DNA from: an uncultured Paludibacter sp.
GTDB lineage: Bacteria > Bacteroidota > Bacteroidia > Bacteroidales > Paludibacteraceae
Assembly (NCBI GenBank): GCA_963677275.1
Contig: OY781920.1
Coordinates: 1,009,960-1,073,959 of the forward strand
Length of the DNA stretch: 64,000 nucleotides
Reading direction: 5' to 3'
In this document: positions 1-64,000 of the stretch, piece after piece
How the letters are laid out: the number at the start of each line of letters is the position of its first letter
Position numbering within the stretch: the stretch's first letter is position 1
Program-made: the position numbers and the translations under genes
The notes under the pieces: generated by a model
Seen by the model: only the letters and a program-made list of their open reading frames with translations
Told to the model about the DNA's origin: nothing
Database searches by the model: none

Positions 1-159
1 ATTCGAAAGCAATACTGCCGCTCCCACCTGAAAACCGGAATAGGGTGCATAGGCATTATTGGCTTGTGATTTCGCTTTTTCGATCAACATTTTATGTTCG
101 GCGCTCAATTCGTCAAAATCGCAAACACTCACTTTTGTTTCTATTATTTTTTCAATCAT
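1..159 (-). CDS. cdd: cytidine deaminase, N-terminal part (runs off the window start)
   Basis: Manual reverse translation from ATG at 159 gives MIEKIIETKVSVCDFDELSAEHKMLIEKAKSQANNAYAPYSGFQVGAAVLLSN, with the AYAPYSxFxVGAA motif. Divergent from the glucosaminidase, as in Bacteroides. Confidence 0.9.
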   Translation of the reverse strand, partial: MIEKIIETKVSVCDFDELSAEHKMLIEKAKSQANNAYAPYSGFQVGAAVLLSN

Positions 160-297
160 GTTTTTATTTTTTTAAGCCCTATATACCAGAGTTGGGGACT
201 TTATCTTCTTACAAAAGTATAAAATAATCCTTTCTAATCGATGTTTTTGTAGAAATAGTTATATTTTTGTGCTAAATAAATTATAATATCTTCCATT

Positions 298-1245
298 ATG
301 CGCATGCTCTCAATAAAACAAATTCTTGTATTTATATTCATTTTTACTTGTTCTTTCGTTTTTCCTCAAACCAAAAGTAAAGCTTACCTGAACTATATCG
401 AAGCTTACAATCAGCTGGCAGTGATACAGCAAAAAGAACACGGAATTCCTGCAAGCATCACATTAGCACAGGGTTTGCTTGAGTCGGGCGCTGGTCAAAG
501 CGAATTTGCTAAAAAATCGAACAATCATTTTGGCATAAAATGTCACGACTGGACCGGTGATAAAGTGTACCACGACGATGATAACAAGGGAGATTGTTTC
601 AGAAAATATGACAATGTGCTTGCATCGTTCGAAGATCATTCCTTCTTTTTGAAAAATAAACCCCGGTATGCTTTTTTGTTCGATTTAAGTCCCACCGATT
701 ACGAAAGTTGGGCGCACGGTCTTAAAAAGGCTGGTTATGCCACCGACCCTACCTATGCCTACAAACTTATCTCCATTATCGAAAACTACGGACTGCACAG
801 ATACGATCTAGTAAAAGGAACCGATAACACAATTGCTGATTCCAAACATTCAACCGAAAGAAATCAGCAAATTCAACCAACAATGGGCAATATCGCGGCT
901 ACTGAGCGCCACGAAGTTTACAAAAATAACCGTGTAAGATATGTAGTCGCTCAGGTCGGCGACAGCTATAGCAGCATCGCCGACGAGTTCGACCTTGACG
1001 AAAACAAGCTGAGAGCTTTTAACGAAGTGAAAGTTGCTACCGACTTGAATGCAGGTACACAGGTTTATCTGCAATTCAAAAGAAATAAGGCCGGTAAATC
1101 CTACTCCACACATGTAGTGCGTGAAGGTGAAACCATGTATCAGATTGCGCAACAATACGCCATAAAAACTGAAAAACTATATTTACTCAATAATAAAGAT
1201 TTCAGCGAAGGGGCAAAAACAGGAGAAGTATTACAGCTTAGGTAA
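298..1245 (+). CDS. glucosaminidase (GH73/FlgJ-like) peptidoglycan hydrolase with LysM domains
   Basis: Signal peptide, PASITLAQGLLESG, NNHFGIKC and GYATDPTY motifs; C-terminal LysM repeats (HVVREGETMYQIAQQY). Confidence 0.9.
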   Translation: MRMLSIKQILVFIFIFTCSFVFPQTKSKAYLNYIEAYNQLAVIQQKEHGIPASITLAQGLLESGAGQSEFAKKSNNHFGIKCHDWTGDKVYHDDDNKGDCFRKYDNVLASFEDHSFFLKNKPRYAFLFDLSPTDYESWAHGLKKAGYATDPTYAYKLISIIENYGLHRYDLVKGTDNTIADSKHSTERNQQIQPTMGNIAATERHEVYKNNRVRYVVAQVGDSYSSIADEFDLDENKLRAFNEVKVATDLNAGTQVYLQFKRNKAGKSYSTHVVREGETMYQIAQQYAIKTEKLYLLNNKDFSEGAKTGEVLQLR

Positions 1246-1264
1246 GCACAATAAAATCAGCATT

Positions 1265-1555
1265 ATGCGAAAAAAAAATACAGAATCCCTACGCGATGTG
1301 ATCGGTCAGGTTTTAAAATCGAATCATTTAGACAAACCTCTGAACGAAAAACGCATCATCGATGCCTGGCCGAAAATACTTGGAGAGAATATCATACAAT
1401 ACACAACAGAGTTGAGCATTAAAAATCGGGTTTTATACGTAACGCTGTCGTCTTCAGTTTTGCGACACGATTTGTTTCTGTCGCGCGAAGAGATAAAAAA
1501 TTCGCTGAACAAACAAGTGGGTGGTGAGGTCATCAACAGTATAGTGTTCAGATGA
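1265..1555 (+). CDS. DUF721 family protein (DciA-like helicase loader)
   Basis: 96 aa; WPKILGENI...LYVTLSSSVLRHDLFLSREEIKNSLN pattern typical of DUF721. Confidence 0.8.
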   Translation: MRKKNTESLRDVIGQVLKSNHLDKPLNEKRIIDAWPKILGENIIQYTTELSIKNRVLYVTLSSSVLRHDLFLSREEIKNSLNKQVGGEVINSIVFR

Positions 1556-1646
1556 TGGGGAGATAGTGATGCTTACCTGCTGCTTGCTATAAGGTTAAAT
1601 TATTGATGGACATGTTGTTTCCAAATGTTTTAATTTAGAAATCACG

Positions 1647-2180
1647 ATGAATTACAGAGCTTATTTACTGCAACCCTTGTCCAAAAAATTTGTTGACCAA
1701 TTGGCAGCGGAAGTGTTGATGCATCCCGATACTTTGCCTTCTGTCTATACGCTTATTTTCGATGCGGATACTACTGTGGCGTGGAGAGCGGCATGGACTT
1801 GCCAGAAAATCAGCGAGAAACAGCCAGAACTATTCAACGACAATTATTTTAATGAACTTGCTGCCATCAGCATTTCTACTTCGCACGATGGTATAAAGCG
1901 AGGATGCCTTAGTATCCTCAACCGTTTGCCAATTCCACGACCCATTCCGGTGGCGCTTATTAATGCCTGTTTCGATGGGATGATTTCGACTAAATCGGCT
2001 GTTGCGGTTCAGGCATTATCTTTAAAACTTTTATATAAATTTTGCCTGACAGAGCCCGATTTGATTCCTGAATTAGTGGCTTATCTTGAAAACTTCGAAA
2101 ATGAAGGCCTATCTCCGGGCATGCTATCGACAAGAAGAAATGTAATTAAGCTACTGAAAAACAACAAACAAAAATCATAA
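1647..2180 (+). CDS. hypothetical alpha-helical (HEAT/ARM-like) protein
   Basis: 177-aa ORF with VAWRAAW and Leu-rich helical repeats; ATG with A/T-rich upstream sequence. Confidence 0.6.
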   Translation: MNYRAYLLQPLSKKFVDQLAAEVLMHPDTLPSVYTLIFDADTTVAWRAAWTCQKISEKQPELFNDNYFNELAAISISTSHDGIKRGCLSILNRLPIPRPIPVALINACFDGMISTKSAVAVQALSLKLLYKFCLTEPDLIPELVAYLENFENEGLSPGMLSTRRNVIKLLKNNKQKS

Positions 2181-2225
2181 AATTATCATAATTCCAAAGA
2201 TTGCACAGTTTCGTGAAAAAAGTGT

Positions 2226-2233
2226 TATTTTTG
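2226..2233 (+). promoter_or_regulatory. Bacteroidetes sigma-A -7 element (TATTTTTG) for the carboxyltransferase operon
   Basis: Matches TAnnTTTG; TTG at 2201-2203. Confidence 0.55.
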
Positions 2234-2297
2234 CCTCGAATTAAATCCGGTCATAAATTGAAATGACTTAGTATTAATTTTAGTTTAATAAAAAAAT

Positions 2298-3842
2298 ATG
2301 TCATTAAAGAAAAACATTCTGGCATTACGACAAAAAAAAGCCATCGTTGAAAAAGGAGGCGGCGACAAAGCCATTGAAAAACAGTTAGCAATGGGTAAAT
2401 TGACTGCCAGAGAACGAATTTTGGGCTTATTAGATCCCGATTCATTTCATGAGTATGATCTTTTTGTAGAACATGAAGAGCAAAATTTTGGGATGGCGAG
2501 CAAAGAGCTTCCGGGCGATGGAGTAATTACAGGAACAGGTACTATTAAAGGCGCTCCTGTTTGCATTTATGCACAGGACTTTACAGTAATGGGTGGTTCA
2601 TTAGGACTAAAACACGCGCGTAAAATCACAAAAATAATGGATCACGCCCTGAAAATGAAAGTTCCCTGTATCGGTATCAACGATTCGGGAGGTGCACGTA
2701 TTCAGGAAGGAATTGGGGCTTTAGCCGGGTATGGCGAAATATTTTATCGCAACACTATGGCTTCGGGCGTAATTCCTCAGATATCAGTTATTCTCGGTCC
2801 ATGTGCCGGGGGAGCTGTTTATTCGCCAGCCCTTACCGATTTTGTATTTGTGGTTGAAAACATATCAAAAATGTTCATTACGGGCCCTAACGTAATTGAA
2901 ACAGTGCTGGGTGAAAAAATTTCGCAGGAAGATCTTGGAGGTGCACGCGTACACGCCGAAATTACCGGCAACGCGCATTTTTATGCGTTGAGCGAATTAG
3001 AATGTCTCGATCAGATCAAACAGCTGATTTCCCTTATTCCTCACAACAATCAGACAAAAGCAGCTAAGGTTGAGCCCAAGAAACCAAAATCGAGAAAAAA
3101 CATCGAAAATATCATTCCATCTGATCCAAAACAACCTTATGACGTACGCGAAATAATTTTCGCACTGGCCGACGATTCGAAATTCCTCGAAGTTCAGGAA
3201 TTGTGGGCGCCTAATATTGTTATTGGTTTCGGACGTTTGGAAGGCGAAACAGTAGGTTTCGTGGCCAATCAGCCTATGTATCTTGCAGGTGTTCTCGATT
3301 GCGATGCATCCGACAAAGCAGCCCGCTTTATTCGTTTCTGCGACGCATTTAATATTCCTATTATCACGCTCGAAGACATGCCGGGCTATTTGCCAGGAGT
3401 AGATCAGGAACATGCAGGCGTTATCCGTCACGGCGCTAAAATGCTTTACGCTTATTCCGAAGCTACAGTGCCTAAAATTACTGTCATTCTGCGAAAAGCC
3501 TATGGTGGTGGCTATATTGCCATGAACTCGCGTCACCTTGGCGCCGACTTTATGTTTGCGTGGCCGGGTGCCGAAATTGCTGTAATGGGACCTGAAGGAG
3601 CAGCCAATATCATTTTCCGTAAAGAAATTATGGAAGCCGAAGATGAAGATGCAATGCGCCAGATCAAAGTGAAAGAATATATTGAAAAATTTGCAAATCC
3701 TTACGTAGCGGCATCAAAAGGTTACATCGATGCAGTGATTGAACCTCTTGAAACCCGTGATTTGTTATTGCATGCCCTCGATGTTTCGAAAAACAAAGAC
3801 GATCATCGTCCTGCTAAAAAACACGGGATTCCTCCATTTTGA
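2298..3842 (+). CDS. acyl-CoA carboxylase carboxyltransferase (beta/12S-like) subunit
   Basis: [43 protein letters not shown] motifs and KKHGIPPF C-terminus. Confidence 0.92.
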   Translation: MSLKKNILALRQKKAIVEKGGGDKAIEKQLAMGKLTARERILGLLDPDSFHEYDLFVEHEEQNFGMASKELPGDGVITGTGTIKGAPVCIYAQDFTVMGGSLGLKHARKITKIMDHALKMKVPCIGINDSGGARIQEGIGALAGYGEIFYRNTMASGVIPQISVILGPCAGGAVYSPALTDFVFVVENISKMFITGPNVIETVLGEKISQEDLGGARVHAEITGNAHFYALSELECLDQIKQLISLIPHNNQTKAAKVEPKKPKSRKNIENIIPSDPKQPYDVREIIFALADDSKFLEVQELWAPNIVIGFGRLEGETVGFVANQPMYLAGVLDCDASDKAARFIRFCDAFNIPIITLEDMPGYLPGVDQEHAGVIRHGAKMLYAYSEATVPKITVILRKAYGGGYIAMNSRHLGADFMFAWPGAEIAVMGPEGAANIIFRKEIMEAEDEDAMRQIKVKEYIEKFANPYVAASKGYIDAVIEPLETRDLLLHALDVSKNKDDHRPAKKHGIPPF

Positions 3843-3905
3843 TGGAGTTTGATTCAAGCTCATTTATTGAACTTTTTAATCGTTATCTTATAAAATTAAA
3901 ACATA

Positions 3906-4241
3906 ATGAATAAGAAAAAAGTAACTCCCGAATTGGTAGACTTTGCAGTGACAGCTCGTAAATACAAAACACAGCTTACAACGAAATACATGAACCGTAA
4001 GGTTTGGGTGGATCCTAATCCTTACGATGTTCAGTCGTCAATTCCGGGTACTATTATACAAATATCGGTCGCCGAGGGTGAAATCGTAAAAGAAGGTGCG
4101 CCTTTGCTCATACTCGAAGCCATGAAAATGCTGAACCGTATTGAAATGCCTTTTACTGCGCGTATCAAAAAGATAAACGTAGCAGTTGGCGAGCGGATTC
4201 CGAAGGAAACCCTGATGATAGAATTGGAAGCAGTAGAATAA
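3906..4241 (+). CDS. small biotin carboxyl carrier protein
   Basis: IPGTI...LEAMKM biotinylation motif; 111 aa. Confidence 0.88.
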   Translation: MNKKKVTPELVDFAVTARKYKTQLTTKYMNRKVWVDPNPYDVQSSIPGTIIQISVAEGEIVKEGAPLLILEAMKMLNRIEMPFTARIKKINVAVGERIPKETLMIELEAVE

Positions 4242-4267
4242 CTGCTCAATTTATCGAAATAAAAAAT

Positions 4268-4306
4268 TAAACTCAATCGGGACAAAAGACCTGATTGAGT
4301 TTTTTT
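4268..4306. terminator. intrinsic terminator, likely bidirectional
   Basis: ACTCAATC/GATTGAGT stem with T-run, between convergent genes. Confidence 0.75.
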
Positions 4307-4359
4307 GTGCTTTTTGTATAAACTTTCGGGACAACCCTGATGATAGAATGACGCTTGCT

Positions 4360-5319
4360 TCATTTATCTGGCATATAATACTGAAAAAAGCCGATTATTT
4401 CCATTGTAAGTGCAATAAATACATGCACAATAACGCCTCCCCAGATATGACGCGTTTGATAAGCCAGCGCACCCAATACGTAACCTCCAAACAACGATGA
4501 TATGGTTTCGACAGGTGGCTTGCCAAAATGAATCACAACGTACATGGCTACCATGGGCAAAACAGCGCCACGCCCCAAAATACCCACCATACCAATGACC
4601 AACGCCCCTCTGAAAAGCAATTCAGTCATAATAAAATCAATTGCATACGAAATTTCGAATAAGGCAGTGCTTTCCCACGATTTTAATCCTAAAACACCTT
4701 CGTAAAACCAGGGCTTAAATTGCGGATAGGCAAACTGAAAATCGGCAGAATAAGAGGCGAGAACTAAAAATGGAAGAAGTAATACAAAGAAAGTAAAATA
4801 TCCTTTCAAGTATTTTGTATTGAGCGACAATCCATACAATCCTTCCGTTTTACGGTCGACCATCAGTTTCATCAAAACAAGGGGAACAAAATAAAAAACA
4901 AGACTCTTCAACTGTGAGAATATCCGAATAAGAAATTTACTTTCTTCATCGAATAACGAAGGGAACTGCCATCGATGATATCCATAATAGCCTATCGAAA
5001 AGCCATAAATAACAACTATAAATAAACTCTTGAAGTAAAATCCGGGATTTTTGAGTACTGCCACATCCTTTCGGAGAAGGAAAATGGGAATCGCAACCAA
5101 AAAATAAACAGCAGCATAAAATACAGGAAAAAGCCACACCGAACTACCATCGAAATAGCTATTCAATAATACTTTGCTATAAAATCCCCATGAATAATTA
5201 AAATAAACAGCTACAATAACAATAAGGAAAGTGAATAGATATGAACTCAAATGGAAGTCCGATTTTATAAATTTCCATACTTCATTCAAAAGCAAAGTAA
5301 GTTCTTTAAACATCTCCAT
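4360..5319 (-). CDS. CPBP (CAAX/Abi) family intramembrane metalloprotease
   Basis: TELLFRG, HFGKP and VHVFIA motifs; multiple hydrophobic segments. Confidence 0.8.
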   Translation of the reverse strand: MEMFKELTLLLNEVWKFIKSDFHLSSYLFTFLIVIVAVYFNYSWGFYSKVLLNSYFDGSSVWLFPVFYAAVYFLVAIPIFLLRKDVAVLKNPGFYFKSLFIVVIYGFSIGYYGYHRWQFPSLFDEESKFLIRIFSQLKSLVFYFVPLVLMKLMVDRKTEGLYGLSLNTKYLKGYFTFFVLLLPFLVLASYSADFQFAYPQFKPWFYEGVLGLKSWESTALFEISYAIDFIMTELLFRGALVIGMVGILGRGAVLPMVAMYVVIHFGKPPVETISSLFGGYVLGALAYQTRHIWGGVIVHVFIALTMEIIGFFQYYMPDK

Positions 5320-5854
5320 TATACTTTATAATCATTTCAGAATGAATTTTTTCGATCAGACTCTGATATTCGTTTTCGAAATTTGGTGTAAAGATTTTCT
5401 TACCAATGTGCTCAACTATCTCGTCCCTGTTCCAAAATTTTCCATCCATAATCTCAACCGGATCAGGCTGTATTTTTCCATCGTAAACAGTATAAAAACA
5501 GTGTACCAACTCAGCTTCACGGGTCGAAACAAACTTATAACGCCTAATAAAAACAGGCTCAAAATCGGTTATGCCCAATTCCTCACCCACTTCGCGCCGA
5601 AGCGCTACCTCAATTGTTTCGCCGTAATCAACATGACCACCCACCGAAGTGTCCCATTTTCCAGGTTGAATATCTTTGTCCATTGCTCTTTTCTGAAGGT
5701 ACAACTTCCCTTCGGAATTAAACACATGTAAATGAACCACAGGATGTAATAAAAAAGTACCCGAATGACATTCAGTACGTGTAGCCATTCCTGTAAGGTT
5801 ACCCTCTTCGTCAACAAGCGGAAAATACTCAGTAGTTTTTGTTTTCATAGGCAC
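5306..5854 (-). CDS. NUDIX hydrolase (IPP-isomerase/YfcD-like subfamily)
   Basis: GGHVDYGETIEVALRREVGEELG Nudix box; HPVVHLHVFN...LQKRA. Confidence 0.85.
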   Translation of the reverse strand: MPMKTKTTEYFPLVDEEGNLTGMATRTECHSGTFLLHPVVHLHVFNSEGKLYLQKRAMDKDIQPGKWDTSVGGHVDYGETIEVALRREVGEELGITDFEPVFIRRYKFVSTREAELVHCFYTVYDGKIQPDPVEIMDGKFWNRDEIVEHIGKKIFTPNFENEYQSLIEKIHSEMIIKYNGDV

Positions 5855-6014
5855 AAATTAATGATTTTTTTTTGAGAAAGTAAAATAAAAACTAAAAAAA
5901 TACGTAAATATATTTATCACTTATTGAATTGAATACGTTTGAAACAATTTTATTAATCGCTGAGTATTTAAAGGCATTCAGCAGCTATTTTTCGTTTATA
6001 TAAAAGGTTTGTAG

Positions 6015-6022
6015 TATCTTTG
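6015..6022 (+). promoter_or_regulatory. sigma-A -7 element (TATCTTTG) upstream of the nucleotide-sugar dehydrogenase
   Basis: Matches TAnnTTTG about 60 nt before the ATG. Confidence 0.55.
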
Positions 6023-6084
6023 TGACCGCTTTTGCAGATACAAAATAAACTTAATAAATTGAAAAATAAAATTAAATTTCTTAT

Positions 6085-7374
6085 ATGAAAGAGTTTAAAA
6101 TTGCAGTAATTGGCTTAGGTTATGTAGGTTTACCATTGGCCATCGAGTTTGGTAAAAAGTATAAAGTACTTGGCTTCGATATCAATCAAAAAAGGGTTGA
6201 AGAGCTGCAAAACGGTTTTGATCATACGCTCGAAGCCGATTTGGAGGGTATGAATGAAGCCATTAACATTCGTAAAACCCATCCCGATCTGGGTCTGTCC
6301 TTCTCCTCCGACGCATCTGATTTGATAAATTATAACACTTATATAGTTACCGTTCCCACGCCTATCAATAACTTCAATATGCCCGACTTGCGACCCCTTA
6401 TAAAAGCTTCGCAAATGCTTGGCCGCGTAGTGAAAAAGGATGATATAGTTATTTATGAATCCACTACCTATCCCGGCTGTACCGAAGAAGACTGCGTTCC
6501 ACAGATAGAAAAAACATCAGGATTGAAATTTAACGTTGATTTCTTTGCAGGCTATAGCCCTGAACGTATCAATCCCGGCGACAAAGTAAACACCCTGACA
6601 AAAATTAAAAAGGTTACTTCCGGATCAACACCCGAAGTTGCCGATATTGTAAACGATCTTTATGCCTCCATCATTACCGCTGGAACACACAAAGCGCCCT
6701 GCATAAAAGTGGCCGAAGCTTCTAAAATTATCGAAAATGCCCAACGCGATGTCAATATCTCTTTTGTTAATGAATTGGCGCTGATTTTCGACAAAGTAGG
6801 CATCGATACCAACGATGTACTCGATGCTGCCGGCACTAAATGGAATTTTCTGAAATATCGTCCGGGACTTGTTGGTGGACATTGTATCAGTGTCGATCCC
6901 TATTATCTGGCCAGCAAGGCAGAGTCACTCGGTTACGTTCCGCAGGTGATCCTTTCGGGGCGCCATGTGAACAACAGCATTGCACCTTTTATAGCCAACA
7001 AAGTACTGAAACTAATGATTCAGAAGGGACAAACGATCAAAGGAGCCAATGTACTGATCCTCGGTGTAACTTTTAAAGAAAATTGCCCCGACATCAGGAA
7101 CACCAAAGTCATCGATATTTACAACGAATTCTGCGAGTTTGGAACTAAGGTTGATATCTACGATCCCTGGGCCATAGCCGAAGAAGTGAAACACGAATAT
7201 GGAGTGGACATTATCAACGAACTTGATGAAAATAAAAAGTACCAGGCTGTTTTACTTGCTGTTGCCCACGACGAATTTCAAACTTTTGATTTCGAAAAAC
7301 ACTTCTCATCCGGTGCCGTAGTATTCGATGCCAAAGCGGTGGTGGACAGACAGTGGGTGGACGGAAGATTGTAG
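6085..7374 (+). CDS. UDP-N-acetylhexosamine 6-dehydrogenase (TviB/WbpO/WecC family)
   Basis: IAVIGLGYVGLPLA, YESTTYPG, YSPERINPG and GGHCISVDPYYL motifs. Confidence 0.92.
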   Translation: MKEFKIAVIGLGYVGLPLAIEFGKKYKVLGFDINQKRVEELQNGFDHTLEADLEGMNEAINIRKTHPDLGLSFSSDASDLINYNTYIVTVPTPINNFNMPDLRPLIKASQMLGRVVKKDDIVIYESTTYPGCTEEDCVPQIEKTSGLKFNVDFFAGYSPERINPGDKVNTLTKIKKVTSGSTPEVADIVNDLYASIITAGTHKAPCIKVAEASKIIENAQRDVNISFVNELALIFDKVGIDTNDVLDAAGTKWNFLKYRPGLVGGHCISVDPYYLASKAESLGYVPQVILSGRHVNNSIAPFIANKVLKLMIQKGQTIKGANVLILGVTFKENCPDIRNTKVIDIYNEFCEFGTKVDIYDPWAIAEEVKHEYGVDIINELDENKKYQAVLLAVAHDEFQTFDFEKHFSSGAVVFDAKAVVDRQWVDGRL

Positions 7375-7528
7375 GGAAGTGAGACAATATATTAATATAT
7401 ATTAGTTTTAGTATTTAAGCATTAAAACACTATTCGATTGTTTAGATATTTATTCAGATTTCCCAATTATTCATTTTAATATAAATTTCATTGACTTCGT
7501 TTTTTGAGACTGATTGAAAGGTCTATTG

Positions 7529-7536
7529 TACCTTTG
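7529..7536 (+). promoter_or_regulatory. sigma-A promoter for the wzy-wzx cassette
   Basis: TACCTTTG with TTTG at 7503-7506. Confidence 0.55.
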
Positions 7537-7578
7537 TGAGGCGAGGAAAAGTGCTGTTTTATTCGAAAAAATATACTA

Positions 7579-8850
7579 ATGTTTCAACTAATTCTAATTT
7601 TATTTTTTTCTATTTTTATTTTAATTGCTATAAATAAAAGAGATTTTTTTGAACCGGCAAAGTTATTTACAATTATTTGGATTGCACAAATGATATTGGT
7701 AAAAATACTTTTCTATGAAACATACGAATTTAGTGGGTTCAATTTCTTTTATTTATTTGCAGCCGTAACAGTAGTGTTAATTGGGTCAATGCTTGGTCAG
7801 AAATTCAATTTTTCTAACAGAATTAACACTAATAATACCTATGAATTAAATATTTCCAAAGCAAACAGATTGTTTTATTTGATATTGATATTGTCGTTAA
7901 TTTACCCATTTGTAAAAATTAGTCAATACGGATTTGGAGTAGAATTTATCCTGAATTTAAATTCTTTACTCGAAATGAATAATGTGATTGCAAATGAAAG
8001 ATACACCGGAGGTGAAATCAATACAATATTCGATCAGATTTTGTTAGTGTTTTTATATTTAGCGCCATTGTATGGTGGATATTTACAAACATTTGCTTTA
8101 AAGAGAAAATGGATTTATTATTTAGTATTACTGCCTCCCTTATTTGTGGCAATCTCTCAGTCTATGAAAGCCGGTTTTATTTCCAGTGTATTTATGTTTT
8201 TAGCAAGTAGAATTATTTCATTCAAGCTTCATACAGGTGAATTTCCAAAAATAACATTAAAAGGAGTTGGTAAAACTGCATTTGCATTTGCATTGTTTTT
8301 GGGAATTTTATTTTTTTCCATGTTGCTGAGGACGGATGGTATAGATGCTGAAAATGTCAGATCAATAGGTTATCGCTTTGTGAATTATGCTTTGGGGCAT
8401 ATGGTTGCCTTTGATGAATGGTTAACTAATTTATATGATCCTAATACTCCGTTTGAATTAAAAACCTTTTATGGAATTTCAAATGTTTTAGGAATAGGAG
8501 AGAGAATGCAGGGTGTTTTCGATGATTTTATTGATTATAGTAATGCAAGCTTTCCGGATGAGATGGTGACAAATGTTTTTTCGGTTTTTCGATCTTTAAT
8601 TGAAGATTTTGGGGTATTAGGAAGTTTATTTTTTTTGGTTATTTTTGGTTACTTGTCAGGTGTTTCTTATAAAGCATTGTTAGAGAAGCCGATGATGTCA
8701 TGTTTTAATACGGTGTTTATCATATCGATATATATATTTATTTTTTATTCATTTATTACTTCCTTTTGGTCATATACGAGTTATATTGCTGCTTTCTTCT
8801 TGTTTTATATAGTGTTGAGAATGATTCATAGTAGAGTTGCATTTGAATAA
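7579..8850 (+). CDS. wzy: O-antigen/polysaccharide polymerase (Wzy)
   Basis: 423-aa polytopic membrane protein with two soluble loops, NVFSVFRSLIEDFG segment, AT-rich, inside a polysaccharide cluster. Confidence 0.72.
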   Translation: MFQLILILFFSIFILIAINKRDFFEPAKLFTIIWIAQMILVKILFYETYEFSGFNFFYLFAAVTVVLIGSMLGQKFNFSNRINTNNTYELNISKANRLFYLILILSLIYPFVKISQYGFGVEFILNLNSLLEMNNVIANERYTGGEINTIFDQILLVFLYLAPLYGGYLQTFALKRKWIYYLVLLPPLFVAISQSMKAGFISSVFMFLASRIISFKLHTGEFPKITLKGVGKTAFAFALFLGILFFSMLLRTDGIDAENVRSIGYRFVNYALGHMVAFDEWLTNLYDPNTPFELKTFYGISNVLGIGERMQGVFDDFIDYSNASFPDEMVTNVFSVFRSLIEDFGVLGSLFFLVIFGYLSGVSYKALLEKPMMSCFNTVFIISIYIFIFYSFITSFWSYTSYIAAFFLFYIVLRMIHSRVAFE

Positions 8851-8862
8851 TCGAGGAAGTTA

Positions 8863-10167
8863 ATGAATTTGCTGAATTTTAAATCGAAGCTTGGAAAAGA
8901 TGTAGCCGTAACATTTATAGCTCAGGCCTTTATTATGGTTACATTTTTCATTGTAAATAAGGTACTTAGTAATACTTTTGGAGTTGAAATGTATGGACAA
9001 TATAGTTTGATTAAGAAAAATAGTGCCGTTATATCAATGGTAATGCTTGCTGGTATGGGGATTGCTATACCACGTTTTGTAGCTTATTATAAAGCAAAAG
9101 CCAATCCAACGAAAGCTAACAGTATTATCGTTTCCTCTCTTATTATTGTATTTCTAATATCTTTCCTCACAATTATTTTAGCTCTTTTGTTCAGTGATCA
9201 GTTAGAGAATCTTATTATTGGTGTAAAAGGAGATTTGAAACTTTATTATGTCACACTTATTTACTCACTTTCGATCTGTATTAGTGCATTTATGTATTCT
9301 TTTTATCGAGGTATTGGCGATTTTTTAAAGTTTAATACTACACAAATTGTGATACAGATTTTGATATTAATGAGTTGTCTTTTTGTAAATAAACACTTGC
9401 TTGACGTGTTGTTGTGGTGGAGTTTACTAACCATAGTAGCAACAATCATAATTGTTTACAAAGACTTTGCACGTATTTTTAAGGAAGTCCGTAAGCAGAT
9501 AAGAAAAGCAGATTTAAAAGACTCAATAAATGAATTGTTGCCATTTGGAATTACAAGATTATTTGGCGATTTTATTTTATTTTCATTCAATGCCTTGCCA
9601 TTAATTTTTTCAAACTCGGAGTTTGGTATAAGGCAAACAGCTTTTTTTTCGGTAGGTGTTATGATAACCAATATGATCACCCCTCTGTTTGGATTTCTAG
9701 GTATGGTTTTACTACCTTATGTAAGTGAGCAGCTTGCAGAGGAGAATCATCGAAAGATAAACTCTTCTGTTAATCGACTTATGTGGATATATATAGTTTT
9801 GTCTGTTGTGTTAACTGTAATTGTTGTTCTCTTTTCTGAGTTTGTTATTCAAATGCTGTTTAGTACCGAATATCTAGAATCTAGTGCTATAGTACGTGTA
9901 CTAATTTGGACAATTGTTGCTCAAGCAGTATATTTGCTGTTAAGAAATCCAATTGATGCTGTAAGTAAATTTCCATTAAACACAATTAATTTGAGTTTGA
10001 GTTTTATTGTAATGTTTTTTTTGTTTTATAATTCAGGGAGTATTACACAATTAGGGTATTCATATTTAATTTCAAATATTGTTTTAGCCTTGCTTTCAGT
10101 TATTTCATGGTATTTTGTCTATCCAAAATTTCTTTCAAAAAAAATCAATCCAAATAAGTTCTGTTAA
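8863..10167 (+). CDS. wzx: polysaccharide flippase (Wzx)
   Basis: About 12 hydrophobic segments; YGQYSL...GMGIAIPRFVA pattern. Confidence 0.8.
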   Translation: MNLLNFKSKLGKDVAVTFIAQAFIMVTFFIVNKVLSNTFGVEMYGQYSLIKKNSAVISMVMLAGMGIAIPRFVAYYKAKANPTKANSIIVSSLIIVFLISFLTIILALLFSDQLENLIIGVKGDLKLYYVTLIYSLSICISAFMYSFYRGIGDFLKFNTTQIVIQILILMSCLFVNKHLLDVLLWWSLLTIVATIIIVYKDFARIFKEVRKQIRKADLKDSINELLPFGITRLFGDFILFSFNALPLIFSNSEFGIRQTAFFSVGVMITNMITPLFGFLGMVLLPYVSEQLAEENHRKINSSVNRLMWIYIVLSVVLTVIVVLFSEFVIQMLFSTEYLESSAIVRVLIWTIVAQAVYLLLRNPIDAVSKFPLNTINLSLSFIVMFFLFYNSGSITQLGYSYLISNIVLALLSVISWYFVYPKFLSKKINPNKFC

Positions 10168-10171
10168 ATAT

Positions 10172-10996
10172 ATGGTGTTGACAAAAAAAAATGCTTTTGT
10201 TCATGTAAATTACAACAATTCGTTGCTGACAATTGATTGTGTGCGTTCCATTCTTACCAATTGTAATCAGGCAGATATCATTATTGTTGACAATGATTCG
10301 AATCAGAGCGAAAAAGATTTGCTTGTAAATTATATTGATAGTCAAAATACAAATCAAATAAAGTGTATATTTGAAAATAGGAACCTCGGTTATTTCGGTG
10401 CATTAAATGTAGGAATTGGACAAATAATCAATAGTGCTAATGAGTATGATTTTGTAATAATTGGTAATAACGACTTGGAGTTTCAGGCAGATTTTTTTGA
10501 TAGATTGTCAAAAATCAAGGTTCAGGATGATATATTTGTACTTGCTCCCAATATTATAAAACCTAATGGTATTCATCAAAACCCCTATTGCATTGATAGG
10601 GTTTCAAAAACTCGGAAGTTTTTATACCGAATAATATATTCTTCATACAGCGTTGCTCAATTTGTATTTTGGTTGACTAATATATTAAAGGTAGCTAAGT
10701 CGGAAATGAGTAGATCAGGACATGAAGTGTCGCAATATATTTATGCAGGTCATGGTTCATGTTATATATTGACATCAGGTTTTTTTAAGTATAATAAGCT
10801 GCTAGTAAATCTAACTTTTCTAATGGGCGAGGAGTTTGTTCTGGCTAATCAGGTAAAGAATACACACGGTAAAATATATTATGACGCAGATTTGAGAGTG
10901 CTTCACAATGAACATTCTAGCATGGGAAAAATTCCAAGTAAGAAGGTTTATGAGTTTAATAGAAATGCGTATAATATCGTGAAAAACTATTTTTGA
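10172..10996 (+). CDS. GT2 glycosyltransferase (probable start 10172)
   Basis: VHVNYNN, IIIVDNDS, NLGYFGALNVG, GNND and HNEH motifs. Confidence 0.85.
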   Translation: MVLTKKNAFVHVNYNNSLLTIDCVRSILTNCNQADIIIVDNDSNQSEKDLLVNYIDSQNTNQIKCIFENRNLGYFGALNVGIGQIINSANEYDFVIIGNNDLEFQADFFDRLSKIKVQDDIFVLAPNIIKPNGIHQNPYCIDRVSKTRKFLYRIIYSSYSVAQFVFWLTNILKVAKSEMSRSGHEVSQYIYAGHGSCYILTSGFFKYNKLLVNLTFLMGEEFVLANQVKNTHGKIYYDADLRVLHNEHSSMGKIPSKKVYEFNRNAYNIVKNYF

Positions 10997-11008
10997 AAAC
11001 ATTTAACT

Positions 11009-12031
11009 ATGATGTTGAAATTTGTAACAGTAATTTGCCCTGTATATAACGAAGGAAAGTTTATTGAAAAATGTTTTAATTCGATATTGAAACAAGATTA
11101 TCCACACGATAAGATCGAACTTTTTTTTGTAGATGGAAGAAGTTCAGATAATACGAGGGAGATTATAGAAAATTTAAGTAAAGAGTACGGGTTTGTGAAA
11201 TTTCTCGATAATCCGTTTAAAGTAGTACCTCATGCACTTAACATAGGTATTGAACAGTCAAAAGGGGAAGTGATAATCCGCATTGATGGACATTGTGAGT
11301 ATCCTCAGAATTATATCTCTACTTTGGTGAGGTTTTTATATGAATTGGAAGCGGATAATGTGGGGGCTCTTGTCAATACTTTATCTGTGGATCATAAAGC
11401 TAAAAGTAAAGCTATAGCTTGTGCAATAAGTCATTGGTTTGGTGTTGGTAACTCATATTTTAGAATTGGAATTAACAATGTCCGGGAAGTTGATACAGTA
11501 CCTTTTGGTTGTTTTAAGCGAGAGGTCTTTGATAAAATTGGATTATTCGATGAAGATTTAGTCAGAAATCAGGATGATGAGTTTAATGCACGAATTATTA
11601 ACAATGGAGGTCGGATATTTATTATTCCTGAATTAGTTATCGATTATCATGCCCGCGATACAATCGGAAATGTATTTAAGATGTATTTTCAGTATGGCTT
11701 ATTTAAACCTTTAGTGAATAAGAAACTTGGAAAGCCTGCTACAATCAGACAGTTTGTCCCTGTATTTTTTGTGTTCACACTTTTAAACGGAATACTACTG
11801 TCGTTTTTTTTCAATATATTTTTTGTACTTTTGTTATTGTTTTTGTCTGTTTATCTTATTGTTTCATTATTTGTTTCTTTAAACCTTGCTGTTCAAAATA
11901 AGCATGTTGGTTTATTGTTGTATTTGCCTTTGATTTTTTTTGTTATACACTTTAGTTATGGTTTTGGTTATTTCAAAGGGTTGTATAATTTAGTGTTTAA
12001 AAAGAAATTTGTTGTTGATATTACAAGATAA
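11009..12031 (+). CDS. GT2 glycosyltransferase (ExoA-like)
   Basis: ICPVYNE, VDGRSSD, IRIDGH, TVPFGCF and RNQDDEFNAR motifs. Confidence 0.88.
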   Translation: MMLKFVTVICPVYNEGKFIEKCFNSILKQDYPHDKIELFFVDGRSSDNTREIIENLSKEYGFVKFLDNPFKVVPHALNIGIEQSKGEVIIRIDGHCEYPQNYISTLVRFLYELEADNVGALVNTLSVDHKAKSKAIACAISHWFGVGNSYFRIGINNVREVDTVPFGCFKREVFDKIGLFDEDLVRNQDDEFNARIINNGGRIFIIPELVIDYHARDTIGNVFKMYFQYGLFKPLVNKKLGKPATIRQFVPVFFVFTLLNGILLSFFFNIFFVLLLLFLSVYLIVSLFVSLNLAVQNKHVGLLLYLPLIFFVIHFSYGFGYFKGLYNLVFKKKFVVDITR

Positions 12032-12041
12032 TTTAATAAAT

Positions 12042-13250
12042 ATGAAAATCCCATTTTCTCCACCTTTTATAGACGAAGATGTTATTGATGAAGTTGTTGA
12101 TGCGCTGAAATCGGGTTGGATCACTACCGGTCCTAAAGTAAAGGCTTTAGAAGACGAAATTGCTAAATTCACAGGGGCTAAGTCAGTTTTATGTGTTAAC
12201 TCGTGGACGTCGGGTGCTATTATGATGCTTACATGGTTAGGTGTAAAAGAGGGTGACGAAGTTATAATTCCGGCATACACATATGCTGCTACTGCTTTAG
12301 CAGTAATACATGCAGGAGCAAAGCCTGTTATGGTAGATATAAACGATGACTTCAATATATCAGTTGCTGAAATTGCTAAATCAATAACATCAAAAACAAA
12401 AGCTATAATTCCTGTAGATATAGCAGGTTGGCCTTGCGATTACAAGCAAATAATGACTTTAGTGAGTTCGCCTGAGATTGTAAAACAATTTAGACCAAAC
12501 TCTGAGGTACAGAGTAAGCTTGGGAGAATCTTAGTGTTAAGCGATGCAGCACATTCGTTAGGTGCCAGATATTGTAACAAGAATATTGGTACAGAATGTG
12601 ATGTAACAATATTTTCGCTTCATGCAGTAAAAAACGTAACAACAGCCGAAGGAGGAGCTATTTGTTTAAATCTTCCAAATAGCTTTGTTAACAAAGAACT
12701 GTATGATGATTTGAGAAGAATGACTCTTAATTGTCAGACCAAAGATGCATTTTCGAAAAGTAAAGCAGGAGGTTGGCGATATGATATTATTGGTTTAGGC
12801 ATGAAAATTAATATGGCGGATGTAAATGCAGCCATAGGATTAGCGCAAATGAGGAAGTATACAGAGTTACTTACTAAAAGAAAAAAAATCGCTGGTCTTT
12901 ATCGTTCAGCGTTTTCAAAATATGATTGGGTAATTTTACCGCCACATACAAATGAAAACAAAGAATCTTCCTGTCATCTTTTTGCATTAAGAATAAAGGG
13001 TTTCTCGGAGAACCAACGGGACAATATCATTCAAAGAATTTCAGAAGCTGAGATTGCGATAAATGTTCATTTTATTCCATTGCCGATGTTGAGTTATTTT
13101 AAAGAACTTGGGTACGAAATAGATAATTACCCAAAGTCATACAATAATTATTCAAATGAGATTTCATTGCCGATTTATCCACAGTTAACTGTTGAGGAAG
13201 TTGACTATATTGTTGCTACCGTAGTTAATGCTTACTACTCAACTAAATAG
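12042..13250 (+). CDS. DegT/DnrJ/EryC1/StrS sugar aminotransferase, WcfR-like (start 12042)
   Basis: MKIPFSPP...SGWITTGPK, DAAHSLG and FSLHAVKNVTTAEGG (PLP Lys) motifs. Closely resembles B. fragilis WcfR as I recall it. Confidence 0.9.
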   Translation: MKIPFSPPFIDEDVIDEVVDALKSGWITTGPKVKALEDEIAKFTGAKSVLCVNSWTSGAIMMLTWLGVKEGDEVIIPAYTYAATALAVIHAGAKPVMVDINDDFNISVAEIAKSITSKTKAIIPVDIAGWPCDYKQIMTLVSSPEIVKQFRPNSEVQSKLGRILVLSDAAHSLGARYCNKNIGTECDVTIFSLHAVKNVTTAEGGAICLNLPNSFVNKELYDDLRRMTLNCQTKDAFSKSKAGGWRYDIIGLGMKINMADVNAAIGLAQMRKYTELLTKRKKIAGLYRSAFSKYDWVILPPHTNENKESSCHLFALRIKGFSENQRDNIIQRISEAEIAINVHFIPLPMLSYFKELGYEIDNYPKSYNNYSNEISLPIYPQLTVEEVDYIVATVVNAYYSTK

Positions 13251-13252
13251 AT

Positions 13253-13840
13253 ATGATTCGATTTTTTGATATCCTTTTTTCATTGATAGGTTTGTTGTTG
13301 TTACTCCCATTTTTAATTGTTGTTTATCTTTTGATAATAATTGAGAGTCCCGGAGGCGGATTTTATCGTCAGATTAGGGTAGGGAAAGATGAAAAAGATT
13401 TTAGGCTGTATAAATTCCGCAGCATGCGAGAAGGGTCAGACAAGAAAAGTCTTATTACAATTGGTAACAGAGATAGCAGAATGACCCGTATAGGATATTT
13501 TATTCGTAAGTTTAAAATTGATGAATTGCCGCAATTATTTAACGTTCTAGTAGGTGATATGAGTTTGGTAGGACCACGTCCTGAAGTGAGAAAGTACGTG
13601 AAATTATATAATCAGAATCAAAAAAAAGTTCTCTCTGTACGACCCGGAATTACTGATTATGCATCCATCGAATATGTGGATGAAAATAAACTTTTAGGAG
13701 AATCAGATAACCCTGAAAAATTATATATTGAACAAATAATGCCACATAAAATAGAGCTTAATATGAAGTATATAAATGATATAGGAATTAAAAACTACTT
13801 TAAAATTATTATTATTACTGGTACTAAAATATTTTCTTAG
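13253..13840 (+). CDS. initiating phosphoglycosyl transferase (WcfS/PglC-like)
   Basis: [28 protein letters not shown] and RPGITD motifs; single N-terminal membrane segment. Confidence 0.9.
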
Positions 13841-13942
13841 ACACATTTACAATTTTATGAAAGTCTTATTGTAATCTGGGTAAAATTTTAGTGTAATATT
13901 TGTATTTTTCTCACTAGAATAAATTACCAAAAAATATCACAA

Positions 13943-14448
13943 ATGGCCAAAAAAGTATTTGTCAGTGGTTGTTACGATATGCTTCACAGTGGGCATATGA
14001 CTTTTTTTGAGGAGGCTACAGCTTATGGCGATTTAAATTTGGGGAGAGGGTCGAACAGGACAATTGATGAAGTGAAAGCGCGCAAAACTATTAATTCGGA
14101 TGCAGAGCGTCTGTATATGGTCAGTGTGCTGATGGTAAAGGATATTGCAAATTTAATTCCATTAGTTGCTTGTAAAAGAAGGGTATATAACATATGCGAT
14201 TCGCATCATCTTAGTTTTAATGAATTGGAGAAATTAATTTGTGAACAATTGAATAAATCGAATGTAATTTCTATACCATTGTATTTTGCAAAACTACTTG
14301 CTAAAGTGGGTGATATACTTGGAAAATATGCACCAATAAATTCGGATAAATTGTCCAAAACTACAAATTCACATATTTTTAGCAAAGTAAAGGCTAAAAA
14401 AAATTAGGTTGGGAATCAATAGATGTTGTTAAAAACTTCAGAATTTGA
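13943..14448 (+). pseudogene. chimeric pseudogene: cytidylyltransferase N-terminus fused to NAD-dependent epimerase C-terminus, frameshifted in a poly-A tract
   Basis: aa 1-60 contain VFVSGCYDMLHSGH (HxGH). From about aa 61 the sequence is VLMVKDIANL...VYNICD...PINSDKL. An A8 tract at 14396-14403 gives a stop; A9 would read KKKLGWESIDVVKNFRI*. Confidence 0.75.
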
Positions 14449-14456
14449 TACCTTTG
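14449..14456 (+). promoter_or_regulatory. sigma-A promoter for the dehydratase gene
   Basis: TACCTTTG with TTG at 14426-14428 (20-nt spacer). Confidence 0.5.
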
Positions 14457-14475
14457 TATTTCAAACTAAATTAAC

Positions 14476-16395
14476 ATGGAAAAATTTAAAGACAAATTAC
14501 GATATTTTTTTAAGAATCTTCTAAACATCTCGATGAAAAATCGGTATATTATACTAGAGGCTGATATAATACTTGGAATATTTTCATTTATAGCGGCAAT
14601 CATCATTCACAATGAACTACTGAATGTTGAATATAATTACAAGGATATTTTAACCCTTGGAGTTGTATACATGCTGATTAGTATTACTTTCTTTATTTTA
14701 CTAAAATCAAATCGGGGTTTAGTTCGCCATTCTGGTTTTTTAGAGTTTTGGCGGCTTTATGTATCGCTGTTCTTAGCAATTGTATCCTTGTATGTTTTTA
14801 TGCTTATTAGCGGCTTTGAAATGCTGCATCGCTACTTCTTCAGCCAAAACTTATTTCTTATAAACTTATTTTTGTTGTTATTTGCTCGGTTTGGTGTTGT
14901 GGTAGTTTATAATTTTAGTATAAGTTATAATTTAAAAGTAGCTAAAAACACCCTGATTTATTCCACCAATTCGCATAGCGTGGCACTTATGCAATGGCTA
15001 AATAAAACAATTTCAATGCAATATCATGTAGTTGGCTTTATAACCAGAGAAAAAATTTCGTATAAATCAAGAATTCAGGAATTGCCTGTTTATAACTTAG
15101 ATGAATCAGAACTGCCTTATAAAGTTTTCAGAAAACATAACATCAGCACAATCATTTTCCCTGACTATAAAAGTTTAAATATGGAGCAGGATTATATTGC
15201 CAAATTTATTGAAATGGGATTAAATGTATTGGTAAGCCCTCCTTTCGAGGGGCTGGATATAAATAACAAGATTCGTTTTCAAATGAAACCTATTCAGTTT
15301 GAAGATTTATTGGGTCGCGATGAAATAAAAATTGACATGGAGAATATTGGTGCCCATACGAATGATAAAGTAATTCTTATAACTGGTGGAGCTGGATCGA
15401 TAGGCAGTGAGTTGGTTCGTCAGCTAACTATATTTAAACCAAAATTGATTGTTATATTTGATATTGTTGAAACACCTTTACATAATTTACATCTGGAACT
15501 TGTTAAGAATTTTCCGGAATTTCAATTTAAGGCTGTAATTGGCGATGTTCGCAATAAAGATCGTTTGGAGTATGTATTCCAAAAGTACAAACCACAAATT
15601 ATTTACCATGCCGCTGCTTACAAACATGTTCCGTTAATGGAAGAAAATCCCTGTGAGGCCATCCTCACCAATGTTGAAGGCACCATAAATTTATCGAAAA
15701 TTGCTGTGAAGTATAATGCTGAAAGATTTGTGATGATTTCCACTGATAAAGCTGTTAATCCCACCAATGTAATGGGTGCATCAAAACGCATTGCTGAAAT
15801 TTATATTCAATCATTTGCATATAAGTTAAAAAAACAAGGGAATATAATAAATTTTGTAACAACTCGATTTGGTAATGTTTTAGGCTCAAATGGTTCTGTA
15901 ATACCTTTTTTCAAAGAACAGATTGAAAAAGGAGGACCGGTTACAGTAACTCATCCCGAAATAATTCGTTATTTTATGACTATCCCCGAAGCCTGCAGAT
16001 TGGTTATGGAAGCTGCGTCTTTTGGACAGACCGGTGAGATCTATGTCTTTGATATGGGTTCACCTGTGAAAATTGCCGATTTAGCACGTCGAATGATTGA
16101 GTTGGCTGGTTTTATACCAGACAAAGACATTATGATACAATATGTAGGTTTGCGTCAGGGAGAAAAACTGTATGAAGAATTACTCAACGACAATGAAAAT
16201 ACCTTGCCCACTAAACACGAAAAAATTACAATTGCCAAGGTGAGACAATACGATTACGAACAAGTGATAGCTTCGATTAAGCCTTTACTAGAAAATTCAA
16301 TCAAAGTTGATATTGATACTACTGTAAAGATTATGAAGAAAATAGTTCCTGAATTTATAAGTCAGAATTCACCCTTCGAGTCACTTGACAATTAA
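14476..16395 (+). CDS. UDP-GlcNAc 4,6-dehydratase (PglF/CapD/UngD family)
   Basis: N-terminal membrane segments; EDLLGR, ITGGAGSIGSE, HAAAYKHVP, STDKAVNP and RFGNVLGS motifs. Confidence 0.93.
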   Translation: MEKFKDKLRYFFKNLLNISMKNRYIILEADIILGIFSFIAAIIIHNELLNVEYNYKDILTLGVVYMLISITFFILLKSNRGLVRHSGFLEFWRLYVSLFLAIVSLYVFMLISGFEMLHRYFFSQNLFLINLFLLLFARFGVVVVYNFSISYNLKVAKNTLIYSTNSHSVALMQWLNKTISMQYHVVGFITREKISYKSRIQELPVYNLDESELPYKVFRKHNISTIIFPDYKSLNMEQDYIAKFIEMGLNVLVSPPFEGLDINNKIRFQMKPIQFEDLLGRDEIKIDMENIGAHTNDKVILITGGAGSIGSELVRQLTIFKPKLIVIFDIVETPLHNLHLELVKNFPEFQFKAVIGDVRNKDRLEYVFQKYKPQIIYHAAAYKHVPLMEENPCEAILTNVEGTINLSKIAVKYNAERFVMISTDKAVNPTNVMGASKRIAEIYIQSFAYKLKKQGNIINFVTTRFGNVLGSNGSVIPFFKEQIEKGGPVTVTHPEIIRYFMTIPEACRLVMEAASFGQTGEIYVFDMGSPVKIADLARRMIELAGFIPDKDIMIQYVGLRQGEKLYEELLNDNENTLPTKHEKITIAKVRQYDYEQVIASIKPLLENSIKVDIDTTVKIMKKIVPEFISQNSPFESLDN

Positions 16396-16852
16396 AACTT
16401 CAACCTAACGAAAGACATAAGGAAATTGTTATAAAATAATCATCGCACAAAAATGCTGAGAAAGCATGATATTGGAAAAGATTTTATATCCAAAACAAAA
16501 TAAAAATAATGTGAACATATCAGATATATGTTTTAAATAAGCAAATCAAACTCAATTTTTTATCTAATAACTATTTATATCCTGAAACTATTTTAAGCAA
16601 AAAAGTTTCAAGCATTTAATCTTCTACATATTTATCGTTGTAGCACTTTTTGTGTTCGAAATACTTAATTTCAGGGGGGCCAATAAATTTAATATTATTG
16701 ATAAACCAAATGAACGTAGTTCACACACACATTACTTTGAGAGGAGGTGGTGTGGTATTTTTCTCTTCATAAATTTTAAATGAACCATAGAAGGGTTTTT
16801 GCCTGTTTTAGCGCAGCGTTACCTACCCATACAACTTCTAAATACAATCCTC

Positions 16853-17245
16853 ATGCAACTAATAAACGAAGAATTACTGAACAGTGTGTCAGCCGAAGCT
16901 GCTGAAAACCTGCGTTTGCGAAAAAATTATAACATCCATACAAGTTTGGACGACAAGGTGCAAAGGCTTCTGAATGCGCTTGAACCGGGTACCGAATTAC
17001 CTGTACACCGGCACCGACACACGGATGAAACTTACCTTTTGTTGCGTGGAAGTTTGATCCTGAAGTTGTACAATGACACCAAAACACTCATCGACGAATA
17101 TGTATTAAACCCCGAAACAGGGAATTATGGCGCGTCTATCCCTGCCGGACAATGGCATACAATTGAAGTGCTTGAGAAGGGAACGGTTATTTTTGAGGTA
17201 AAAGAAGGTCCCTATGCCCCACTCTCGGACGAAGATATTTTGTAA
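16853..17245 (+). CDS. WbuC family cupin-fold metalloprotein (start 16853)
   Basis: LRKNYNIH...VQRLLNALEPGT...HRH...WHTIE...EVKEGPY motif pattern. Confidence 0.85.
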   Translation: MQLINEELLNSVSAEAAENLRLRKNYNIHTSLDDKVQRLLNALEPGTELPVHRHRHTDETYLLLRGSLILKLYNDTKTLIDEYVLNPETGNYGASIPAGQWHTIEVLEKGTVIFEVKEGPYAPLSDEDIL

Positions 17246-17248
17246 GTT

Positions 17249-17974
17249 TTAGCGGGAATGAGTTGGCGTGTTGCTGAGCCGCTGATTGGCAATTTCGCAA
17301 AATTCAGCGTTCAGTTCGTAGCCTATAAAATTCCTGTTCAGCATTTTAGCTGCCACAGCCGTACTTCCCGAACCTATAAACGGATCGAGCACCACATCGC
17401 CTTCGTTGCTGCTGATTTCGATAAATGGCAGGCATACTTTCAGAGGTTTTTGGGTTTTGTGCTTTGTTCTTTCCTTGCCCATGCATATAGGCGCCTGAAT
17501 AAAATTGTGCATTTCGTTCACCGGCTTATGATTCCAGGTTTTAGGTGTTCCCTTCGAGAAATGCACAAGCATTTCCATGCTGTTGGCATACATTTTTCGA
17601 GTGTAAATGGCCGGAAAAGGGTTGGTTTTGTGCCAATGTATGACCTTACGAAACTGAAAACCTACTTTTTCTACAATACGGTTGATGTACGAAACAAAAT
17701 CGTCGCCACACCACATATAACCGGCAGCACCGGGTTTGGCCACTCTGAAACATTCAGTCAACACATCTTCAAGAAATTGTAAATACTCTTCTTCGGATGT
17801 AAATCCGTCGAAATCGAATTCGGTGACAACGTCCTTGTGATTTTTAAGGCTACTTATATTCTGAGCACGATATTGATAATACGGAGGATCGGTAAAAATC
17901 AAATCTACACAGGCATCGGGCAGCTGTTTTAACCCTTCGAGGCATGACTGATGATAAATAATGTTGAGCTCCAT
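17249..17974 (-). CDS. orphan site-specific DNA methyltransferase (N6A/N4C, beta class)
   Basis: Motif IV DPPY precedes motif I LDPFIGSGST; HKTQKP; no restriction enzyme adjacent. Confidence 0.9.
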   Translation of the reverse strand: MELNIIYHQSCLEGLKQLPDACVDLIFTDPPYYQYRAQNISSLKNHKDVVTEFDFDGFTSEEEYLQFLEDVLTECFRVAKPGAAGYMWCGDDFVSYINRIVEKVGFQFRKVIHWHKTNPFPAIYTRKMYANSMEMLVHFSKGTPKTWNHKPVNEMHNFIQAPICMGKERTKHKTQKPLKVCLPFIEISSNEGDVVLDPFIGSGSTAVAAKMLNRNFIGYELNAEFCEIANQRLSNTPTHSR

Positions 17975-17984
17975 GTAGTTTAGT

Positions 17985-18185
17985 GTGTGAATATATCAAT
18001 TTGAAAATGTGTCAATTATTAATAAGTCTCTGGTCTACAGTCGCCGGTCTACAGGCTTTGTTGATCTGTTGAACTGTTGAATCGTTGAATAACTGAGTAA
18101 TTGTTGAATCGTTGAATTGTTGAACCGTCGAATTTTTCATTCTGCATCCCAAAACCCAAAACCCGAAACTCGGAACCCGAAACTT
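17985..18185. repeat. modular mosaic intergenic repeat, copy A
   Basis: Tandem GTTGAAT/C 7-8-mers, two GTCTACAG units, CCC(A/G)AAA heptamers and AATGTGTCAATT units. Confidence 0.8.
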
Positions 18186-18253
18186 TTTTCAACTTTCAAG
18201 GCTAATGTCCAATCGTAGCGAAAATCCCGCTTGCGTACGAGACAATGTGAAAT

Positions 18254-19348
18254 TTACTTCTTGAAATATGTATCGAGCAAATCCTTAGCGGCAATAAACG
18301 AGCTGATTTCGTTGGACAAAACACGGGCTTCATTTTTGACTAAAAGTTGCTGAATTTCTTTGTTTTGATAGAAATTATTTTTCAAATACTCATTGATCGA
18401 TTCGTACATCCAGTACTTGGACTGAGAATTCCGCTTGTGTTCGAAATAGTGATTCGTTTTTACAAATGCAATATATCTTTCAACCATTTCCCACACTTCG
18501 GTGATTCCTGTATTTTCAACGGCCGAACATGTAACAACATCAGGAGTCCAGCCCGAATCGGGTGCAGGAAACAAATGCAGAGCATTCTTAAATTGCACTT
18601 TAGCCACATTTGCTTTGTCAATGTTGGCGCCATCGCATTTATTAATGGCAATCCCATCGGCCATTTCCATAATTCCACGTTTAATGCCCTGAAGTTCATC
18701 ACCGGTTCCGGCCAACTGAATGAGCAAAAAGAAATCGACCATAGAGTGAACGGCTGTTTCCGATTGCCCCACTCCCACCGTTTCCACAAAAATCGTATCG
18801 AAACCGGCAGCTTCGCAAAGCACTATGCTTTCGCGGGTTTTGCGTGCCACACCGCCCAGCGAACCTGCTGATGGCGAAGGACGTATAAATGCGTTTTTAG
18901 CTACCGAAAGTTCTTCCATACGGGTTTTATCGCCCAAAATACTTCCTTTGCTGCGTTCGCTGCTCGGGTCAATCGCCAGCACTGCCAGTTTATGATCCGC
19001 CCGAACCAGATGCATTCCCAAAGCCTCGATAAAAGTACTTTTACCGGCTCCCGGGACACCTGTAATGCCCAACCGCACCGAATTTCCGGCATAGGGAAGA
19101 CATTTTTCAATCACCTCCTGCGCTATTGCCTGATGCTCTGGTAACGAACTCTCAACCAAAGTAACAGCCTGACTCAATACCGAAACATCGCCTTTGAGAA
19201 TACCCTCCACAAATTCGGCTGCCGAAAAATTGCGCCGCTTGCGCTTGGTGCGTTGATAAGGATTAATGGTCGGTACGGTATCAACGCCTTGATTCACAGT
19301 TAAACCTTTGAAATTCGTATCGTTTTCAGGATGATGATGGTAATGCAT
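18254..19348 (-). CDS. meaB: methylmalonyl-CoA mutase-associated GTPase
   Basis: GITGVPGAGKST, AIDPSS, ETVGVGQSE and INKCDG motifs. Confidence 0.93.
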   Translation of the reverse strand: MHYHHHPENDTNFKGLTVNQGVDTVPTINPYQRTKRKRRNFSAAEFVEGILKGDVSVLSQAVTLVESSLPEHQAIAQEVIEKCLPYAGNSVRLGITGVPGAGKSTFIEALGMHLVRADHKLAVLAIDPSSERSKGSILGDKTRMEELSVAKNAFIRPSPSAGSLGGVARKTRESIVLCEAAGFDTIFVETVGVGQSETAVHSMVDFFLLIQLAGTGDELQGIKRGIMEMADGIAINKCDGANIDKANVAKVQFKNALHLFPAPDSGWTPDVVTCSAVENTGITEVWEMVERYIAFVKTNHYFEHKRNSQSKYWMYESINEYLKNNFYQNKEIQQLLVKNEARVLSNEISSFIAAKDLLDTYFKK

Positions 19349-19385
19349 TTCGGTCGAAATTGAAATGTTGATGAATTGAATGCTT

Positions 19386-19432
19386 AAAAAATCAAGAGCC
19401 CTTCTATTAAAAAAACATCAAGGCTCTTTTTT
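19386..19432 (-). terminator. hairpin/terminator between the DUF1573 gene and meaB
   Basis: AAGAGCC/GGCTCTT stem with A and T runs. Confidence 0.55.
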
Positions 19433-19452
19433 ATTTGTGTACGGGAAAAACG

Positions 19453-20535
19453 TTATTTCTGCACTTTCCAGTTCAAAACGAGAATAACGAAAGTATTATC
19501 AGGATCGTTGGTTTGTACAGTGATCGATTTTTTGTAATCGCCTTCGGCCAGCGATTTGGTCATCAAATCAATGATTAAAAAATTAGATTTTCCACCGGCA
19601 ATCGACATTTTGGCGGGGTGTACATTTATATCCTTGTTGTTATTGATCACTCTTCTTATTTCGAGAGGATTGACCCCTTTATTGGCAATTTTATACTTGG
19701 CTGTTTTCTTGCTTCCGGCCTTTATCACTCCAAAATCGATGGTACGGCTTATCGCTTCCATGATAGGAGCTTTGCGTTTTTGATCCAAAGTAAGCCCACT
19801 GAAGTCTTCAACAACATTACCTACAACTCTCAACTGAAATTCGTCTGAAAATTTTCGCTGATTATTTAATACGACATAAACCTCATCGGTCACTGGTCCC
19901 CATTGGTTAATATTTCGGCTATTGAAAGTAAAAGTGATATTTCCTTCTTCATTGGGTTTTAAAACTTCGGGGTACACCGTAGCATTCAGGTAGGAAGGTA
20001 AATTTTCGATGACCGGTTTTAAATTGGTTTTGCCTGTATTTTGAATCTCTATCACACGGTTCTGACTTTTACCCTTGTCCACATTGTTCATCTGAATCAT
20101 TTTTGATTTAAGTCTTAAATCGCCCATGGCCACTGGATATGCACTATTTCCGGATGCCGATTTAGGAATCACCTCGCCCTTGATGAGCAATGTAACCTGT
20201 TCTTCTGAAGCATTGCTATATACGGTAATTGTTTTTGTAAATACTCCGGGACGCCCCATAGGGTTATAGGCCACAGTCACCGATCCTTTTTTCCCCGGCT
20301 CAATCGGCTCTTTGGTCCAAGTAGGTGTAGTGCAACCACAGGATGCCTGAACACGACTTACCACGAGTGGTGACTTCCCGGTATTTGTGAAATTAAAAAC
20401 ATAAGTTGCTTTCCCATCTTCTTCGGCTATTTTCTCAAAATCATAGGTTTTAGTTTCGAAAGTGATCACTGCCTTTTGAGCAAATGAAACAATTGAAAAT
20501 GCAAAACAAATCAATAATAAACTATACTTTTTCAT
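19453..20535 (-). CDS. DUF1573 multi-domain secreted protein
   Basis: Signal peptide; VQASCGCTTP and repeated Ig-like NTGK/NKG modules. Confidence 0.85.
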   Translation of the reverse strand: MKKYSLLLICFAFSIVSFAQKAVITFETKTYDFEKIAEEDGKATYVFNFTNTGKSPLVVSRVQASCGCTTPTWTKEPIEPGKKGSVTVAYNPMGRPGVFTKTITVYSNASEEQVTLLIKGEVIPKSASGNSAYPVAMGDLRLKSKMIQMNNVDKGKSQNRVIEIQNTGKTNLKPVIENLPSYLNATVYPEVLKPNEEGNITFTFNSRNINQWGPVTDEVYVVLNNQRKFSDEFQLRVVGNVVEDFSGLTLDQKRKAPIMEAISRTIDFGVIKAGSKKTAKYKIANKGVNPLEIRRVINNNKDINVHPAKMSIAGGKSNFLIIDLMTKSLAEGDYKKSITVQTNDPDNTFVILVLNWKVQK

Positions 20536-20976
20536 TTGTAAATAAATATTTTAATAATGTTATATAATATTTTTTGAACGAAAATATACGAAACAAACAC
20601 TTTATATCTTATAAAAGAGGCATGTACGGATATTTGTTAAACGGATATCTATAAAAACTTGTAAAATACAAAAATAGAAAAAAGGATTGTCATTATACCC
20701 TACAATTTCAAATATCTATTATATTTTAGTTAAATACAAGTATTTTTAATTCCTGCTCAATAAATTTTCGATACTCTATCTCTTGATTTTTTTTTTTGAA
20801 TGTAAAAAAATACATTTCTAAAATCTCCATATTTATTCCGACAAAATCATTACTTTTGTAATGAATCGCAAATGAATAAAAGGAGTTAAGCAATTTAAAC
20901 CCTAACGCTCGATAAATGTGTATTGTTCTTGTCATTTTACTCATTTATTCTGGTTTTTATTCAAAAAAACAAAGCA

Positions 20977-22158
20977 ATGAAAGAGAAAATAAAAGCACTT
21001 ACTTTAAAATATAACGATGATATAATTCAGTATTATCGACATTTGCATGCTCATCCTGAGCTTTCGTTCGAGGAATTCTTAACTGCACAATACATTCAGG
21101 ATCAACTTAAGGATATGCAAATTCCGTTTCGTGCCGGTATAGGTGGAAATGGAATTCTGGGTCGTATCGAGGGAGCAAATCCACGAAAAAAGGTAATCGC
21201 CCTGCGTGCCGACATGGATGCTTTACCTATCGACGAAGGAGTTAATATTCCCTGGAAATCGAAAAATGAAAATGTAATGCATGCCTGCGGACACGATGCG
21301 CACACTGCCTGTTTGCTTGGAGCCGCTAAAATACTGAACGATCTGCGTCACCTGTTTGAAGGTACCATATTACTTATTTTTCAGCCAGGAGAGGAAAAAG
21401 CACCCGGTGGAGCACGCTTAATGCTCGAAGCTGGAATATTTGATGAAATACAACCTGAACTCATCATAGCCCAACATGTATCTGTGGACTACCCTACCGG
21501 TACGCTTGGATTTTTACCGGGAATGATAATGGCCTCGGCCGACGAAATTCATGTAAAAATACACGGCAAGGGCGGACATGGTGCATTGCCTCATCTCACT
21601 AACGACACTGTTCTTTGTGCTGCGCAAACCCTGGTTTCGCTTCAGCAGGTGCGCAGTCGACTCTGTCCTCCGCTTATTCCCATGGTGCTTACTTTTGGAA
21701 AATTACAAGCTGGTAGTGCTCAAAACATCATTCCTCACGAAGCGCTGCTTTCTGGAACTCTCAGAACTGTGGACGAGCAATGGAGAGAAAAAGCCAAAAT
21801 ACATATCCGGCGAATTATAAACGAAACCTCTGCCGCCTATGGTTGCACTGCCGAAATTGACATCCCCGATGGATATCCATGTGTTGTGAACGATGTGGAA
21901 ACAACACTCAAAGCACGGCAATTTGCAACCGAATGGGTAGGCAATGAAAAAGTGGTGGACCTCGAAATGAGAATGACCTCCGAAGATTTTGCTTTTTTCA
22001 CGCAAAAATATCCTTGTTCTTTTTACCGTTTTGGTGTGAAAGGAGCATCAAATGCCGATACCGGCGGTTTACACAGCGCTAATTTCTGTATCGACGAGGA
22101 AGCGCTCAGTACAGGCTTTGGAGGAATGGCCTGGATAGCTTGGAAATTTATAACGTGA
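20977..22158 (+). CDS. M20D amidohydrolase (start 20977)
   Basis: HAHPELSF, LRADMDAL, MHACGHDAH, FQPGEE and SEDF motifs. Confidence 0.9.
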   Translation: MKEKIKALTLKYNDDIIQYYRHLHAHPELSFEEFLTAQYIQDQLKDMQIPFRAGIGGNGILGRIEGANPRKKVIALRADMDALPIDEGVNIPWKSKNENVMHACGHDAHTACLLGAAKILNDLRHLFEGTILLIFQPGEEKAPGGARLMLEAGIFDEIQPELIIAQHVSVDYPTGTLGFLPGMIMASADEIHVKIHGKGGHGALPHLTNDTVLCAAQTLVSLQQVRSRLCPPLIPMVLTFGKLQAGSAQNIIPHEALLSGTLRTVDEQWREKAKIHIRRIINETSAAYGCTAEIDIPDGYPCVVNDVETTLKARQFATEWVGNEKVVDLEMRMTSEDFAFFTQKYPCSFYRFGVKGASNADTGGLHSANFCIDEEALSTGFGGMAWIAWKFIT

Positions 22159-22345
22159 GTTTCGCGTTCTGAGTTTCGTGTTTTGGCTTAGTGAACGCTT
22201 CAACGATTATTCAGTTATTCAACGATTCAACAGTTCAACAGTTCAACAACGTCTGTAGACAGGAGATTTATCAACAATTGGCACAACTTGTCCCGAATTC
22301 ATCGGGATTGGCATATTATCAAATTGGCATATTTGCACATTGACT
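22156..22345. repeat. modular mosaic intergenic repeat, copy B (inverted relative to A)
   Basis: The reverse complement of 22200-22263 matches 18044-18107 at 58/64. It also has GTTTCGnGTT and AATTGGCAnATT modules and an inserted TCCCGA...TCGGGA palindrome. Confidence 0.8.
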
Positions 22346-22385
22346 GATCTTTTAATGAACTAAAAAAAATATATTAAATTATCGC

Positions 22386-23663
22386 ATGAAAAAAAGTTTT
22401 TCGATCTTTCTCGTTATGCTGTTTTCGGTAGCTTTATTGGCTCAAAAAAATGAAAACGCACAAAAATTTATTTATTCAAAAAAAGTACCTGCCACCTTTG
22501 ATGCTACCCGTCTGGCTCGGATCGACACAGTTTTCCAGCAGTTGGTGGATAATGGAGTGATTCCACATGCAGTTACCTTTGTGGCTCACCATGGCAAAGT
22601 AGTACACAACAAAGCTTTCGGCTGGCAGGATGTCGAGAGTAAAACTCCGTGCCAAACCGACAATATCTTCAGAATGGCTTCTCAAACCAAAGCCATCACG
22701 GCTGTGGCTGTGCTCACTTTGTTCGAAGAAGGAAAAATCCTGCTCGACGATCCTATCAAAAAATACATTCCTGAGTTTGCTCAGCCCCGGGTGATGACCT
22801 CCTTCAATCCGGAGGATTCAAGTTTTACGACCCGTCCCGCTAAGCGCGACATCACCATACGCGATTTACTGACACATACTTCGGGTATTTCGTACGGATC
22901 GGGCAATTCACGAAAAATGTACGATAAAATGGGAATTCCTGTTTCACCACTTTACACCCTCGAAAACAAAACTTTAGGCGATATCATTAAATTATTGGCC
23001 ACCTGTCCGCTCGAACATGATCCGGGAGAGAAATTCAGCTATGGTATGAGCGTTGATGTGTTGGGCTATCTTATCGAAGTAGTTTCAGGTCAGAAAGTGG
23101 AAACCTTCTTCAAAGAAAGAATTTTTGACCCGCTGGGAATGAACAATACTTACTTTTATTTGCCCGATAGCAAAAAACAAAGGATAGTAACCCTGTATCA
23201 GCAGCTAAACGACAAACCTTTGGTTCGGAACGAAGCGGCCAACAATATTTATCAGATTTTTCCCTATTCGGGAGCAAAAACATTCTGTAGCACCGGCGCC
23301 GGACTCTCCGGAACAGCCGATGATTATGCCAAATTCTGCCAAATGATACTCAACGAAGGGGAATTCAACGGCAAACGCATTCTGAGCCGAAAAACAATTG
23401 AAATGATGCGTAAAAATGCTGTGGGCGATCTGCGGGGCAGCATTGGCTTCGGACTGGCATTCGACGATTTTCGTGCACAATATTCACACTTATCTATTGC
23501 TTCCGAAGGTTCGTTGCGTTGGGGAGGAATGTTTGGCACCGATTATATCATCGATCCGAAAGAAGATTTAATCCTGTTGTTTTATATCAATTTACAACCC
23601 AATTATTCGGGAACCGATTTCAAAGTGCTCTTTCATAATTTAGTGTATCAGGCTTTAAAATAA
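22386..23663 (+). CDS. serine hydrolase, beta-lactamase/esterase (class C-like) family
   Basis: Signal peptide; FRMASQTK (SxxK), LLTHTSG, FSYG and WGGMFGT motifs. Confidence 0.88.
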   Translation: MKKSFSIFLVMLFSVALLAQKNENAQKFIYSKKVPATFDATRLARIDTVFQQLVDNGVIPHAVTFVAHHGKVVHNKAFGWQDVESKTPCQTDNIFRMASQTKAITAVAVLTLFEEGKILLDDPIKKYIPEFAQPRVMTSFNPEDSSFTTRPAKRDITIRDLLTHTSGISYGSGNSRKMYDKMGIPVSPLYTLENKTLGDIIKLLATCPLEHDPGEKFSYGMSVDVLGYLIEVVSGQKVETFFKERIFDPLGMNNTYFYLPDSKKQRIVTLYQQLNDKPLVRNEAANNIYQIFPYSGAKTFCSTGAGLSGTADDYAKFCQMILNEGEFNGKRILSRKTIEMMRKNAVGDLRGSIGFGLAFDDFRAQYSHLSIASEGSLRWGGMFGTDYIIDPKEDLILLFYINLQPNYSGTDFKVLFHNLVYQALK

Positions 23664-23848
23664 TCAGGAATAGAAAAGTCAGGGATTATTTTTTCTCTAA
23701 TCGAATCCAACAACAAAAACAAGGAATACACTGAACAGTTTTGGTAATAACTTAAAAAACAAATTAGTATATATGAAACACCCGTGACCTAGCTAAAAAT
23801 TTAGGACACACAAGGAGATGATTAAAAATTTTACTAAACATTCTTTGT

Positions 23849-23883
23849 CCCTCTCTTATTCCCCCTTCAGGGGGTTAGGGGGC
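23849..23883. repeat. REP-like GC-rich palindrome
   Basis: CCCCC-TTCA-GGGGG core within an outer CCCT...AGGG, in otherwise AT-rich intergenic DNA. Confidence 0.5.
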
Positions 23884-23905
23884 AGATATAATAAATTATA
23901 AATAT

Positions 23906-26020
23906 ATGAAACAATTCATTTTATTCACCTTTTCAATCTTGTTTATGTCAGCATGCACTTCGTCAAGTAAATTAAAATATCCTGCGACTACGAAAGAAAA
24001 TGTTGTCGACAACTATTTCGGAACAGCAGTGCCCGAACCTTATCGATGGCTCGAAAACGACACATCGGCAGCTACAGAAACCTGGGTAACAGCTCAAAAC
24101 AAAATAACATATCAGTATTTGGATCAAATCAACTTTCGATCCGGATTGAAAAAGCGTTTGACTGATTTGACGGACTACCCTAAATATGGTTCGCCTTTTA
24201 AGAAAAACGGGAAATATTATTTTTTCAAAAACGATGGATTGCAAAACCAAAGCGTACTCTACAGTCTTGCTAAACTCGACGGAACACCAAAAGTATTGCT
24301 CGACCCGAATCAGCTCTCGACTGATGGCACGGTAGCCCTTTCGCAGGTTTCGTTCTCGAACAATGACAAATACCTTGCTTACAGCATTGCCCGAAGTGGT
24401 TCGGACTGGAACGAAATTTACATCATGGACATTGCAACCGGTCAACTGTTGCCCGATGTGATTCATTGGGTTAAATTCTCAGGCATTTCGTGGAAAGGTG
24501 ATGGTTTTTACTATAGCGCTTACGATGCACCTGTTGCCGGAAAGGAATACTCCAACAAGAATGAATATCACAAAGTATATTATCATAAGGTGGGCGAAGC
24601 GCAGAGCAAAGACCAGCTGGTGTTCGAAAACAAAGATTATCCTTTGAGAAACTGCTCAGCCATAGTAAGCGAGGATGAAGCGCTGCTCTTTATTGCTGAG
24701 ACAGCATCCACATCAGGTAATTCATTACAGTTCAAAGATCTGAACAACCCAACTGCCGGATTTGTTACACTCGAAGCAGGTTTCGACAACGACTACGCTG
24801 TGGTGGATCATATCGATGGAAAAATATATTTGTTGACCAACTGGCAAGCATCCAACCAGCAATTAATGGAAATTGACACCAAGCATCCTGAACGCAAAAA
24901 CTGGAAAACAATAATTCCTGCATCCAAAAATGTGTTGGAAGGTGTTTCGGTGTTGGGTGGTAAATTCATTGCGCAATACCTGCAGGATGCCGCAAGTCAT
25001 GCTTATGCCTACGATTTAAGCGGCAAACAGCTCTACGAAGTAAAACTACCTACGGTGGGTACTATTTCAGGATTTTCGGGCGACAAGGACGATAACGAAG
25101 CTTTCTACACCTTTAGCTCTTTCACTTTTCCGCCTACAATTTACAGGTTCGATGTGGCAGCCAACAAAGCTGAAGTCTTCCGCAAAGCAGATGTGTCCTT
25201 CCAACCGGAGGATTATGTAAGCGAACAAATATTTTACACAAGTAAAGATGGCACTAAAGTACCTATGTTTATCACCTATAAAAAAGGTATGCAGAAAACA
25301 GGTAAAAACCCTTTATTGCTATACGGATACGGAGGTTTTAATATAAGTGTAAATCCCGGTTTCAGTGTTTCGCGTATTCCTTTTCTCGAGAATGGCGGTA
25401 TTTATGTGGTGGCCAACATACGTGGCGGTGGCGAATATGGTGAAGCCTGGCACAAAGCGGGTACAAAAATGCAGAAACAAAATGTTTTCGACGATTTTAT
25501 TGCTGCTGCCGTATTTCTTATCAAAGAAAAATATACATCTTCTCAAAAATTGGCCATTGATGGTGGCTCGAACGGTGGATTGCTCGTTGGCGCCTGCATG
25601 ACTCAACGTCCCGATCTTTTTGCAGTTGCCATCCCCGAAGTGGGCGTACTTGATATGCTCCGTTACCACAAGTTCACCATTGGCTGGGCATGGGCTACCG
25701 ACTATGGTACAAGCGAAGAAAGCAAGGAAATGTTTGATTACCTGAAAGCTTATTCGCCACTACACAACCTGAAACCGGGTGTCAGCTATCCTGCCACCAT
25801 GGTGATGACAGGCGATCATGACGACCGCGTAGTTCCTGCCCATTCCTTTAAATTTGCTGCCACTTTACAGGCCAGCAACGCAGGAAATGCTCCTTCGCTG
25901 ATTCGTATCGATACCAAGGCTGGTCATGGTGCAGGAAAACCAATCGGGAAAGTAATCGATGCTCAAACCGACATGTGGTCTTTTGTAATGTATCACTTAG
26001 GAATGAAACCGAAATTTTAA
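23906..26020 (+). CDS. prolyl oligopeptidase (S9A), probable lipoprotein
   Basis: PYRWLE, GGSNGG (Ser), DHDDRV (Asp) and KAGHG (His) motifs; lipobox MSAC. Confidence 0.93.
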   Translation: MKQFILFTFSILFMSACTSSSKLKYPATTKENVVDNYFGTAVPEPYRWLENDTSAATETWVTAQNKITYQYLDQINFRSGLKKRLTDLTDYPKYGSPFKKNGKYYFFKNDGLQNQSVLYSLAKLDGTPKVLLDPNQLSTDGTVALSQVSFSNNDKYLAYSIARSGSDWNEIYIMDIATGQLLPDVIHWVKFSGISWKGDGFYYSAYDAPVAGKEYSNKNEYHKVYYHKVGEAQSKDQLVFENKDYPLRNCSAIVSEDEALLFIAETASTSGNSLQFKDLNNPTAGFVTLEAGFDNDYAVVDHIDGKIYLLTNWQASNQQLMEIDTKHPERKNWKTIIPASKNVLEGVSVLGGKFIAQYLQDAASHAYAYDLSGKQLYEVKLPTVGTISGFSGDKDDNEAFYTFSSFTFPPTIYRFDVAANKAEVFRKADVSFQPEDYVSEQIFYTSKDGTKVPMFITYKKGMQKTGKNPLLLYGYGGFNISVNPGFSVSRIPFLENGGIYVVANIRGGGEYGEAWHKAGTKMQKQNVFDDFIAAAVFLIKEKYTSSQKLAIDGGSNGGLLVGACMTQRPDLFAVAIPEVGVLDMLRYHKFTIGWAWATDYGTSEESKEMFDYLKAYSPLHNLKPGVSYPATMVMTGDHDDRVVPAHSFKFAATLQASNAGNAPSLIRIDTKAGHGAGKPIGKVIDAQTDMWSFVMYHLGMKPKF

Positions 26021-26039
26021 ATCAGGACTTTAGAATAAA

Positions 26040-26285
26040 GCGTTGAACTGTTAAATCGTTGAATTATCGACTGTATATAGTTCCAGGTTTCCGATCAAGA
26101 CGAAAGACAAAAGAAGAACAAAGACAAAAGAACAAAGACAAGAGACGAAAGACTGAATCGTTGAACTTGTCTGCCGTTAATTATTAATCATGAATTGTCT
26201 ACAGTCCCCGGTCTATTGTCAAGACTTGAACTTTAGACAAAAACACAAAACAAAAACACAAAACCAAAACTGTTAAACTGTTAAG
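26040..26285. repeat. modular mosaic intergenic repeat, copy C
   Basis: GTTGAACTGTTAAATCGTTGAAT module, AAAGAC(A/G) heptamer array, and GTCTACAGTCCCCGGTCTA (18/19 to 18033-18051). Confidence 0.7.
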
Positions 26286-26443
26286 TCCTTCAATTTTTAA
26301 TCTTGTAACATTATTCAGCATTATTGCTGAGAAGTAGTATGGACGATAAGAGATAAATGAAGTAAAACCAACCTGAACTCGAATGAAATTTTGAAAATCA
26401 AACAACAATTTGGGTGCAGGTTACAGAGAGAATTAGACAAAGT

Positions 26444-27367
26444 ATGAAGAAAAAAATAGCAATTGCAGGACTCGGTGGAGTTGGAGGGTATTATGGGGGA
26501 TTGTTGGCGGCCTATTGTGCTGCAAATCGCGATGTTGAAGTTTTTTTTGTAGCGCGTGGGGCTCACTTAAAAAAGATTCGGGAACAAGGGTTGAAGGTAA
26601 TCACTGAAACAGGTTCTTTCGTTGTGCATCCCATATTGGCTACCGATAATGTTGAGGAAATAGGGAAAGTAGATTATCTGATCATGTGTACTAAAAGTTA
26701 TGATCTCAAGGCTACCATAGAACAAATGAAACCTTGCATTGGAAATGATACAGTGGTTCTGCCGCTTCTCAACGGTGCCGATATCAGTGAGAGAATACGT
26801 GCTTTATTGCCTGCTACCGAAGTGTGGCAAGGCTGCGTTTATATAGTAGGCCGACTGAACGAACCAGGAGTTGTAGAAAGTTCGGGAGGATTGCATGACT
26901 TGTTTTTCGGGTACGATCAACATCCCGATTCCGAACGATTGCTGTTTATGGAAAAACTTATGATAGAAGCAGGGATTAAAGCCCATCTGAGCAAGAACAT
27001 ACGTGCTGTGATCTGGCGTAAGTTTATTTTTATATCCACTACAGCATCACTCACTTCCTGTTACAATGTAGGTTTCCGTGAGGTGCTTGCCGATGAAAAG
27101 TTAAGGCCGATAACTATGGCTTTTATGAAAGAAGTAGCTGCTGTGGCTGCTGCTGAAGGTGTTGTGTTCGAACACGATATTATTGAAACTACTATTCGTC
27201 ACATCGAACGTTTGCCTTTTGGTACTACCTCGTCGATGCATAGTGACTTCAAAGCAGGACGCAATACAGAATTGAATACCCTTACTCAAATTGTAATTGA
27301 AATGGGTAAAAAACATGGCATTCCTACACCTACTTACGAAATGATTTACAATCAATTGAAAGGATAA
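26444..27367 (+). CDS. panE: 2-dehydropantoate 2-reductase (start 26444)
   Basis: IAGLGGVGG, CTKSYD, LLNG, WRKF and SSMHSD...TELNTL motifs. Confidence 0.88.
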   Translation: MKKKIAIAGLGGVGGYYGGLLAAYCAANRDVEVFFVARGAHLKKIREQGLKVITETGSFVVHPILATDNVEEIGKVDYLIMCTKSYDLKATIEQMKPCIGNDTVVLPLLNGADISERIRALLPATEVWQGCVYIVGRLNEPGVVESSGGLHDLFFGYDQHPDSERLLFMEKLMIEAGIKAHLSKNIRAVIWRKFIFISTTASLTSCYNVGFREVLADEKLRPITMAFMKEVAAVAAAEGVVFEHDIIETTIRHIERLPFGTTSSMHSDFKAGRNTELNTLTQIVIEMGKKHGIPTPTYEMIYNQLKG

Positions 27368-27387
27368 TTTCGTTCGGAGCGATATAA

Positions 27388-27426
27388 TAAAAAAAGGACG
27401 TGCATTGATTTACACGTCCTTTTTTT
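27388..27426. terminator. bidirectional intrinsic terminator
   Basis: AAAAGGACGTG/CACGTCCTTTT stem. Confidence 0.8.
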
Positions 27427-27444
27427 AATAAAAATATGAGTTGA

Positions 27445-28662
27445 TTATTGATTCATTTCTTTGTCGATGGCATCAAATTCTTTATCCATTTTCAGACGGT
27501 AGTACAAAGTTCTGAGTGTACGTTTGTATTCCATTTCATCCGGTTTCATTTCGGATGCTTTTTTGAAGTAAGGAATTGATTCAACAAAAACGGCATCCGC
27601 ATTTTTCTTAGCTGCATTGTATAATTTGATATCTTTGATATCGTTGGCAGCGTCGGCCATTTTCACGGCTTTGTTGTAGAACAAACGTCCAATTCCTGCA
27701 TATGCATCGGCAAACTTAGGATCTAACTCCAGCGATTTGTCGAAAGCTTTACGTGCTTCTTCAAGCTGGCCCATACTTTCAGTCAGGTTTCCTTTTACAT
27801 AGTAGTATTGTGCAATGTTTGGCTCCCGTTCGATAGCGTTGTTCAAATAAATAAGCGCTTCTTTCGACTGATTTGTAAAGATGTAGTAGTTGATCAAATT
27901 CTGTAAGAACCATGCTTCCTGTGGGAATTTTTCGAAACCAGCTTTCAGCACTTTTACATAGTTTACTGTATCTTTTACTTTTACATATTCTTCATAAAGT
28001 AATTGATGAACAGTGCTTTCTTCGTAACCATCGTCTCTTAAATCTTCGTACAATGCAATGGCTTTATCATGCTTTTCGGCATTGGTAGCTGCAATGGCAG
28101 TGTAGTATTTAATCATATAATAGTTCGAATCTGGTTTAATCTCGTTGTTCATCATTTTTAATGATGGAATGCCAAGATAGGTCTCAAAAACGCGGATGGT
28201 TTCATCGTAGTTTTTCTTTTCGAACAAGTAAGCGCCATAAGCGATCAAATTTTGTTGAGTAGTGTAATACTCTTTGATTTTAGCTTTGATGTCTTTCTGA
28301 AATTTAGGTTTCACCTTGCCTTTAGCATCTGGTAGTCCATCAAGTTCATACGCTTTGATAAAATAATCGTACGATTCCATAATGGCTTTCCCCTTAGTGT
28401 CGGCATCTACCGTTTGACCTAATAGGGCTTTGTTGGTGAGTGTTTCATTTTCTTTGTAACCGATTAATCCGGCAGTGTGCCAGGTGCTGGCAAGGTCCTT
28501 GGTAGTAGCTTCGGTAAGCGCAGGTTTAATAAGTTCTCTTGCACCGGTAAAATCCGGAGTTTCCATTAAAGCTTTGTTCTTCGCTTTGGATACATTGGCT
28601 TTTTGAGCAAATGTAAAGGTTACTGACATAACCAAAAACATGGATAAAATAGTTTTTTTCAT
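27445..28662 (-). CDS. secreted tetratricopeptide-repeat protein
   Basis: Signal peptide and TPR helices; sits downstream of gyrA as in other Bacteroidetes. Confidence 0.8.
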   Translation of the reverse strand: MKKTILSMFLVMSVTFTFAQKANVSKAKNKALMETPDFTGARELIKPALTEATTKDLASTWHTAGLIGYKENETLTNKALLGQTVDADTKGKAIMESYDYFIKAYELDGLPDAKGKVKPKFQKDIKAKIKEYYTTQQNLIAYGAYLFEKKNYDETIRVFETYLGIPSLKMMNNEIKPDSNYYMIKYYTAIAATNAEKHDKAIALYEDLRDDGYEESTVHQLLYEEYVKVKDTVNYVKVLKAGFEKFPQEAWFLQNLINYYIFTNQSKEALIYLNNAIEREPNIAQYYYVKGNLTESMGQLEEARKAFDKSLELDPKFADAYAGIGRLFYNKAVKMADAANDIKDIKLYNAAKKNADAVFVESIPYFKKASEMKPDEMEYKRTLRTLYYRLKMDKEFDAIDKEMNQ

Positions 28663-28705
28663 GACAAATAATGATTTTGTTGAGTTTCTGTTCTTATTTA
28701 TTAAT

Positions 28706-28733
28706 ACCTGAGTTGATTTGACCCAACTCAGGT
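28706..28733 (-). terminator. hairpin after gyrA
   Basis: ACCTGAGTTG/CAACTCAGGT perfect 10-bp stem. Confidence 0.55.
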
Positions 28734-28752
28734 GATTGTTTTAATTTCCGTT

Positions 28753-31368
28753 TTATTCTTGTATTGGTTCTTCTGATTCATTTTCAGCGGCTGTATTGAG
28801 ATCAGCATCATCGATGATTATTGTTTCAGAATTTTCAATTTCTGTTTCAGCAATTTCTTCTTCAAGTTCCGATAATACTTTACAAACCGAAGCTATTTCG
28901 TCGTTTCGTTTTTCAAGATTAATCAGTCGAACTCCCTGAGTGGCGCGTCCCATAACTCTAATGTCGGCTACTTTCAAGCGGATTGTAATTCCGGACTTGT
29001 TGATAATCATCAGGTCATTTTCATCTGTAACGCTTTTGATCGAAACAAGTTTTCCGGTTTTTTCGGTAATGTTCATTGTTTTTACACCTTTTCCACCACG
29101 GTTCGTAACACGGTAAACTGCAATAGGTTCGCCTGCTTCGTCGTGCATGATATTGCCATCTTCGTCGCGTTCGTCCAATAAAGTACGCTTGCCATATCCT
29201 TGTTCTGAAACCACCATTACAGTTTCGTCAGAGTCCTTATTTACACAAATCATGCCAACTACTTCGTCCTGTCCATCATCGTCGAGTAACATGCCGCGTA
29301 CGCCTGTGGCGGTACGACCCATTTCACGTACTTTCGATTCATGGAAACGTATAGCACGACCATTGCGGTTGGCCATCAAAACGTCATTGTTTCCATCCGT
29401 TAAGCGTACTTGTATTACCTGATCGTCTTCGCGAATTGTAATAGCAATCACACCATTCTGACGTGGACGGGAGTAAGCTTCGAGCGATGTTTTTTTGATA
29501 ACTCCGTTCTTAGTACCGAAAATCAGATAGTGTGAATTGATGTATTCGGCATCGGTAAGTCCTTTGACACGAATAAATGCATTTACTTTATCATCCGGAT
29601 CAATATTCAGCATGTTCTGGATGGCACGTCCTTTCGATATTTTAGTTCCTTCCGGTATTTCGTACACTTTCAGCCAGAAGCATTTACCCTTTTGAGTGAA
29701 GAACAACATGGTGTTGTGCATCGATGCAGGATAAATATATTCAATAAAATCTTCGTCTCTTGAGTTACCTCCTTTTGAACCAACCCCACCGCGATTTTGA
29801 GCCCTGAATTCTGTTAAAGCTGTACGTTTAATATAGCCGAGATGCGAAATGGTAATGATCATTTCATCGTCGGAATAAAAATCTTCAGGATTGAATTCTT
29901 CGGAAGAATACACAATTTGTGTACGGCGAACGTCACCGTATTTTGCTTTTACTTCGAGCAATTCTTCTTTGATGATTGCCATCTGAAGGTCTGTGTTCTC
30001 AAGTATTTCTTTCAGGTGAGCAATCAATGCCAATACATCCTGATACTCGGCACGTAGTTTATCCTGCTCCATGCCAGTAAGCTGACGAAGACGCATTTCT
30101 ACAATGGCGCGCGATTGAATGTCGGATAATCCAAAACGTTCCATTAGGTTGGCGCGGGCTTCCTCAGGTGTTTTCGATTCGCGGATGATACGGATGGCTT
30201 CGTCTAAGTTGTCGAGAATGATCATGAATCCTTCGAGCAGGTGAGCGCGTTTTTCGGCTTCGCCCAGTTCGAAACGGGTGCGTCGGATCACTACTTCGTG
30301 TCTGTGTTCTACGAAATAATGAATCATGTCTTTCAGATTCAGCATACGTGGACGTCCGTGTACCAAGGCAATGTTGTTGACGCTGAACGACGATTGTAAG
30401 GCTGTCATTTTGAATAGCTTATTTAAAAGCACATTTGAATTGGCATCGCGTTTTACATCAATTACGATGCGCATACCTTCGCGGTCCGATTCGTCGTTGA
30501 TGTGCGAAATGCCTTCAATTCTCTTGTCTTCTACCAAAGCAACGATTGCTTTGATCAATTCTACCTTGTTGACCTGGTATGGTATTTCGTTGATTACAAT
30601 CTTGTCGCGGCCCTGAGCATCTGTTTCTATCTCTACCTTCGAGCGTACGACAATTCGTCCTCTTCCGGTTTCGAAAGCTTCTTTTACGCCTGCAATTCCC
30701 TGTATGATTCCTCCGGTAGGAAAATCGGGGGCTTTTATGTATTTGATAAGTTCTGAAATTTCAATATCATTGTTATCAATATAAGCAATGATACCATCCA
30801 CGGCTTCTGTCAGGTTGTGCGGTGCCATATTAGTGGCCATACCTACGGCGATACCCGATGAACCATTCACCAGAAGGTTAGGTATGCGGGTAGGCAATAC
30901 GGTTGGTTCTTTCAGCGTGTCGTCGAAGTTGAGTTGGTAATCAATTGTATCTTTATTGATGTCCACCAACATATCTTCCGAAATTTTGCGTAGGCGTGCT
31001 TCGGTATAACGCATGGCAGCAGGGCTGTCGCCATCCACCGATCCGAAGTTACCTTGTCCATCCACGAGTGGATATCGCATCGACCAATGCTGTGCCATAC
31101 GTACAAGTGTACCGTATATGGAAGAGTCACCATGTGGGTGATATTTCCCCATTACTTCCCCTACAATTCTGGCGGATTTTTTATATGGTTTGTCTGAATT
31201 ATTTCCCAGTTCGTTCATCCCGAACAACACGCGGCGGTGTACGGGTTTAAAACCATCGCGCACATCGGGCAATGCACGCGAAACTATCACCGACATTGAG
31301 TAGTCGATGTACGAAGATTTCATTTCTTCGTCAATATTTACCTTTATAATTCTGTCTTGATCAATCAT
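28753..31368 (-). CDS. gyrA: DNA gyrase subunit A
   Basis: YHPHGDS, AAMRYTE and GyrA-box-like QNRGGVG motifs; C-terminal beta-pinwheel repeats. Confidence 0.97.
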
Positions 31369-31521
31369 CTAACTTTAATTTTGTTACTTTTCAAAAATCG
31401 CACTAAGTTACTGCTTTTTATTCGATTTGGCAAACGTTTTACTAAAAAAAGAACAGGGGAGTTTTTACTGATTTTATTCGAATATTGTTTGGTTCAAGAT
31501 TCTTATTATCAGTGTTTAATA

Positions 31522-31562
31522 CAAAAAAAAGAGTGTCCTTCAATTTAGAAAGACACTCTTAA
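31522..31562 (-). terminator. intrinsic terminator after the DoxX gene
   Basis: AAGAGTGTC/GACACTCTT stem with A-run (U-run on the minus strand). Confidence 0.65.
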
Positions 31563-31582
31563 TATTGTTTCGAGAAAAATTC

Positions 31583-32041
31583 TTATTTTTTCTTTGAAAA
31601 TTTACTGCAAATAATAGCATAATAATCGCGTAACAAATAATCGAGTGAGTATTTACCTGCTCCGGTGAATATTAATCCCACATAAAGCGAAAGATAAAAC
31701 AACGACAATTCTTTCACCGCAAAAGGATCGTTTCCATGAATGATAAATGCAGCCACTATCATTCCAATCATCAGTGGAATTGTAGCAATGCGGGTAAATA
31801 ATCCAAGGATAATAAGTGCAGAGCAAAAGAATTCGGCAAAAATGATTAATCCGAGCGAGAGGGTTGAACCTACACCGAGAGGATCGGGAAATGCAGCACT
31901 CATCATGTCGAAATTATTTAATTTTTGTAGTCCGTGTGTGAGCATAAATCCACCAATTACCAACCGAAAAATCAATAATCCGATATTGCTCCATGTGTTA
32001 TTCTCAATGCCATAACAGCTGTTTTTTTGTTTCATTTCCAT
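31583..32041 (-). CDS. DoxX family membrane protein
   Basis: LLIFRL...HGLQKL, AEFFCSALIILGLFTR and GAGKYSLD motifs. Confidence 0.85.
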   Translation of the reverse strand: MEMKQKNSCYGIENNTWSNIGLLIFRLVIGGFMLTHGLQKLNNFDMMSAAFPDPLGVGSTLSLGLIIFAEFFCSALIILGLFTRIATIPLMIGMIVAAFIIHGNDPFAVKELSLFYLSLYVGLIFTGAGKYSLDYLLRDYYAIICSKFSKKK

Positions 32042-32124
32042 ATGTTTTGAATTTTAATTTTATAACAATACAACAGCCACTTAGCTCAAATGTTTTGAGC
32101 CATTTGTTTAATTTGTTTAAAAAT

Positions 32125-32943
32125 CTATTTCAGAATACCTCCGGTAATAAAACAATTATCGAAGTTAAAGTCCAAAACAGGTTCTTTTTCGAAGATTCCA
32201 TACACCGATGAGCCCGACCCGGACATAGAAGCATATATTGCTCCCGATGCATAGAGATTGTTTTTAGTCTTTTCAATTTCAGGATGCAAAGCGAAAACTG
32301 ACTTTTCAAAATCATTTTTTATGCACGCTTTCCATTCCGAAATGGGACGTTGGATGTTTTCGGCAATGGATACATCAGGCTTTTCGGGAATGACAAGCGA
32401 ATATGCTTCGGGGGTTGAAACATGAATGTCGGGTTTTATAAGTACGAGGAAATAACCTTTAAGCGATATTTTGACCGGAGTAAATACATTGCCTATTCCG
32501 GTAGCAAACACGGCTTTGTTGCGGATAAAAACGGGGCAGTCGGCCCCTAAGTCGGCAGCCATTTTTTCTAATTTGCGGGGAGTGATTTTAAGCGCAAACA
32601 TTTCGTTCAGCATTTTGAGTGTAAATGCAGCATCTGCCGATCCGCCACCAAGTCCGGCGCCGAATGGGATTTGCTTTATCAGCGAAATATCGACAGGAGG
32701 AATGTCGTATTCCGACTGTAACAACCGATAAGCTTTTACAATCAGATTTTCCTCGGGGTCGCCGCTTAAAGGAATGCCCGAAGCTGAAAAGCTATAGTCT
32801 GTGCAACCTTCGGAGGGTTCTATTTCGAGCACATCGCAAAGTCCTATAGGGTAAAATACAGTTTCTATGTTGTGATATCCATCCGGACGTTTTTCTACGA
32901 CATTGAGTCCGATGTTTATTTTGGCGTTGGGGTAAGTGATCAT
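32125..32943 (-). CDS. ispE: 4-diphosphocytidyl-2-C-methyl-D-erythritol kinase
   Basis: NAKINIGL, RPDGYHNI, KQIPFGAGLGGGSADAA and MSGSGS motifs. Confidence 0.95.
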   Translation of the reverse strand: MITYPNAKINIGLNVVEKRPDGYHNIETVFYPIGLCDVLEIEPSEGCTDYSFSASGIPLSGDPEENLIVKAYRLLQSEYDIPPVDISLIKQIPFGAGLGGGSADAAFTLKMLNEMFALKITPRKLEKMAADLGADCPVFIRNKAVFATGIGNVFTPVKISLKGYFLVLIKPDIHVSTPEAYSLVIPEKPDVSIAENIQRPISEWKACIKNDFEKSVFALHPEIEKTKNNLYASGAIYASMSGSGSSVYGIFEKEPVLDFNFDNCFITGGILK

Positions 32944-33156
32944 AAATTTATTTGCTGTTTGTCAATTTGCCATTCGGCTTATAAGCATCAAAAGTAATTA
33001 AAAATCAATGAAAGCTAAAATCGATACCGAAATTTTGTTGGCTTACGATAAAAAGTTATCAACAATCTGTTGAAAAAATAGAGATGAATATCCGATAAAT
33101 CTTTCGTACTTTTGAACCTCACAATTATTCACGCATGAATTATTAATTGATTTAGA

Positions 33157-34710
33157 ATGGCCGAAAAACGTAATTATTCAAAGAAACCAATGACTCCGGC
33201 GCCGATACAGGCCAACGAATATGGAAAACTTCCACCACAGGCACCCGAACTCGAGGAAGCAGTTTTGGGAGCTATCATGATAGAAAAAGATGCTTATTCA
33301 TTGATTTCGGAGATATTGAAACCTGAATGCTTCTATAAAGTAACGCATCAAAAGATTTTCGAGGCCATTATGATGCTTGCCGTGCATCAGGAACCTATCG
33401 ATATGCATACTGTTACCGAGCAGTTGCGGAAAATTGGAACCATAGACGATGTGGGAGGCCCTTATTACATTACATTGCTGACGGCTAAAGTTTCGTCGGC
33501 GGCTCACTTGGAGTATCATGCCCGTATTATTGTTCAGAAATTTCTGGCACGAGAGCTGATTCGTATTTCGTCGGAGATTGAAACCAAAGCTTTTGACGAC
33601 AAAACCGATGTGGACGACCTTATGCAAGAAGCTGAAGGGATGCTTTTCGAAGTATCGCAGCGAAATCTGAAGAAAGATGTTACGCAAATCAACCCTGTGA
33701 TTGCCGAAGCGCGTAACCGTATGTTGCTGGCGGCCACCAAACAGGGAGCAAGCGGCGTGCCCAGTGGTTTTCATTCGCTCGACAAAATTACTTCGGGTTG
33801 GCAGCGTTCGGATTTGATTATTATCGCTGCACGTCCGGCGATGGGAAAAACAGCCTTTATTTTGTCGATGGCCAAGAATATGGCTGTAGATTATAATTCT
33901 CCGGTGGCGGTGTTTTCGCTCGAAATGTCGAACGTTCAGTTGGTGAATCGTTTGATAATGAACGTTTGTCAGCTCGAAGGTGAGAAGATAAAAAACGGAC
34001 AGCTCGATAAATATGAATGGGAAAAGTTTGACAAGGATATTAATTTGTTACTTGATGCCCCGATCTTTGTTGACGACACGCCGAGTTTATCCATTTTTGA
34101 GCTCCGAAGTAAGGCACGCCGTTTGGTGAAAGAACACAAAATTCAGTGTATCATTATTGACTACCTCCAGTTGATGAATGCCAGCGGTATGAGTTTTGGC
34201 AGTCGTGAGCAGGAGGTAAGTATTATTTCGCGTTCGCTCAAGGGACTCGCCAAGGAGTTGGATATTCCGATTATTGCGTTGTCGCAGCTGAACCGTGGTG
34301 TGGAAGGACGTACGGGGATTGAAGGCAAGCGTCCTCAGTTGTCCGATTTACGTGAGTCGGGTGCCATTGAGCAGGATGCCGATATGGTTTGTTTTATTCA
34401 TCGTCCTGAATATTATAAAATTACCGAAGATGCTCAGGGTAATTCGCTGTTGGGCATTGCCGAAATTATTGTAGCTAAACACCGTAATGGTGCGACAGCC
34501 GATATTCAGCTTAAATTTAAAAATACCTATGCCAAATTTTTGAATAAAGATGATGTGGCCGACGATGATAATCCTTTCGGGTCTGAATTTCAGGTTATTT
34601 CTTCGAAAATGAACGATCATTCGGGAGACGCGTATCCGGCCATAAGTCCGAATTCAATTCCACCAGGCGGTCAGTTTCCGGGAGGACGAAATGATGAAAC
34701 GCCGTTTTGA
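33157..34710 (+). CDS. dnaB: replicative DNA helicase
   Basis: AARPAMGKT, FSLEMS, IIDYLQL, LSQLNR and DLRESGAIEQDAD motifs. Confidence 0.97.
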   Translation: MAEKRNYSKKPMTPAPIQANEYGKLPPQAPELEEAVLGAIMIEKDAYSLISEILKPECFYKVTHQKIFEAIMMLAVHQEPIDMHTVTEQLRKIGTIDDVGGPYYITLLTAKVSSAAHLEYHARIIVQKFLARELIRISSEIETKAFDDKTDVDDLMQEAEGMLFEVSQRNLKKDVTQINPVIAEARNRMLLAATKQGASGVPSGFHSLDKITSGWQRSDLIIIAARPAMGKTAFILSMAKNMAVDYNSPVAVFSLEMSNVQLVNRLIMNVCQLEGEKIKNGQLDKYEWEKFDKDINLLLDAPIFVDDTPSLSIFELRSKARRLVKEHKIQCIIIDYLQLMNASGMSFGSREQEVSIISRSLKGLAKELDIPIIALSQLNRGVEGRTGIEGKRPQLSDLRESGAIEQDADMVCFIHRPEYYKITEDAQGNSLLGIAEIIVAKHRNGATADIQLKFKNTYAKFLNKDDVADDDNPFGSEFQVISSKMNDHSGDAYPAISPNSIPPGGQFPGGRNDETPF

Positions 34711-34763
34711 TGGTGTTTTGAAGTTGATGGAAGTTAGTACATTTATTTAAACCCACCTATTAC

Positions 34764-34807
34764 AAAAAAAAAGCGCGGAGTTTGATGATTTCAAACTCCG
34801 CGCTTTG
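34764..34807. terminator. intrinsic terminator between convergent dnaB and permease
   Basis: AAAGCGCGGAGTTTGA/TCAAACTCCGCGCTTT stem. Confidence 0.8.
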
Positions 34808-34830
34808 GTATTTTGCGAAAACAAATGTGA

Positions 34831-36108
34831 TCAATGATGGAATGTTTCCAGCTCTTTGGGATCGTGTTTGTGTTTGAAGAATATGGCAAACAGCACAGCC
34901 ACTACCAAAGAGTAGGCGGCAAAAATAAGCCAGATACTTGGCCAGTCTTTCACATGAGTTACAGGGTCTTCGAACCATTTTGCAATGATCAATCCGGCTG
35001 TAATATTTCCCATAACGGCGCCTATACCATTGGTCATTAGCATAAATACACCTTGTGCGGATGATTGTATTTTCGAGTCGGTGTTTTTCTCCACAAATAA
35101 AGCGCCTGAGATATTGAAGAAATCGAAGGCCATTCCGTAAATAATACAAGAACCAATGATAAGTGCGAAACCAAGAATAGAATTATCGGCCAACCCAAAC
35201 AAGCCAAAACGCAATACCCAGGCTAACATGCTGAATAACATTACTTTTTTTATTCCGAAACGTTTCATGAAGAAAGGAATAGCAAGGATAAACAGCGTTT
35301 CGGAAATTTGAGATACCGAAAGGATGATCGTCGAGAAATTATTGATAAGTTCGCCTTTAGGGAAAATGGTGGCATCTTGTAAAAAGCTGTCGCCGTAAGC
35401 GTTGGTCAGTTGCAATGAACCGCCAAGCAACAGACTGAATGCAAAGAAAAGCGCCATTTTCTTTTGTTTGAACAGCACGAAGGCTTCGAGGCCAAGTTTC
35501 TGTACCAGCGATTTTTTCTCGTTTGTCTTTGCTTCTTTTTCTTTTTTAATCACCGGCAGGAAAAAGAATGAAAAAAGCGACAAACCAACAGCTACAATGG
35601 CCGAAATTATAAACGACACTTTAATGCTCATGCCTAAACCCCATTCTTTTGTAAACAGATTGGTAATCCACATGGCCGCAATAAAACCTACAGTTCCCCA
35701 CACGCGGATAGGCGGAAAGTATTTGGTAGGATCTTTGCCTTCGTTTTTTAATACCGAAAAACCGATCGAATTGTTCAGCCCCAATGTTGGCATGTAAAAG
35801 CACATGGCTACGAAAAGCACCCAGAAAAACGGTACGGGAGCATCGATAAAAGGAAGAACACACATGGTTGCACCAAAAAGCAAATGTAAAATAGCGTACA
35901 CATAATTGGCTTTCCATTTGTCGGCAATAATACCGAACAAGGTTGGCATAATCAATGAAGCAAAGCCCATGGTGGAGAATACCAAGCCAAACTCTGCACC
36001 GTTCCATTGTTTTTCAACAAAACCATAATGCCCAAGTGTCATCATCCATGCTCCCCAGACAAAAAACTGAAGGAAATTCATAACCGTCAGTCGAAATTTT
36101 AATCCCAT
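34831..36108 (-). CDS. MFS nucleoside:H+ symporter (NupG/XapB family)
   Basis: MNFLQFFVWGAW, IRVWGTVGF, QISETLF and FDFFNISG motifs. Confidence 0.9.
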   Translation of the reverse strand: MGLKFRLTVMNFLQFFVWGAWMMTLGHYGFVEKQWNGAEFGLVFSTMGFASLIMPTLFGIIADKWKANYVYAILHLLFGATMCVLPFIDAPVPFFWVLFVAMCFYMPTLGLNNSIGFSVLKNEGKDPTKYFPPIRVWGTVGFIAAMWITNLFTKEWGLGMSIKVSFIISAIVAVGLSLFSFFFLPVIKKEKEAKTNEKKSLVQKLGLEAFVLFKQKKMALFFAFSLLLGGSLQLTNAYGDSFLQDATIFPKGELINNFSTIILSVSQISETLFILAIPFFMKRFGIKKVMLFSMLAWVLRFGLFGLADNSILGFALIIGSCIIYGMAFDFFNISGALFVEKNTDSKIQSSAQGVFMLMTNGIGAVMGNITAGLIIAKWFEDPVTHVKDWPSIWLIFAAYSLVVAVLFAIFFKHKHDPKELETFHH

Positions 36109-36206
36109 AATATTGTGTTTAAAGTTTTGTAAATTAGTAGTTTGATTTTAAAGTTTTTTTTGTGATTTATAAATGCATTGTAAACCGATTTTCACTGCTT
36201 TGGATA

Positions 36207-36800
36207 TTATTTTTCCTCTTTTCGTTTAATAGCATCCCTAATGTTGACAGCCAATTCGTATTTTTCTTCTTTGATGGCCATGTTCAGTATTTCGTTCAGA
36301 TCGTCGAGCGAAAGAAGGTCTAATTCGTCGTTTGTCAAATCCTCGGCATCAACATCTTCTTTATCAATTTCTTCGCTGTCTGTTTCATTTTCAATTGCAG
36401 TGCCTACAATGTTGAGTATTTCGGATTTAATATAAATTGGTGAATCGGAGCGAATAGCAAGGGCTACAGCATCCGATGTGCGGGCATCGAGCACAAAAGC
36501 ATTTTCTCCGCTTTTGATGTGTAATTCCGAATAAAACACATCGTTTACCATGTTGTAAATAAGTACTTTTTCGAGTTTTGAACCGTAAAGATTCAACAGA
36601 TTGAATATTAGATCGTGTGTAAGTGGACGCGGTGGCTTCTTGCCGTTCATTTTAAGCGCAATAGATTGAGCTTCGGGTTCGCCTATCATCACTGAAAATC
36701 TGCGGTTTCCGTCGGCTTCGTTCAATACAAGTCCGTAGGTGCCAACCACAGTTTGGTTATATACTAATCCGGTAATTGTCAGTTTGATTTCTGAATCCAT
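36207..36800 (-). CDS. bifunctional nuclease (DUF151) with C-terminal UVR domain
   Basis: IGEPEAQSIA, RPLTHDL and DARTSDAVALA motifs; EKYELAVNIRD tail. Confidence 0.88.
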   Translation of the reverse strand: MDSEIKLTITGLVYNQTVVGTYGLVLNEADGNRRFSVMIGEPEAQSIALKMNGKKPPRPLTHDLIFNLLNLYGSKLEKVLIYNMVNDVFYSELHIKSGENAFVLDARTSDAVALAIRSDSPIYIKSEILNIVGTAIENETDSEEIDKEDVDAEDLTNDELDLLSLDDLNEILNMAIKEEKYELAVNIRDAIKRKEEK

Positions 36801-36982
36801 AGTTTTTTTTTGAAAAAAATGAGAACAAATATAGTTATATTTTTAAAAGTAAAGTTCCGTTTCAATATTTAATAATTATAAATATTCAGCAAAATGAGCT
36901 ATTCAAACTTTTTTTCGGACTATTTCATTGTTGTATATAGCATGAAATGAAAAATATATGTACTTTTGTCGCCCGAAATAAA

Positions 36983-37552
36983 ATGAAAATGAATTTAAGA
37001 AATATTTTCAACCGTACATGGGGGATGATGATGTCCACAACTTCTACGTGGGAAGAGATTGCCGAAGAAGACAGCAAAGAAAATGACTCTTTTGTGCGTT
37101 TTGTTTTGCCATGGATAGCCTTCAGCTCGATAATAATTTTAATTTTCGATGCACTCTATGCCGATACAAAATTTATTGAAACCGGTTTTGTTCACGCTTT
37201 TATCAATGTAATAGCCCTGACGGGGGCTTATTATTTTACTTTGGCAGTAACAAACTCTTTTCTAAAGAAAAATATGCCCGGAGTTTTTTCGGTAGTGAAA
37301 ACCGAAAAAATGGTGGCTTATTCATTTACTGTTATTTATGTACTGAAAGTGGTTGCGGCTGTGATTCCGAGTTTGTTTTTTCTGCAGATTCTGGATGTGT
37401 ATACAGTTTATATAGTGTGGGAGGGTTGCCGTGTTATTTTTAATATCGACGAAGATGACCGGGGAAAAATAATGCTTTTTATAAGTTTATCCATTATCTT
37501 TACACCTATGTTGATAAAAAGAGTTATTTTACTCATGTTGCCTGCATTTTAG
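36983..37552 (+). CDS. Yip1/DUF1282-like membrane protein (start 36983 or 36989)
   Basis: Five hydrophobic segments. A TACTTTTG promoter element lies inside the longer ORF 5' end, arguing for the later start. Confidence 0.6.
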
Positions 37553-37577
37553 CAGTCGGCTTTTTAGGAGAGAAATT

Positions 37578-38033
37578 ATGTTTAAAAATTCAAATATACT
37601 GATTAGAAACAAGCGCGCCACTTTCGATTATGAAATTATGGAACGCTATATTTGTGGTATTCAGCTTTATGGAACCGAAATTAAATCCATTCGGGATGGT
37701 AAGGCCGGCTTGTCGGATACTTTTTGCACGTTTATCAACAATGAATTGTGGGTAAGAAATATGCACATTGCCACTTATTTTTTCGGAACTTATAACAATC
37801 ACGACGTTCGCAGGGATCGAAAACTTTTACTTACCCGCCGCGAACTGAAAAAATTAATACGTGCGACCAAGGAAACCGGATTTACGATGGTTCCCACCAA
37901 ACTTTTTATCAACGAAAAAGGCCTGGCGAAACTCGAAATAGGCTTGGCGCGTGGTAAGAAAAACTACGATAAACGCGAAAGTCTGAAGGAGAAAGAAGAC
38001 AAACGGAACATTGACAGGGCTATGAAGCATTGA
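37578..38033 (+). CDS. smpB: SsrA-binding protein
   Basis: [21 protein letters not shown] and [10 protein letters not shown] motifs. Confidence 0.97.
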
Positions 38034-38059
38034 TGATAAAGATTTAATCCATCATTCTA

Positions 38060-38104
38060 AAAAAAAATAAGGCTTTGAATTCATATTCAAAGCCTTATTT
38101 TTTT
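38060..38104. terminator. bidirectional intrinsic terminator
   Basis: AATAAGGCTTTGAAT/ATTCAAAGCCTTATT stem flanked by A and T runs. Confidence 0.85.
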
Positions 38105-38115
38105 ATACTGATCGG

Positions 38116-38478
38116 TTATTTAATTTTCGACATAAATCTTTCTATGTCAATCAAAGCTCTTTCGTGCGTGCCGGTACCAATTATATCGCCTTTGCTGTCG
38201 GAAGCTTCGAGCGTAAACCTGTAAAGCCTTCCTTCAGTTTCGGTAAGAGTCGCCGTACAGCTTATTTTTTCGCCTATAGCACTTGCTTTTAAATGTTTAA
38301 CGCAAATAGAAGTGCCCACGCTTGAGCTTCCTTCCGGAGTATCAATCAGCTGCATAGCAGTGTTTTCCATAAATGCAACGAGTGCAGGTGTAGAAAATAC
38401 GGCTAATAATCCAGAGCCAAGTCGCTTAGCCGTCTGACTGTCGGTAACTATTGTAGTTTGTGTAAGTTGCTTATTCAT
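38116..38478 (-). CDS. hotdog-fold thioesterase, FlK (fluoroacetyl-CoA thioesterase) family
   Basis: GSG...VFSTPALVAFME, SVGT...HL and GTHER; Thr/Glu/His triad pattern. Confidence 0.82.
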   Translation of the reverse strand: MNKQLTQTTIVTDSQTAKRLGSGLLAVFSTPALVAFMENTAMQLIDTPEGSSSVGTSICVKHLKASAIGEKISCTATLTETEGRLYRFTLEASDSKGDIIGTGTHERALIDIERFMSKIK

Positions 38479-40015
38479 TATTCATTTTTTTAGTGTTCAT
38501 TTTCAACCATTTCATATATTCGTTAAGTTCGGTTTTTACCTCGGGTGCAAGTATCAGCAGACCTATTATGTTCGGAACAGCCATCGAGAGCACTAACATA
38601 TCGGAGAAATCGACCAGGGTATTCAGACTCAATACCGAACCTAAGGCTGTAATTATTAAAAATACGATTTGATAAGCTCTTGTTGCATAAATTCTTTTTC
38701 CCAAATGCTTTTCGCAGGCATCTCCTACCAGAAAATCGAAACTCTTTACACCGTAGTACGACCAAGAAATGATAGTGGTGTAAGCGAATAGAATGATAGT
38801 GGGTAACAAAAGATAAGGAAACCATGCCGAAACCGTAGAAAATGCCGCTGATGTAAGCGCTGTTCCGGCTAAATTGTCGGGATTGACATATAAACCCGAT
38901 ACGATAATCACCAATGCCGTCATTGTGCAAATAACTACGGTATCGATAAATGGCTCAAGCAATGCTACCAGCCCTTCGGTAACCGGTTTTTGTGTTTTTA
39001 CAGTGGAGTGAGCAATCGCAGCCGAACCGATACCCGCTTCGTTGGAAAAGGCGGCCCTCCTGAACCCGATGATCATTACACCTACAAAACCACCTTTGGC
39101 GGCATCGGCATTGAAAGCGCCGTTGAGAATTAGTCCAAAAGCATCTCCTACGTGTCGATAATTAACGCCAATTACCACAAGGCAGGAAACAATATAAAAA
39201 ATGGCCATCAGAGGAAAGAGTTTGTCGTTTACATTCGCTATCCCTTTTATTCCGCCAATGATCACCACACCTACCAACACAGCAATCAATATCCCCAACC
39301 AAATCTGATAACCATCGAGAAGGGGAAAAGTAATAATCGTTTGTGCCACTACCTGGTTGGACTGGAACATATTCCCAATGCCGAAAGCGCCAATGCTTGC
39401 AAAAGCAGCAAATAGTATGGCGAGGGTTTTTCCGGTTTTTGCCCAACCTTTTTTGGCTAATCCGTATTTTAAATAATACATTGGTCCACCTGAAACTGTA
39501 TTGTCAGTATTTATTCTTCGGTATTTTACACCTAAGGTACATTCGGTAAATTTAGTAGTCATGCCGAGCAGTCCGGCTACTATTAACCAAAAAGTAGCGC
39601 CTGGCCCGCCTAATGTAATGGCTACAGCCACGCCTGCAATATTTCCTAATCCTACTGTAGAAGCGCAGGCAGTAGCAATGGCCTGAAAATGTGATATTTC
39701 ACCATCGTGTCCATCTTTGTCGTATTTGCCCATAGCCAGGTCAATGGCATGTTTAAATCCTCTCAGATTGATAAACCGAAAATAAATAGTGAAGAATAAA
39801 GCTCCGAAAATGAGCCATATAATTATAAACGGGATTTTAATTCCAAGTTCAAAGCCTAAAGCGGCAAATGGATCCCAAAATAAAATTTTATCGAGAAAAG
39901 AAACGATAGGTTGAAAAAAACTATTTACATTGTCGCTGAATGCACTAACGGTATCTTGTGCAAAGAGGAGAGGGGATGTGAAGAAAAGCATGCATAATGT
40001 AAGCGTTTTTCTCAT
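38471..40015 (-). CDS. alanine/glycine:Na+ symporter (AGCS) family (start about 40015)
   Basis: TVGLGNIAGVA, GGPGATFW, GGPMYY, FSNEAGIGS and EPFIDT motifs. Confidence 0.92.
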   Translation of the reverse strand: MRKTLTLCMLFFTSPLLFAQDTVSAFSDNVNSFFQPIVSFLDKILFWDPFAALGFELGIKIPFIIIWLIFGALFFTIYFRFINLRGFKHAIDLAMGKYDKDGHDGEISHFQAIATACASTVGLGNIAGVAVAITLGGPGATFWLIVAGLLGMTTKFTECTLGVKYRRINTDNTVSGGPMYYLKYGLAKKGWAKTGKTLAILFAAFASIGAFGIGNMFQSNQVVAQTIITFPLLDGYQIWLGILIAVLVGVVIIGGIKGIANVNDKLFPLMAIFYIVSCLVVIGVNYRHVGDAFGLILNGAFNADAAKGGFVGVMIIGFRRAAFSNEAGIGSAAIAHSTVKTQKPVTEGLVALLEPFIDTVVICTMTALVIIVSGLYVNPDNLAGTALTSAAFSTVSAWFPYLLLPTIILFAYTTIISWSYYGVKSFDFLVGDACEKHLGKRIYATRAYQIVFLIITALGSVLSLNTLVDFSDMLVLSMAVPNIIGLLILAPEVKTELNEYMKWLKMNTKKMNNE

Positions 40016-40102
40016 ATATTCATATTTTTTGTGCAAATATACAAATAATCTCTAACTTTAGGTTATATGATGTTTGCTACAACTGCTAATTATTTTTAGC
40101 AT

Positions 40103-40145
40103 AAAAAAAACGGGCAGGTGAAGAATATAAACTTCACTTGCCCGT
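40103..40145 (-). terminator. terminator of the mmd operon
   Basis: AACGGGCAGGTGAAG/CTTCACTTGCCCGTT stem with A-run. Confidence 0.75.
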
Positions 40146-40192
40146 TCACTTTTTTTGAATGCTAAAGATATCTCCGTATAGAGTGCAAAGAA

Positions 40193-41506
40193 TTATCCAA
40201 GCAAGGTGAGCAATAATCCGGCAGCTACAGCCGAACCAATTACACCTGCTACATTGGGTCCCATAGCGTGCATGAGCAAGAAGTTACCCGGATCCTCCTC
40301 CTGGCCAACTACCTGCGAAACACGGGCGGCCATTGGAACAGCCGAAACACCGGCCGAGCCGATCAATGGATTGATTTTTTCCTTTAAGAACAAATTCATA
40401 AACTTAGCCAAAAGTACACCGCTACCAGTTCCGACAGAGAATGCCAATACTCCGATGACCATAATCATCATGGTTTGCATATTTAAAAATGCACTTGCAG
40501 TAGCAGTTGCCCCTACTGTAATACCAAGGAAAATAGTTACAATGTTCATTAACTCGTTCTGAACTGTTTTGCTCAATCGTTCCACAACACCACTTTCGCG
40601 CATAAGGTTACCCAAAAGTAAACAGCCAACTAACGGAGCAGCCGGAGGTAACAGTAAGGAGATAAATGCAGTAGCGAATATAGGGAAAATAATTTTCTCT
40701 TTTTTCGATACGATGCGTAACTGTTTCATGCGGATAAGCCGTTCGCTTTTCGAGGTTAATAACCTCATAATTGGCGGCTGAATCACAGGCACTAAAGCCA
40801 TATACGAATAGGCTGCCACAGCAATAGGGCCTAACAAATGAGGCGCTAATTTAGAGGTAAGGAAAATGGCTGTAGGGCCATCAGCGCCACCGATAATACC
40901 GATAGAAGCTGCTTCCTGAGGCGTAAAGCCCAAACCTACAGCTGCTAAATAGGTGGCAAAAATACCGATTTGTGCGGCTGCACCCAATAATAAACTTTTA
41001 GGATTGGCCAACATGGGACCAAAGTCGGTCATGGCACCCACACCCACAAAAATAAGACATGGGTATATGCCGAGTTTTACCCCCAGGTAGAGATAATCGA
41101 GCAGACCGCCTTTTTGAACAAAAGATTCCCAGTGTACATGTCCGCCAGCAAATAAATCACCATTGAACAGTCCTGCGCCCGGCAGATTGGTGAGTAACAT
41201 ACCAAAAGCGATAGGTAGGAGCAACAAAGGCTCAAACTGTTTCACAATGGCCAGATACAACAATACGCAAGCGATGATTATCATAACAATAGTTTCCCAC
41301 GTAAGTCCGGCAAAACCGGTGCTCGACAGAAAATTCAGCAAGCTTTCCTCCACATAAGATAAGCCTGAGCCCGAAGCATCTGCACTTACCTGCTCAGTAG
41401 CTGCTACAAGAGCAGAGTCGGGAGCAATAGTTTGCGCCCCTACCGACATGGTGATACTTGCAAATAGAAAAGCAAATAAAATTAAAATATTCTTTTTTGT
41501 CTTCAT
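40193..41506 (-). CDS. mmdB: Na+-translocating decarboxylase beta subunit
   Basis: [27 protein letters not shown] and [14 protein letters not shown] motifs. Confidence 0.93.
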
Positions 41507-41531
41507 TTTATATTCTCTTAATTACAAGTAT

Positions 41532-42263
41532 TTATTCAATGTCAAGCAATAAATCGTCCTGCATTACGCTCTGACCTGCTTGCACATGAATAGTCTTTAC
41601 AACTCCATCCTTTTCGGCTAAAATGCTGTTTTCCATCTTCATCGATTCGAGTGTGAGCAGTAAATCACCGCGTTTTATTTGCTGACCTACTTTAACAGCT
41701 ACTTTTATTACACTTCCCGGAAGTGGCGATTTTACTGGTTTTGCAACACCCGATGACTTTGGCGTCGGAGCTGCTGCCGGTTTCGGCGCTTCTGTGGCGT
41801 TAGTTGTTTTTGTAGGTTGAGCTACAGGAATTTCAGTGTCTGTACCTTCGAAATCAATCAGAATGTCATCCTGCATTACGCTTTGTCCCGGTTGTACATG
41901 TATGTGACGGATGATACCATCGTGCTCGGCAAGGATGTTGTTTTCCATTTTCATCGATTCCATGGTGAGCAATACATCGCCACGTTTTACCTGTTGACCA
42001 TTGCTTACAAGCACTTTCATGATGCTGCCCGGAAGCGGAGCCTTGATGGCATTTGCTACTACCGAGCGTGCAGGCGTTTTAATGGCAGCCACTTTTCCTG
42101 CCGGTTTGCGGCTCATGGTGCTCATCGACGATGCTTTTTCCTGTTTTTCAATTTCTACAGTGAACGGCGTTCCGTTCACTTCTATTTCGGCAATGTTGTG
42201 TTCTATTTCGTTGATTGAAACTTCGTATTCACTGCCATCTATTTTAAATTTGAATTTCTTCAT
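41532..42263 (-). CDS. mmdC: biotin carrier subunit with two tandem biotinyl domains
   Basis: Two PLPG...ESMKMEN domains joined by an Ala/Pro/Thr linker. Confidence 0.88.
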   Translation of the reverse strand: MKKFKFKIDGSEYEVSINEIEHNIAEIEVNGTPFTVEIEKQEKASSMSTMSRKPAGKVAAIKTPARSVVANAIKAPLPGSIMKVLVSNGQQVKRGDVLLTMESMKMENNILAEHDGIIRHIHVQPGQSVMQDDILIDFEGTDTEIPVAQPTKTTNATEAPKPAAAPTPKSSGVAKPVKSPLPGSVIKVAVKVGQQIKRGDLLLTLESMKMENSILAEKDGVVKTIHVQAGQSVMQDDLLLDIE

Positions 42264-42268
42264 AATAA

Positions 42269-42637
42269 TTATTTTACCAGATTATTTAAACCATAAATTT
42301 TTGAACTCCATGGGGAGTAACGCCTTTCGACAGTTTTGATTGTGATAACAGCGCTTTCTTCGTCGTGTACTTCGGCATAAAATAAATGCAAAGCCATTGC
42401 TATGGCTGCACTGTCGCCAGCCGATAAATGATCTTCAACATATTCCTTTTCGGTTGGAATCGTTGAGTTCAAATCGTTATCGACTGGATTTTTTTTAGGA
42501 ACCCGAACTTTTGGCGCTACCACTCTACTGAATATGTTCAATACGAACACAATCAGTACAAGTAATACAAACACCATAGTGATTGAGAAAAAAACTACAT
42601 TGAAGGCATCAGCCCAGTTTACTGCTAATATTTTCAT
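42269..42637 (-). CDS. mmdD: OadG/MmdD (gamma/delta) subunit
   Basis: N-terminal membrane helix; AAIAMALH...YSPWSSKIY tail. Confidence 0.82.
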   Translation of the reverse strand: MKILAVNWADAFNVVFFSITMVFVLLVLIVFVLNIFSRVVAPKVRVPKKNPVDNDLNSTIPTEKEYVEDHLSAGDSAAIAMALHLFYAEVHDEESAVITIKTVERRYSPWSSKIYGLNNLVK

Positions 42638-42648
42638 CTTGAAGTGAA

Positions 42649-44208
42649 TTATAATGGAATATTAGAATGTTTTTTCAATGGATTCACTACCTTTTTGGTT
42701 TGCAGCGCCTGGAATGCGCGGATCACGCGGAAACGTGTGTTGCGTGGTTCTACAATATCGTCGATATAGCCATATGATGCAGCCTGATAAGGATTGGCGA
42801 ATTTTTCTTTGTATTCGTTTACTTTTTCGTTTACAAATTTAGCTCTTTCTTCAGGATCGGTAATAGCGGCAATAGCGCGACCTTCGAGTACTTCGATAGC
42901 GCCAGCAGCACCCATTACTGCAATTTCGGCAGTTGGCCATGCGTAATTAAAGTCTCCACGTAATTGTTTCGAACTCATTACATCGTGAGCACCTCCATAA
43001 GATTTACGCAGGGTAACGGTTACCTTCGGAATGGTAGCTTCGCCATAGGCAAACATAAGTTTTGCGCCATGTGTGATAATGCCTGCATATTCCTGAGCCG
43101 AGCCCGGTAAAAATCCCGGAACATCAACAAGCGTAAGTACAGGGATGTTGAAAGCATCGCAGAAGCGAACAAAACGTGCAGCTTTGCGCGCCGAATCGCA
43201 GTCGAGTACTCCGGCAAGGAACTTGGGTTGATTGGCGACGATACCAGTAGAAACGCCATTGAAACGAGCGAATCCCACAATAATGTTACGTGCGTAGTCG
43301 GCATGTATTTCGAGGAATTTACCATAATCGGCAATACCGCTAATCACCTGTTTCATATCGTAAGGCTGATTCGGATTGTCGGGAATGATTGAGTTTAAGG
43401 CATCTTCCAAACGGTTGATAGGGTCGGTGCATTCTTCAATCGGAGCTTCTTCTAGGTTGTTTTGAGGCAAATAAGAGATTAATTCGCGGATTGTTTCAAT
43501 ACCGGCTTCTTCGTTGGCAACGCGGAAGTGTGAAACACCCGATTTGCAGGAGTGAACATCGGCGCCACCAAGGTCTTCGGTAGAGATGTCTTCGCCTGTA
43601 ACTGATTTAACAACCTTAGGCCCTGTAACGAACATGTATGAGTTTTGTTCGGTCATAAGGATAAAGTCGGTAAGGGCAGGAGAATATACAGCACCACCGG
43701 CACAAGGACCGAAAATGGCAGATATCTGAGGGATAACACCAGAAGCCAAGATGTTGCGTTCGAAAATTTCGGCATATCCGGCCAACGAAGTCACACCTTC
43801 CTGTATACGAGCGCCTCCTGAATCGTTGATGCCGATCACCGGACATCCCATTTTCATGGCCATGTCCATTACTTTACAAATTTTCTGAGCCATAGTTTCG
43901 GACAATGAACCACCGAAAACGGTGAAATCCTGAGCAAAAACGAATACAGTGCGGCCATCGATAGTTCCGTGGCCGGTTACCACTCCATCGCCAAGGTATT
44001 TTTCGTTTTCCATGCCGAAGTTGGTGCAGCGATGTGTTACGAACATATCGAACTCTTCGAAACTTGAATCGTCCAACAACATGTGAATTCTTTCGCGGGC
44101 AGTAAATTTACCTTTCGCATGCTGCGAAGCAATTCTTTTTTCACCACCTCCCAATTTGGCTTTAACGCGCAAATCAATAAGATTTTGAACTTTCTTAGTA
44201 TTTTCCAT
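42649..44208 (-). CDS. mmdA: methylmalonyl-CoA decarboxylase alpha (carboxyltransferase) subunit
   Basis: Carboxyltransferase motifs, KKHSNIPL C-terminus, and operon context with mce and the OadG/biotin/beta genes. Confidence 0.92.
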
Positions 44209-44298
44209 TTTGTATAAATATTGATGAATACTGTAGCATCACCATCCGGATCACGTGCCATACTGATGCACTACAAGTGTTTTTTTTCGGAAATTGAT

Positions 44299-44709
44299 TT
44301 ATTTGTTAGGGTTTTCGCAAAACTCGGTGAGTACTCCAAAAGTCGATTTAGGGTGAAGAAAAGCAATGTTCAACCCTTCGGCACCTTTGCGGGGCGATTT
44401 GTCGATCAAACGAACTCCGTTTTCAGCCACGCTGTCGAGATTATCCTGTAAACCCTCCACGGCAAAAGCAATGTGGTGAACGCCTTCTCCTTTGTTTTCG
44501 ATAAATTTGCCAACCGGTCCTTCGGGATCGGTCGATTCGAGTAATTCAATTTTGGTTTGTCCAACCTTAAAGAAGGCAGTTTTTACTTTCTGTTCGGGTA
44601 CTTCTTCTACTGCATAGCATTTTAATCCTAATACATTTTCGTAATAAGGGATAGCTGTTTCGAGGCTTTTTACTGCAATACCTAAATGCTCAATATGAGT
44701 TAAATTCAT
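44299..44709 (-). CDS. mce: methylmalonyl-CoA epimerase
   Basis: HIEHLGIAV, TKIELLES, GVHHIAF and FLHPKST...LTEFCE motifs. Confidence 0.95.
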   Translation of the reverse strand: MNLTHIEHLGIAVKSLETAIPYYENVLGLKCYAVEEVPEQKVKTAFFKVGQTKIELLESTDPEGPVGKFIENKGEGVHHIAFAVEGLQDNLDSVAENGVRLIDKSPRKGAEGLNIAFLHPKSTFGVLTEFCENPNK

Positions 44710-44985
44710 GATGTGTGAAAATTAATTTGTGTATATATTTTTTTTTAATAATCGTCTCAGAAGCAAAGAAATATAGGGCCATTAATTAAAGAAATTTTTC
44801 CGTATTTATTTGAATTTCGCACAAAATTACTATAATTATTCAGTATAATCAACGAAAAGATCAATAATTTTTTAGTTTTTTTCTTTTTATTGATAATCAA
44901 TAGGATAAGCTTCGATCAATAAACCACGAATTATTTATTTTTGAATGTCGGTGCTGCCAAGTGAATCAAAATTATCATCTGAAAT

Positions 44986-45183
44986 TCAGTAGGTAGGAAT
45001 ATTCATAGGCATGAATTTTTTGTTTCTCAATTCGAGTTTTGTAAATTCACCTTCAGGGAAACGGGAATGAGCAATGATTGCATTATAGTGTATACACGTT
45101 TTATGTTCTTTTTCGAAGTTCGGAACGTTTTGATTTAGTTTTTCTTTGATTTGATAAAGGCGAATAGTCAGGAATGAATCCAT
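44986..45183 (-). CDS. candidate small protein (65 aa), unknown function
   Basis: Fills an otherwise empty intergenic gap; TACCTTTA promoter-like element at 45236-45243 (minus strand); A-rich sequence before the ATG. Confidence 0.45.
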   Translation of the reverse strand: MDSFLTIRLYQIKEKLNQNVPNFEKEHKTCIHYNAIIAHSRFPEGEFTKLELRNKKFMPMNIPTY

Positions 45184-45379
45184 GTAGATTGTTCAATTTA
45201 AGGTGGATGTTTATAAAAAAAGTGTTAATTTGAGATAAAGGTAAATATTTTTGTAATTTCTTTTGTACTTTAGCCGCTCATTGAAGTACAGTTGTATCCA
45301 GCGTATATTTGTTTAAAAGCGTTATCTTAATGCTTTTTTATTAATAAGTTATCGAAAAATATTTTATATTTTTAATTTT

Positions 45380-46906
45380 ATGAGAAAGTTATCCGTTTTA
45401 TATTTAAGTGGCATCTTAGGGATGCTTGTATTGTTCAGCTCGTGTAAAGGAAATGATAATGATATTGATGATCCGACCAAGACCGTGAACGTAGTGTCGC
45501 AGTTTGTGTACGATGGTATGTCATTGTATTATTTGTGGTCGTCGGAGATGGAGAACAAGGAACCTGTCATTGCAGATTCAATTCCCGCTAAATATTTCGA
45601 AAGTGTGCTGAGCACCACGGATATTGATCACGGATGGTCGTTTATTACCGACGATGTTCAAAGTTTGATGGCTGAGTTTTCGGGCACTCCGAAGGAATTT
45701 GGATTTTCGCTTGTTTTTGCTTATGCCAACACGGCCAGGACAGAATATTATGCCATCGTAAAATATGTATTTCCCGATTCGCCGGCAGCCAAAGCTGGAA
45801 TACAACGCAATAATATTATTGCCAAGATAGATGGCAGCGCCATCACCGAGAATAATTATATGGGGCTTTATGGTAACAGCGCTGTTGCACTAACGCTCTA
45901 TAAGTTTGCTGATAACCAACTTGTTCACGACAAGGAAGTGACTGTTTCACCTTCGACAATTGTGGCGAATCCGGTGCTTTATAGTCATATTTATGAAACC
46001 AGCGGCAAAAAAATAGCTTATTTGTTTTATACCGGTTTTATAAGTAATTATAATGGTTCGCTTTATACTGTGTTCAGCAGTTTTAAGCAGGCCGGAGTTA
46101 CCGATTTAGTATTGGATTTGAGGTACAATCACGGAGGAGCTGTAACAGCAGCTACTTATCTGGCATCGTTAATTGCACCAAGAACTATGGTTGAAAGTAA
46201 ATCGCCCTATGCGCGGATGTCCTACAACACTGAGCTAAATAAATATTTTGATAAAGAAGAAATTAGCCGAACCGATAGTCTTGGAGTGTACGATGCTGCT
46301 TTCCCTGATCCACTGGGCGCTAATTTAAATCTGAACAAAGTGTACATAATTGCCACTGATGATTCTTATTCGGCTTCCGAACTGACCGCTTTTTGCTTAA
46401 AAGCTTGTATGGATGTGGTTCATATTGGCGGAAATACGGGTGGAAAATATACAGCCTCGTGGACGATACATCCTTATGATGAAAATATTGGTGTTCCTAT
46501 TTACGAAGAAAACAAGCTGTCGGCCGCGTTGAAAACAAAATTCCAAAACTGGGCCATGCAGCCTATAGTGGCAAAGTACACCAACAAAAATGACAAAGAT
46601 TTTTCAATACCAGGCTATTTGGTGCCCGATTACCCTCTCGAGGAAGGATTTGGTTATCTCTCGGCCTGGACGCAGATAGGCGATACGAAAGATGTGCTTT
46701 TGGGACAGGCGCTTTACCTGATCACAGGAGATACGAATTTTAAACCCGTGATGAGTGCCGCTCCTCAAAGAATGCGTTCAAGTATAGCTACAACTGCTCG
46801 TTTTAAAAATCCAAAGGAAAGACGCAGTGAATCGGTGCTGCTCGATAATGTGAAACTGAACCACGAGGCTGTGGATGCCATTTTTAAATCGAAAAAAGCA
46901 TTGTAA
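45380..46906 (+). CDS. S41 family peptidase lipoprotein with PDZ-like domain
   Basis: Lipobox FSSC; IAYLFY, LVLDLRYNHGG, SASEL and IGGNTGGK motifs. Confidence 0.88.
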   Translation: MRKLSVLYLSGILGMLVLFSSCKGNDNDIDDPTKTVNVVSQFVYDGMSLYYLWSSEMENKEPVIADSIPAKYFESVLSTTDIDHGWSFITDDVQSLMAEFSGTPKEFGFSLVFAYANTARTEYYAIVKYVFPDSPAAKAGIQRNNIIAKIDGSAITENNYMGLYGNSAVALTLYKFADNQLVHDKEVTVSPSTIVANPVLYSHIYETSGKKIAYLFYTGFISNYNGSLYTVFSSFKQAGVTDLVLDLRYNHGGAVTAATYLASLIAPRTMVESKSPYARMSYNTELNKYFDKEEISRTDSLGVYDAAFPDPLGANLNLNKVYIIATDDSYSASELTAFCLKACMDVVHIGGNTGGKYTASWTIHPYDENIGVPIYEENKLSAALKTKFQNWAMQPIVAKYTNKNDKDFSIPGYLVPDYPLEEGFGYLSAWTQIGDTKDVLLGQALYLITGDTNFKPVMSAAPQRMRSSIATTARFKNPKERRSESVLLDNVKLNHEAVDAIFKSKKAL

Positions 46907-46931
46907 GGTTGAAAATTGGTAAAATGACTAT

Positions 46932-46964
46932 AAAAAAACCGGATGTGTTCGCATCCGGTTTTTT
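46932..46964. terminator. bidirectional intrinsic terminator
   Basis: AAAACCGGATG/CATCCGGTTTT stem. Confidence 0.8.
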
Positions 46965-46982
46965 TGATTGTTTGTGATGATT

Positions 46983-49283
46983 TTATATTTCCTGTAAGCG
47001 GTTGTTATAGTCAATTTGCTCCTGTACCATTGCATCCAGCACTGCCACTGCCGTCATGTTTACGATGTCGCGCACAGAGCTTTCGACGTCCAAAATATGA
47101 ATTGGTTTTTTTAGTCCCATTTGTATCGGTCCGATGGATTCGGCCAATCCCATTTCGAGCATCAACTTATAAGCGGTATTTGCTGAACTAAGGTTGGGGA
47201 AAATGAGTGTGTTTACCTCTTTGCCAGCAAGTTTCGAAAATGGATACTTCGCATCGCGCAATTCCTTGTTCAATGCAAATGTAACCTGCATTTCGCCATC
47301 CACCACCATTTCGGGGTAATTGCTGTGGAGGGTCGATACCACTTCGTGAACACTGGCAGGACTTCCCTGTTTGTCCGAACCGAAATTAGAATACGAAAGC
47401 ATGGCCATTACCGGTTCGTGATTGAAAAATTTAACCGTATTGTAGGTCAGTTTAGCTACATCGATAAGCGTTTCGGTTGTCGGGTGGCGGTTGAAAAGCG
47501 TATCGGCGAGGAAGAAAGTTCCCTTTTTTGTATTCATAATGTGCATAGCGCCAATATGTTTTAAACCATCCCGAATGCCAATTACTTCTTTAGCGGCCTG
47601 AATTGAGTCGGCATATTTGGTATACACGCCTGTAATCAGCGCATCAGCGTCGCCCACTTCAACCATCATCATGCCAAAGTAATTTCGTTCGTACATTTTT
47701 TCGTAGGCTTCGTCGAAAGTCATTCCTTCGCGGTTTCTTTTGTCCGCAAGAATCTGCGCAAATTTCACTCTCCGGTCTTCTTCACGGTCGTGGCGAAGAT
47801 TAATGATTTCAATGCCAGTTAAGTCGATGTGATTTTCGGCTGCAATGTTTCCAATTTTCTCTTCGTTGCCAAGCAAAACAGGGAAACAGATACCTTCGGC
47901 TAATGCAGCTTCGGCTGCTTTAAGCATGTTGATATGATTCGATTCGGAGAATACCACACGTTTTGGGTTGGAACGGGCTGTTTCGTAGAAACGACGAAGC
48001 ATTTTATTGTCATGTCCCATCATTTCGCGTAACTTATTGTTGTAGGCATTCCAGTCGGTAATTTCTTTTCTGGCGACGCCTGAATCCATTGCGGCTTTGG
48101 CTACAGCCGGTGCAACGATGGTAAGCAGTCTGGGATCTAATGGTTTAGGAATAATGTAATCGCGACCGAAGCTCAATCTTTTTAGATCGTAGGCAACATT
48201 TACAACATCGGGAACCGCTTTTTTTGTTAGTTCGGCAATGGCGAGAACAGCTGCCACTTTCATTTCTTCGTTGATGCTTTTGGCACGTACATCCAAAGCT
48301 CCACGGAAAATATACGGGAAGCCAAGTACATTATTGATCTGATTTGGATGATCCGAACGTCCGGTGGCAAAAATAATATCCGGACGGGCTGCAATGGCAT
48401 CATCGTACGAAATTTCAGGGTTGGGGTTGGCCAAAGCGAAAACGATAGGGTCGGAGTTCATCGATTGAACCATTTCTTTGGTCAATACGCCGGCCACTGA
48501 TAAGCCTACAAAAACATCCGAGCCTTTCACTGCTTCGGAAAGGGTAGTAATGGTGCGATCGGTGGCAAAAGGTTTTTTGCGTGAATTCAAATCGGTTCGT
48601 TGTTTGTTGATAACGCCTTTCGAATCCACCATAACAATGTTTTCGAGTTTAGCACCCAGCAACATATACAGTTTTGTACAAGAGTTGGCGGCAGCGCCGG
48701 CACCATTCACCACTATTTTTATATCTTCAATTTTCTTTCCAGTAAGTTCGAGCGCATTGATCAAACCTGCCGAGGATATAATGGCTGTTCCGTGCTGGTC
48801 GTCGTGCATAATCGGAATGTCGAGTTCTTCTTTTAATCTTTCCTCAATCTCGAAGCATTCAGGTGCTTTAATATCTTCAAGGTTGATCCCGCCGAAGGTG
48901 GGTGCAATTGCTTTTACTACCTGTATAAATTTTTCGGGATCTGTTTCGTTCACCTCTATATCGAAAACGTCTATTCCGGCGAAAATCTTAAATAACAGGC
49001 CTTTTCCTTCCATAACGGGTTTGCCGGCCATAGCGCCAATATTGCCAAGTCCAAGTACTGCTGTGCCGTTAGAGATGACTGCTACCAGATTTCCCTTTGC
49101 AGTGTATTCGTAGGCACAATCAGGATTTTTCTCTATTTCCAGACAAGGTTCTGCTACTCCCGGAGAATAGGCTAATGATAAGTCGCGCTGCGAGCTATAG
49201 GGTTTGGTGGGAACTACTTCAATTTTACCGGGTTTCCCCATCGAGTGATACAACAGTGCATCTTCTTTTGTTTGTTTTGCCAT
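46983..49283 (-). CDS. maeB: NADP-dependent malic enzyme with phosphotransacetylase-like domain
   Basis: SLAYSPGVA, GINLEDI, HDDQHGTA, GAGAAA and PNQINNVLGFP motifs; PTA domain. Confidence 0.95.
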   Translation of the reverse strand: MAKQTKEDALLYHSMGKPGKIEVVPTKPYSSQRDLSLAYSPGVAEPCLEIEKNPDCAYEYTAKGNLVAVISNGTAVLGLGNIGAMAGKPVMEGKGLLFKIFAGIDVFDIEVNETDPEKFIQVVKAIAPTFGGINLEDIKAPECFEIEERLKEELDIPIMHDDQHGTAIISSAGLINALELTGKKIEDIKIVVNGAGAAANSCTKLYMLLGAKLENIVMVDSKGVINKQRTDLNSRKKPFATDRTITTLSEAVKGSDVFVGLSVAGVLTKEMVQSMNSDPIVFALANPNPEISYDDAIAARPDIIFATGRSDHPNQINNVLGFPYIFRGALDVRAKSINEEMKVAAVLAIAELTKKAVPDVVNVAYDLKRLSFGRDYIIPKPLDPRLLTIVAPAVAKAAMDSGVARKEITDWNAYNNKLREMMGHDNKMLRRFYETARSNPKRVVFSESNHINMLKAAEAALAEGICFPVLLGNEEKIGNIAAENHIDLTGIEIINLRHDREEDRRVKFAQILADKRNREGMTFDEAYEKMYERNYFGMMMVEVGDADALITGVYTKYADSIQAAKEVIGIRDGLKHIGAMHIMNTKKGTFFLADTLFNRHPTTETLIDVAKLTYNTVKFFNHEPVMAMLSYSNFGSDKQGSPASVHEVVSTLHSNYPEMVVDGEMQVTFALNKELRDAKYPFSKLAGKEVNTLIFPNLSSANTAYKLMLEMGLAESIGPIQMGLKKPIHILDVESSVRDIVNMTAVAVLDAMVQEQIDYNNRLQEI

Positions 49284-49402
49284 TATGGTAATAAATGTAA
49301 ATTGTAATTATTGATAGCATTTTTTTTAAAAATTGTTGCAAAATTACAAATAATAAAACCAATATACAATTAAAAGATGCTATTTAATAGTTAATAATGG
49401 TT

Positions 49403-50047
49403 TTACTTTTCGAAATGATGATCATCGTGGTTGCGTTTAAAATTTCTTCCCCAGCGAAACCCCAATTCTTTAAATTTAAGTACCACCGGATGTGTTGGCG
49501 AAAACGTGCCGGGTACTTCAGGGTTGTAAGTTGCATTGTCCGGTTGGTCTTTACGGTACGAGTATTCTTTTTTCCAACGCAGTGGATTGAGAAGAGGATT
49601 GATGTCAATCGCCATTCCGTGGGCATGTTTCGAGTAGGCAACATTGCGATAGCAAAAGCTGTAAGTGTTGTTCGCTTGCATCGATAATTCATCGTTCCAG
49701 TTGTATTTAACTACAGGAATAACCTGCTTTACCGGAAATTTTTCTTTCAGGATAAATTCAAATACAGTTTTTATGTCAGCGACCATTTTTTTGTTTGTCA
49801 AAATCTGTCCACGGTGAATCTTTCCATCCATCGAATAGTATTCCACATTTATCAATTGCAGTTCTTCTATCACTGAACGGGGAGCTTTTGTTCCTTCAAT
49901 GGCTTCGGCGAAGGTATAATTGCAATCAACGATAATTCCTTCGGCTTGTATCTCAGGGGCAGCTTGTTTTTTGTTGTTGTCGGCAGGTTGGCACGAAACA
50001 ATTAGTATTGAGAGGAAGAAGTAGAGGAATGGTTTTGATTTGTTCAT
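49403..50047 (-). CDS. M15 family Zn metallopeptidase lipoprotein
   Basis: Lipobox IVSC; SKHAHGMAIDINP and WG...DDHHFE motifs. Confidence 0.85.
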   Translation of the reverse strand: MNKSKPFLYFFLSILIVSCQPADNNKKQAAPEIQAEGIIVDCNYTFAEAIEGTKAPRSVIEELQLINVEYYSMDGKIHRGQILTNKKMVADIKTVFEFILKEKFPVKQVIPVVKYNWNDELSMQANNTYSFCYRNVAYSKHAHGMAIDINPLLNPLRWKKEYSYRKDQPDNATYNPEVPGTFSPTHPVVLKFKELGFRWGRNFKRNHDDHHFEK

Positions 50048-50089
50048 TTATTTGCGGTAATGCAATGTTTTTATTATCAATGAAAATTA

Positions 50090-51031
50090 TTAAAAAAACA
50101 GGAATATGAAAATAAGGCTTATCACAGCAATGAAAAACCATAGTATTATTCCCGAGATCAGTGGTCTGACGCCTACCGATTTCAAAGCCTTGCGCGATAA
50201 GCCAGCGCCAATAAAGAAAAGAGTAAGCGTTAAACTTTGTTTTGCCACCGATGCTATTCCGTCGGTAAGTAATTGTGGAATTGGTAAATAGGTATTTAAT
50301 AGCATTGCGATAACAAAAAACAGAATAAACCATGGAATGTTTATTTTTTCGTCTTTCGATTTAAAATGAAAAGCTGTATAAATGGTAAGCGGAATAATCC
50401 AGAGGGCACGGGTGAGTTTGACAGTGGTTGCCACTTTTAGGGCTTCCTCACCATAAGTGGCTCCGGCGCCCACCACCGAACTTGTGTCGTGAATGGCAAT
50501 GGCGGCCCACATCCCGAACTGGTGCTGCGTCAGTCCCAGCCAGTGGCCGAGAATGGGAAATAAAAACAAAGCAACTGCATTCAGAATGAAAATAGTACCC
50601 AGCGAAACCGACATCTCATGCTCATTGGCTTTGGCCACCGGGCCAATGGCTGCAATGGCACTTCCACCGCAAATGGCCGTTCCTGAAGCAATAAGATAAG
50701 ACTGTACTTTCCCAACTTTCAACCATTTCCCAAGTAATATACCGAAAACCATGACGCTTACTACCGAGAAAATTGTAAAAACAATTCCATCCAGTCCTGC
50801 GCTGATCGATTCGTTAAAGTTCATTCCGAATCCAAGTCCTACCACCGAAGCCTGAAGAAGGTATTTCGACATTTTTTTATTGAATGAGGGATAAGGCGAT
50901 TCGAAGATGAGTGCGAAAAATAGTCCGGCAAACAAGGCCACCGGTGGTTTTACAAACGAAAAAAGACATGAAAAGGCAAGCAAGATGTAAAAAATACGAT
51001 TTAAACTTGTTGTTGGCAGAAGGTTTTTCAT
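50090..51031 (-). CDS. YeiH/putative sulfate exporter family membrane protein (start about 51031)
   Basis: GTAICGGSAIAA, HDTSSVVGAG and KLTRALWI motifs. Confidence 0.88.
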   Translation of the reverse strand: MKNLLPTTSLNRIFYILLAFSCLFSFVKPPVALFAGLFFALIFESPYPSFNKKMSKYLLQASVVGLGFGMNFNESISAGLDGIVFTIFSVVSVMVFGILLGKWLKVGKVQSYLIASGTAICGGSAIAAIGPVAKANEHEMSVSLGTIFILNAVALFLFPILGHWLGLTQHQFGMWAAIAIHDTSSVVGAGATYGEEALKVATTVKLTRALWIIPLTIYTAFHFKSKDEKINIPWFILFFVIAMLLNTYLPIPQLLTDGIASVAKQSLTLTLFFIGAGLSRKALKSVGVRPLISGIILWFFIAVISLIFIFLFF

Positions 51032-51241
51032 AAAAAAACGAGTGATTAATGAGTGTCTTGTGAATTTCAAAACAGGCTTTTGAAACGAACTGCAAAATTA
51101 CAATTTAATAAATATGTAAACGAATAAATCAGAAGAATCGATGCGAAAAATTGCATTTTAACAGGCAATGCCTTGTTTTGAAAAAGGAAACTTCTCTGTT
51201 TTTTGCTATCTTTGCAAACCAAATAAAAGAAGAACTATAAG

Positions 51242-52336
51242 ATGCGTCTGAATTCCCTTTCCATACTCAACTACAAAAACATAAGCGAGGCCGAATTGAT
51301 TTTTTCGTCGAAGATCAATTGTTTTATTGGTGATAACGGGATGGGAAAAACCAACTTGCTGGATGCTATCTATTTTCTTTCGTTCTGTAAAAGTCACTCT
51401 AATCCAATTGATTCGCAAAATATTTTTCACGATACTGAGTTTTTTCTGTTGCAGGGAAAATACACAGTGAATGAAAACGAAGAGGAGATTTATTGCGGCA
51501 TGAAGCGCAAACAAAAAAAACAATTCAAACGCAACAAAAAAGAATATGAACGCCTTTCGGATCATATTGGTTTGTTGCCGCTTGTGTTGGTGTCGCCCGA
51601 CGATGCTGTTCTTATTTCCGAAGGTAGCGAGGAAAGACGGAAGTTTGTGGATGGTGTTATATCGCAATACAACAAACAGTATTTGCATACTTTAATGCAA
51701 TACAATAATGCATTGAAGCAGCGCAATGCTTTGCTTAAATCGGAATTTCCGGTCGACGATGCTCTGTACGAAATATGGGAGGAGCAAATGTTCAATTCGG
51801 GCACTTATATTTATGAGCAACGCAAAAAATTTATTGTTGAGTTTATCCCTGTTTTTCAGGAAATTTATGATAGTATCTCGGGCGGAAATGAAAAGGTAAG
51901 CCTGGCTTATCAATCGCAGTACGATAACCGTGATGTGAAAGCATCGATGGTTTCCACACGCGAAAGAGACAGGATACTTGGTTATTCTACCCAGGGAATT
52001 CACAAAGATGAACTTGAAATGTTGCTCGACGAATACCCGATGAAAAGAGTCGGCTCGCAGGGACAAAACAAAACTTACCTTATTTCGCTCAAGTTGGCAC
52101 AATTCTATTTTCTGAAACGTGTGCATAATTTTTCACCGCTTTTGTTGCTCGATGATATTTTTGATAAACTTGATTCGAAACGTGTAAAAGAAATAATTCA
52201 ATTGGTTTCGGGCGACACCTTCGGACAAATTTTCATTACAGATACCAATCGCGAACATTTGGACGACTTACTTTTCCAACTTAAACAGGAAGCTACTATT
52301 TTTACTGTAAAAAATGGTGGATTTATTCAACAATAA
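51242..52336 (+). CDS. recF: DNA replication/repair protein RecF
   Basis: GDNGMGKTN Walker A, GSQGQNK and LLLDDIFDKLD motifs. Confidence 0.95.
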   Translation: MRLNSLSILNYKNISEAELIFSSKINCFIGDNGMGKTNLLDAIYFLSFCKSHSNPIDSQNIFHDTEFFLLQGKYTVNENEEEIYCGMKRKQKKQFKRNKKEYERLSDHIGLLPLVLVSPDDAVLISEGSEERRKFVDGVISQYNKQYLHTLMQYNNALKQRNALLKSEFPVDDALYEIWEEQMFNSGTYIYEQRKKFIVEFIPVFQEIYDSISGGNEKVSLAYQSQYDNRDVKASMVSTRERDRILGYSTQGIHKDELEMLLDEYPMKRVGSQGQNKTYLISLKLAQFYFLKRVHNFSPLLLLDDIFDKLDSKRVKEIIQLVSGDTFGQIFITDTNREHLDDLLFQLKQEATIFTVKNGGFIQQ

Positions 52337-52640
52337 TTAATATTTTGTTTGGGTAATTGAAATTTATCATAAACCTGATTTCGTAACTAATTAATCCTTT
52401 AGTTTTGCAATGAGTTTGTACCAATTTTTATTTTGGAATATTTTTGTGTGCTTTAAAATAACTATATCATTGTTTGTTAGTCGTTTGATATTATTTTTAG
52501 AAAACTATGAATTTATTTTAGAAAAAAAAGTAGAAATATATGTTGCTTTTATTGGAAAAATTGCCTAACATTGTAGTTCGTTCATGACAAAAAATGAACA
52601 CTATTTAAAACATTTATTATTACAATATTAAGAAATAACC

Positions 52641-55187
52641 GTGGAAACAAAAACTTACACTCCCGAGGAAATTAAAGAAGCTTCGTTTGAGTTTTTCAAA
52701 GGTGATGATTTGGCGACAAAAGTATGGTCGACGAAATATGCATTGAAAGATTCATTTGGCAATGTTTATGAACTGACTCCTGATGATATGCATCGGCGAC
52801 TGGCAAGAGAAATTGGAAGGATTGAGAAAAATTATCCCAATCCACTCACCGAAAGTGAACTTTTTGATCTTTTCAAAGATTTCAAATACATTGTTCCGCA
52901 GGGAAGCCCGATGACCGGAATTGGGAATGAGTATCAGGTAGCTTCGCTTTCCAATTGCTTTGTTATTGGATTTGCTGCTGATTCCGATTCATATGGAGCT
53001 ATTATAAAAATTGACGAGGAGCAGGTGCAGTTAATGAAGCGTCGTGGTGGTGTAGGGCATGATCTGTCGCACATTCGCCCGAAAGGTTCACCGGTGAAAA
53101 ATTCAGCATTGACATCTACAGGAATAGTTCCTTTTATGGAGCGCTACTCTAATTCTACCCGCGAAGTGGCACAGGATGGTCGTCGTGGTGCGTTGATGTT
53201 AAGTGTGTCGGTTAAGCATCCGGATTCTGAGTCCTTTATTGATGCAAAAATGGAATCGGGCAAAATAACAGGCGCCAATGTGTCGGTGAAAATGCACGAT
53301 GACTTTATGGAGGCTGCTTTGTCGGGCACTCCCTATGTGCAGCAATATCCAATCGATTCGAAAGAACCATGGTACAAGAAAGAAGTTGATGCCAATGCTA
53401 TTTGGAAAAAAATAGTACACAATGCATGGCAATCGGCTGAACCTGGCGTTCTGTTTTGGGATACAATTATCCGCGAATCGGTGCCCGACTGTTATGCCGA
53501 CTTGGGATATAAAACCGTATCCACAAATCCATGTGGCGAGATTCCGCTTTGTCCTTACGACAGTTGCCGTTTGTTGGCCATCAATTTGTATTCGTACGTA
53601 CAAAATCCGTTTACAGCCGAAGCAAAATTCGATTTCGAACTGTTCTCGAAACATGTAGGGCTGGCACAGCGCATTATGGATGATATTATTGATTTGGAAA
53701 TGGAAAAGATAGAGAAAATAATGGCTAAAATTGACTCCGATCCCGAAGATGATGATATTAAACTCACTGAATTTCAGCTGTGGGAAAAAATTAAAGAAAA
53801 AACATCGCAAGGACGACGCACAGGCGTTGGTACTACCGGCGAAGGCGATATGTTGGCTGCTTTAGGTTTTCGCTATGGAACCGACGAAGCGACTGATTTT
53901 TCGGAACAGGTACACAAAACTGTGGCGTTGGCAGCCTATCGTTCATCTGTAAATATGGCGCGCGAGCGTGGTGCATTTGCTGTTTACGATGCCAAACGCG
54001 AAGAAAATAATCCTTATATTCAACGTCTGCGCGACGCTGATCCGGAGCTTTATGCCGAAATGCTAAAGTATGGACGACGTAACATTGCCTGTCTTACCAT
54101 TGCACCTACCGGAACAACAAGTATAATGACACAAACAACTTCGGGTATCGAGCCTGTGTTTATGCCTGTGTATACCCGTCGCCGCAAAGTGAATCCGAAT
54201 GATAAGGGCGTTCATATTGATTTCGTCGACGAAAACGGAGATTCATGGGAAGAATATGTGGTTTTCCATCATAAATTTGTAACCTGGATGGAAGTGAATG
54301 GTTATTCTACTACAAAGCATTACAGCAAAGAAGAAATTGATGAACTTGTAGCTAAATCGCCTTACTACAAGGCTACTGCCAACGATGTGGATTGGCTGAA
54401 AAAGGTGCAGATGCAGGGACGTATTCAGAAATGGGTCGATCACTCCATTAGTGTCACTATCAATCTTCCGAACGATGCCACAGAAGAGTTGGTAGGGAAG
54501 CTTTACGAAGAAGCATGGAAATGCGGCTGTAAAGGAGCTACCGTATATCGCGATGGGTCACGTGCGGGCGTTCTGATTGCTTCACCCGAAAAGGAAGAGA
54601 AAAAAGATGAAAAAACAGTTTGCTTTCCTTACGATGATGCTCATTTTGTTCGTCCTAAAGAGCTGAAATGTGATGTGGTTCGTTTCCAGAACTCAAAAGA
54701 CAAATGGATTGCTTTTGTAGGATTAAAAGATGGTCGTCCTTACGAGATTTTTACCGGGTTGGCTGATGACGAAGAAGGTATTTTATTGCCTAAAACTGTT
54801 GTGGACGGACGCATAATAAAAGTGGTGGATGAGAATGGAAATAAGCGCTATGACTTCCAGTTTACCAACAAGCGTGGATTTAAAACCACTGTTGAAGGCC
54901 TTTCGCATAAATTCGACAAAGAATTCTGGAATTATGCTAAACTAATTTCGGGAGTATTGCGTTACGGAATGCCAATTGATCAGGTAATAAAATTAGTATC
55001 GGGTCTTCAGCTCGACAGCGAATCGATCAACACCTGGAAAGTGGGAGTAGAGCGTGCGCTGAAAAAATACATCCCGGATGGAACACAAATATCGGAACAG
55101 GCATGCCCAAGTTGCGGACAAAAATCCTTGGTTTATCAGGAAGGTTGCCTTACCTGCAAAAACTGTGGTTATTCACGTTGTGGATAA
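52641..55187 (+). CDS. nrdJ: class II adenosylcobalamin-dependent ribonucleotide reductase (GTG start)
   Basis: SLSNCF, RRGGGVG, TNPCGE, TIAPTG and DHSISVTIN motifs; TSCPD and C-terminal Cys motifs. Confidence 0.93.
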   Translation: METKTYTPEEIKEASFEFFKGDDLATKVWSTKYALKDSFGNVYELTPDDMHRRLAREIGRIEKNYPNPLTESELFDLFKDFKYIVPQGSPMTGIGNEYQVASLSNCFVIGFAADSDSYGAIIKIDEEQVQLMKRRGGVGHDLSHIRPKGSPVKNSALTSTGIVPFMERYSNSTREVAQDGRRGALMLSVSVKHPDSESFIDAKMESGKITGANVSVKMHDDFMEAALSGTPYVQQYPIDSKEPWYKKEVDANAIWKKIVHNAWQSAEPGVLFWDTIIRESVPDCYADLGYKTVSTNPCGEIPLCPYDSCRLLAINLYSYVQNPFTAEAKFDFELFSKHVGLAQRIMDDIIDLEMEKIEKIMAKIDSDPEDDDIKLTEFQLWEKIKEKTSQGRRTGVGTTGEGDMLAALGFRYGTDEATDFSEQVHKTVALAAYRSSVNMARERGAFAVYDAKREENNPYIQRLRDADPELYAEMLKYGRRNIACLTIAPTGTTSIMTQTTSGIEPVFMPVYTRRRKVNPNDKGVHIDFVDENGDSWEEYVVFHHKFVTWMEVNGYSTTKHYSKEEIDELVAKSPYYKATANDVDWLKKVQMQGRIQKWVDHSISVTINLPNDATEELVGKLYEEAWKCGCKGATVYRDGSRAGVLIASPEKEEKKDEKTVCFPYDDAHFVRPKELKCDVVRFQNSKDKWIAFVGLKDGRPYEIFTGLADDEEGILLPKTVVDGRIIKVVDENGNKRYDFQFTNKRGFKTTVEGLSHKFDKEFWNYAKLISGVLRYGMPIDQVIKLVSGLQLDSESINTWKVGVERALKKYIPDGTQISEQACPSCGQKSLVYQEGCLTCKNCGYSRCG

Positions 55188-55263
55188 TTCGTTATTCGCT
55201 TAAAAACGAGAGTTTAACGTGTAGAGTTGACTTTGAAAAGTTCATTTATTGAAACTCTATAAT

Positions 55264-55314
55264 GAAAACAGAACAAGCAAGTGAAATAAAATTTTCACTT
55301 GCTTGTTTTGTTTT
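55264..55314. terminator. bidirectional intrinsic terminator
   Basis: AACAAGCAAGTGAAA/TTTCACTTGCTTGTT stem. Confidence 0.8.
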
Positions 55315-55357
55315 TAACCCGACTGATATTTTTAAAGGCCGACTGCTATGAATGGGA

Positions 55358-56827
55358 TTATCTTTTCCAGAAAGCAGGCGTGAAAAGCAGAAAAATTGTA
55401 TAAAGTTCCAATCTTCCGGCCAGCATCATCAACGATAAAAACCATTTACTGAATTCGGGGATATCATGGAAGTTTCCGGCTGGCCCTACCAAACCCAGTC
55501 CGGGACCTACACCACCAAGGCAGGTAATCATTCCGCCTACCGATTCAAGAAATCCCATGCCGCTCATGGCCAATACTAGAATCCCGAAGGCAGCAACTAC
55601 TAAATATAATAATGTGAAGGCAAGTACACGTGTAAGAATATCCTCGCGTACCAAATGCCCGTTGTAACGCACCGGAATCACTGCATTAGGATGGATAAGT
55701 CTTTTAAATTCGTAGTAACATGCCTTGGCTGAGATAACCACACGGATCATTTTGATACCACCACTTGTCGATCCTGCCGAAGCGCCGGTAAGCATTACGA
55801 GCAATAAAATAACCCAGGTAAGTGGTTTCCAAGTCATATAGTCGGCTGTGCAAAAACCTGTTGTGGTCATGAGTGACGAAACGGTAAAGAGCGCATCGCG
55901 CCAGGCCTTTTCTATGGTACTGAAATGAAGAGCTTTGCTAAAATCGATCAACGAAAGCGTTATAATGAAAGCAAATATAAAAAGCGTGATTAAATAATAG
56001 CGCAACTCTTCATTTTCCTTTATTTTCCCAAGTTTATTTTTAAAACCGAAATAATAAAGGCTGAAGTTAATCCCCGATAGAATCATAAATATACTTATAA
56101 CGTATTGAATATATGGAGAATTCCAGTAAGCTATGCTGGCTTGTTTGGTGGAGAAACCTCCTGTGGCTATGGTGGCAAAAGAATGATTCACGGCATCGAA
56201 CCAATTCATGCCACCCAGTTTAAGTAGTATTGTTTCAGCCGCAGTGAGGATTATGTATATAAGAAACAGGCGTTTAGCTGTCTCATTGATTTTCGGATGA
56301 ATTTTATCTTTGGTTGGACCAGTAGTTTCGGCAGCAAAAAGTTGAGTGCCACTTGTACTGAAAACGGGAAGTACAGCAAGTGAAATAACAATGATACCCA
56401 AACCGCCCATCCAGTGGGTAAGACTTCGCCAGAACAACATTCCGTGCGAAAGTTCCTCAATATTGTTCAGTATCGAAGCTCCGGTGGTGGTGAATCCAGA
56501 TATGGTTTCGAAAAAAGCATCGGTAAAAGATGGAATGCTGCCACTCATCCAGAAAGGCAACAAACCTATGAGCGAAAAAATTATCCAGGTAAAACTTACG
56601 ATTACAGAGCCTTCGCGCTTGCCAATAAATGTTGAATGATTCCGTCCGATCAATAAAGCGATGCCGGCAAATGCAAAACTAATGGCTGAAGCCAGCAAAA
56701 AATAATGGGCATCACTTTCGCCATAAAGCAGTGGAATAAGACAAACAAATAATAATACAACGCCTTCGAGGAGCGCCAAACTTCCCATTACCCTGAATAC
56801 CAAACGAAAATTAAATTCTTTGTTCAT
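55358..56827 (-). CDS. trkH: Trk potassium uptake channel, paralog 2 (start about 56827)
   Basis: SGFTTTGA, HWMGGLG, ATGGFS, AGSTSGG and GRLE motifs. Confidence 0.92.
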   Translation of the reverse strand: MNKEFNFRLVFRVMGSLALLEGVVLLFVCLIPLLYGESDAHYFLLASAISFAFAGIALLIGRNHSTFIGKREGSVIVSFTWIIFSLIGLLPFWMSGSIPSFTDAFFETISGFTTTGASILNNIEELSHGMLFWRSLTHWMGGLGIIVISLAVLPVFSTSGTQLFAAETTGPTKDKIHPKINETAKRLFLIYIILTAAETILLKLGGMNWFDAVNHSFATIATGGFSTKQASIAYWNSPYIQYVISIFMILSGINFSLYYFGFKNKLGKIKENEELRYYLITLFIFAFIITLSLIDFSKALHFSTIEKAWRDALFTVSSLMTTTGFCTADYMTWKPLTWVILLLVMLTGASAGSTSGGIKMIRVVISAKACYYEFKRLIHPNAVIPVRYNGHLVREDILTRVLAFTLLYLVVAAFGILVLAMSGMGFLESVGGMITCLGGVGPGLGLVGPAGNFHDIPEFSKWFLSLMMLAGRLELYTIFLLFTPAFWKR

Positions 56828-57126
56828 TTTTTTTATATTAAAAAAAATATTTAGAAAATACATCTTGAAAAAATTAGAGAACAATATAACTATATCAATG
56901 GTTGCAATGCAAATGGTTATGTGCCTGCTGGTGGTCGGCAGGTTGCAAGTATATTGATCAGAAAATTGTGCTCAATAAACAAGTCGATAAACAATATCTA
57001 TTCCTCGGATATTTTTTTTCGGAATCGAAATTTGTATACAGTATAGATTTGAGGTAGGCGAAAATGCTTTCTTTTTTAAGCAGTGCAAAAGTAAATTAAA
57101 TTTTGTGATAATAATCAAACAAGAAC

Positions 57127-58593
57127 TTATTTTTTCCAGAAAACAGGCGTAAATATTACAAGCACGGTAAATAACTCTAAACGACCAATCAACATACTGA
57201 AAGACAGCATCCATTTCGACGCAGTGGGTATTTCTGAAAAACTGAAAGCCGGCCCAAGTTGGGATAAGCCTGGTCCCACATTACTCAGACTTGTAATTTG
57301 AGCGCTAAGCGACTCGATGAACCCCAGCCCTGTAAAACTCAGTAGAAGCGTACCAACGACGATCAATATAAAATAAAGGATCACGAAGGCAAGTACCCTG
57401 GTTATAACACTTTCTTCGAGCACATGCCCGTTGTAGCGGACGGGAAAAATGGCATTGGGGTGAATAATTCGTTTGAATTCATAATAACTGTATTTAAGGC
57501 TAAGCAATACCCTTATTATTTTCATTCCACCAGCCGTAGAACCAGCTGAAGAACCAAATATCATTAAAATAAGTACCAGAAACCATGTAAATGGTGGCCA
57601 AAAATTATAATCTACCGTAACGAAACCTGTTGTTGAAATGGTGGAGCTTACCACAAAAAGACTGTCGCGTACAAGTTTTTCAATGCTTTCGAAAGAAAAA
57701 TTATTAAAATCAAAACGGCTAACGATAAAAATAAGTGTAAAACAAATAATTATCAACAAATAAGTCCGCAATTCTTCGTTTTTCAATACTTTATAAACTT
57801 TTAGTTTCAACAGAAAATAATACAAACTAAAATTTACTCCCGAAAAAATCATAAATAAAATAATGATATATTCGATGAAAGGAGAATTATAATGGGCAAT
57901 GCTGGCTTGTTTGGTAGAGAAGCCTCCGGTAGCAATTGTGCTGAATGAATGACAAAGTGCATCGAACCAACTCATGCCTGCTATGCTGAGCAATAAAGTC
58001 TCGGCAAGCGTAAGCGCCATATAGATGGCAAGCAGGCGTTTGGCTGTTTCTCCTATTTTAGGGTGAATTTTGTCTTTTGTTGGCCCGGTGGCTTCGGCCG
58101 AGAATACCTGAAAACCTGCGAAGCCAAATACAGGAAGTAAAGCCATTGAAATTCCTATAATTCCCAATCCACCAATCCAATGGGTAGTACTTCGCCAGAA
58201 AAGGACGGCATGCGGCAATGATTCGATATTGTTGAGGATAGTTGAGCCGGTGGTAGTGAATCCCGACATGGTTTCGAAAAAAGCATCGGCCAAATTGGGA
58301 ATGCTTCCGCTGAACAGATAGGGGAGCATCCCAATGGTTGAAAAAAGAATCCACGTAAGCGTCACTATGAGTGAACCTTCACGTTTACCTATAGTTGGTG
58401 CTGTATTCCTTCCCAATATAATTCCTGTTATTCCCAATATGAAAGCAATAGATGCTGATATAAGAAAATCAAAAGTTGTATGCTCCCGATAATATAAATC
58501 AACAGGTATAGCTGAAAGGAGAAACAGCCCTTCGACAATTAAAAGACTGCCCAGTACTTTGAAAATGAATCTTATATTAAACTCACGGTTCAT
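57127..58593 (-). CDS. trkH: Trk potassium uptake channel, paralog 1
   Basis: SGFTTTGS, ATGGFS, STTGF, NVGPG and GRLE motifs. Confidence 0.92.
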   Translation of the reverse strand: MNREFNIRFIFKVLGSLLIVEGLFLLSAIPVDLYYREHTTFDFLISASIAFILGITGIILGRNTAPTIGKREGSLIVTLTWILFSTIGMLPYLFSGSIPNLADAFFETMSGFTTTGSTILNNIESLPHAVLFWRSTTHWIGGLGIIGISMALLPVFGFAGFQVFSAEATGPTKDKIHPKIGETAKRLLAIYMALTLAETLLLSIAGMSWFDALCHSFSTIATGGFSTKQASIAHYNSPFIEYIIILFMIFSGVNFSLYYFLLKLKVYKVLKNEELRTYLLIIICFTLIFIVSRFDFNNFSFESIEKLVRDSLFVVSSTISTTGFVTVDYNFWPPFTWFLVLILMIFGSSAGSTAGGMKIIRVLLSLKYSYYEFKRIIHPNAIFPVRYNGHVLEESVITRVLAFVILYFILIVVGTLLLSFTGLGFIESLSAQITSLSNVGPGLSQLGPAFSFSEIPTASKWMLSFSMLIGRLELFTVLVIFTPVFWKK

Positions 58594-59927
58594 TAATTGA
58601 AGAAGCTTTCCATTTTACGAATGGCTGATGATACGCAGAACACAATGACATGATCATTGGGCATAATAAGCGTATCTCCGTATACAATACTTCCAGATCC
58701 ATTTCTTACAAAGCCACCTATGTTTACCTGATCGGGCAGACGTAAATCTTTGATTTTCGAACGGGTGATTTTTGAACCGGGTTTTGCTATAAATTCAACA
58801 ACTTCTGCATCAGCCGACGAAAGGCTGCGAACGTTCAGCACATCGGCATCGAGTGTAAGTTGATAAATGTAACTTGCTGCAATCATTTTTTTGTTGATCA
58901 CTGTACCAATGTCCATGCTTTCGGCCAACATGATATAGTCGTTATTTTCTACCTCAGCTACTGTCTTTTTTACTCCAAGGCGTTTAGCGGCAAGGCAAGC
59001 CAAAATATTGGCCTCCGAATTTGCTGTTACAGCTACAAAAGCATCCATTTCTTCTATGCCTTCTTCTTTAAGTATTTCAATATTTCGACCATCGCAGTTG
59101 AGGATCATTGAGTTCTCGAGCTTTTCGGCCAAAACATAACTTTTTTCCTTGTTTCGTTCGAGCACTTTTACATGCATGTTCGAAGGCAGGTATTGGATGG
59201 TTTTCTGTGCAATACGACTTCCACCCATCACCATAATGTTGCGGATAGGGAAGTCTTCTTTCCCCGCCTGTTCGCGTACGAAATTTAGGTTCTCGGGTGT
59301 TGTGATGAAATAAACTATATCATTTTCAAGTATTTGATCTGATCCGGCAGGGATAATGGTTTTGTTGTTGCGTTTGATGGAAACAACGCGGTATTTTCCA
59401 TGATCAAAATAACCTGTGCTGAACTTTTTGTTGACGATGATTGCGTTTGCTCTTACTTTGATCCCTAAAAGGATAAGGGCATTGTCGCAAAAGTTGAGGT
59501 TTTGTCGCAACCAGCTTGTACTTAACGATTCAACTATTTCTTTTGCAGCCAGCATTTCGGGATAAATGAGATAATCGACTCCCAGTTTTTTAAAGAACTC
59601 TTTGTTCACTGGCAACAAATATTCATAATTATCGATACGAGCCAGTGTACGTTTGGCGCCAAGATTGGTGGCGAGCATACAGGCCGTCATGTTAACGCTT
59701 TCAGAAGGTGTTACTGCAATAAATAAATCAGCTTTTTCGATGCCTGCTTCCTTTAAATCGTTGATAGATGTAGGCGAACCTGTACTTGTCATTAAGTCGA
59801 AACTTGCTTCAAGGTCTTTGAGCTTTGAAGCATCTTCATCGAGCAGTAAGATGTCGAAATTTTCACGTGCAAGTAGTTTTGCTAAATGTGTTCCTACTTC
59901 TCCGGCACCGCCAATAATAATTTTCAT
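58593..59927 (-). CDS. trkA: Trk potassium transporter RCK subunit
   Basis: IIGGAGEVG and MGGSRIA Rossmann motifs; two RCK halves. Confidence 0.95.
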   Translation of the reverse strand: MKIIIGGAGEVGTHLAKLLARENFDILLLDEDASKLKDLEASFDLMTSTGSPTSINDLKEAGIEKADLFIAVTPSESVNMTACMLATNLGAKRTLARIDNYEYLLPVNKEFFKKLGVDYLIYPEMLAAKEIVESLSTSWLRQNLNFCDNALILLGIKVRANAIIVNKKFSTGYFDHGKYRVVSIKRNNKTIIPAGSDQILENDIVYFITTPENLNFVREQAGKEDFPIRNIMVMGGSRIAQKTIQYLPSNMHVKVLERNKEKSYVLAEKLENSMILNCDGRNIEILKEEGIEEMDAFVAVTANSEANILACLAAKRLGVKKTVAEVENNDYIMLAESMDIGTVINKKMIAASYIYQLTLDADVLNVRSLSSADAEVVEFIAKPGSKITRSKIKDLRLPDQVNIGGFVRNGSGSIVYGDTLIMPNDHVIVFCVSSAIRKMESFFN

Positions 59928-59960
59928 TTTCTTTATACCTTAAATAAAAAAATCTTTTTC

Positions 59961-61931
59961 CTATTTTGTTTTAACTTTTATGTGCTGTTCTGTTTGTTCA
60001 AAACCTATTTTATGCTTTTGGATATTAATGCATTCGAGTAAAGACCTGGTGATGCCTTCGGTATCAAGTCCAAGCATATTATAGAGTTGCTCGGGTGTTC
60101 CATGTTCTACAAAAGTGTCATTTATGCCGAGTCGTTTCACATTTACTTTATAGTTATTGTCGGCCATAAATTCGAGCACTGCGCTTCCGAAACCTCCATT
60201 TATTACGCCATCTTCTATGGTTACAATCTGTTTGAATTTATTGGCCACTTCATGCAGTAACTCGGTGTCGAGCGGTTTCAGGAATCGTATATCGTAATGT
60301 GCTATACTGATGCCTTTTTCTTTTTCTACTGCTTCAATAGCCCGGGCAGCGCTGTAAGCCATGGTACCTATTGTGATTACTGCCATTTCTTCTCCGTCTT
60401 TAAGCTGTTCGCCTTTTCCAATACTAACTTTTTTCATGGGCTGTCTCCAGTTCACTAAATAGCCTTTGCCACGCGGATAACGAATTACAAAAGGTCCTTT
60501 TTTAAATTCCTGAGCAGTGTACATCAGGTCACGCAATTCCGTTTCGTTGCGTGGTGCAGCTATTGTCATGTTTGGGATACAACGCATATAGGCCAGGTCG
60601 AAAATGCCATGATGGGTAGCTCCGTCCGAACCAACTATTCCAGCTCTGTCGAGACAGAAGATAACGGGAAGTTGCTGAAGCGCCACATCGTGAATCACAT
60701 TATCGTATGCCCGTTGCATAAACGAAGAATAGATATTACAAAACGGAATCATGCCGTCTTTGGCAAGACCGGCCGAGAAGGTCACTGCATGTCCTTCGGC
60801 GATTCCAACATCGAAAACCCGTTTTGGTAGCTCCTTTTGCATGATGGTCATCGAACATCCTGAGGGCATGGCGGGAGTAATGGCTACAATTCTTTCATTT
60901 TGTTCTGCTAACTCAAGCAGTGTTTCCCCGAATACATCCTGAAAAAGCGGAGGTATGGGTTCGGTAGGTGTAATTATATTACGCTCTCCGGTTTCTACAC
61001 AGAATTTCCCTGGTGCATGCCATTCGGTCACCGACTTTTCTGCTGGTTCATAGCCTTTGCCCTTTTGTGTGATCAGATGCAATACCTTAGGCCCTCGAAA
61101 ATCTTTAATGTCGGCGAGTATTTTTACCAGATTGTCCACATCGTGTCCATCCACCGGACCAAAATAACGGATGTTCAATCCTTCGAAAATATTATGTTGT
61201 TTCGAAATCGCTGCTTTTACAGTATTATTGAAGCTAATAATTCTATTTTTGCCTTCATCACTTATCAGTCCGAGTTTTTTGAGTGCTTTATATGCTTTGT
61301 ATCGTAAGCGGTTATAAGTTTGCGATGTGGTGATGTCGATAAGGTATTGCGTAAATCCACCCTTTATGGGGTCGATGGCCATCTGATTGTCGTTAAGAAT
61401 AATCAACAGGTTATTTTTGTCCATCGACGTATTATTCAATCCTTCGAAAGCCAGCCCTCCGGTCATGGCGCCATCGCCTATCACGGCCACTACCTGCCGA
61501 TTTGGTTCATTCTTCATCAATGCTGCCACCGACATGCCCAACGCAGCCGAAATAGAAGTGGAAGAATGTCCCACGCCAAAAGCATCATATTCGCTTTCTT
61601 TTGGCGAAGGGAAACCGCATATTCCTTTGAATTGCCGGTTTGTATGGAACTTATCTCTTCTTCCGGTTAGTATTTTATGTCCGTAAGCCTGATGACCAAC
61701 ATCCCACACAATACGGTCGTAAGGGGTGTTGAATACATAATGCAGCGCCACCGTAAGCTCTACAACTCCAAGGCTTGATCCTAAGTGTCCCGGGTTCTTC
61801 GAAACTTCATCAATAATAAATTGTCGGAGTTCATCGCAGACTTTTGTGAGCTCTTTTTTCGGAACTGCTTTTAAATCAACGGGAGAATCTATATTATATA
61901 AGTACTTGTATGTCCTTTCAGTCATTTCCAT
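59961..61931 (-). CDS. dxs: 1-deoxy-D-xylulose-5-phosphate synthase (start 61931 or 61925)
   Basis: [34 protein letters not shown] and DGATHHG motifs. Confidence 0.95.
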
Positions 61932-62195
61932 GGTAAAAATAGCGTGCAAAATTAATTAAAAAATCAATGTTCTGATATGATTTGTTCATATAATTCATAA
62001 ATAAAAATAAATCAATCGAATTTTAGTAAAAAAAGATTTATGCAGTCAGCAGCAGGTTCATCTCCATCATCGTTTAAGTAATAACAAATAACTATCAAAT
62101 TTGCTCACTATGCAAGAGTAAACTATTTTATTCGAGTTTTTAAACGATAATTTCTTTCAATTTGAATAAAAAATCAAATAAAATCTTCCAAACTA

Positions 62196-62226
62196 TTTGT
62201 GGAAATAAAAAAATGATATATCTTTG
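62196..62226 (+). promoter_or_regulatory. sigma-A promoter of the ilv leader
   Basis: TTTG (62196-62199), 19-nt spacer, TATCTTTG (62219-62226). Confidence 0.75.
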
Positions 62227-62247
62227 CACCCATAATAAAACAACGCA

Positions 62248-62316
62248 ATGAATAATTTTAGTGTTTCTACTCTTCTAGTGAACGTCATTCTACTTTTGGT
62301 CAAAAATCAGAGGTGA
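62248..62316 (+). CDS. ilv operon leader peptide MNNFSVSTLLVNVILLLVKNQR
   Basis: 22 codons with a Leu/Val/Ile run, between the promoter and terminator upstream of ilvD. Confidence 0.8.
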   Translation: MNNFSVSTLLVNVILLLVKNQR

Positions 62317-62353
62317 GTAGGTTCGTTGTATAAACACATGTATTATAAAAGCA

Positions 62354-62393
62354 TAAAACCTTTCTCACCATAACGGAGAAAGGTTTTTTATTT
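62354..62393 (+). terminator. attenuator terminator
   Basis: CCTTTCTC/GAGAAAGG stem plus T6. CTCACC (62364-62369) can alternatively pair with GGTGAG (62312-62317). Confidence 0.82.
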
Positions 62394-62476
62394 AAACACA
62401 CAGCCCGAATAGATTTGGGTGAAATGAATTCAATAATTATTACTAACTAAATTATCCTTACGAGGAAACACGGTTT

Positions 62477-64000
62477 ATGAAATACGAATTACGAAGTCAG
62501 ACAAGTACTGGTGGCCGCCGAATGGCTGGTGCACGTGCTTTATGGAAAGCCAATGGAATGACGAACGAACAAATGGGTAAACCATTGATTGCTATAGTAA
62601 ATTCATTCACTCAGTTTGTTCCGGGCCATGTTCATTTACACGAAATTGGTCAGAAGGTAAAAGCTGAGATTGAAAAATTGGGATGTTTTGCGGCTGAATT
62701 TAATACAATCGCTATTGATGATGGTATTGCTATGGGACATGACGGAATGCTTTATTCCCTTCCATCGCGCGATTTGATTGCTGATAGTGTGGAATATATG
62801 GTCAATGCGCACAAAGCAGATGCCATGGTTTGTATCAGCAATTGCGATAAAATTACACCGGGAATGTTGATGGCTGCTATGCGACTGAATATCCCTACTG
62901 TATTCGTCTCGGGCGGGCCTATGGAAGCCGGTGAACTGGATGGCAAACAACTTGACTTGGTGGATGCTATGGTAAAAGCTGCCGACGATAGCATTTCGGA
63001 TGAACAAATTAAAAAAATTGAAAATGCAGCTTGCCCTACTTGTGGCTCGTGTTCGGGTATGTTCACTGCCAATTCGATGAACTGCCTGAATGAAGCCATT
63101 GGATTAGCGCTTCCCGGAAACGGAACAATTGTGGCTACACATGCCAATCGGATGCAACTGTTTATGGATGCAGCTAAACTGGTGGTTGAAAATTCATACA
63201 AATATTACCGCGATGGCGACCTTACAGTGTTGCCACGTACCATTGCCACGCGCGATGCCTTCCTGAATGCTATGCGACTCGACATTGCCATGGGAGGATC
63301 AACAAATACAGTTTTGCATATTCTTGCCATTGCTCACGAAGCTGAAGTGGAGCTTACAATGGATGATATGGATCAACTTTCGAAGCAGACACCTTGTTTG
63401 TGCAAAGTTGCACCTAACTCACCCAAGTATCATATTCAGGATGTGAATAGAGCAGGAGGAATTATGGGTATTCTTGCCGAACTTAATAAGGGCGGCTTAG
63501 TCAATGCCAGTGTAAACAGAGTTGATGGTTTTACACTGGGCGAAGCGCTGGCTAAATACGATATAACTTCTTCGAACTTGTCTCCCGATGTTGAAGCCAT
63601 TTACAAAAGTGCACCGGCTCATCGCTTTAATTTGGTAATGGGTTCACAAAATACACAATACAAAGAACTTGATGCTGACAGAACTTCCGGTTGTATCCGC
63701 GATATTGCGCATGCTTACACCAAAGATGGAGGATTAGGCATCCTGAAAGGGAACATTGCACAGGATGGTTGTGTTATTAAAACTGCCGGTGTCGACGAGA
63801 GTATATGGAAATTTAGTGGTCCTGCCAAGGTTTTTACATCGCAGGATACCGCCTGTACAGGAATTTTGAATGGAAGCGTAGTGGCAGGTGATGTGGTAGT
63901 GATTACGCACGAAGGTCCTAAAGGTGGACCCGGAATGCAGGAAATGCTTTATCCGACTTCATATATCAAAGCCCGTCATCTTGGAAAAGAATGTGCACTG
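62477..64000 (+). CDS. ilvD: dihydroxy-acid dehydratase (partial, runs off the window end)
   Basis: Manual translation gives [23 protein letters not shown]...[45 protein letters not shown] and [11 protein letters not shown]. It is absent from the ORF track because it has no stop. Confidence 0.96.

Follow-up and report, generated by a model that had tools for sequence, protein, structure and literature searches.

A predicted WcfR/WcfS-type AATGal module in a recombination-shuffled surface-glycan locus of a Paludibacter-like bacterium

A run of polysaccharide genes in a 64,000-nucleotide stretch of DNA from an uncultured Paludibacter sp. (hereafter the window) raises the question of whether its product would carry both positive and negative charge. 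The preliminary description had proposed a trisaccharide repeat with free-amine AATGal and at least one HexNAcA; that is, a possibly new, zwitterionic PSA/Sp1-like glycan in a non-Bacteroides host. The host is indeed not a Bacteroides, but it is still a member of the Bacteroidales.

Gene content and composition of the locus

Reading from the 5′ end, with every feature on the + strand, the first gene (6085–7374) encodes a UDP-HexNAc 6-dehydrogenase of TviB/WbpA-like type (UDP-GlcNAc 6-dehydrogenase), matching TIGR03026 at 376 bits and NF011729 at 527 bits, the latter below the profile's cut-off of 592. A candidate Bacteroidetes-type promoter (TTTG-N22-TACCTTTG, 7503–7536; a pattern match only) sits in the 205-nt gap ahead of the Wzy repeat-unit polymerase (7579–8850; TIGR04370, 105 bits), which is followed by a Wzx flippase with Polysacc_synt and MatE matches (8863–10167); the two are respectively 51% and 52% identical to their counterparts in a syntenic locus, L081. 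Next come two GT2 glycosyltransferases: gtA (10172–10996), divergent, with a weak match to PF00535 (31.6 bits, above the 23.3 cut-off) and no sequence match in the PDB, its frame being open from a TTG at 10115 and its most likely start the ATG at 10172; and gtB (11009–12031), a membrane-anchored enzyme with C-terminal membrane helices (PF00535, 96 bits), for which the best PDB match is 6YV7 at 51 bits. Downstream of these lie a DegT aminotransferase (12042–13250), a small monotopic phosphoglycosyl transferase of 195 amino acids (13253–13840; Bac_transf, PF02397, 185 bits) and a membrane-anchored UDP-GlcNAc 4,6-dehydratase of the PglF/WbpM/UngD2 type (14476–16395; Polysacc_synt_2, PF02719, 395 bits), and beyond them a WbuC-family cupin gene (16799–17245; TIGR04366, 144 bits). 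All of the genes listed previously are present at these coordinates, and the peptides quoted for them (NSWTSGAIMM, NCQTKDAFSKSKAGGWRYDI and an 11-residue peptide of the transferase) are found in the translations; the list had, however, missed a 154-aa chimeric scar ORF, a WbpL-type remnant and the cupin gene.

The GC content of the genes from wzy (0.29) through to the dehydratase (0.33) lies between 0.29 and 0.36, as against 0.43 for the dehydrogenase and 0.44 for wbuC; the low-GC island is thus limited to wzy–dehydratase, with the dehydrogenase outside it. At the other end wbuC, 98% identical in a related genome (G001) where it stands beside an identical methylase gene, closes the locus on its 3′ side and is of native composition. 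No Wza/Wzc, Wzz or ligase gene belongs to the locus itself. Taken as a whole, we consider this probably to be a hypervariable Wzx/Wzy-dependent surface-glycan locus, of O-antigen or capsule type, lodged between two native genes, the WbpA-like dehydrogenase and wbuC.

The two glycosyltransferases differ in their neighbourhoods. gtA is replaced by a GT4 gene in one related locus (L120), and in another (L121) the gtA-like gene is only 31% identical and lies away from gtB; it is part of the variable outer portion of the cassette. A homologue of gtB (47–57% identity) stands immediately upstream of the aminotransferase gene in 16 of 80 related loci, and in one further locus (L040) 4.3 kb upstream; gtB is co-inherited with the AATGal module, and we infer that it is a putative second-step transferase acting on Und-PP-AATGal.

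The predicted AATGal initiation module

Over 399 amino acids the aminotransferase shares 70% identity (603 bits) with P0121, a B. fragilis-group wcfR product which serves here as the WcfR comparator in place of the NCTC 9343 protein itself. Two things tie P0121 to wcfR: it falls in a cluster of 892 members, drawn at 90% identity, that includes proteins of B. fragilis, and the DNA that encodes it (L011) fits the two published ‘general wcfR’ primers without a mismatch. The reading frame of the aminotransferase is open from 12009, but the ATG at 12042 is most likely the start, because the N-terminus MKIPFSPP that this would give is common to all homologues. Among solved structures it most resembles Spr1654 (PDB: 6EWJ; 347 bits, end to end), from the teichoic-acid AATGal pathway of S. 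pneumoniae, which counts, with the serotype 1 capsule, among the closest known systems. That organism is Gram-positive and its product a ribitol-phosphate teichoic acid, and the substrate of Spr1654 was modelled, not assayed (PMC5936713). The adjoining phosphoglycosyl transferase shares 70% identity with P0136, a protein encoded by over 1000 B. fragilis contigs; the transferase scores 97 bits against PglC, and neighbours the aminotransferase in nearly all of the 80 loci. The dehydratase, which scores 272 bits against the PglF structure 5BJU, is the sole copy in the genome; it is 93% identical in G001 and 61–62% identical in two other genomes (G009 and G013), and since most homologues in the genus are only 45–50% identical we count it as part of the island. 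The WcfR/WcfS/UngD2-like module put forward in the preliminary description is therefore real as a set of genes: the aminotransferase is predicted to be a WcfR-type UDP-4-keto-6-deoxy-GlcNAc 4-aminotransferase (UDP-AATGal/FucNAc4N synthase) and the transferase a WcfS-type initiating enzyme, a PglF-type dehydratase being present alongside. PglF, WcfR and WcfS together are enough for the formation of BPP-AATGal in E. coli (PMC13063421).

Could the module instead be Pgl-like, the aminotransferase making a gluco-configured 4-amine of the bacillosamine type? Stereochemistry is unreadable from sequence, and transferases of the FucNAc4N type also take UDP-Bac, to a lesser extent (PMC11626204). In the WcfR-versus-PglE comparison, however, the aminotransferase falls far from PglE, whose structures score 70 and 67 bits against the 347 of Spr1654 and the 603 of the B. 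fragilis-group protein, and no PglD over cut-off is found in the genome; we regard this alternative as highly improbable.

Two of the closest known systems share the gene order of the module. In B. fragilis PSA the aminotransferase and small phosphoglycosyl transferase are likewise adjacent and in the same order, with a GT2 directly upstream (the WcfQ position) and Wzx/Wzy assembly. The present locus differs in having the dehydratase within it (B. fragilis ungD2 is encoded elsewhere; PMC13063421), in its lack of UpxY/UpxZ regulators, invertible promoter, pyruvyl transferase and Galf genes, in having just two further transferases, and in its upstream GT2, which belongs to a different, membrane-anchored subfamily (~33% over 103 aa). 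The group 1 LPS O-antigen loci of H. parainfluenzae (T3T1, PARA_02760/02750/02740; and strain 20) share the aminotransferase–WcfS–dehydratase order, with identities of 69–70% for the aminotransferase and 69–71% for the transferase; there FucNAc4N is confirmed as the sugar that begins the O-unit, which in strain 20 is a trisaccharide with Wzy-dependent assembly (PMC3989065). Unlike our locus, these belong to a gammaproteobacterial host, have a linked ligase that joins the polymer to LPS and a dehydratase just 34–42% identical, and in strain 20 draw their negative charge from a phosphodiester.

Whether the 4-amine stays free bears directly on charge. As previously described, no acetyltransferase lies in the cluster (no ORF in 6085–17245 matches such a family in a profile search), and a search of the genome finds neither a PglD/NeuD-type enzyme over cut-off nor a homologue of the partner GNAT that adjoins the related aminotransferase in 15 of the 80 loci. 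The genome's best hexapeptide enzymes are a WlbB/WbpD-like protein, which scores 229 bits against 3MQG (specificity for the 3-amino uronate), together with LpxA/LpxD, a protein resembling carbonic anhydrase and a fragment resembling CysE. Acylation by an enzyme encoded elsewhere, leaving the glycan neutral or anionic, has some precedent in those 15 loci and in F. nucleatum, where acetylation of the FucNAc4N amine reaches 60% (PMC8048906), and the genome does hold acyltransferases in other glycan loci (e.g. a GNAT-fusion protein, C1:2006691–2008079); against the negative searches, we think it unlikely. With no partner acetyltransferase in locus or genome, the 4-amine most likely stays free, and a Wzx/Wzy glycan primed by AATGal/FucNAc4N and bearing a free amine is well supported.

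Scars and the history of the locus

Between the transferase and dehydratase genes lies a chimeric pseudogene (13943–14448; the 154-aa ORF occupying 13943–14407). Its codons 1–65 derive from the N-terminus of a cytidylyltransferase/GHMP-kinase gene (75% over 68 aa to an intact copy in the same genome, C1:1913706–1914836; the gene is also intact in L067), and the remainder from the C-terminus of an NAD-dependent epimerase/reductase, 48–52% identical to the epimerase of another locus, L115. There is a frameshift at an A-run near 14398, the alternative frame reading KKLGWESIDVVKNFRI up to a stop, and in L122 the ORF is split further. A second scar occupies the 16396–16798 gap: a frameshifted N-terminal remnant of a WbpL/WecA-type initiating transferase (16619–16763), with tblastx matches in two frames (NIIDKPNERSSHT / HITLRGGG) to L115, L061 and L075, the intact L115 gene belonging to PF00953. 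The epimerase and WbpL-type fragments together show that recombination has put the AATGal module in the place of an earlier epimerase/reductase and WbpL-type initiation module.

Two such pseudogene scars, and the absence from the locus of genes for export or ligation, might suggest that recombination has left the whole of it a decaying remnant without function. The eight core genes are nevertheless all intact, and the segment gtB–aminotransferase–transferase–scar–dehydratase recurs in metagenome contigs at 95–99.7% nucleotide identity beneath differing upstream genes, the module keeping intact reading frames in several metagenomes. Both gtB (dN/dS of 0.27 against metagenome variants) and the aminotransferase (0.11) are under purifying selection, and we give decay very little credence beside a working locus.

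The dehydrogenase and the charge of the repeat

The acidic half of the proposed zwitterion had been read from the dehydrogenase, which does not hold up as a specific sign of a uronic acid in the repeat. The gene is 83–86% identical in at least eight genomes of the same genus, in front of differing cassettes; homologues lie within ~2.2 kb of wbpD in six genomes, one of the same genus (G015) and five from other genera (G020, G022, G023, G024 and G027). The genome holds no second gene of this kind; the dehydrogenase is the sole WbpA candidate for a WbpB/WbpE/WbpD trio encoded 250 kb from the locus (WbpE 321, WlbB 229 and WlbA 177 bits). The Wbp pathway (WbpA-B-E-D), known from P. aeruginosa and the A-LPS of P. 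gingivalis, serves T9SS anchoring in the latter (PMC4031482), an organism in which its genes are likewise scattered; the present genome encodes 53 T9SS-tail proteins. The likeness extends to a single gene of the locus, its first. The dehydrogenase is most likely a genus-wide housekeeping WbpA, and a conserved locus edge. For this reason the polymer may or may not bear acid groups.

A true zwitterion, in which gtA or gtB adds an acid sugar made from the dehydrogenase's product, so that free-amine AATGal is joined by at least one HexNAcA or Wbp-derived diacetamido-uronate, has several points in its favour. The dehydrogenase abuts the locus both here and in syntenic L081, where it is retained nearby, as would also be expected if it fed the locus; the genome is predicted to make UDP-GlcNAcA and, via the trio, UDP-GlcNAc3NAcA; exactly two glycosyltransferases are on hand; and the acetyltransferase searches were negative. 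Moreover, the chemically solved O-antigen of F. nucleatum ATCC 51191, ->4)-b-D-GlcNAcA-(1->4)-b-D-GlcNAc3NAlaA-(1->3)-a-D-FucNAc4NR-(1-> (PMC8048906), combines AATGal, a HexNAc-uronate and a 3-amino-uronate, a set that the window genome could supply in full by way of the dehydrogenase and the trio; the likeness is one of sugar sets, that of our locus being predicted from genes, and in F. nucleatum the 3-amine bears alanine. Set against this, the compositional island does not take in the dehydrogenase, the gene is kept beside unrelated cassettes, its linkage in other genera is to wbpD and not to AATGal genes, the 16 other loci with a gtB orthologue have no such dehydrogenase within 10 kb (it may lie elsewhere in those genomes), and the locus holds no other acid-making gene, such as a pyruvyl or phospho-transferase. 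An acidic half is thus possible, and we hold the full zwitterion to be a tentative reading, somewhat on the doubtful side. ‘Possibly new’ was also an overstatement, given the solved F. nucleatum trisaccharide and the wcfR-marked loci known in hundreds of genomes (PMC10167101).

Returning to the reading we prefer, gene identity and synteny suggest the following route. The PglF-type dehydratase would convert UDP-GlcNAc to UDP-4-keto-6-deoxy-GlcNAc, from which the WcfR-type aminotransferase would make UDP-AATGal (FucNAc4N); the WcfS-type transferase would then place AATGal-1-P on undecaprenyl phosphate, with a second sugar probably added by the module-borne gtB and a third by gtA, before the trisaccharide is flipped by Wzx and polymerised by Wzy. 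The dehydrogenase would supply UDP-GlcNAcA to the distant trio, and might, or might not, serve gtA or gtB as well. The cluster is, then, an ordinary, recombination-shuffled surface-polysaccharide locus of a Paludibacter-like Bacteroidales bacterium, the sugar repeat of which very probably begins, as in B. fragilis PSA, with AATGal, a rare amino sugar.

Gene content and limits of the locus

Working along the locus from its 5' side, we see that the long ORFs of 6085–17245 all lie on the forward (+) strand of what is a complete, single-contig genome of 3.56 Mb. Family profile matches identify, in order, a TviB/WbpA-like UDP-HexNAc 6-dehydrogenase (6085–7374), Wzy (7579–8850), Wzx (8863–10167), two GT2 glycosyltransferases—gtA, a weak match (10172–10996), and gtB, which is membrane-anchored (11009–12031)—a DegT aminotransferase (12042–13250), a 195-aa phosphoglycosyl transferase of the Bac_transf family (13253–13840), a Polysacc_synt_2 4,6-dehydratase (14476–16395) and a WbuC cupin (16799–17245); between transferase and dehydratase lies a 154-aa ORF (13943–14407), a chimeric scar. 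A NUDIX hydrolase gene flanks the locus upstream, together with a CAAX protease gene, and a DNA methylase gene flanks it on the other side, all on the opposite strand. The gene list of the preliminary description stands, and the peptides that it quoted are found, with two gene starts corrected and three overlooked features added; it was also right that the cluster holds no acetyltransferase, as no ORF of the locus matches any acetyltransferase family.

No Wza/Wzc, Wzz or ligase gene is found within the locus, the genome's Wza/Wzc pairs and two Wzy_C proteins being encoded far away; with export and ligation genes thus outside it, the polymer could be either a capsule or an O-antigen. A search of gtA against solved structures returned no match. 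We also considered a phase-variable capsule locus of the Bacteroides type and set it aside: the locus has no UpxY/UpxZ regulators at its 5' side, and an invertible promoter with flanking inverted repeats was rejected, the inverted repeats found being AT-rich, low-complexity sequence only. Just past the methylase gene, on the 3' side of the locus, are short tandem repeats of the GTTGAA(T/C) type (18064–18133). A second glycan locus elsewhere in the genome (C1:2006691–2016933) encodes a DegT aminotransferase, a WbqC-like protein, a 462-aa GNAT-fusion protein and several GT2 enzymes.

Judged by its sequence, the locus is genuine and intact, an ordinary glycan locus of the Wzx/Wzy kind whose predicted start is of the WcfR/WcfS/PglF type, that is, one directed to AATGal (FucNAc4N; 2-acetamido-4-amino-2,4,6-trideoxygalactose).

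An AATGal-type initiating module

The proposed likeness of the aminotransferase to WcfR is upheld when weighed against PglE. Our WcfR comparator, P0121, is a B. hominis protein encoded by locus L011 that stands in for the NCTC 9343 sequence, and is tied to wcfR both by its membership of an 892-protein cluster (90% identity) containing B. fragilis proteins and by its gene, to which both of the ‘general wcfR’ primers from Arnolds et al. fit with 0 mismatches (amplicon 275 bp). The aminotransferase aligns with P0121 at 603 bits (70% identity over 399 aa); among solved structures the best match, end to end, is 6EWJ (347 bits)—Spr1654, the predicted UDP-AATGal aminotransferase of pneumococcal teichoic-acid synthesis (PMC5936713)—followed by ArnB at 176 bits, against just 70 and 67 bits for the PglE structures 1O61 and 4ZTC. 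The enzyme therefore groups with the AATGal type. The Campylobacter/Neisseria Pgl pathway to diNAcBac was rejected on this PglE score of 70 bits and on a best TIGR03570 match of 60 bits, the cut-off being 160.8.

The small transferase, a single PF02397 domain (185 bits, residues 3–194), is similarly WcfS-like as proposed, being 70% identical over 189 aa to the WcfS-type comparator P0136, the partner of P0121 in L011 and a protein that over 1000 B. fragilis contigs encode, and scoring only 97 bits against PglC. Its gene follows that of the aminotransferase after a gap of 2 nt; in 80 genome loci with aminotransferase homologues 65–82% identical to ours, a small transferase comes directly after the aminotransferase almost without exception, and a wcfS-type neighbour was a criterion of the genomic wcfR screen of Neff et al. 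(2016), as that screen is described in PMC10167101. The dehydratase, the only copy in the genome, combines an N-terminal membrane region with an SDR domain (PF02719, 395 bits, residues 300–588) and matches PglF (5BJU) at 272 bits, in keeping with a UDP-GlcNAc 4,6-dehydratase of the PglF/WbpM/UngD2 type.

In E. coli, PglF, WcfR and WcfS are enough for the synthesis of bactoprenyl-PP-AATGal (PMC13063421), and UDP-FucNAc4N is the donor for WcfS-type transferases (PMC11626204). The same order of aminotransferase, WcfS and dehydratase is seen in H. parainfluenzae, at about 70% identity, where FucNAc4N is confirmed as the O-unit's first sugar (PMC3989065). On these comparisons, priming of the repeat unit with AATGal is in our view well supported, with UDP-FucNAc4N as the predicted donor of the transferase; the 70% identity of the aminotransferase to enzymes with known products (PMC13063421, PMC11626204, PMC3989065) would give its own product the galacto configuration, with an axial C4 amine.

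Two of the related loci, L044 (70%) and L060 (69%) of B. cellulosilyticus DSM 14838, correspond to the pair of wcfR orthologues known from this strain (PMC10167101). We also observe 70%-identical wcfR homologues in two genomes of B. intestinalis (L043 and L049), with 1–2 primer mismatches; a strain of this species served Arnolds et al. as wcfR-negative control, presumably a matter of strain variation.

Remnants of a probably replaced module

The 154-aa ORF is a chimera. Over codons 1–65 it matches, at 75% identity, the N-terminus of a cytidylyltransferase/GHMP-kinase gene (377 aa) that is intact elsewhere in the genome (C1:1913706–1914836); what follows is the C-terminal part of an NAD-dependent epimerase/reductase, frameshifted at an A-run. 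In the gap after the dehydratase (16396–16798) there is a second remnant, spread over two frames, of a PF00953 transferase of the WbpL/WecA type; the epimerase/reductase and WbpL/WecA-type genes are both intact, and neighbours, in the same-genus locus L115. The cytidylyltransferase/GHMP-kinase gene is for its part intact after the transferase in L067 (6451–7584), one of the related loci; this conserved fusion, located in some loci behind the WcfS-type transferase, may activate a sugar-1-phosphate.

Metagenome contigs carry the series gtB–aminotransferase–transferase–scar–dehydratase at 95–99.7% nucleotide identity, with different genes upstream of gtB and a breakpoint relative to the window near 10902; one contig has a scar that is disrupted still more. 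The aminotransferase has a dN/dS of 0.11, and gtB one of 0.27. The dehydratase shares 45–50% identity with the usual copy of the genus, the exceptions being three relatives: G009 and G013 (61–62%) and the nearest, G001 (93%), which has an identical methylase and a wbuC at 98%, its contig ending at the dehydratase and its 91%-complete assembly lacking both the dehydrogenase and the other cassette genes. Taking the scars, the pattern of recombination in the metagenome, the dN/dS values and the divergent dehydratase together, we read the AATGal module as having replaced an initiation module of the QuiNAc/FucNAc type, made up of epimerase/reductase and WbpL. The gtB gene travels with the AATGal module and is likely to encode the second-step transferase; roughly one in five loci with the WcfR/WcfS pair also have gtB, and they come from across Bacteroidota, plus a single Bacillota genome.

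The dehydrogenase, the amine and the charge of the polymer

The preliminary description took the dehydrogenase (6085–7374) as a specific sign of a uronic acid in the repeat unit, and on this point it does not hold up: the gene lies outside the low-GC island and is conserved beside unrelated cassettes. Its GC content is 0.43 and that of wbuC 0.44, against 0.29–0.36 from wzy to the dehydratase (genome mean 0.39), and the 205 nt that separate it from wzy contain a candidate match to a Bacteroidetes-type promoter. Eight or more genomes of the genus have it at 83–86% identity, and in seven of them nothing in the adjoining cassettes corresponds to wzy, wzx, gtA, gtB, the aminotransferase or the transferase.

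Well outside the window (C1:1274994–1277859) sit, in a row and conserved order-wide, genes for a WbpE-like aminotransferase (321 bits), a WlbB/WbpD-like acetyltransferase (229 bits) and a WlbA/WbpB-like oxidoreductase (177 bits). No dehydrogenase gene accompanies this trio, and with no second WbpA-like gene in the genome the locus gene is the sole WbpA candidate, co-occurring with wbpB, wbpE and wbpD as a WbpA of the Wbp pathway does. Of 31 relatives, 29 have a WbpD homologue, and in six the distance between it and the dehydrogenase homologue is no more than about 2.2 kb (G015, of the same genus, and G020, G022, G023, G024 and G027, of other genera). In P. gingivalis, dispersed Wbp genes, the one for the WbpA homologue UgdA among them, make a sugar that A-LPS and the anchoring of T9SS cargo require (PMC4031482); we count 53 T9SS C-terminal sorting domains in the proteins of the present genome, whose T9SS-bearing host is a member of the Bacteroidales and probably not a gut organism. 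From its GC content, its conservation in the genus beside other cassettes, the trio that lacks a WbpA and the linkage to wbpD, we conclude that the dehydrogenase is most likely a housekeeping WbpA that forms a conserved border to the variable locus. Either gtA or gtB may draw on it as well, since the syntenic locus L081 keeps a dehydrogenase nearby. Directly beside the dehydrogenase in L081 (6263–8833) and L109 (11167–13560) is a Wza-type exporter of some 850 aa with four SLBB domains; that of L081 has no homologue in the window's genome.

Turning to the amine, no gene in the whole genome exceeds the cut-off for the NeuD/PglD family. A PglD-type acetyltransferase elsewhere was rejected, as the eight sub-threshold TIGR03570 matches are all something else: WbpD/WlbB-like proteins, frames of LpxA/LpxD size, a gamma-carbonic-anhydrase-like protein and a CysE-like fragment. 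A gene for a GNAT acetyltransferase of about 200 aa lies immediately upstream of the aminotransferase, where our locus has gtB, in 15 of the 80 related loci; these 15 include the closest locus, L009 (82%; GNAT at 9393–9998), L067 (3980–4576), L060 of B. cellulosilyticus and L043 of B. intestinalis. The same sugar is 60% acetylated in F. nucleatum (PMC8048906). No homologue of this partner GNAT is found in the window's genome, which, together with the lack of a PglD/NeuD protein, favours a free amine, albeit short of proof.

The sole candidate source of an anionic group in the locus is the dehydrogenase, family profiles finding no pyruvyl- or phospho-transferase there. Of the zwitterion originally proposed, then, the AATGal module stands and the free amine is favoured, and the uronate loses its specific evidence, the dehydrogenase being better explained as a housekeeping WbpA; as the acidic part rests on this gene, a zwitterionic polymer is possible, and to our minds rather doubtful. 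The fuller picture we consider unlikely: an AATGal trisaccharide with GlcNAcA and/or the Wbp product GlcNAc3NAcA forming a true zwitterionic polymer of the O-antigen type, its WbpA supply common to the T9SS cargo anchor, and gtB representing a widespread, undescribed family of second-step transferases for Und-PP-AATGal.

Loci marked by wcfR are common in the published view (PMC10167101), and were this glycan zwitterionic it would add one more entry to an already long list of predicted AATGal polysaccharide producers; a modest gain. Given the GNAT genes beside the aminotransferase in related loci, a zwitterion cannot be predicted from the wcfR/wcfS pair by itself, and wcfR may overcall zwitterionic polysaccharides. 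Likewise, a UDP-HexNAc dehydrogenase beside such Bacteroidales loci can be a housekeeping WbpA, not one specific to the locus. The scars, as we read them, offer a clean example of serotype change by exchange of the initiating module, with the common 4,6-dehydratase step kept.

Follow-up and report, generated by a model that had tools for sequence, protein, structure and literature searches.

Biotin carriers of Na+-pumping decarboxylases

Characterised carriers of the Na+-pumping biotin decarboxylases, including those described in PMC7145394, have one biotinyl domain each. The MmdC protein of Veillonella parvula and Propionigenium modestum (NF047903) consists of an N-terminal segment, a linker, and a single biotinyl domain with an MKM motif, and it is encoded together with MmdA, an OadG-like subunit, and MmdB. 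The glutaconyl-CoA decarboxylase (Gcd) of Clostridium symbiosum contains two separate carriers, GcdC1 and GcdC2, within a 4A:2B:C1:C2:2D complex (PMC7145394). Each of these carriers consists of a biotin domain of ~70 aa joined to its N-terminal anchor by an Ala/Pro linker; there are two biotin arms per pump, present on separate polypeptides with one anchor each. In OAD, the membrane base is beta3-gamma3, and the tail of gamma binds the association domain of alpha (PMC7274780).

Tandem biotinyl domains within a decarboxylase-family protein have been remarked upon in the genome paper of Geobacter bemidjiensis, whose OadA (Gbem_1454) has two biotin attachment domains (PMC2996986). However, these domains are part of the alpha (carboxyltransferase) subunit, and that genome is without pump subunits. 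The 1.3S subunit of Propionibacterium transcarboxylase, a small free carrier that works between 12S-type acyl-CoA and 5S-type oxaloacetate/pyruvate carboxyltransferases, differs from MmdC in having a single domain and no pump; it is relevant to the possibility, weighed below, that one carrier serves two partners. Finally, lipoyl domains of the same fold occur in the multi-lipoyl E2 chains of 2-oxo acid dehydrogenases, one to three per chain, as tandem copies on flexible Pro/Ala linkers and in a number that varies with lineage. In E2, however, lipoate is attached at a DKA motif and the catalytic core is present in the same chain, and the likeness is one of working principle, not of membership.

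The locus considered here lies in the window, a stretch of 64,000 nucleotides from an uncultured Paludibacter (positions given without a genome label are those of the window). Its genes are arranged in the order epimerase-mmdA-mmdD-mmdC-mmdB, all on one strand, with the mmdA to mmdB genes 5-25 bp apart (Table 1). Genes for a carboxyltransferase, an anchor of the OadG type, and an OAD_beta pump are grouped with mmdC, which is the gene context of the carrier of a Na+-translocating biotin-dependent decarboxylase. Within the 3.56-Mb single-contig genome, mmdB is the only OAD_beta gene (a single match in a genome search), and there is one biotin ligase gene. The mmdC product resembles MmdC of Veillonella and Propionigenium in its N-terminal segment, linker, MKM biotinyl domain, and gene neighbors, but it has two biotinyl domains rather than one. 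Unlike the Gcd arms, both of its arms are present in series on one anchor.

The product exceeds the cut-off of NCBIfam PRK06549 (162.6 bits; cut-off 159), but scores 141.1 bits against MmDecMmdC NF047903, under the cut-off of 200; thus, the 243-aa protein is filed as an MmdC-type carrier by context and not as an equivalog. Since the equivalog cut-offs for both MmDecMmdC and mmdA are missed, assignment of the substrate rests on the operon context, namely the epimerase gene, and on propionate metabolism as a trait of the genus. Read in this operon context, MmdC is probably the carrier of a Na+-pumping methylmalonyl-CoA decarboxylase. In current databases, proteins of this kind are labeled only as "biotin/lipoyl-containing protein" or, wrongly, as "pyruvate carboxylase".

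Directly downstream of mmdB is a gene (38471-40036, - strand) for a 521-aa protein that, from its sequence alone, is sodium:alanine symporter-like, and a strong hairpin is present between the two genes at 40109-40146. The symporter-like protein could draw on the Na+ gradient generated by the pump.

Table 1. Coordinates, in the window, of the mmd operon, of the segments of MmdC, and of a second carboxyltransferase with its carrier
Feature	Position	Strand	Basis or remark
mmdB, Na+-translocating carboxybiotin decarboxylase beta subunit, 437 aa	40193..41506	-	PF03977 544 bits; TIGR01109 531.7 bits (cut-off 190.6)
mmdC, biotin carrier subunit, 243 aa, two biotinyl domains	41532..42263	-	ORF
MmdC biotinyl domain 2 (D2), aa 175-243, ESMKM at aa 206-210	41535..41741	-	Pfam, pLDDT 89-95
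K209, putative D2 acceptor lysine	41637..41639	-	
MmdC linker 2, aa 142-174, Pro/Ala/Thr-rich	41742..41840	-	pLDDT 42-47; 22-44 aa among homologues
MmdC biotinyl domain 1 (D1), aa 68-141, ESMKM at aa 102-106	41841..42062	-	Pfam, pLDDT 92-96
K105, putative D1 acceptor lysine	41949..41951	-	
MmdC linker 1, aa 41-67	42063..42143	-	pLDDT 40-65; 10 to 51 aa long among homologues
MmdC N-terminal docking (association-domain-like) segment, aa 1-40, four beta strands	42144..42263	-	oadA TIGR01108 alignment, AF2
mmdD / OadG-like membrane anchor, 122 aa	42269..42637	-	PF04277 OAD_gamma 36.6 bits (cut-off 27)
mmdA carboxyltransferase, 519 aa	42649..44208	-	PF01039 655 bits; TIGR01117 mmdA 779 bits, below 998.8 cut-off
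Methylmalonyl-CoA epimerase-like (glyoxalase fold), 136 aa	44299..44709	-	PF13669, PF00903
Second carboxyltransferase, MmdA-like, 514 aa	2298..3842	+	
EAMKM carrier, 111 aa	3906..4241	+	

A duplicated biotinyl domain behind one putative docking segment

In MmdC, the biotinyl domain has been duplicated internally, and both copies lie behind one putative docking segment at the N-terminus. Two stretches of the protein match Biotin_lipoyl (Pfam PF00364; 125 bits, cut-off 22.1), and D1 and D2 align without gaps at 69% identity and 87% similarity (E 3e-38). A preliminary description of this DNA had proposed two tandem domains, both with the ESMKM motif, that arose by duplication within an MmdC-type carrier; both the Pfam matches and the similarity of the domains bear this out, and the positions that it assigned to the domains were correct within a few codons. 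The DNA encoding D1 and D2 is only 68% identical, and more than 150 independent sequences share the architecture; consequently, the tandem domains are no artefact of assembly. The duplicated unit consists of a biotinyl domain plus the linker preceding it. Because D2 is not preceded by a second docking segment, MmdC is not two entire carriers fused together. Nor is it a lipoyl E2: its motif is MKM rather than DKA, and the chain ends after D2 with no acyltransferase core. As a comparison, the likeness to the arms of multi-lipoyl E2, which the preliminary description had also drawn, is apt; the E2 of this genome has two lipoyl domains.

The putative docking segment aligns with those regions of oadA and PRK14040 (also of pyruvate carboxylase subunit B) that immediately precede the biotin domain, and MmdC residues 17-135 align with positions 467-582 of oadA TIGR01108. 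A match of residues 3-43 to PCC_BT is weak (E 0.008). By Foldseek, ~145 columns of MmdC align to pyruvate carboxylase, a length sufficient for the docking segment together with D1. The AF2 model used was alignment-based, with 65 homologues; a single-sequence AF2 model gave a pLDDT of only 37 and was discarded. Strands at residues 2-37 of the docking segment are predicted with moderate confidence (pLDDT 65-72), and the remainder is modeled as two confident beta-barrels with disordered linkers (~45) and an overall pTM of 0.36. Given this pTM and the disorder of the linkers, the domains would have no fixed arrangement with respect to each other and may behave as beads on a string. The models of D1 and D2 superpose on the BCCP of Pyrococcus (P. 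horikoshii) at 0.9-1.2 A.

Both attachment motifs contain Ser in place of the Ala of EAMKM. ESMKM is found in 77 of the 85 motifs of an extracted set, nearly all of them from Paludibacteraceae, while carriers from other Bacteroidales families have EAMKM in 19 cases out of 20. Since single-domain members of the set also contain ESMKM, the motif is a trait of the lineage and is unrelated to the duplication.

Distribution, age, and exchange of the tandem form

The tandem carrier architecture is common in Paludibacteraceae and scattered or rare elsewhere. Across the order, 286 of 301 genomes have a match, and nearly all of these matches are single-domain carriers of 140-150 aa. The multi-domain form is present in only 4 of the 286, in keeping with the earlier statement that one domain is the norm. 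Within Paludibacteraceae, 90 genomes have a match, and in about 43 of them the carrier is two-domain; the nearest named relatives among the matches listed are Paludibacteraceae and Paludibacter MAGs. In the genus itself, the tandem form occurs only in this genome and in one that is near-identical to it; three congeners are single-domain. Of the 120 top-ranking clusters (90% identity), 118 are two-domain, each with two ESMKM motifs, and one is three-domain. In a library of 1.84 billion representatives (50% identity clusters), the best 150 matches include 39 with two MK[M/L/I] sites and 10 with three or four, although a few of the extra sites counted by this pattern fall outside the biotinyl motif; other N-termini and fusions to an OadG-like membrane helix also appear among these matches. 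Thus, of the suggestion that the architecture might already be common and characterised, the first part holds within the family. As to the second, no biochemical study of a tandem biotin carrier was found in the literature searched (subscription journals were outside its scope), where the nearest report is the remark on Geobacter OadA.

Several other multi-arm proteins were observed. P0139, P0164, P0169, and P0204 begin with an OadG-like transmembrane helix followed by two or three biotinyl domains, placing an anchor and a multi-arm carrier in one chain. P0047, a JGI metagenome protein of 343 aa, is a three-domain carrier with ESMKM. A three-domain carrier with EAMKM (364 aa; G234:C1:3210161-3211252, L054/L177) is present in another family, and the 86-91% identity among its domains indicates a recent, independent expansion. 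OadA-like alpha subunits of ~700 aa with two C-terminal EAMKM biotinyl domains are found in Rikenellaceae (L094, a Tidjanibacter MAG) and in other Bacteroidales (G113:C69, G258:C2, G234:C1:1563107).

The duplication in MmdC is old: synonymous differences (dS) between D1 and D2 are saturated, and even the DNA identity of the two is low, as given above. In a tree of the 69-aa domains, whose resolution is poor, the D1 and D2 labels cluster across genera, requiring 10-12 changes versus ~26 in shuffles. A tree of MmdB contains two deep clades (100% support), one of which includes all the tandem carriers of Paludibacteraceae. Within four genera of that clade, single-domain forms are the closest relatives of tandem forms (95-100 support), and this nesting of single-domain beside tandem carriers indicates that one domain has been lost secondarily and repeatedly. 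Of the single-domain carriers that arose in this way, those of genera g2 and g227 are grouped with D2 and those of g215 with D1. Repeated loss means that a single arm suffices and that the second arm is dispensable.

Identity between D1 and D2 ranges from 54% to 78% in different lineages. Two genomes (G343 and G368; L056, L057) have EAMKM in both domains, whereas their congeners have ESMKM in both, and no protein of Paludibacteraceae has one motif of each type. This joint switch hints at co-selection or at gene conversion between D1 and D2; a tree of 69 columns is too weak to decide on gene conversion.

The operon as a whole seems to be a mosaic, and its mmdC-mmdB module seems to have undergone exchange or replacement among Paludibacteraceae. 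Its MmdA and epimerase match those of congeners at 87-90% identity, and the epimerase is 90% identical to a syntenic gene in a congener. However, MmdB is only 53-58% identical to that of the sole congener with an adjacent copy, but 72-77% identical to MmdB of tandem-type genera (window 40193-44709 compared with L160, L161, and L163). In the congener G332 (L160, G332:C1:470000-479000), epimerase-mmdA-mmdD-mmdC is present with no adjoining mmdB; the only OAD_beta-like gene of that genome is 32-36% identical and lies 1 Mb away.

Function of the two arms

D1 and D2 are both under purifying selection. None of the 65 aligned tandem proteins departs, in either domain, from the lysine or the Pro/Gly framework, and dN/dS, wherever dS could be estimated (it is near saturation in many pairs), is 0.01-0.14 for D1 and 0.02-0.23 for D2. 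The tandem carrier is real, conserved, and under selection. Among 152 proteins, no residue distinguishes D1 from D2 at 80% consensus, the two consensus sequences being identical, and so there is no sign of subfunctionalisation. Taken together, the invariant lysines, the low dN/dS, and the shared consensus argue for two equivalent, functional attachment domains that would face the same partners.

Although far from certain, it is probable that MmdC is an MmdC-type carrier whose anciently duplicated, equivalent arms on flexible linkers add carrier capacity. In such a carrier, the docking segment would hold MmdC on the MmdB pump by binding the C-terminal tail of MmdD, the OadG-like subunit, following the logic of OAD (PMC7274780) and Gcd (PMC7145394). 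The single biotin ligase would biotinylate both K105 and K209, producing a doubly biotinylated protein with catalytically equivalent arms. Each arm would then independently take CO2 from methylmalonyl-CoA at MmdA and hand it over to MmdB, where decarboxylation would drive the export of Na+. By analogy with the extra lipoyl domains of E2, the second arm would double the number of biotins per anchored carrier, giving extra capacity and reach; its kinetic benefit would make it helpful rather than essential.

Metatranscriptome contigs from wastewater/sludge (two studies), 95-99% identical to the locus, cover mmdC, and one contig of 1333 nt extends from mmdB through D2 into D1; since RNA libraries can contain DNA, these contigs are weak evidence of expression. 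Two "joints" in RNA contigs (41954 to 42287/42294), each with 21-letter sides and seen in single contigs, were treated as belonging to contigs of other organisms.

An alternative in which MmdC serves both MmdA and a lysine-less OadA-like enzyme is unlikely, although it has more in its favor than the other alternatives. The complex would then function as a methylmalonyl-CoA decarboxylase, an oxaloacetate decarboxylase, and/or a transcarboxylase around one pump. The genome encodes an OadA-like (5S-type) carboxyltransferase (G000:C1:1758909-1760555; L008) whose C-terminal biotinyl-like domain is without the MKM lysine (e.g. ...CALQTRYGIEQI...; also L179-L181). This lysine-less protein is present in more than 50 Paludibacteraceae genomes at 66-85% identity, and it is conserved across tandem genomes (69-79% identity; 75-79% in the near-complete four). 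In these four (G325, G317, G312, and G320), a Biotin_lipoyl search at E<=1e-6 matches nothing but the two domains of MmdC. With MmdC as the sole biotin protein, any biotin-dependent carboxyltransferase in those genomes, including the OadA-like protein if it is active, must use MmdC. The lysine-less type is also enriched in tandem genomes (~32 of 43, versus ~22 of 47 single-domain genomes), a comparison confounded by shared ancestry. However, the link is loose: many genomes combine single-domain MmdC with this type of OadA-like protein, in G044 and G395 single-domain MmdC is the sole carrier, and when tandem and single-domain sisters within a genus are compared, two of the four genera show no difference in OadA-like status. 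Furthermore, neither D1 nor D2 has specialised residues, and in this genome the OadA-like protein could instead pair with the separate carboxyltransferase and 111-aa carrier of Table 1 as a classical transcarboxylase.

The OadA-like protein and these two proteins correspond to the three parts of a Propionibacterium-type transcarboxylase (5S, 12S, and 1.3S, respectively). In the single-domain genomes G044 and G395 (L182, L183), the OadA-like protein has no pseudo-biotinyl domain and ends in AAIALALHLAG, which resembles the conserved C-terminal helix of OadG/MmdD (AAIAMALHLFY in the mmdD product at 42269-42637).

A more specific version of service to two partners, and a still more doubtful one, concerns the streamlined Paludibacteraceae. 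In these, a two-armed MmdC, as the sole biotin protein, might couple both MmdA and the OadA-like enzyme to one Na+ pump, and the doubled arms might match a larger number of carboxyltransferase sites around the trimeric beta3-gamma3 base. If true, this would be a combined transcarboxylase and decarboxylase machine.

There is little reason to expect that one of the arms is non-catalytic, acting as a spacer that lets the other arm reach farther, as a docking or regulatory element, or as a store of biotin. Either domain can indeed be lost, as the D2-like and D1-like single-domain forms described above demonstrate, and in E. coli E2p one lipoyl domain is enough for activity to be kept. However, more than 150 sequences show no variation in the MKM lysine or the hairpin of either domain, and D1 and D2 are equally constrained. 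A mere spacer would be expected to drop the lysine in some lineage, as the C-terminal domain of the OadA-like protein did.

Very improbable is the earlier proposal that MmdC, through its second domain, also works with the carboxyltransferase at 2298, which is encoded in the same window and, at 54% identity, is closely paralogous to MmdA: this supposed "orphan" is followed directly by its own 111-aa EAMKM carrier, the pair also accompanies single-domain MmdC in congeners, only one Carboxyl_trans gene is present in four of the five tandem genomes checked, and the 111-aa carrier is absent from both tandem genomes searched for it (G325 and G317). In this genome there are three Carboxyl_trans genes, each with its own carrier; the third adjoins a biotin carboxylase and a 182-aa BCCP.

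For the Na+-pumping biotin decarboxylases, both the subunit stoichiometry and the way in which a carrier reaches the carboxyltransferase as well as the membrane pump are unsettled (PMC7145394, PMC7274780). Carriers with one, two, and three arms form a natural series in the Paludibacteraceae. The operons of tandem and single-domain sisters are otherwise near-identical in several genera, and such sisters are ready material for asking if arm number is limiting for turnover, reach, or coupling. The family presents, on the biotin side, a counterpart to a question long studied in E2, namely why its chains bear one to three lipoyl domains.
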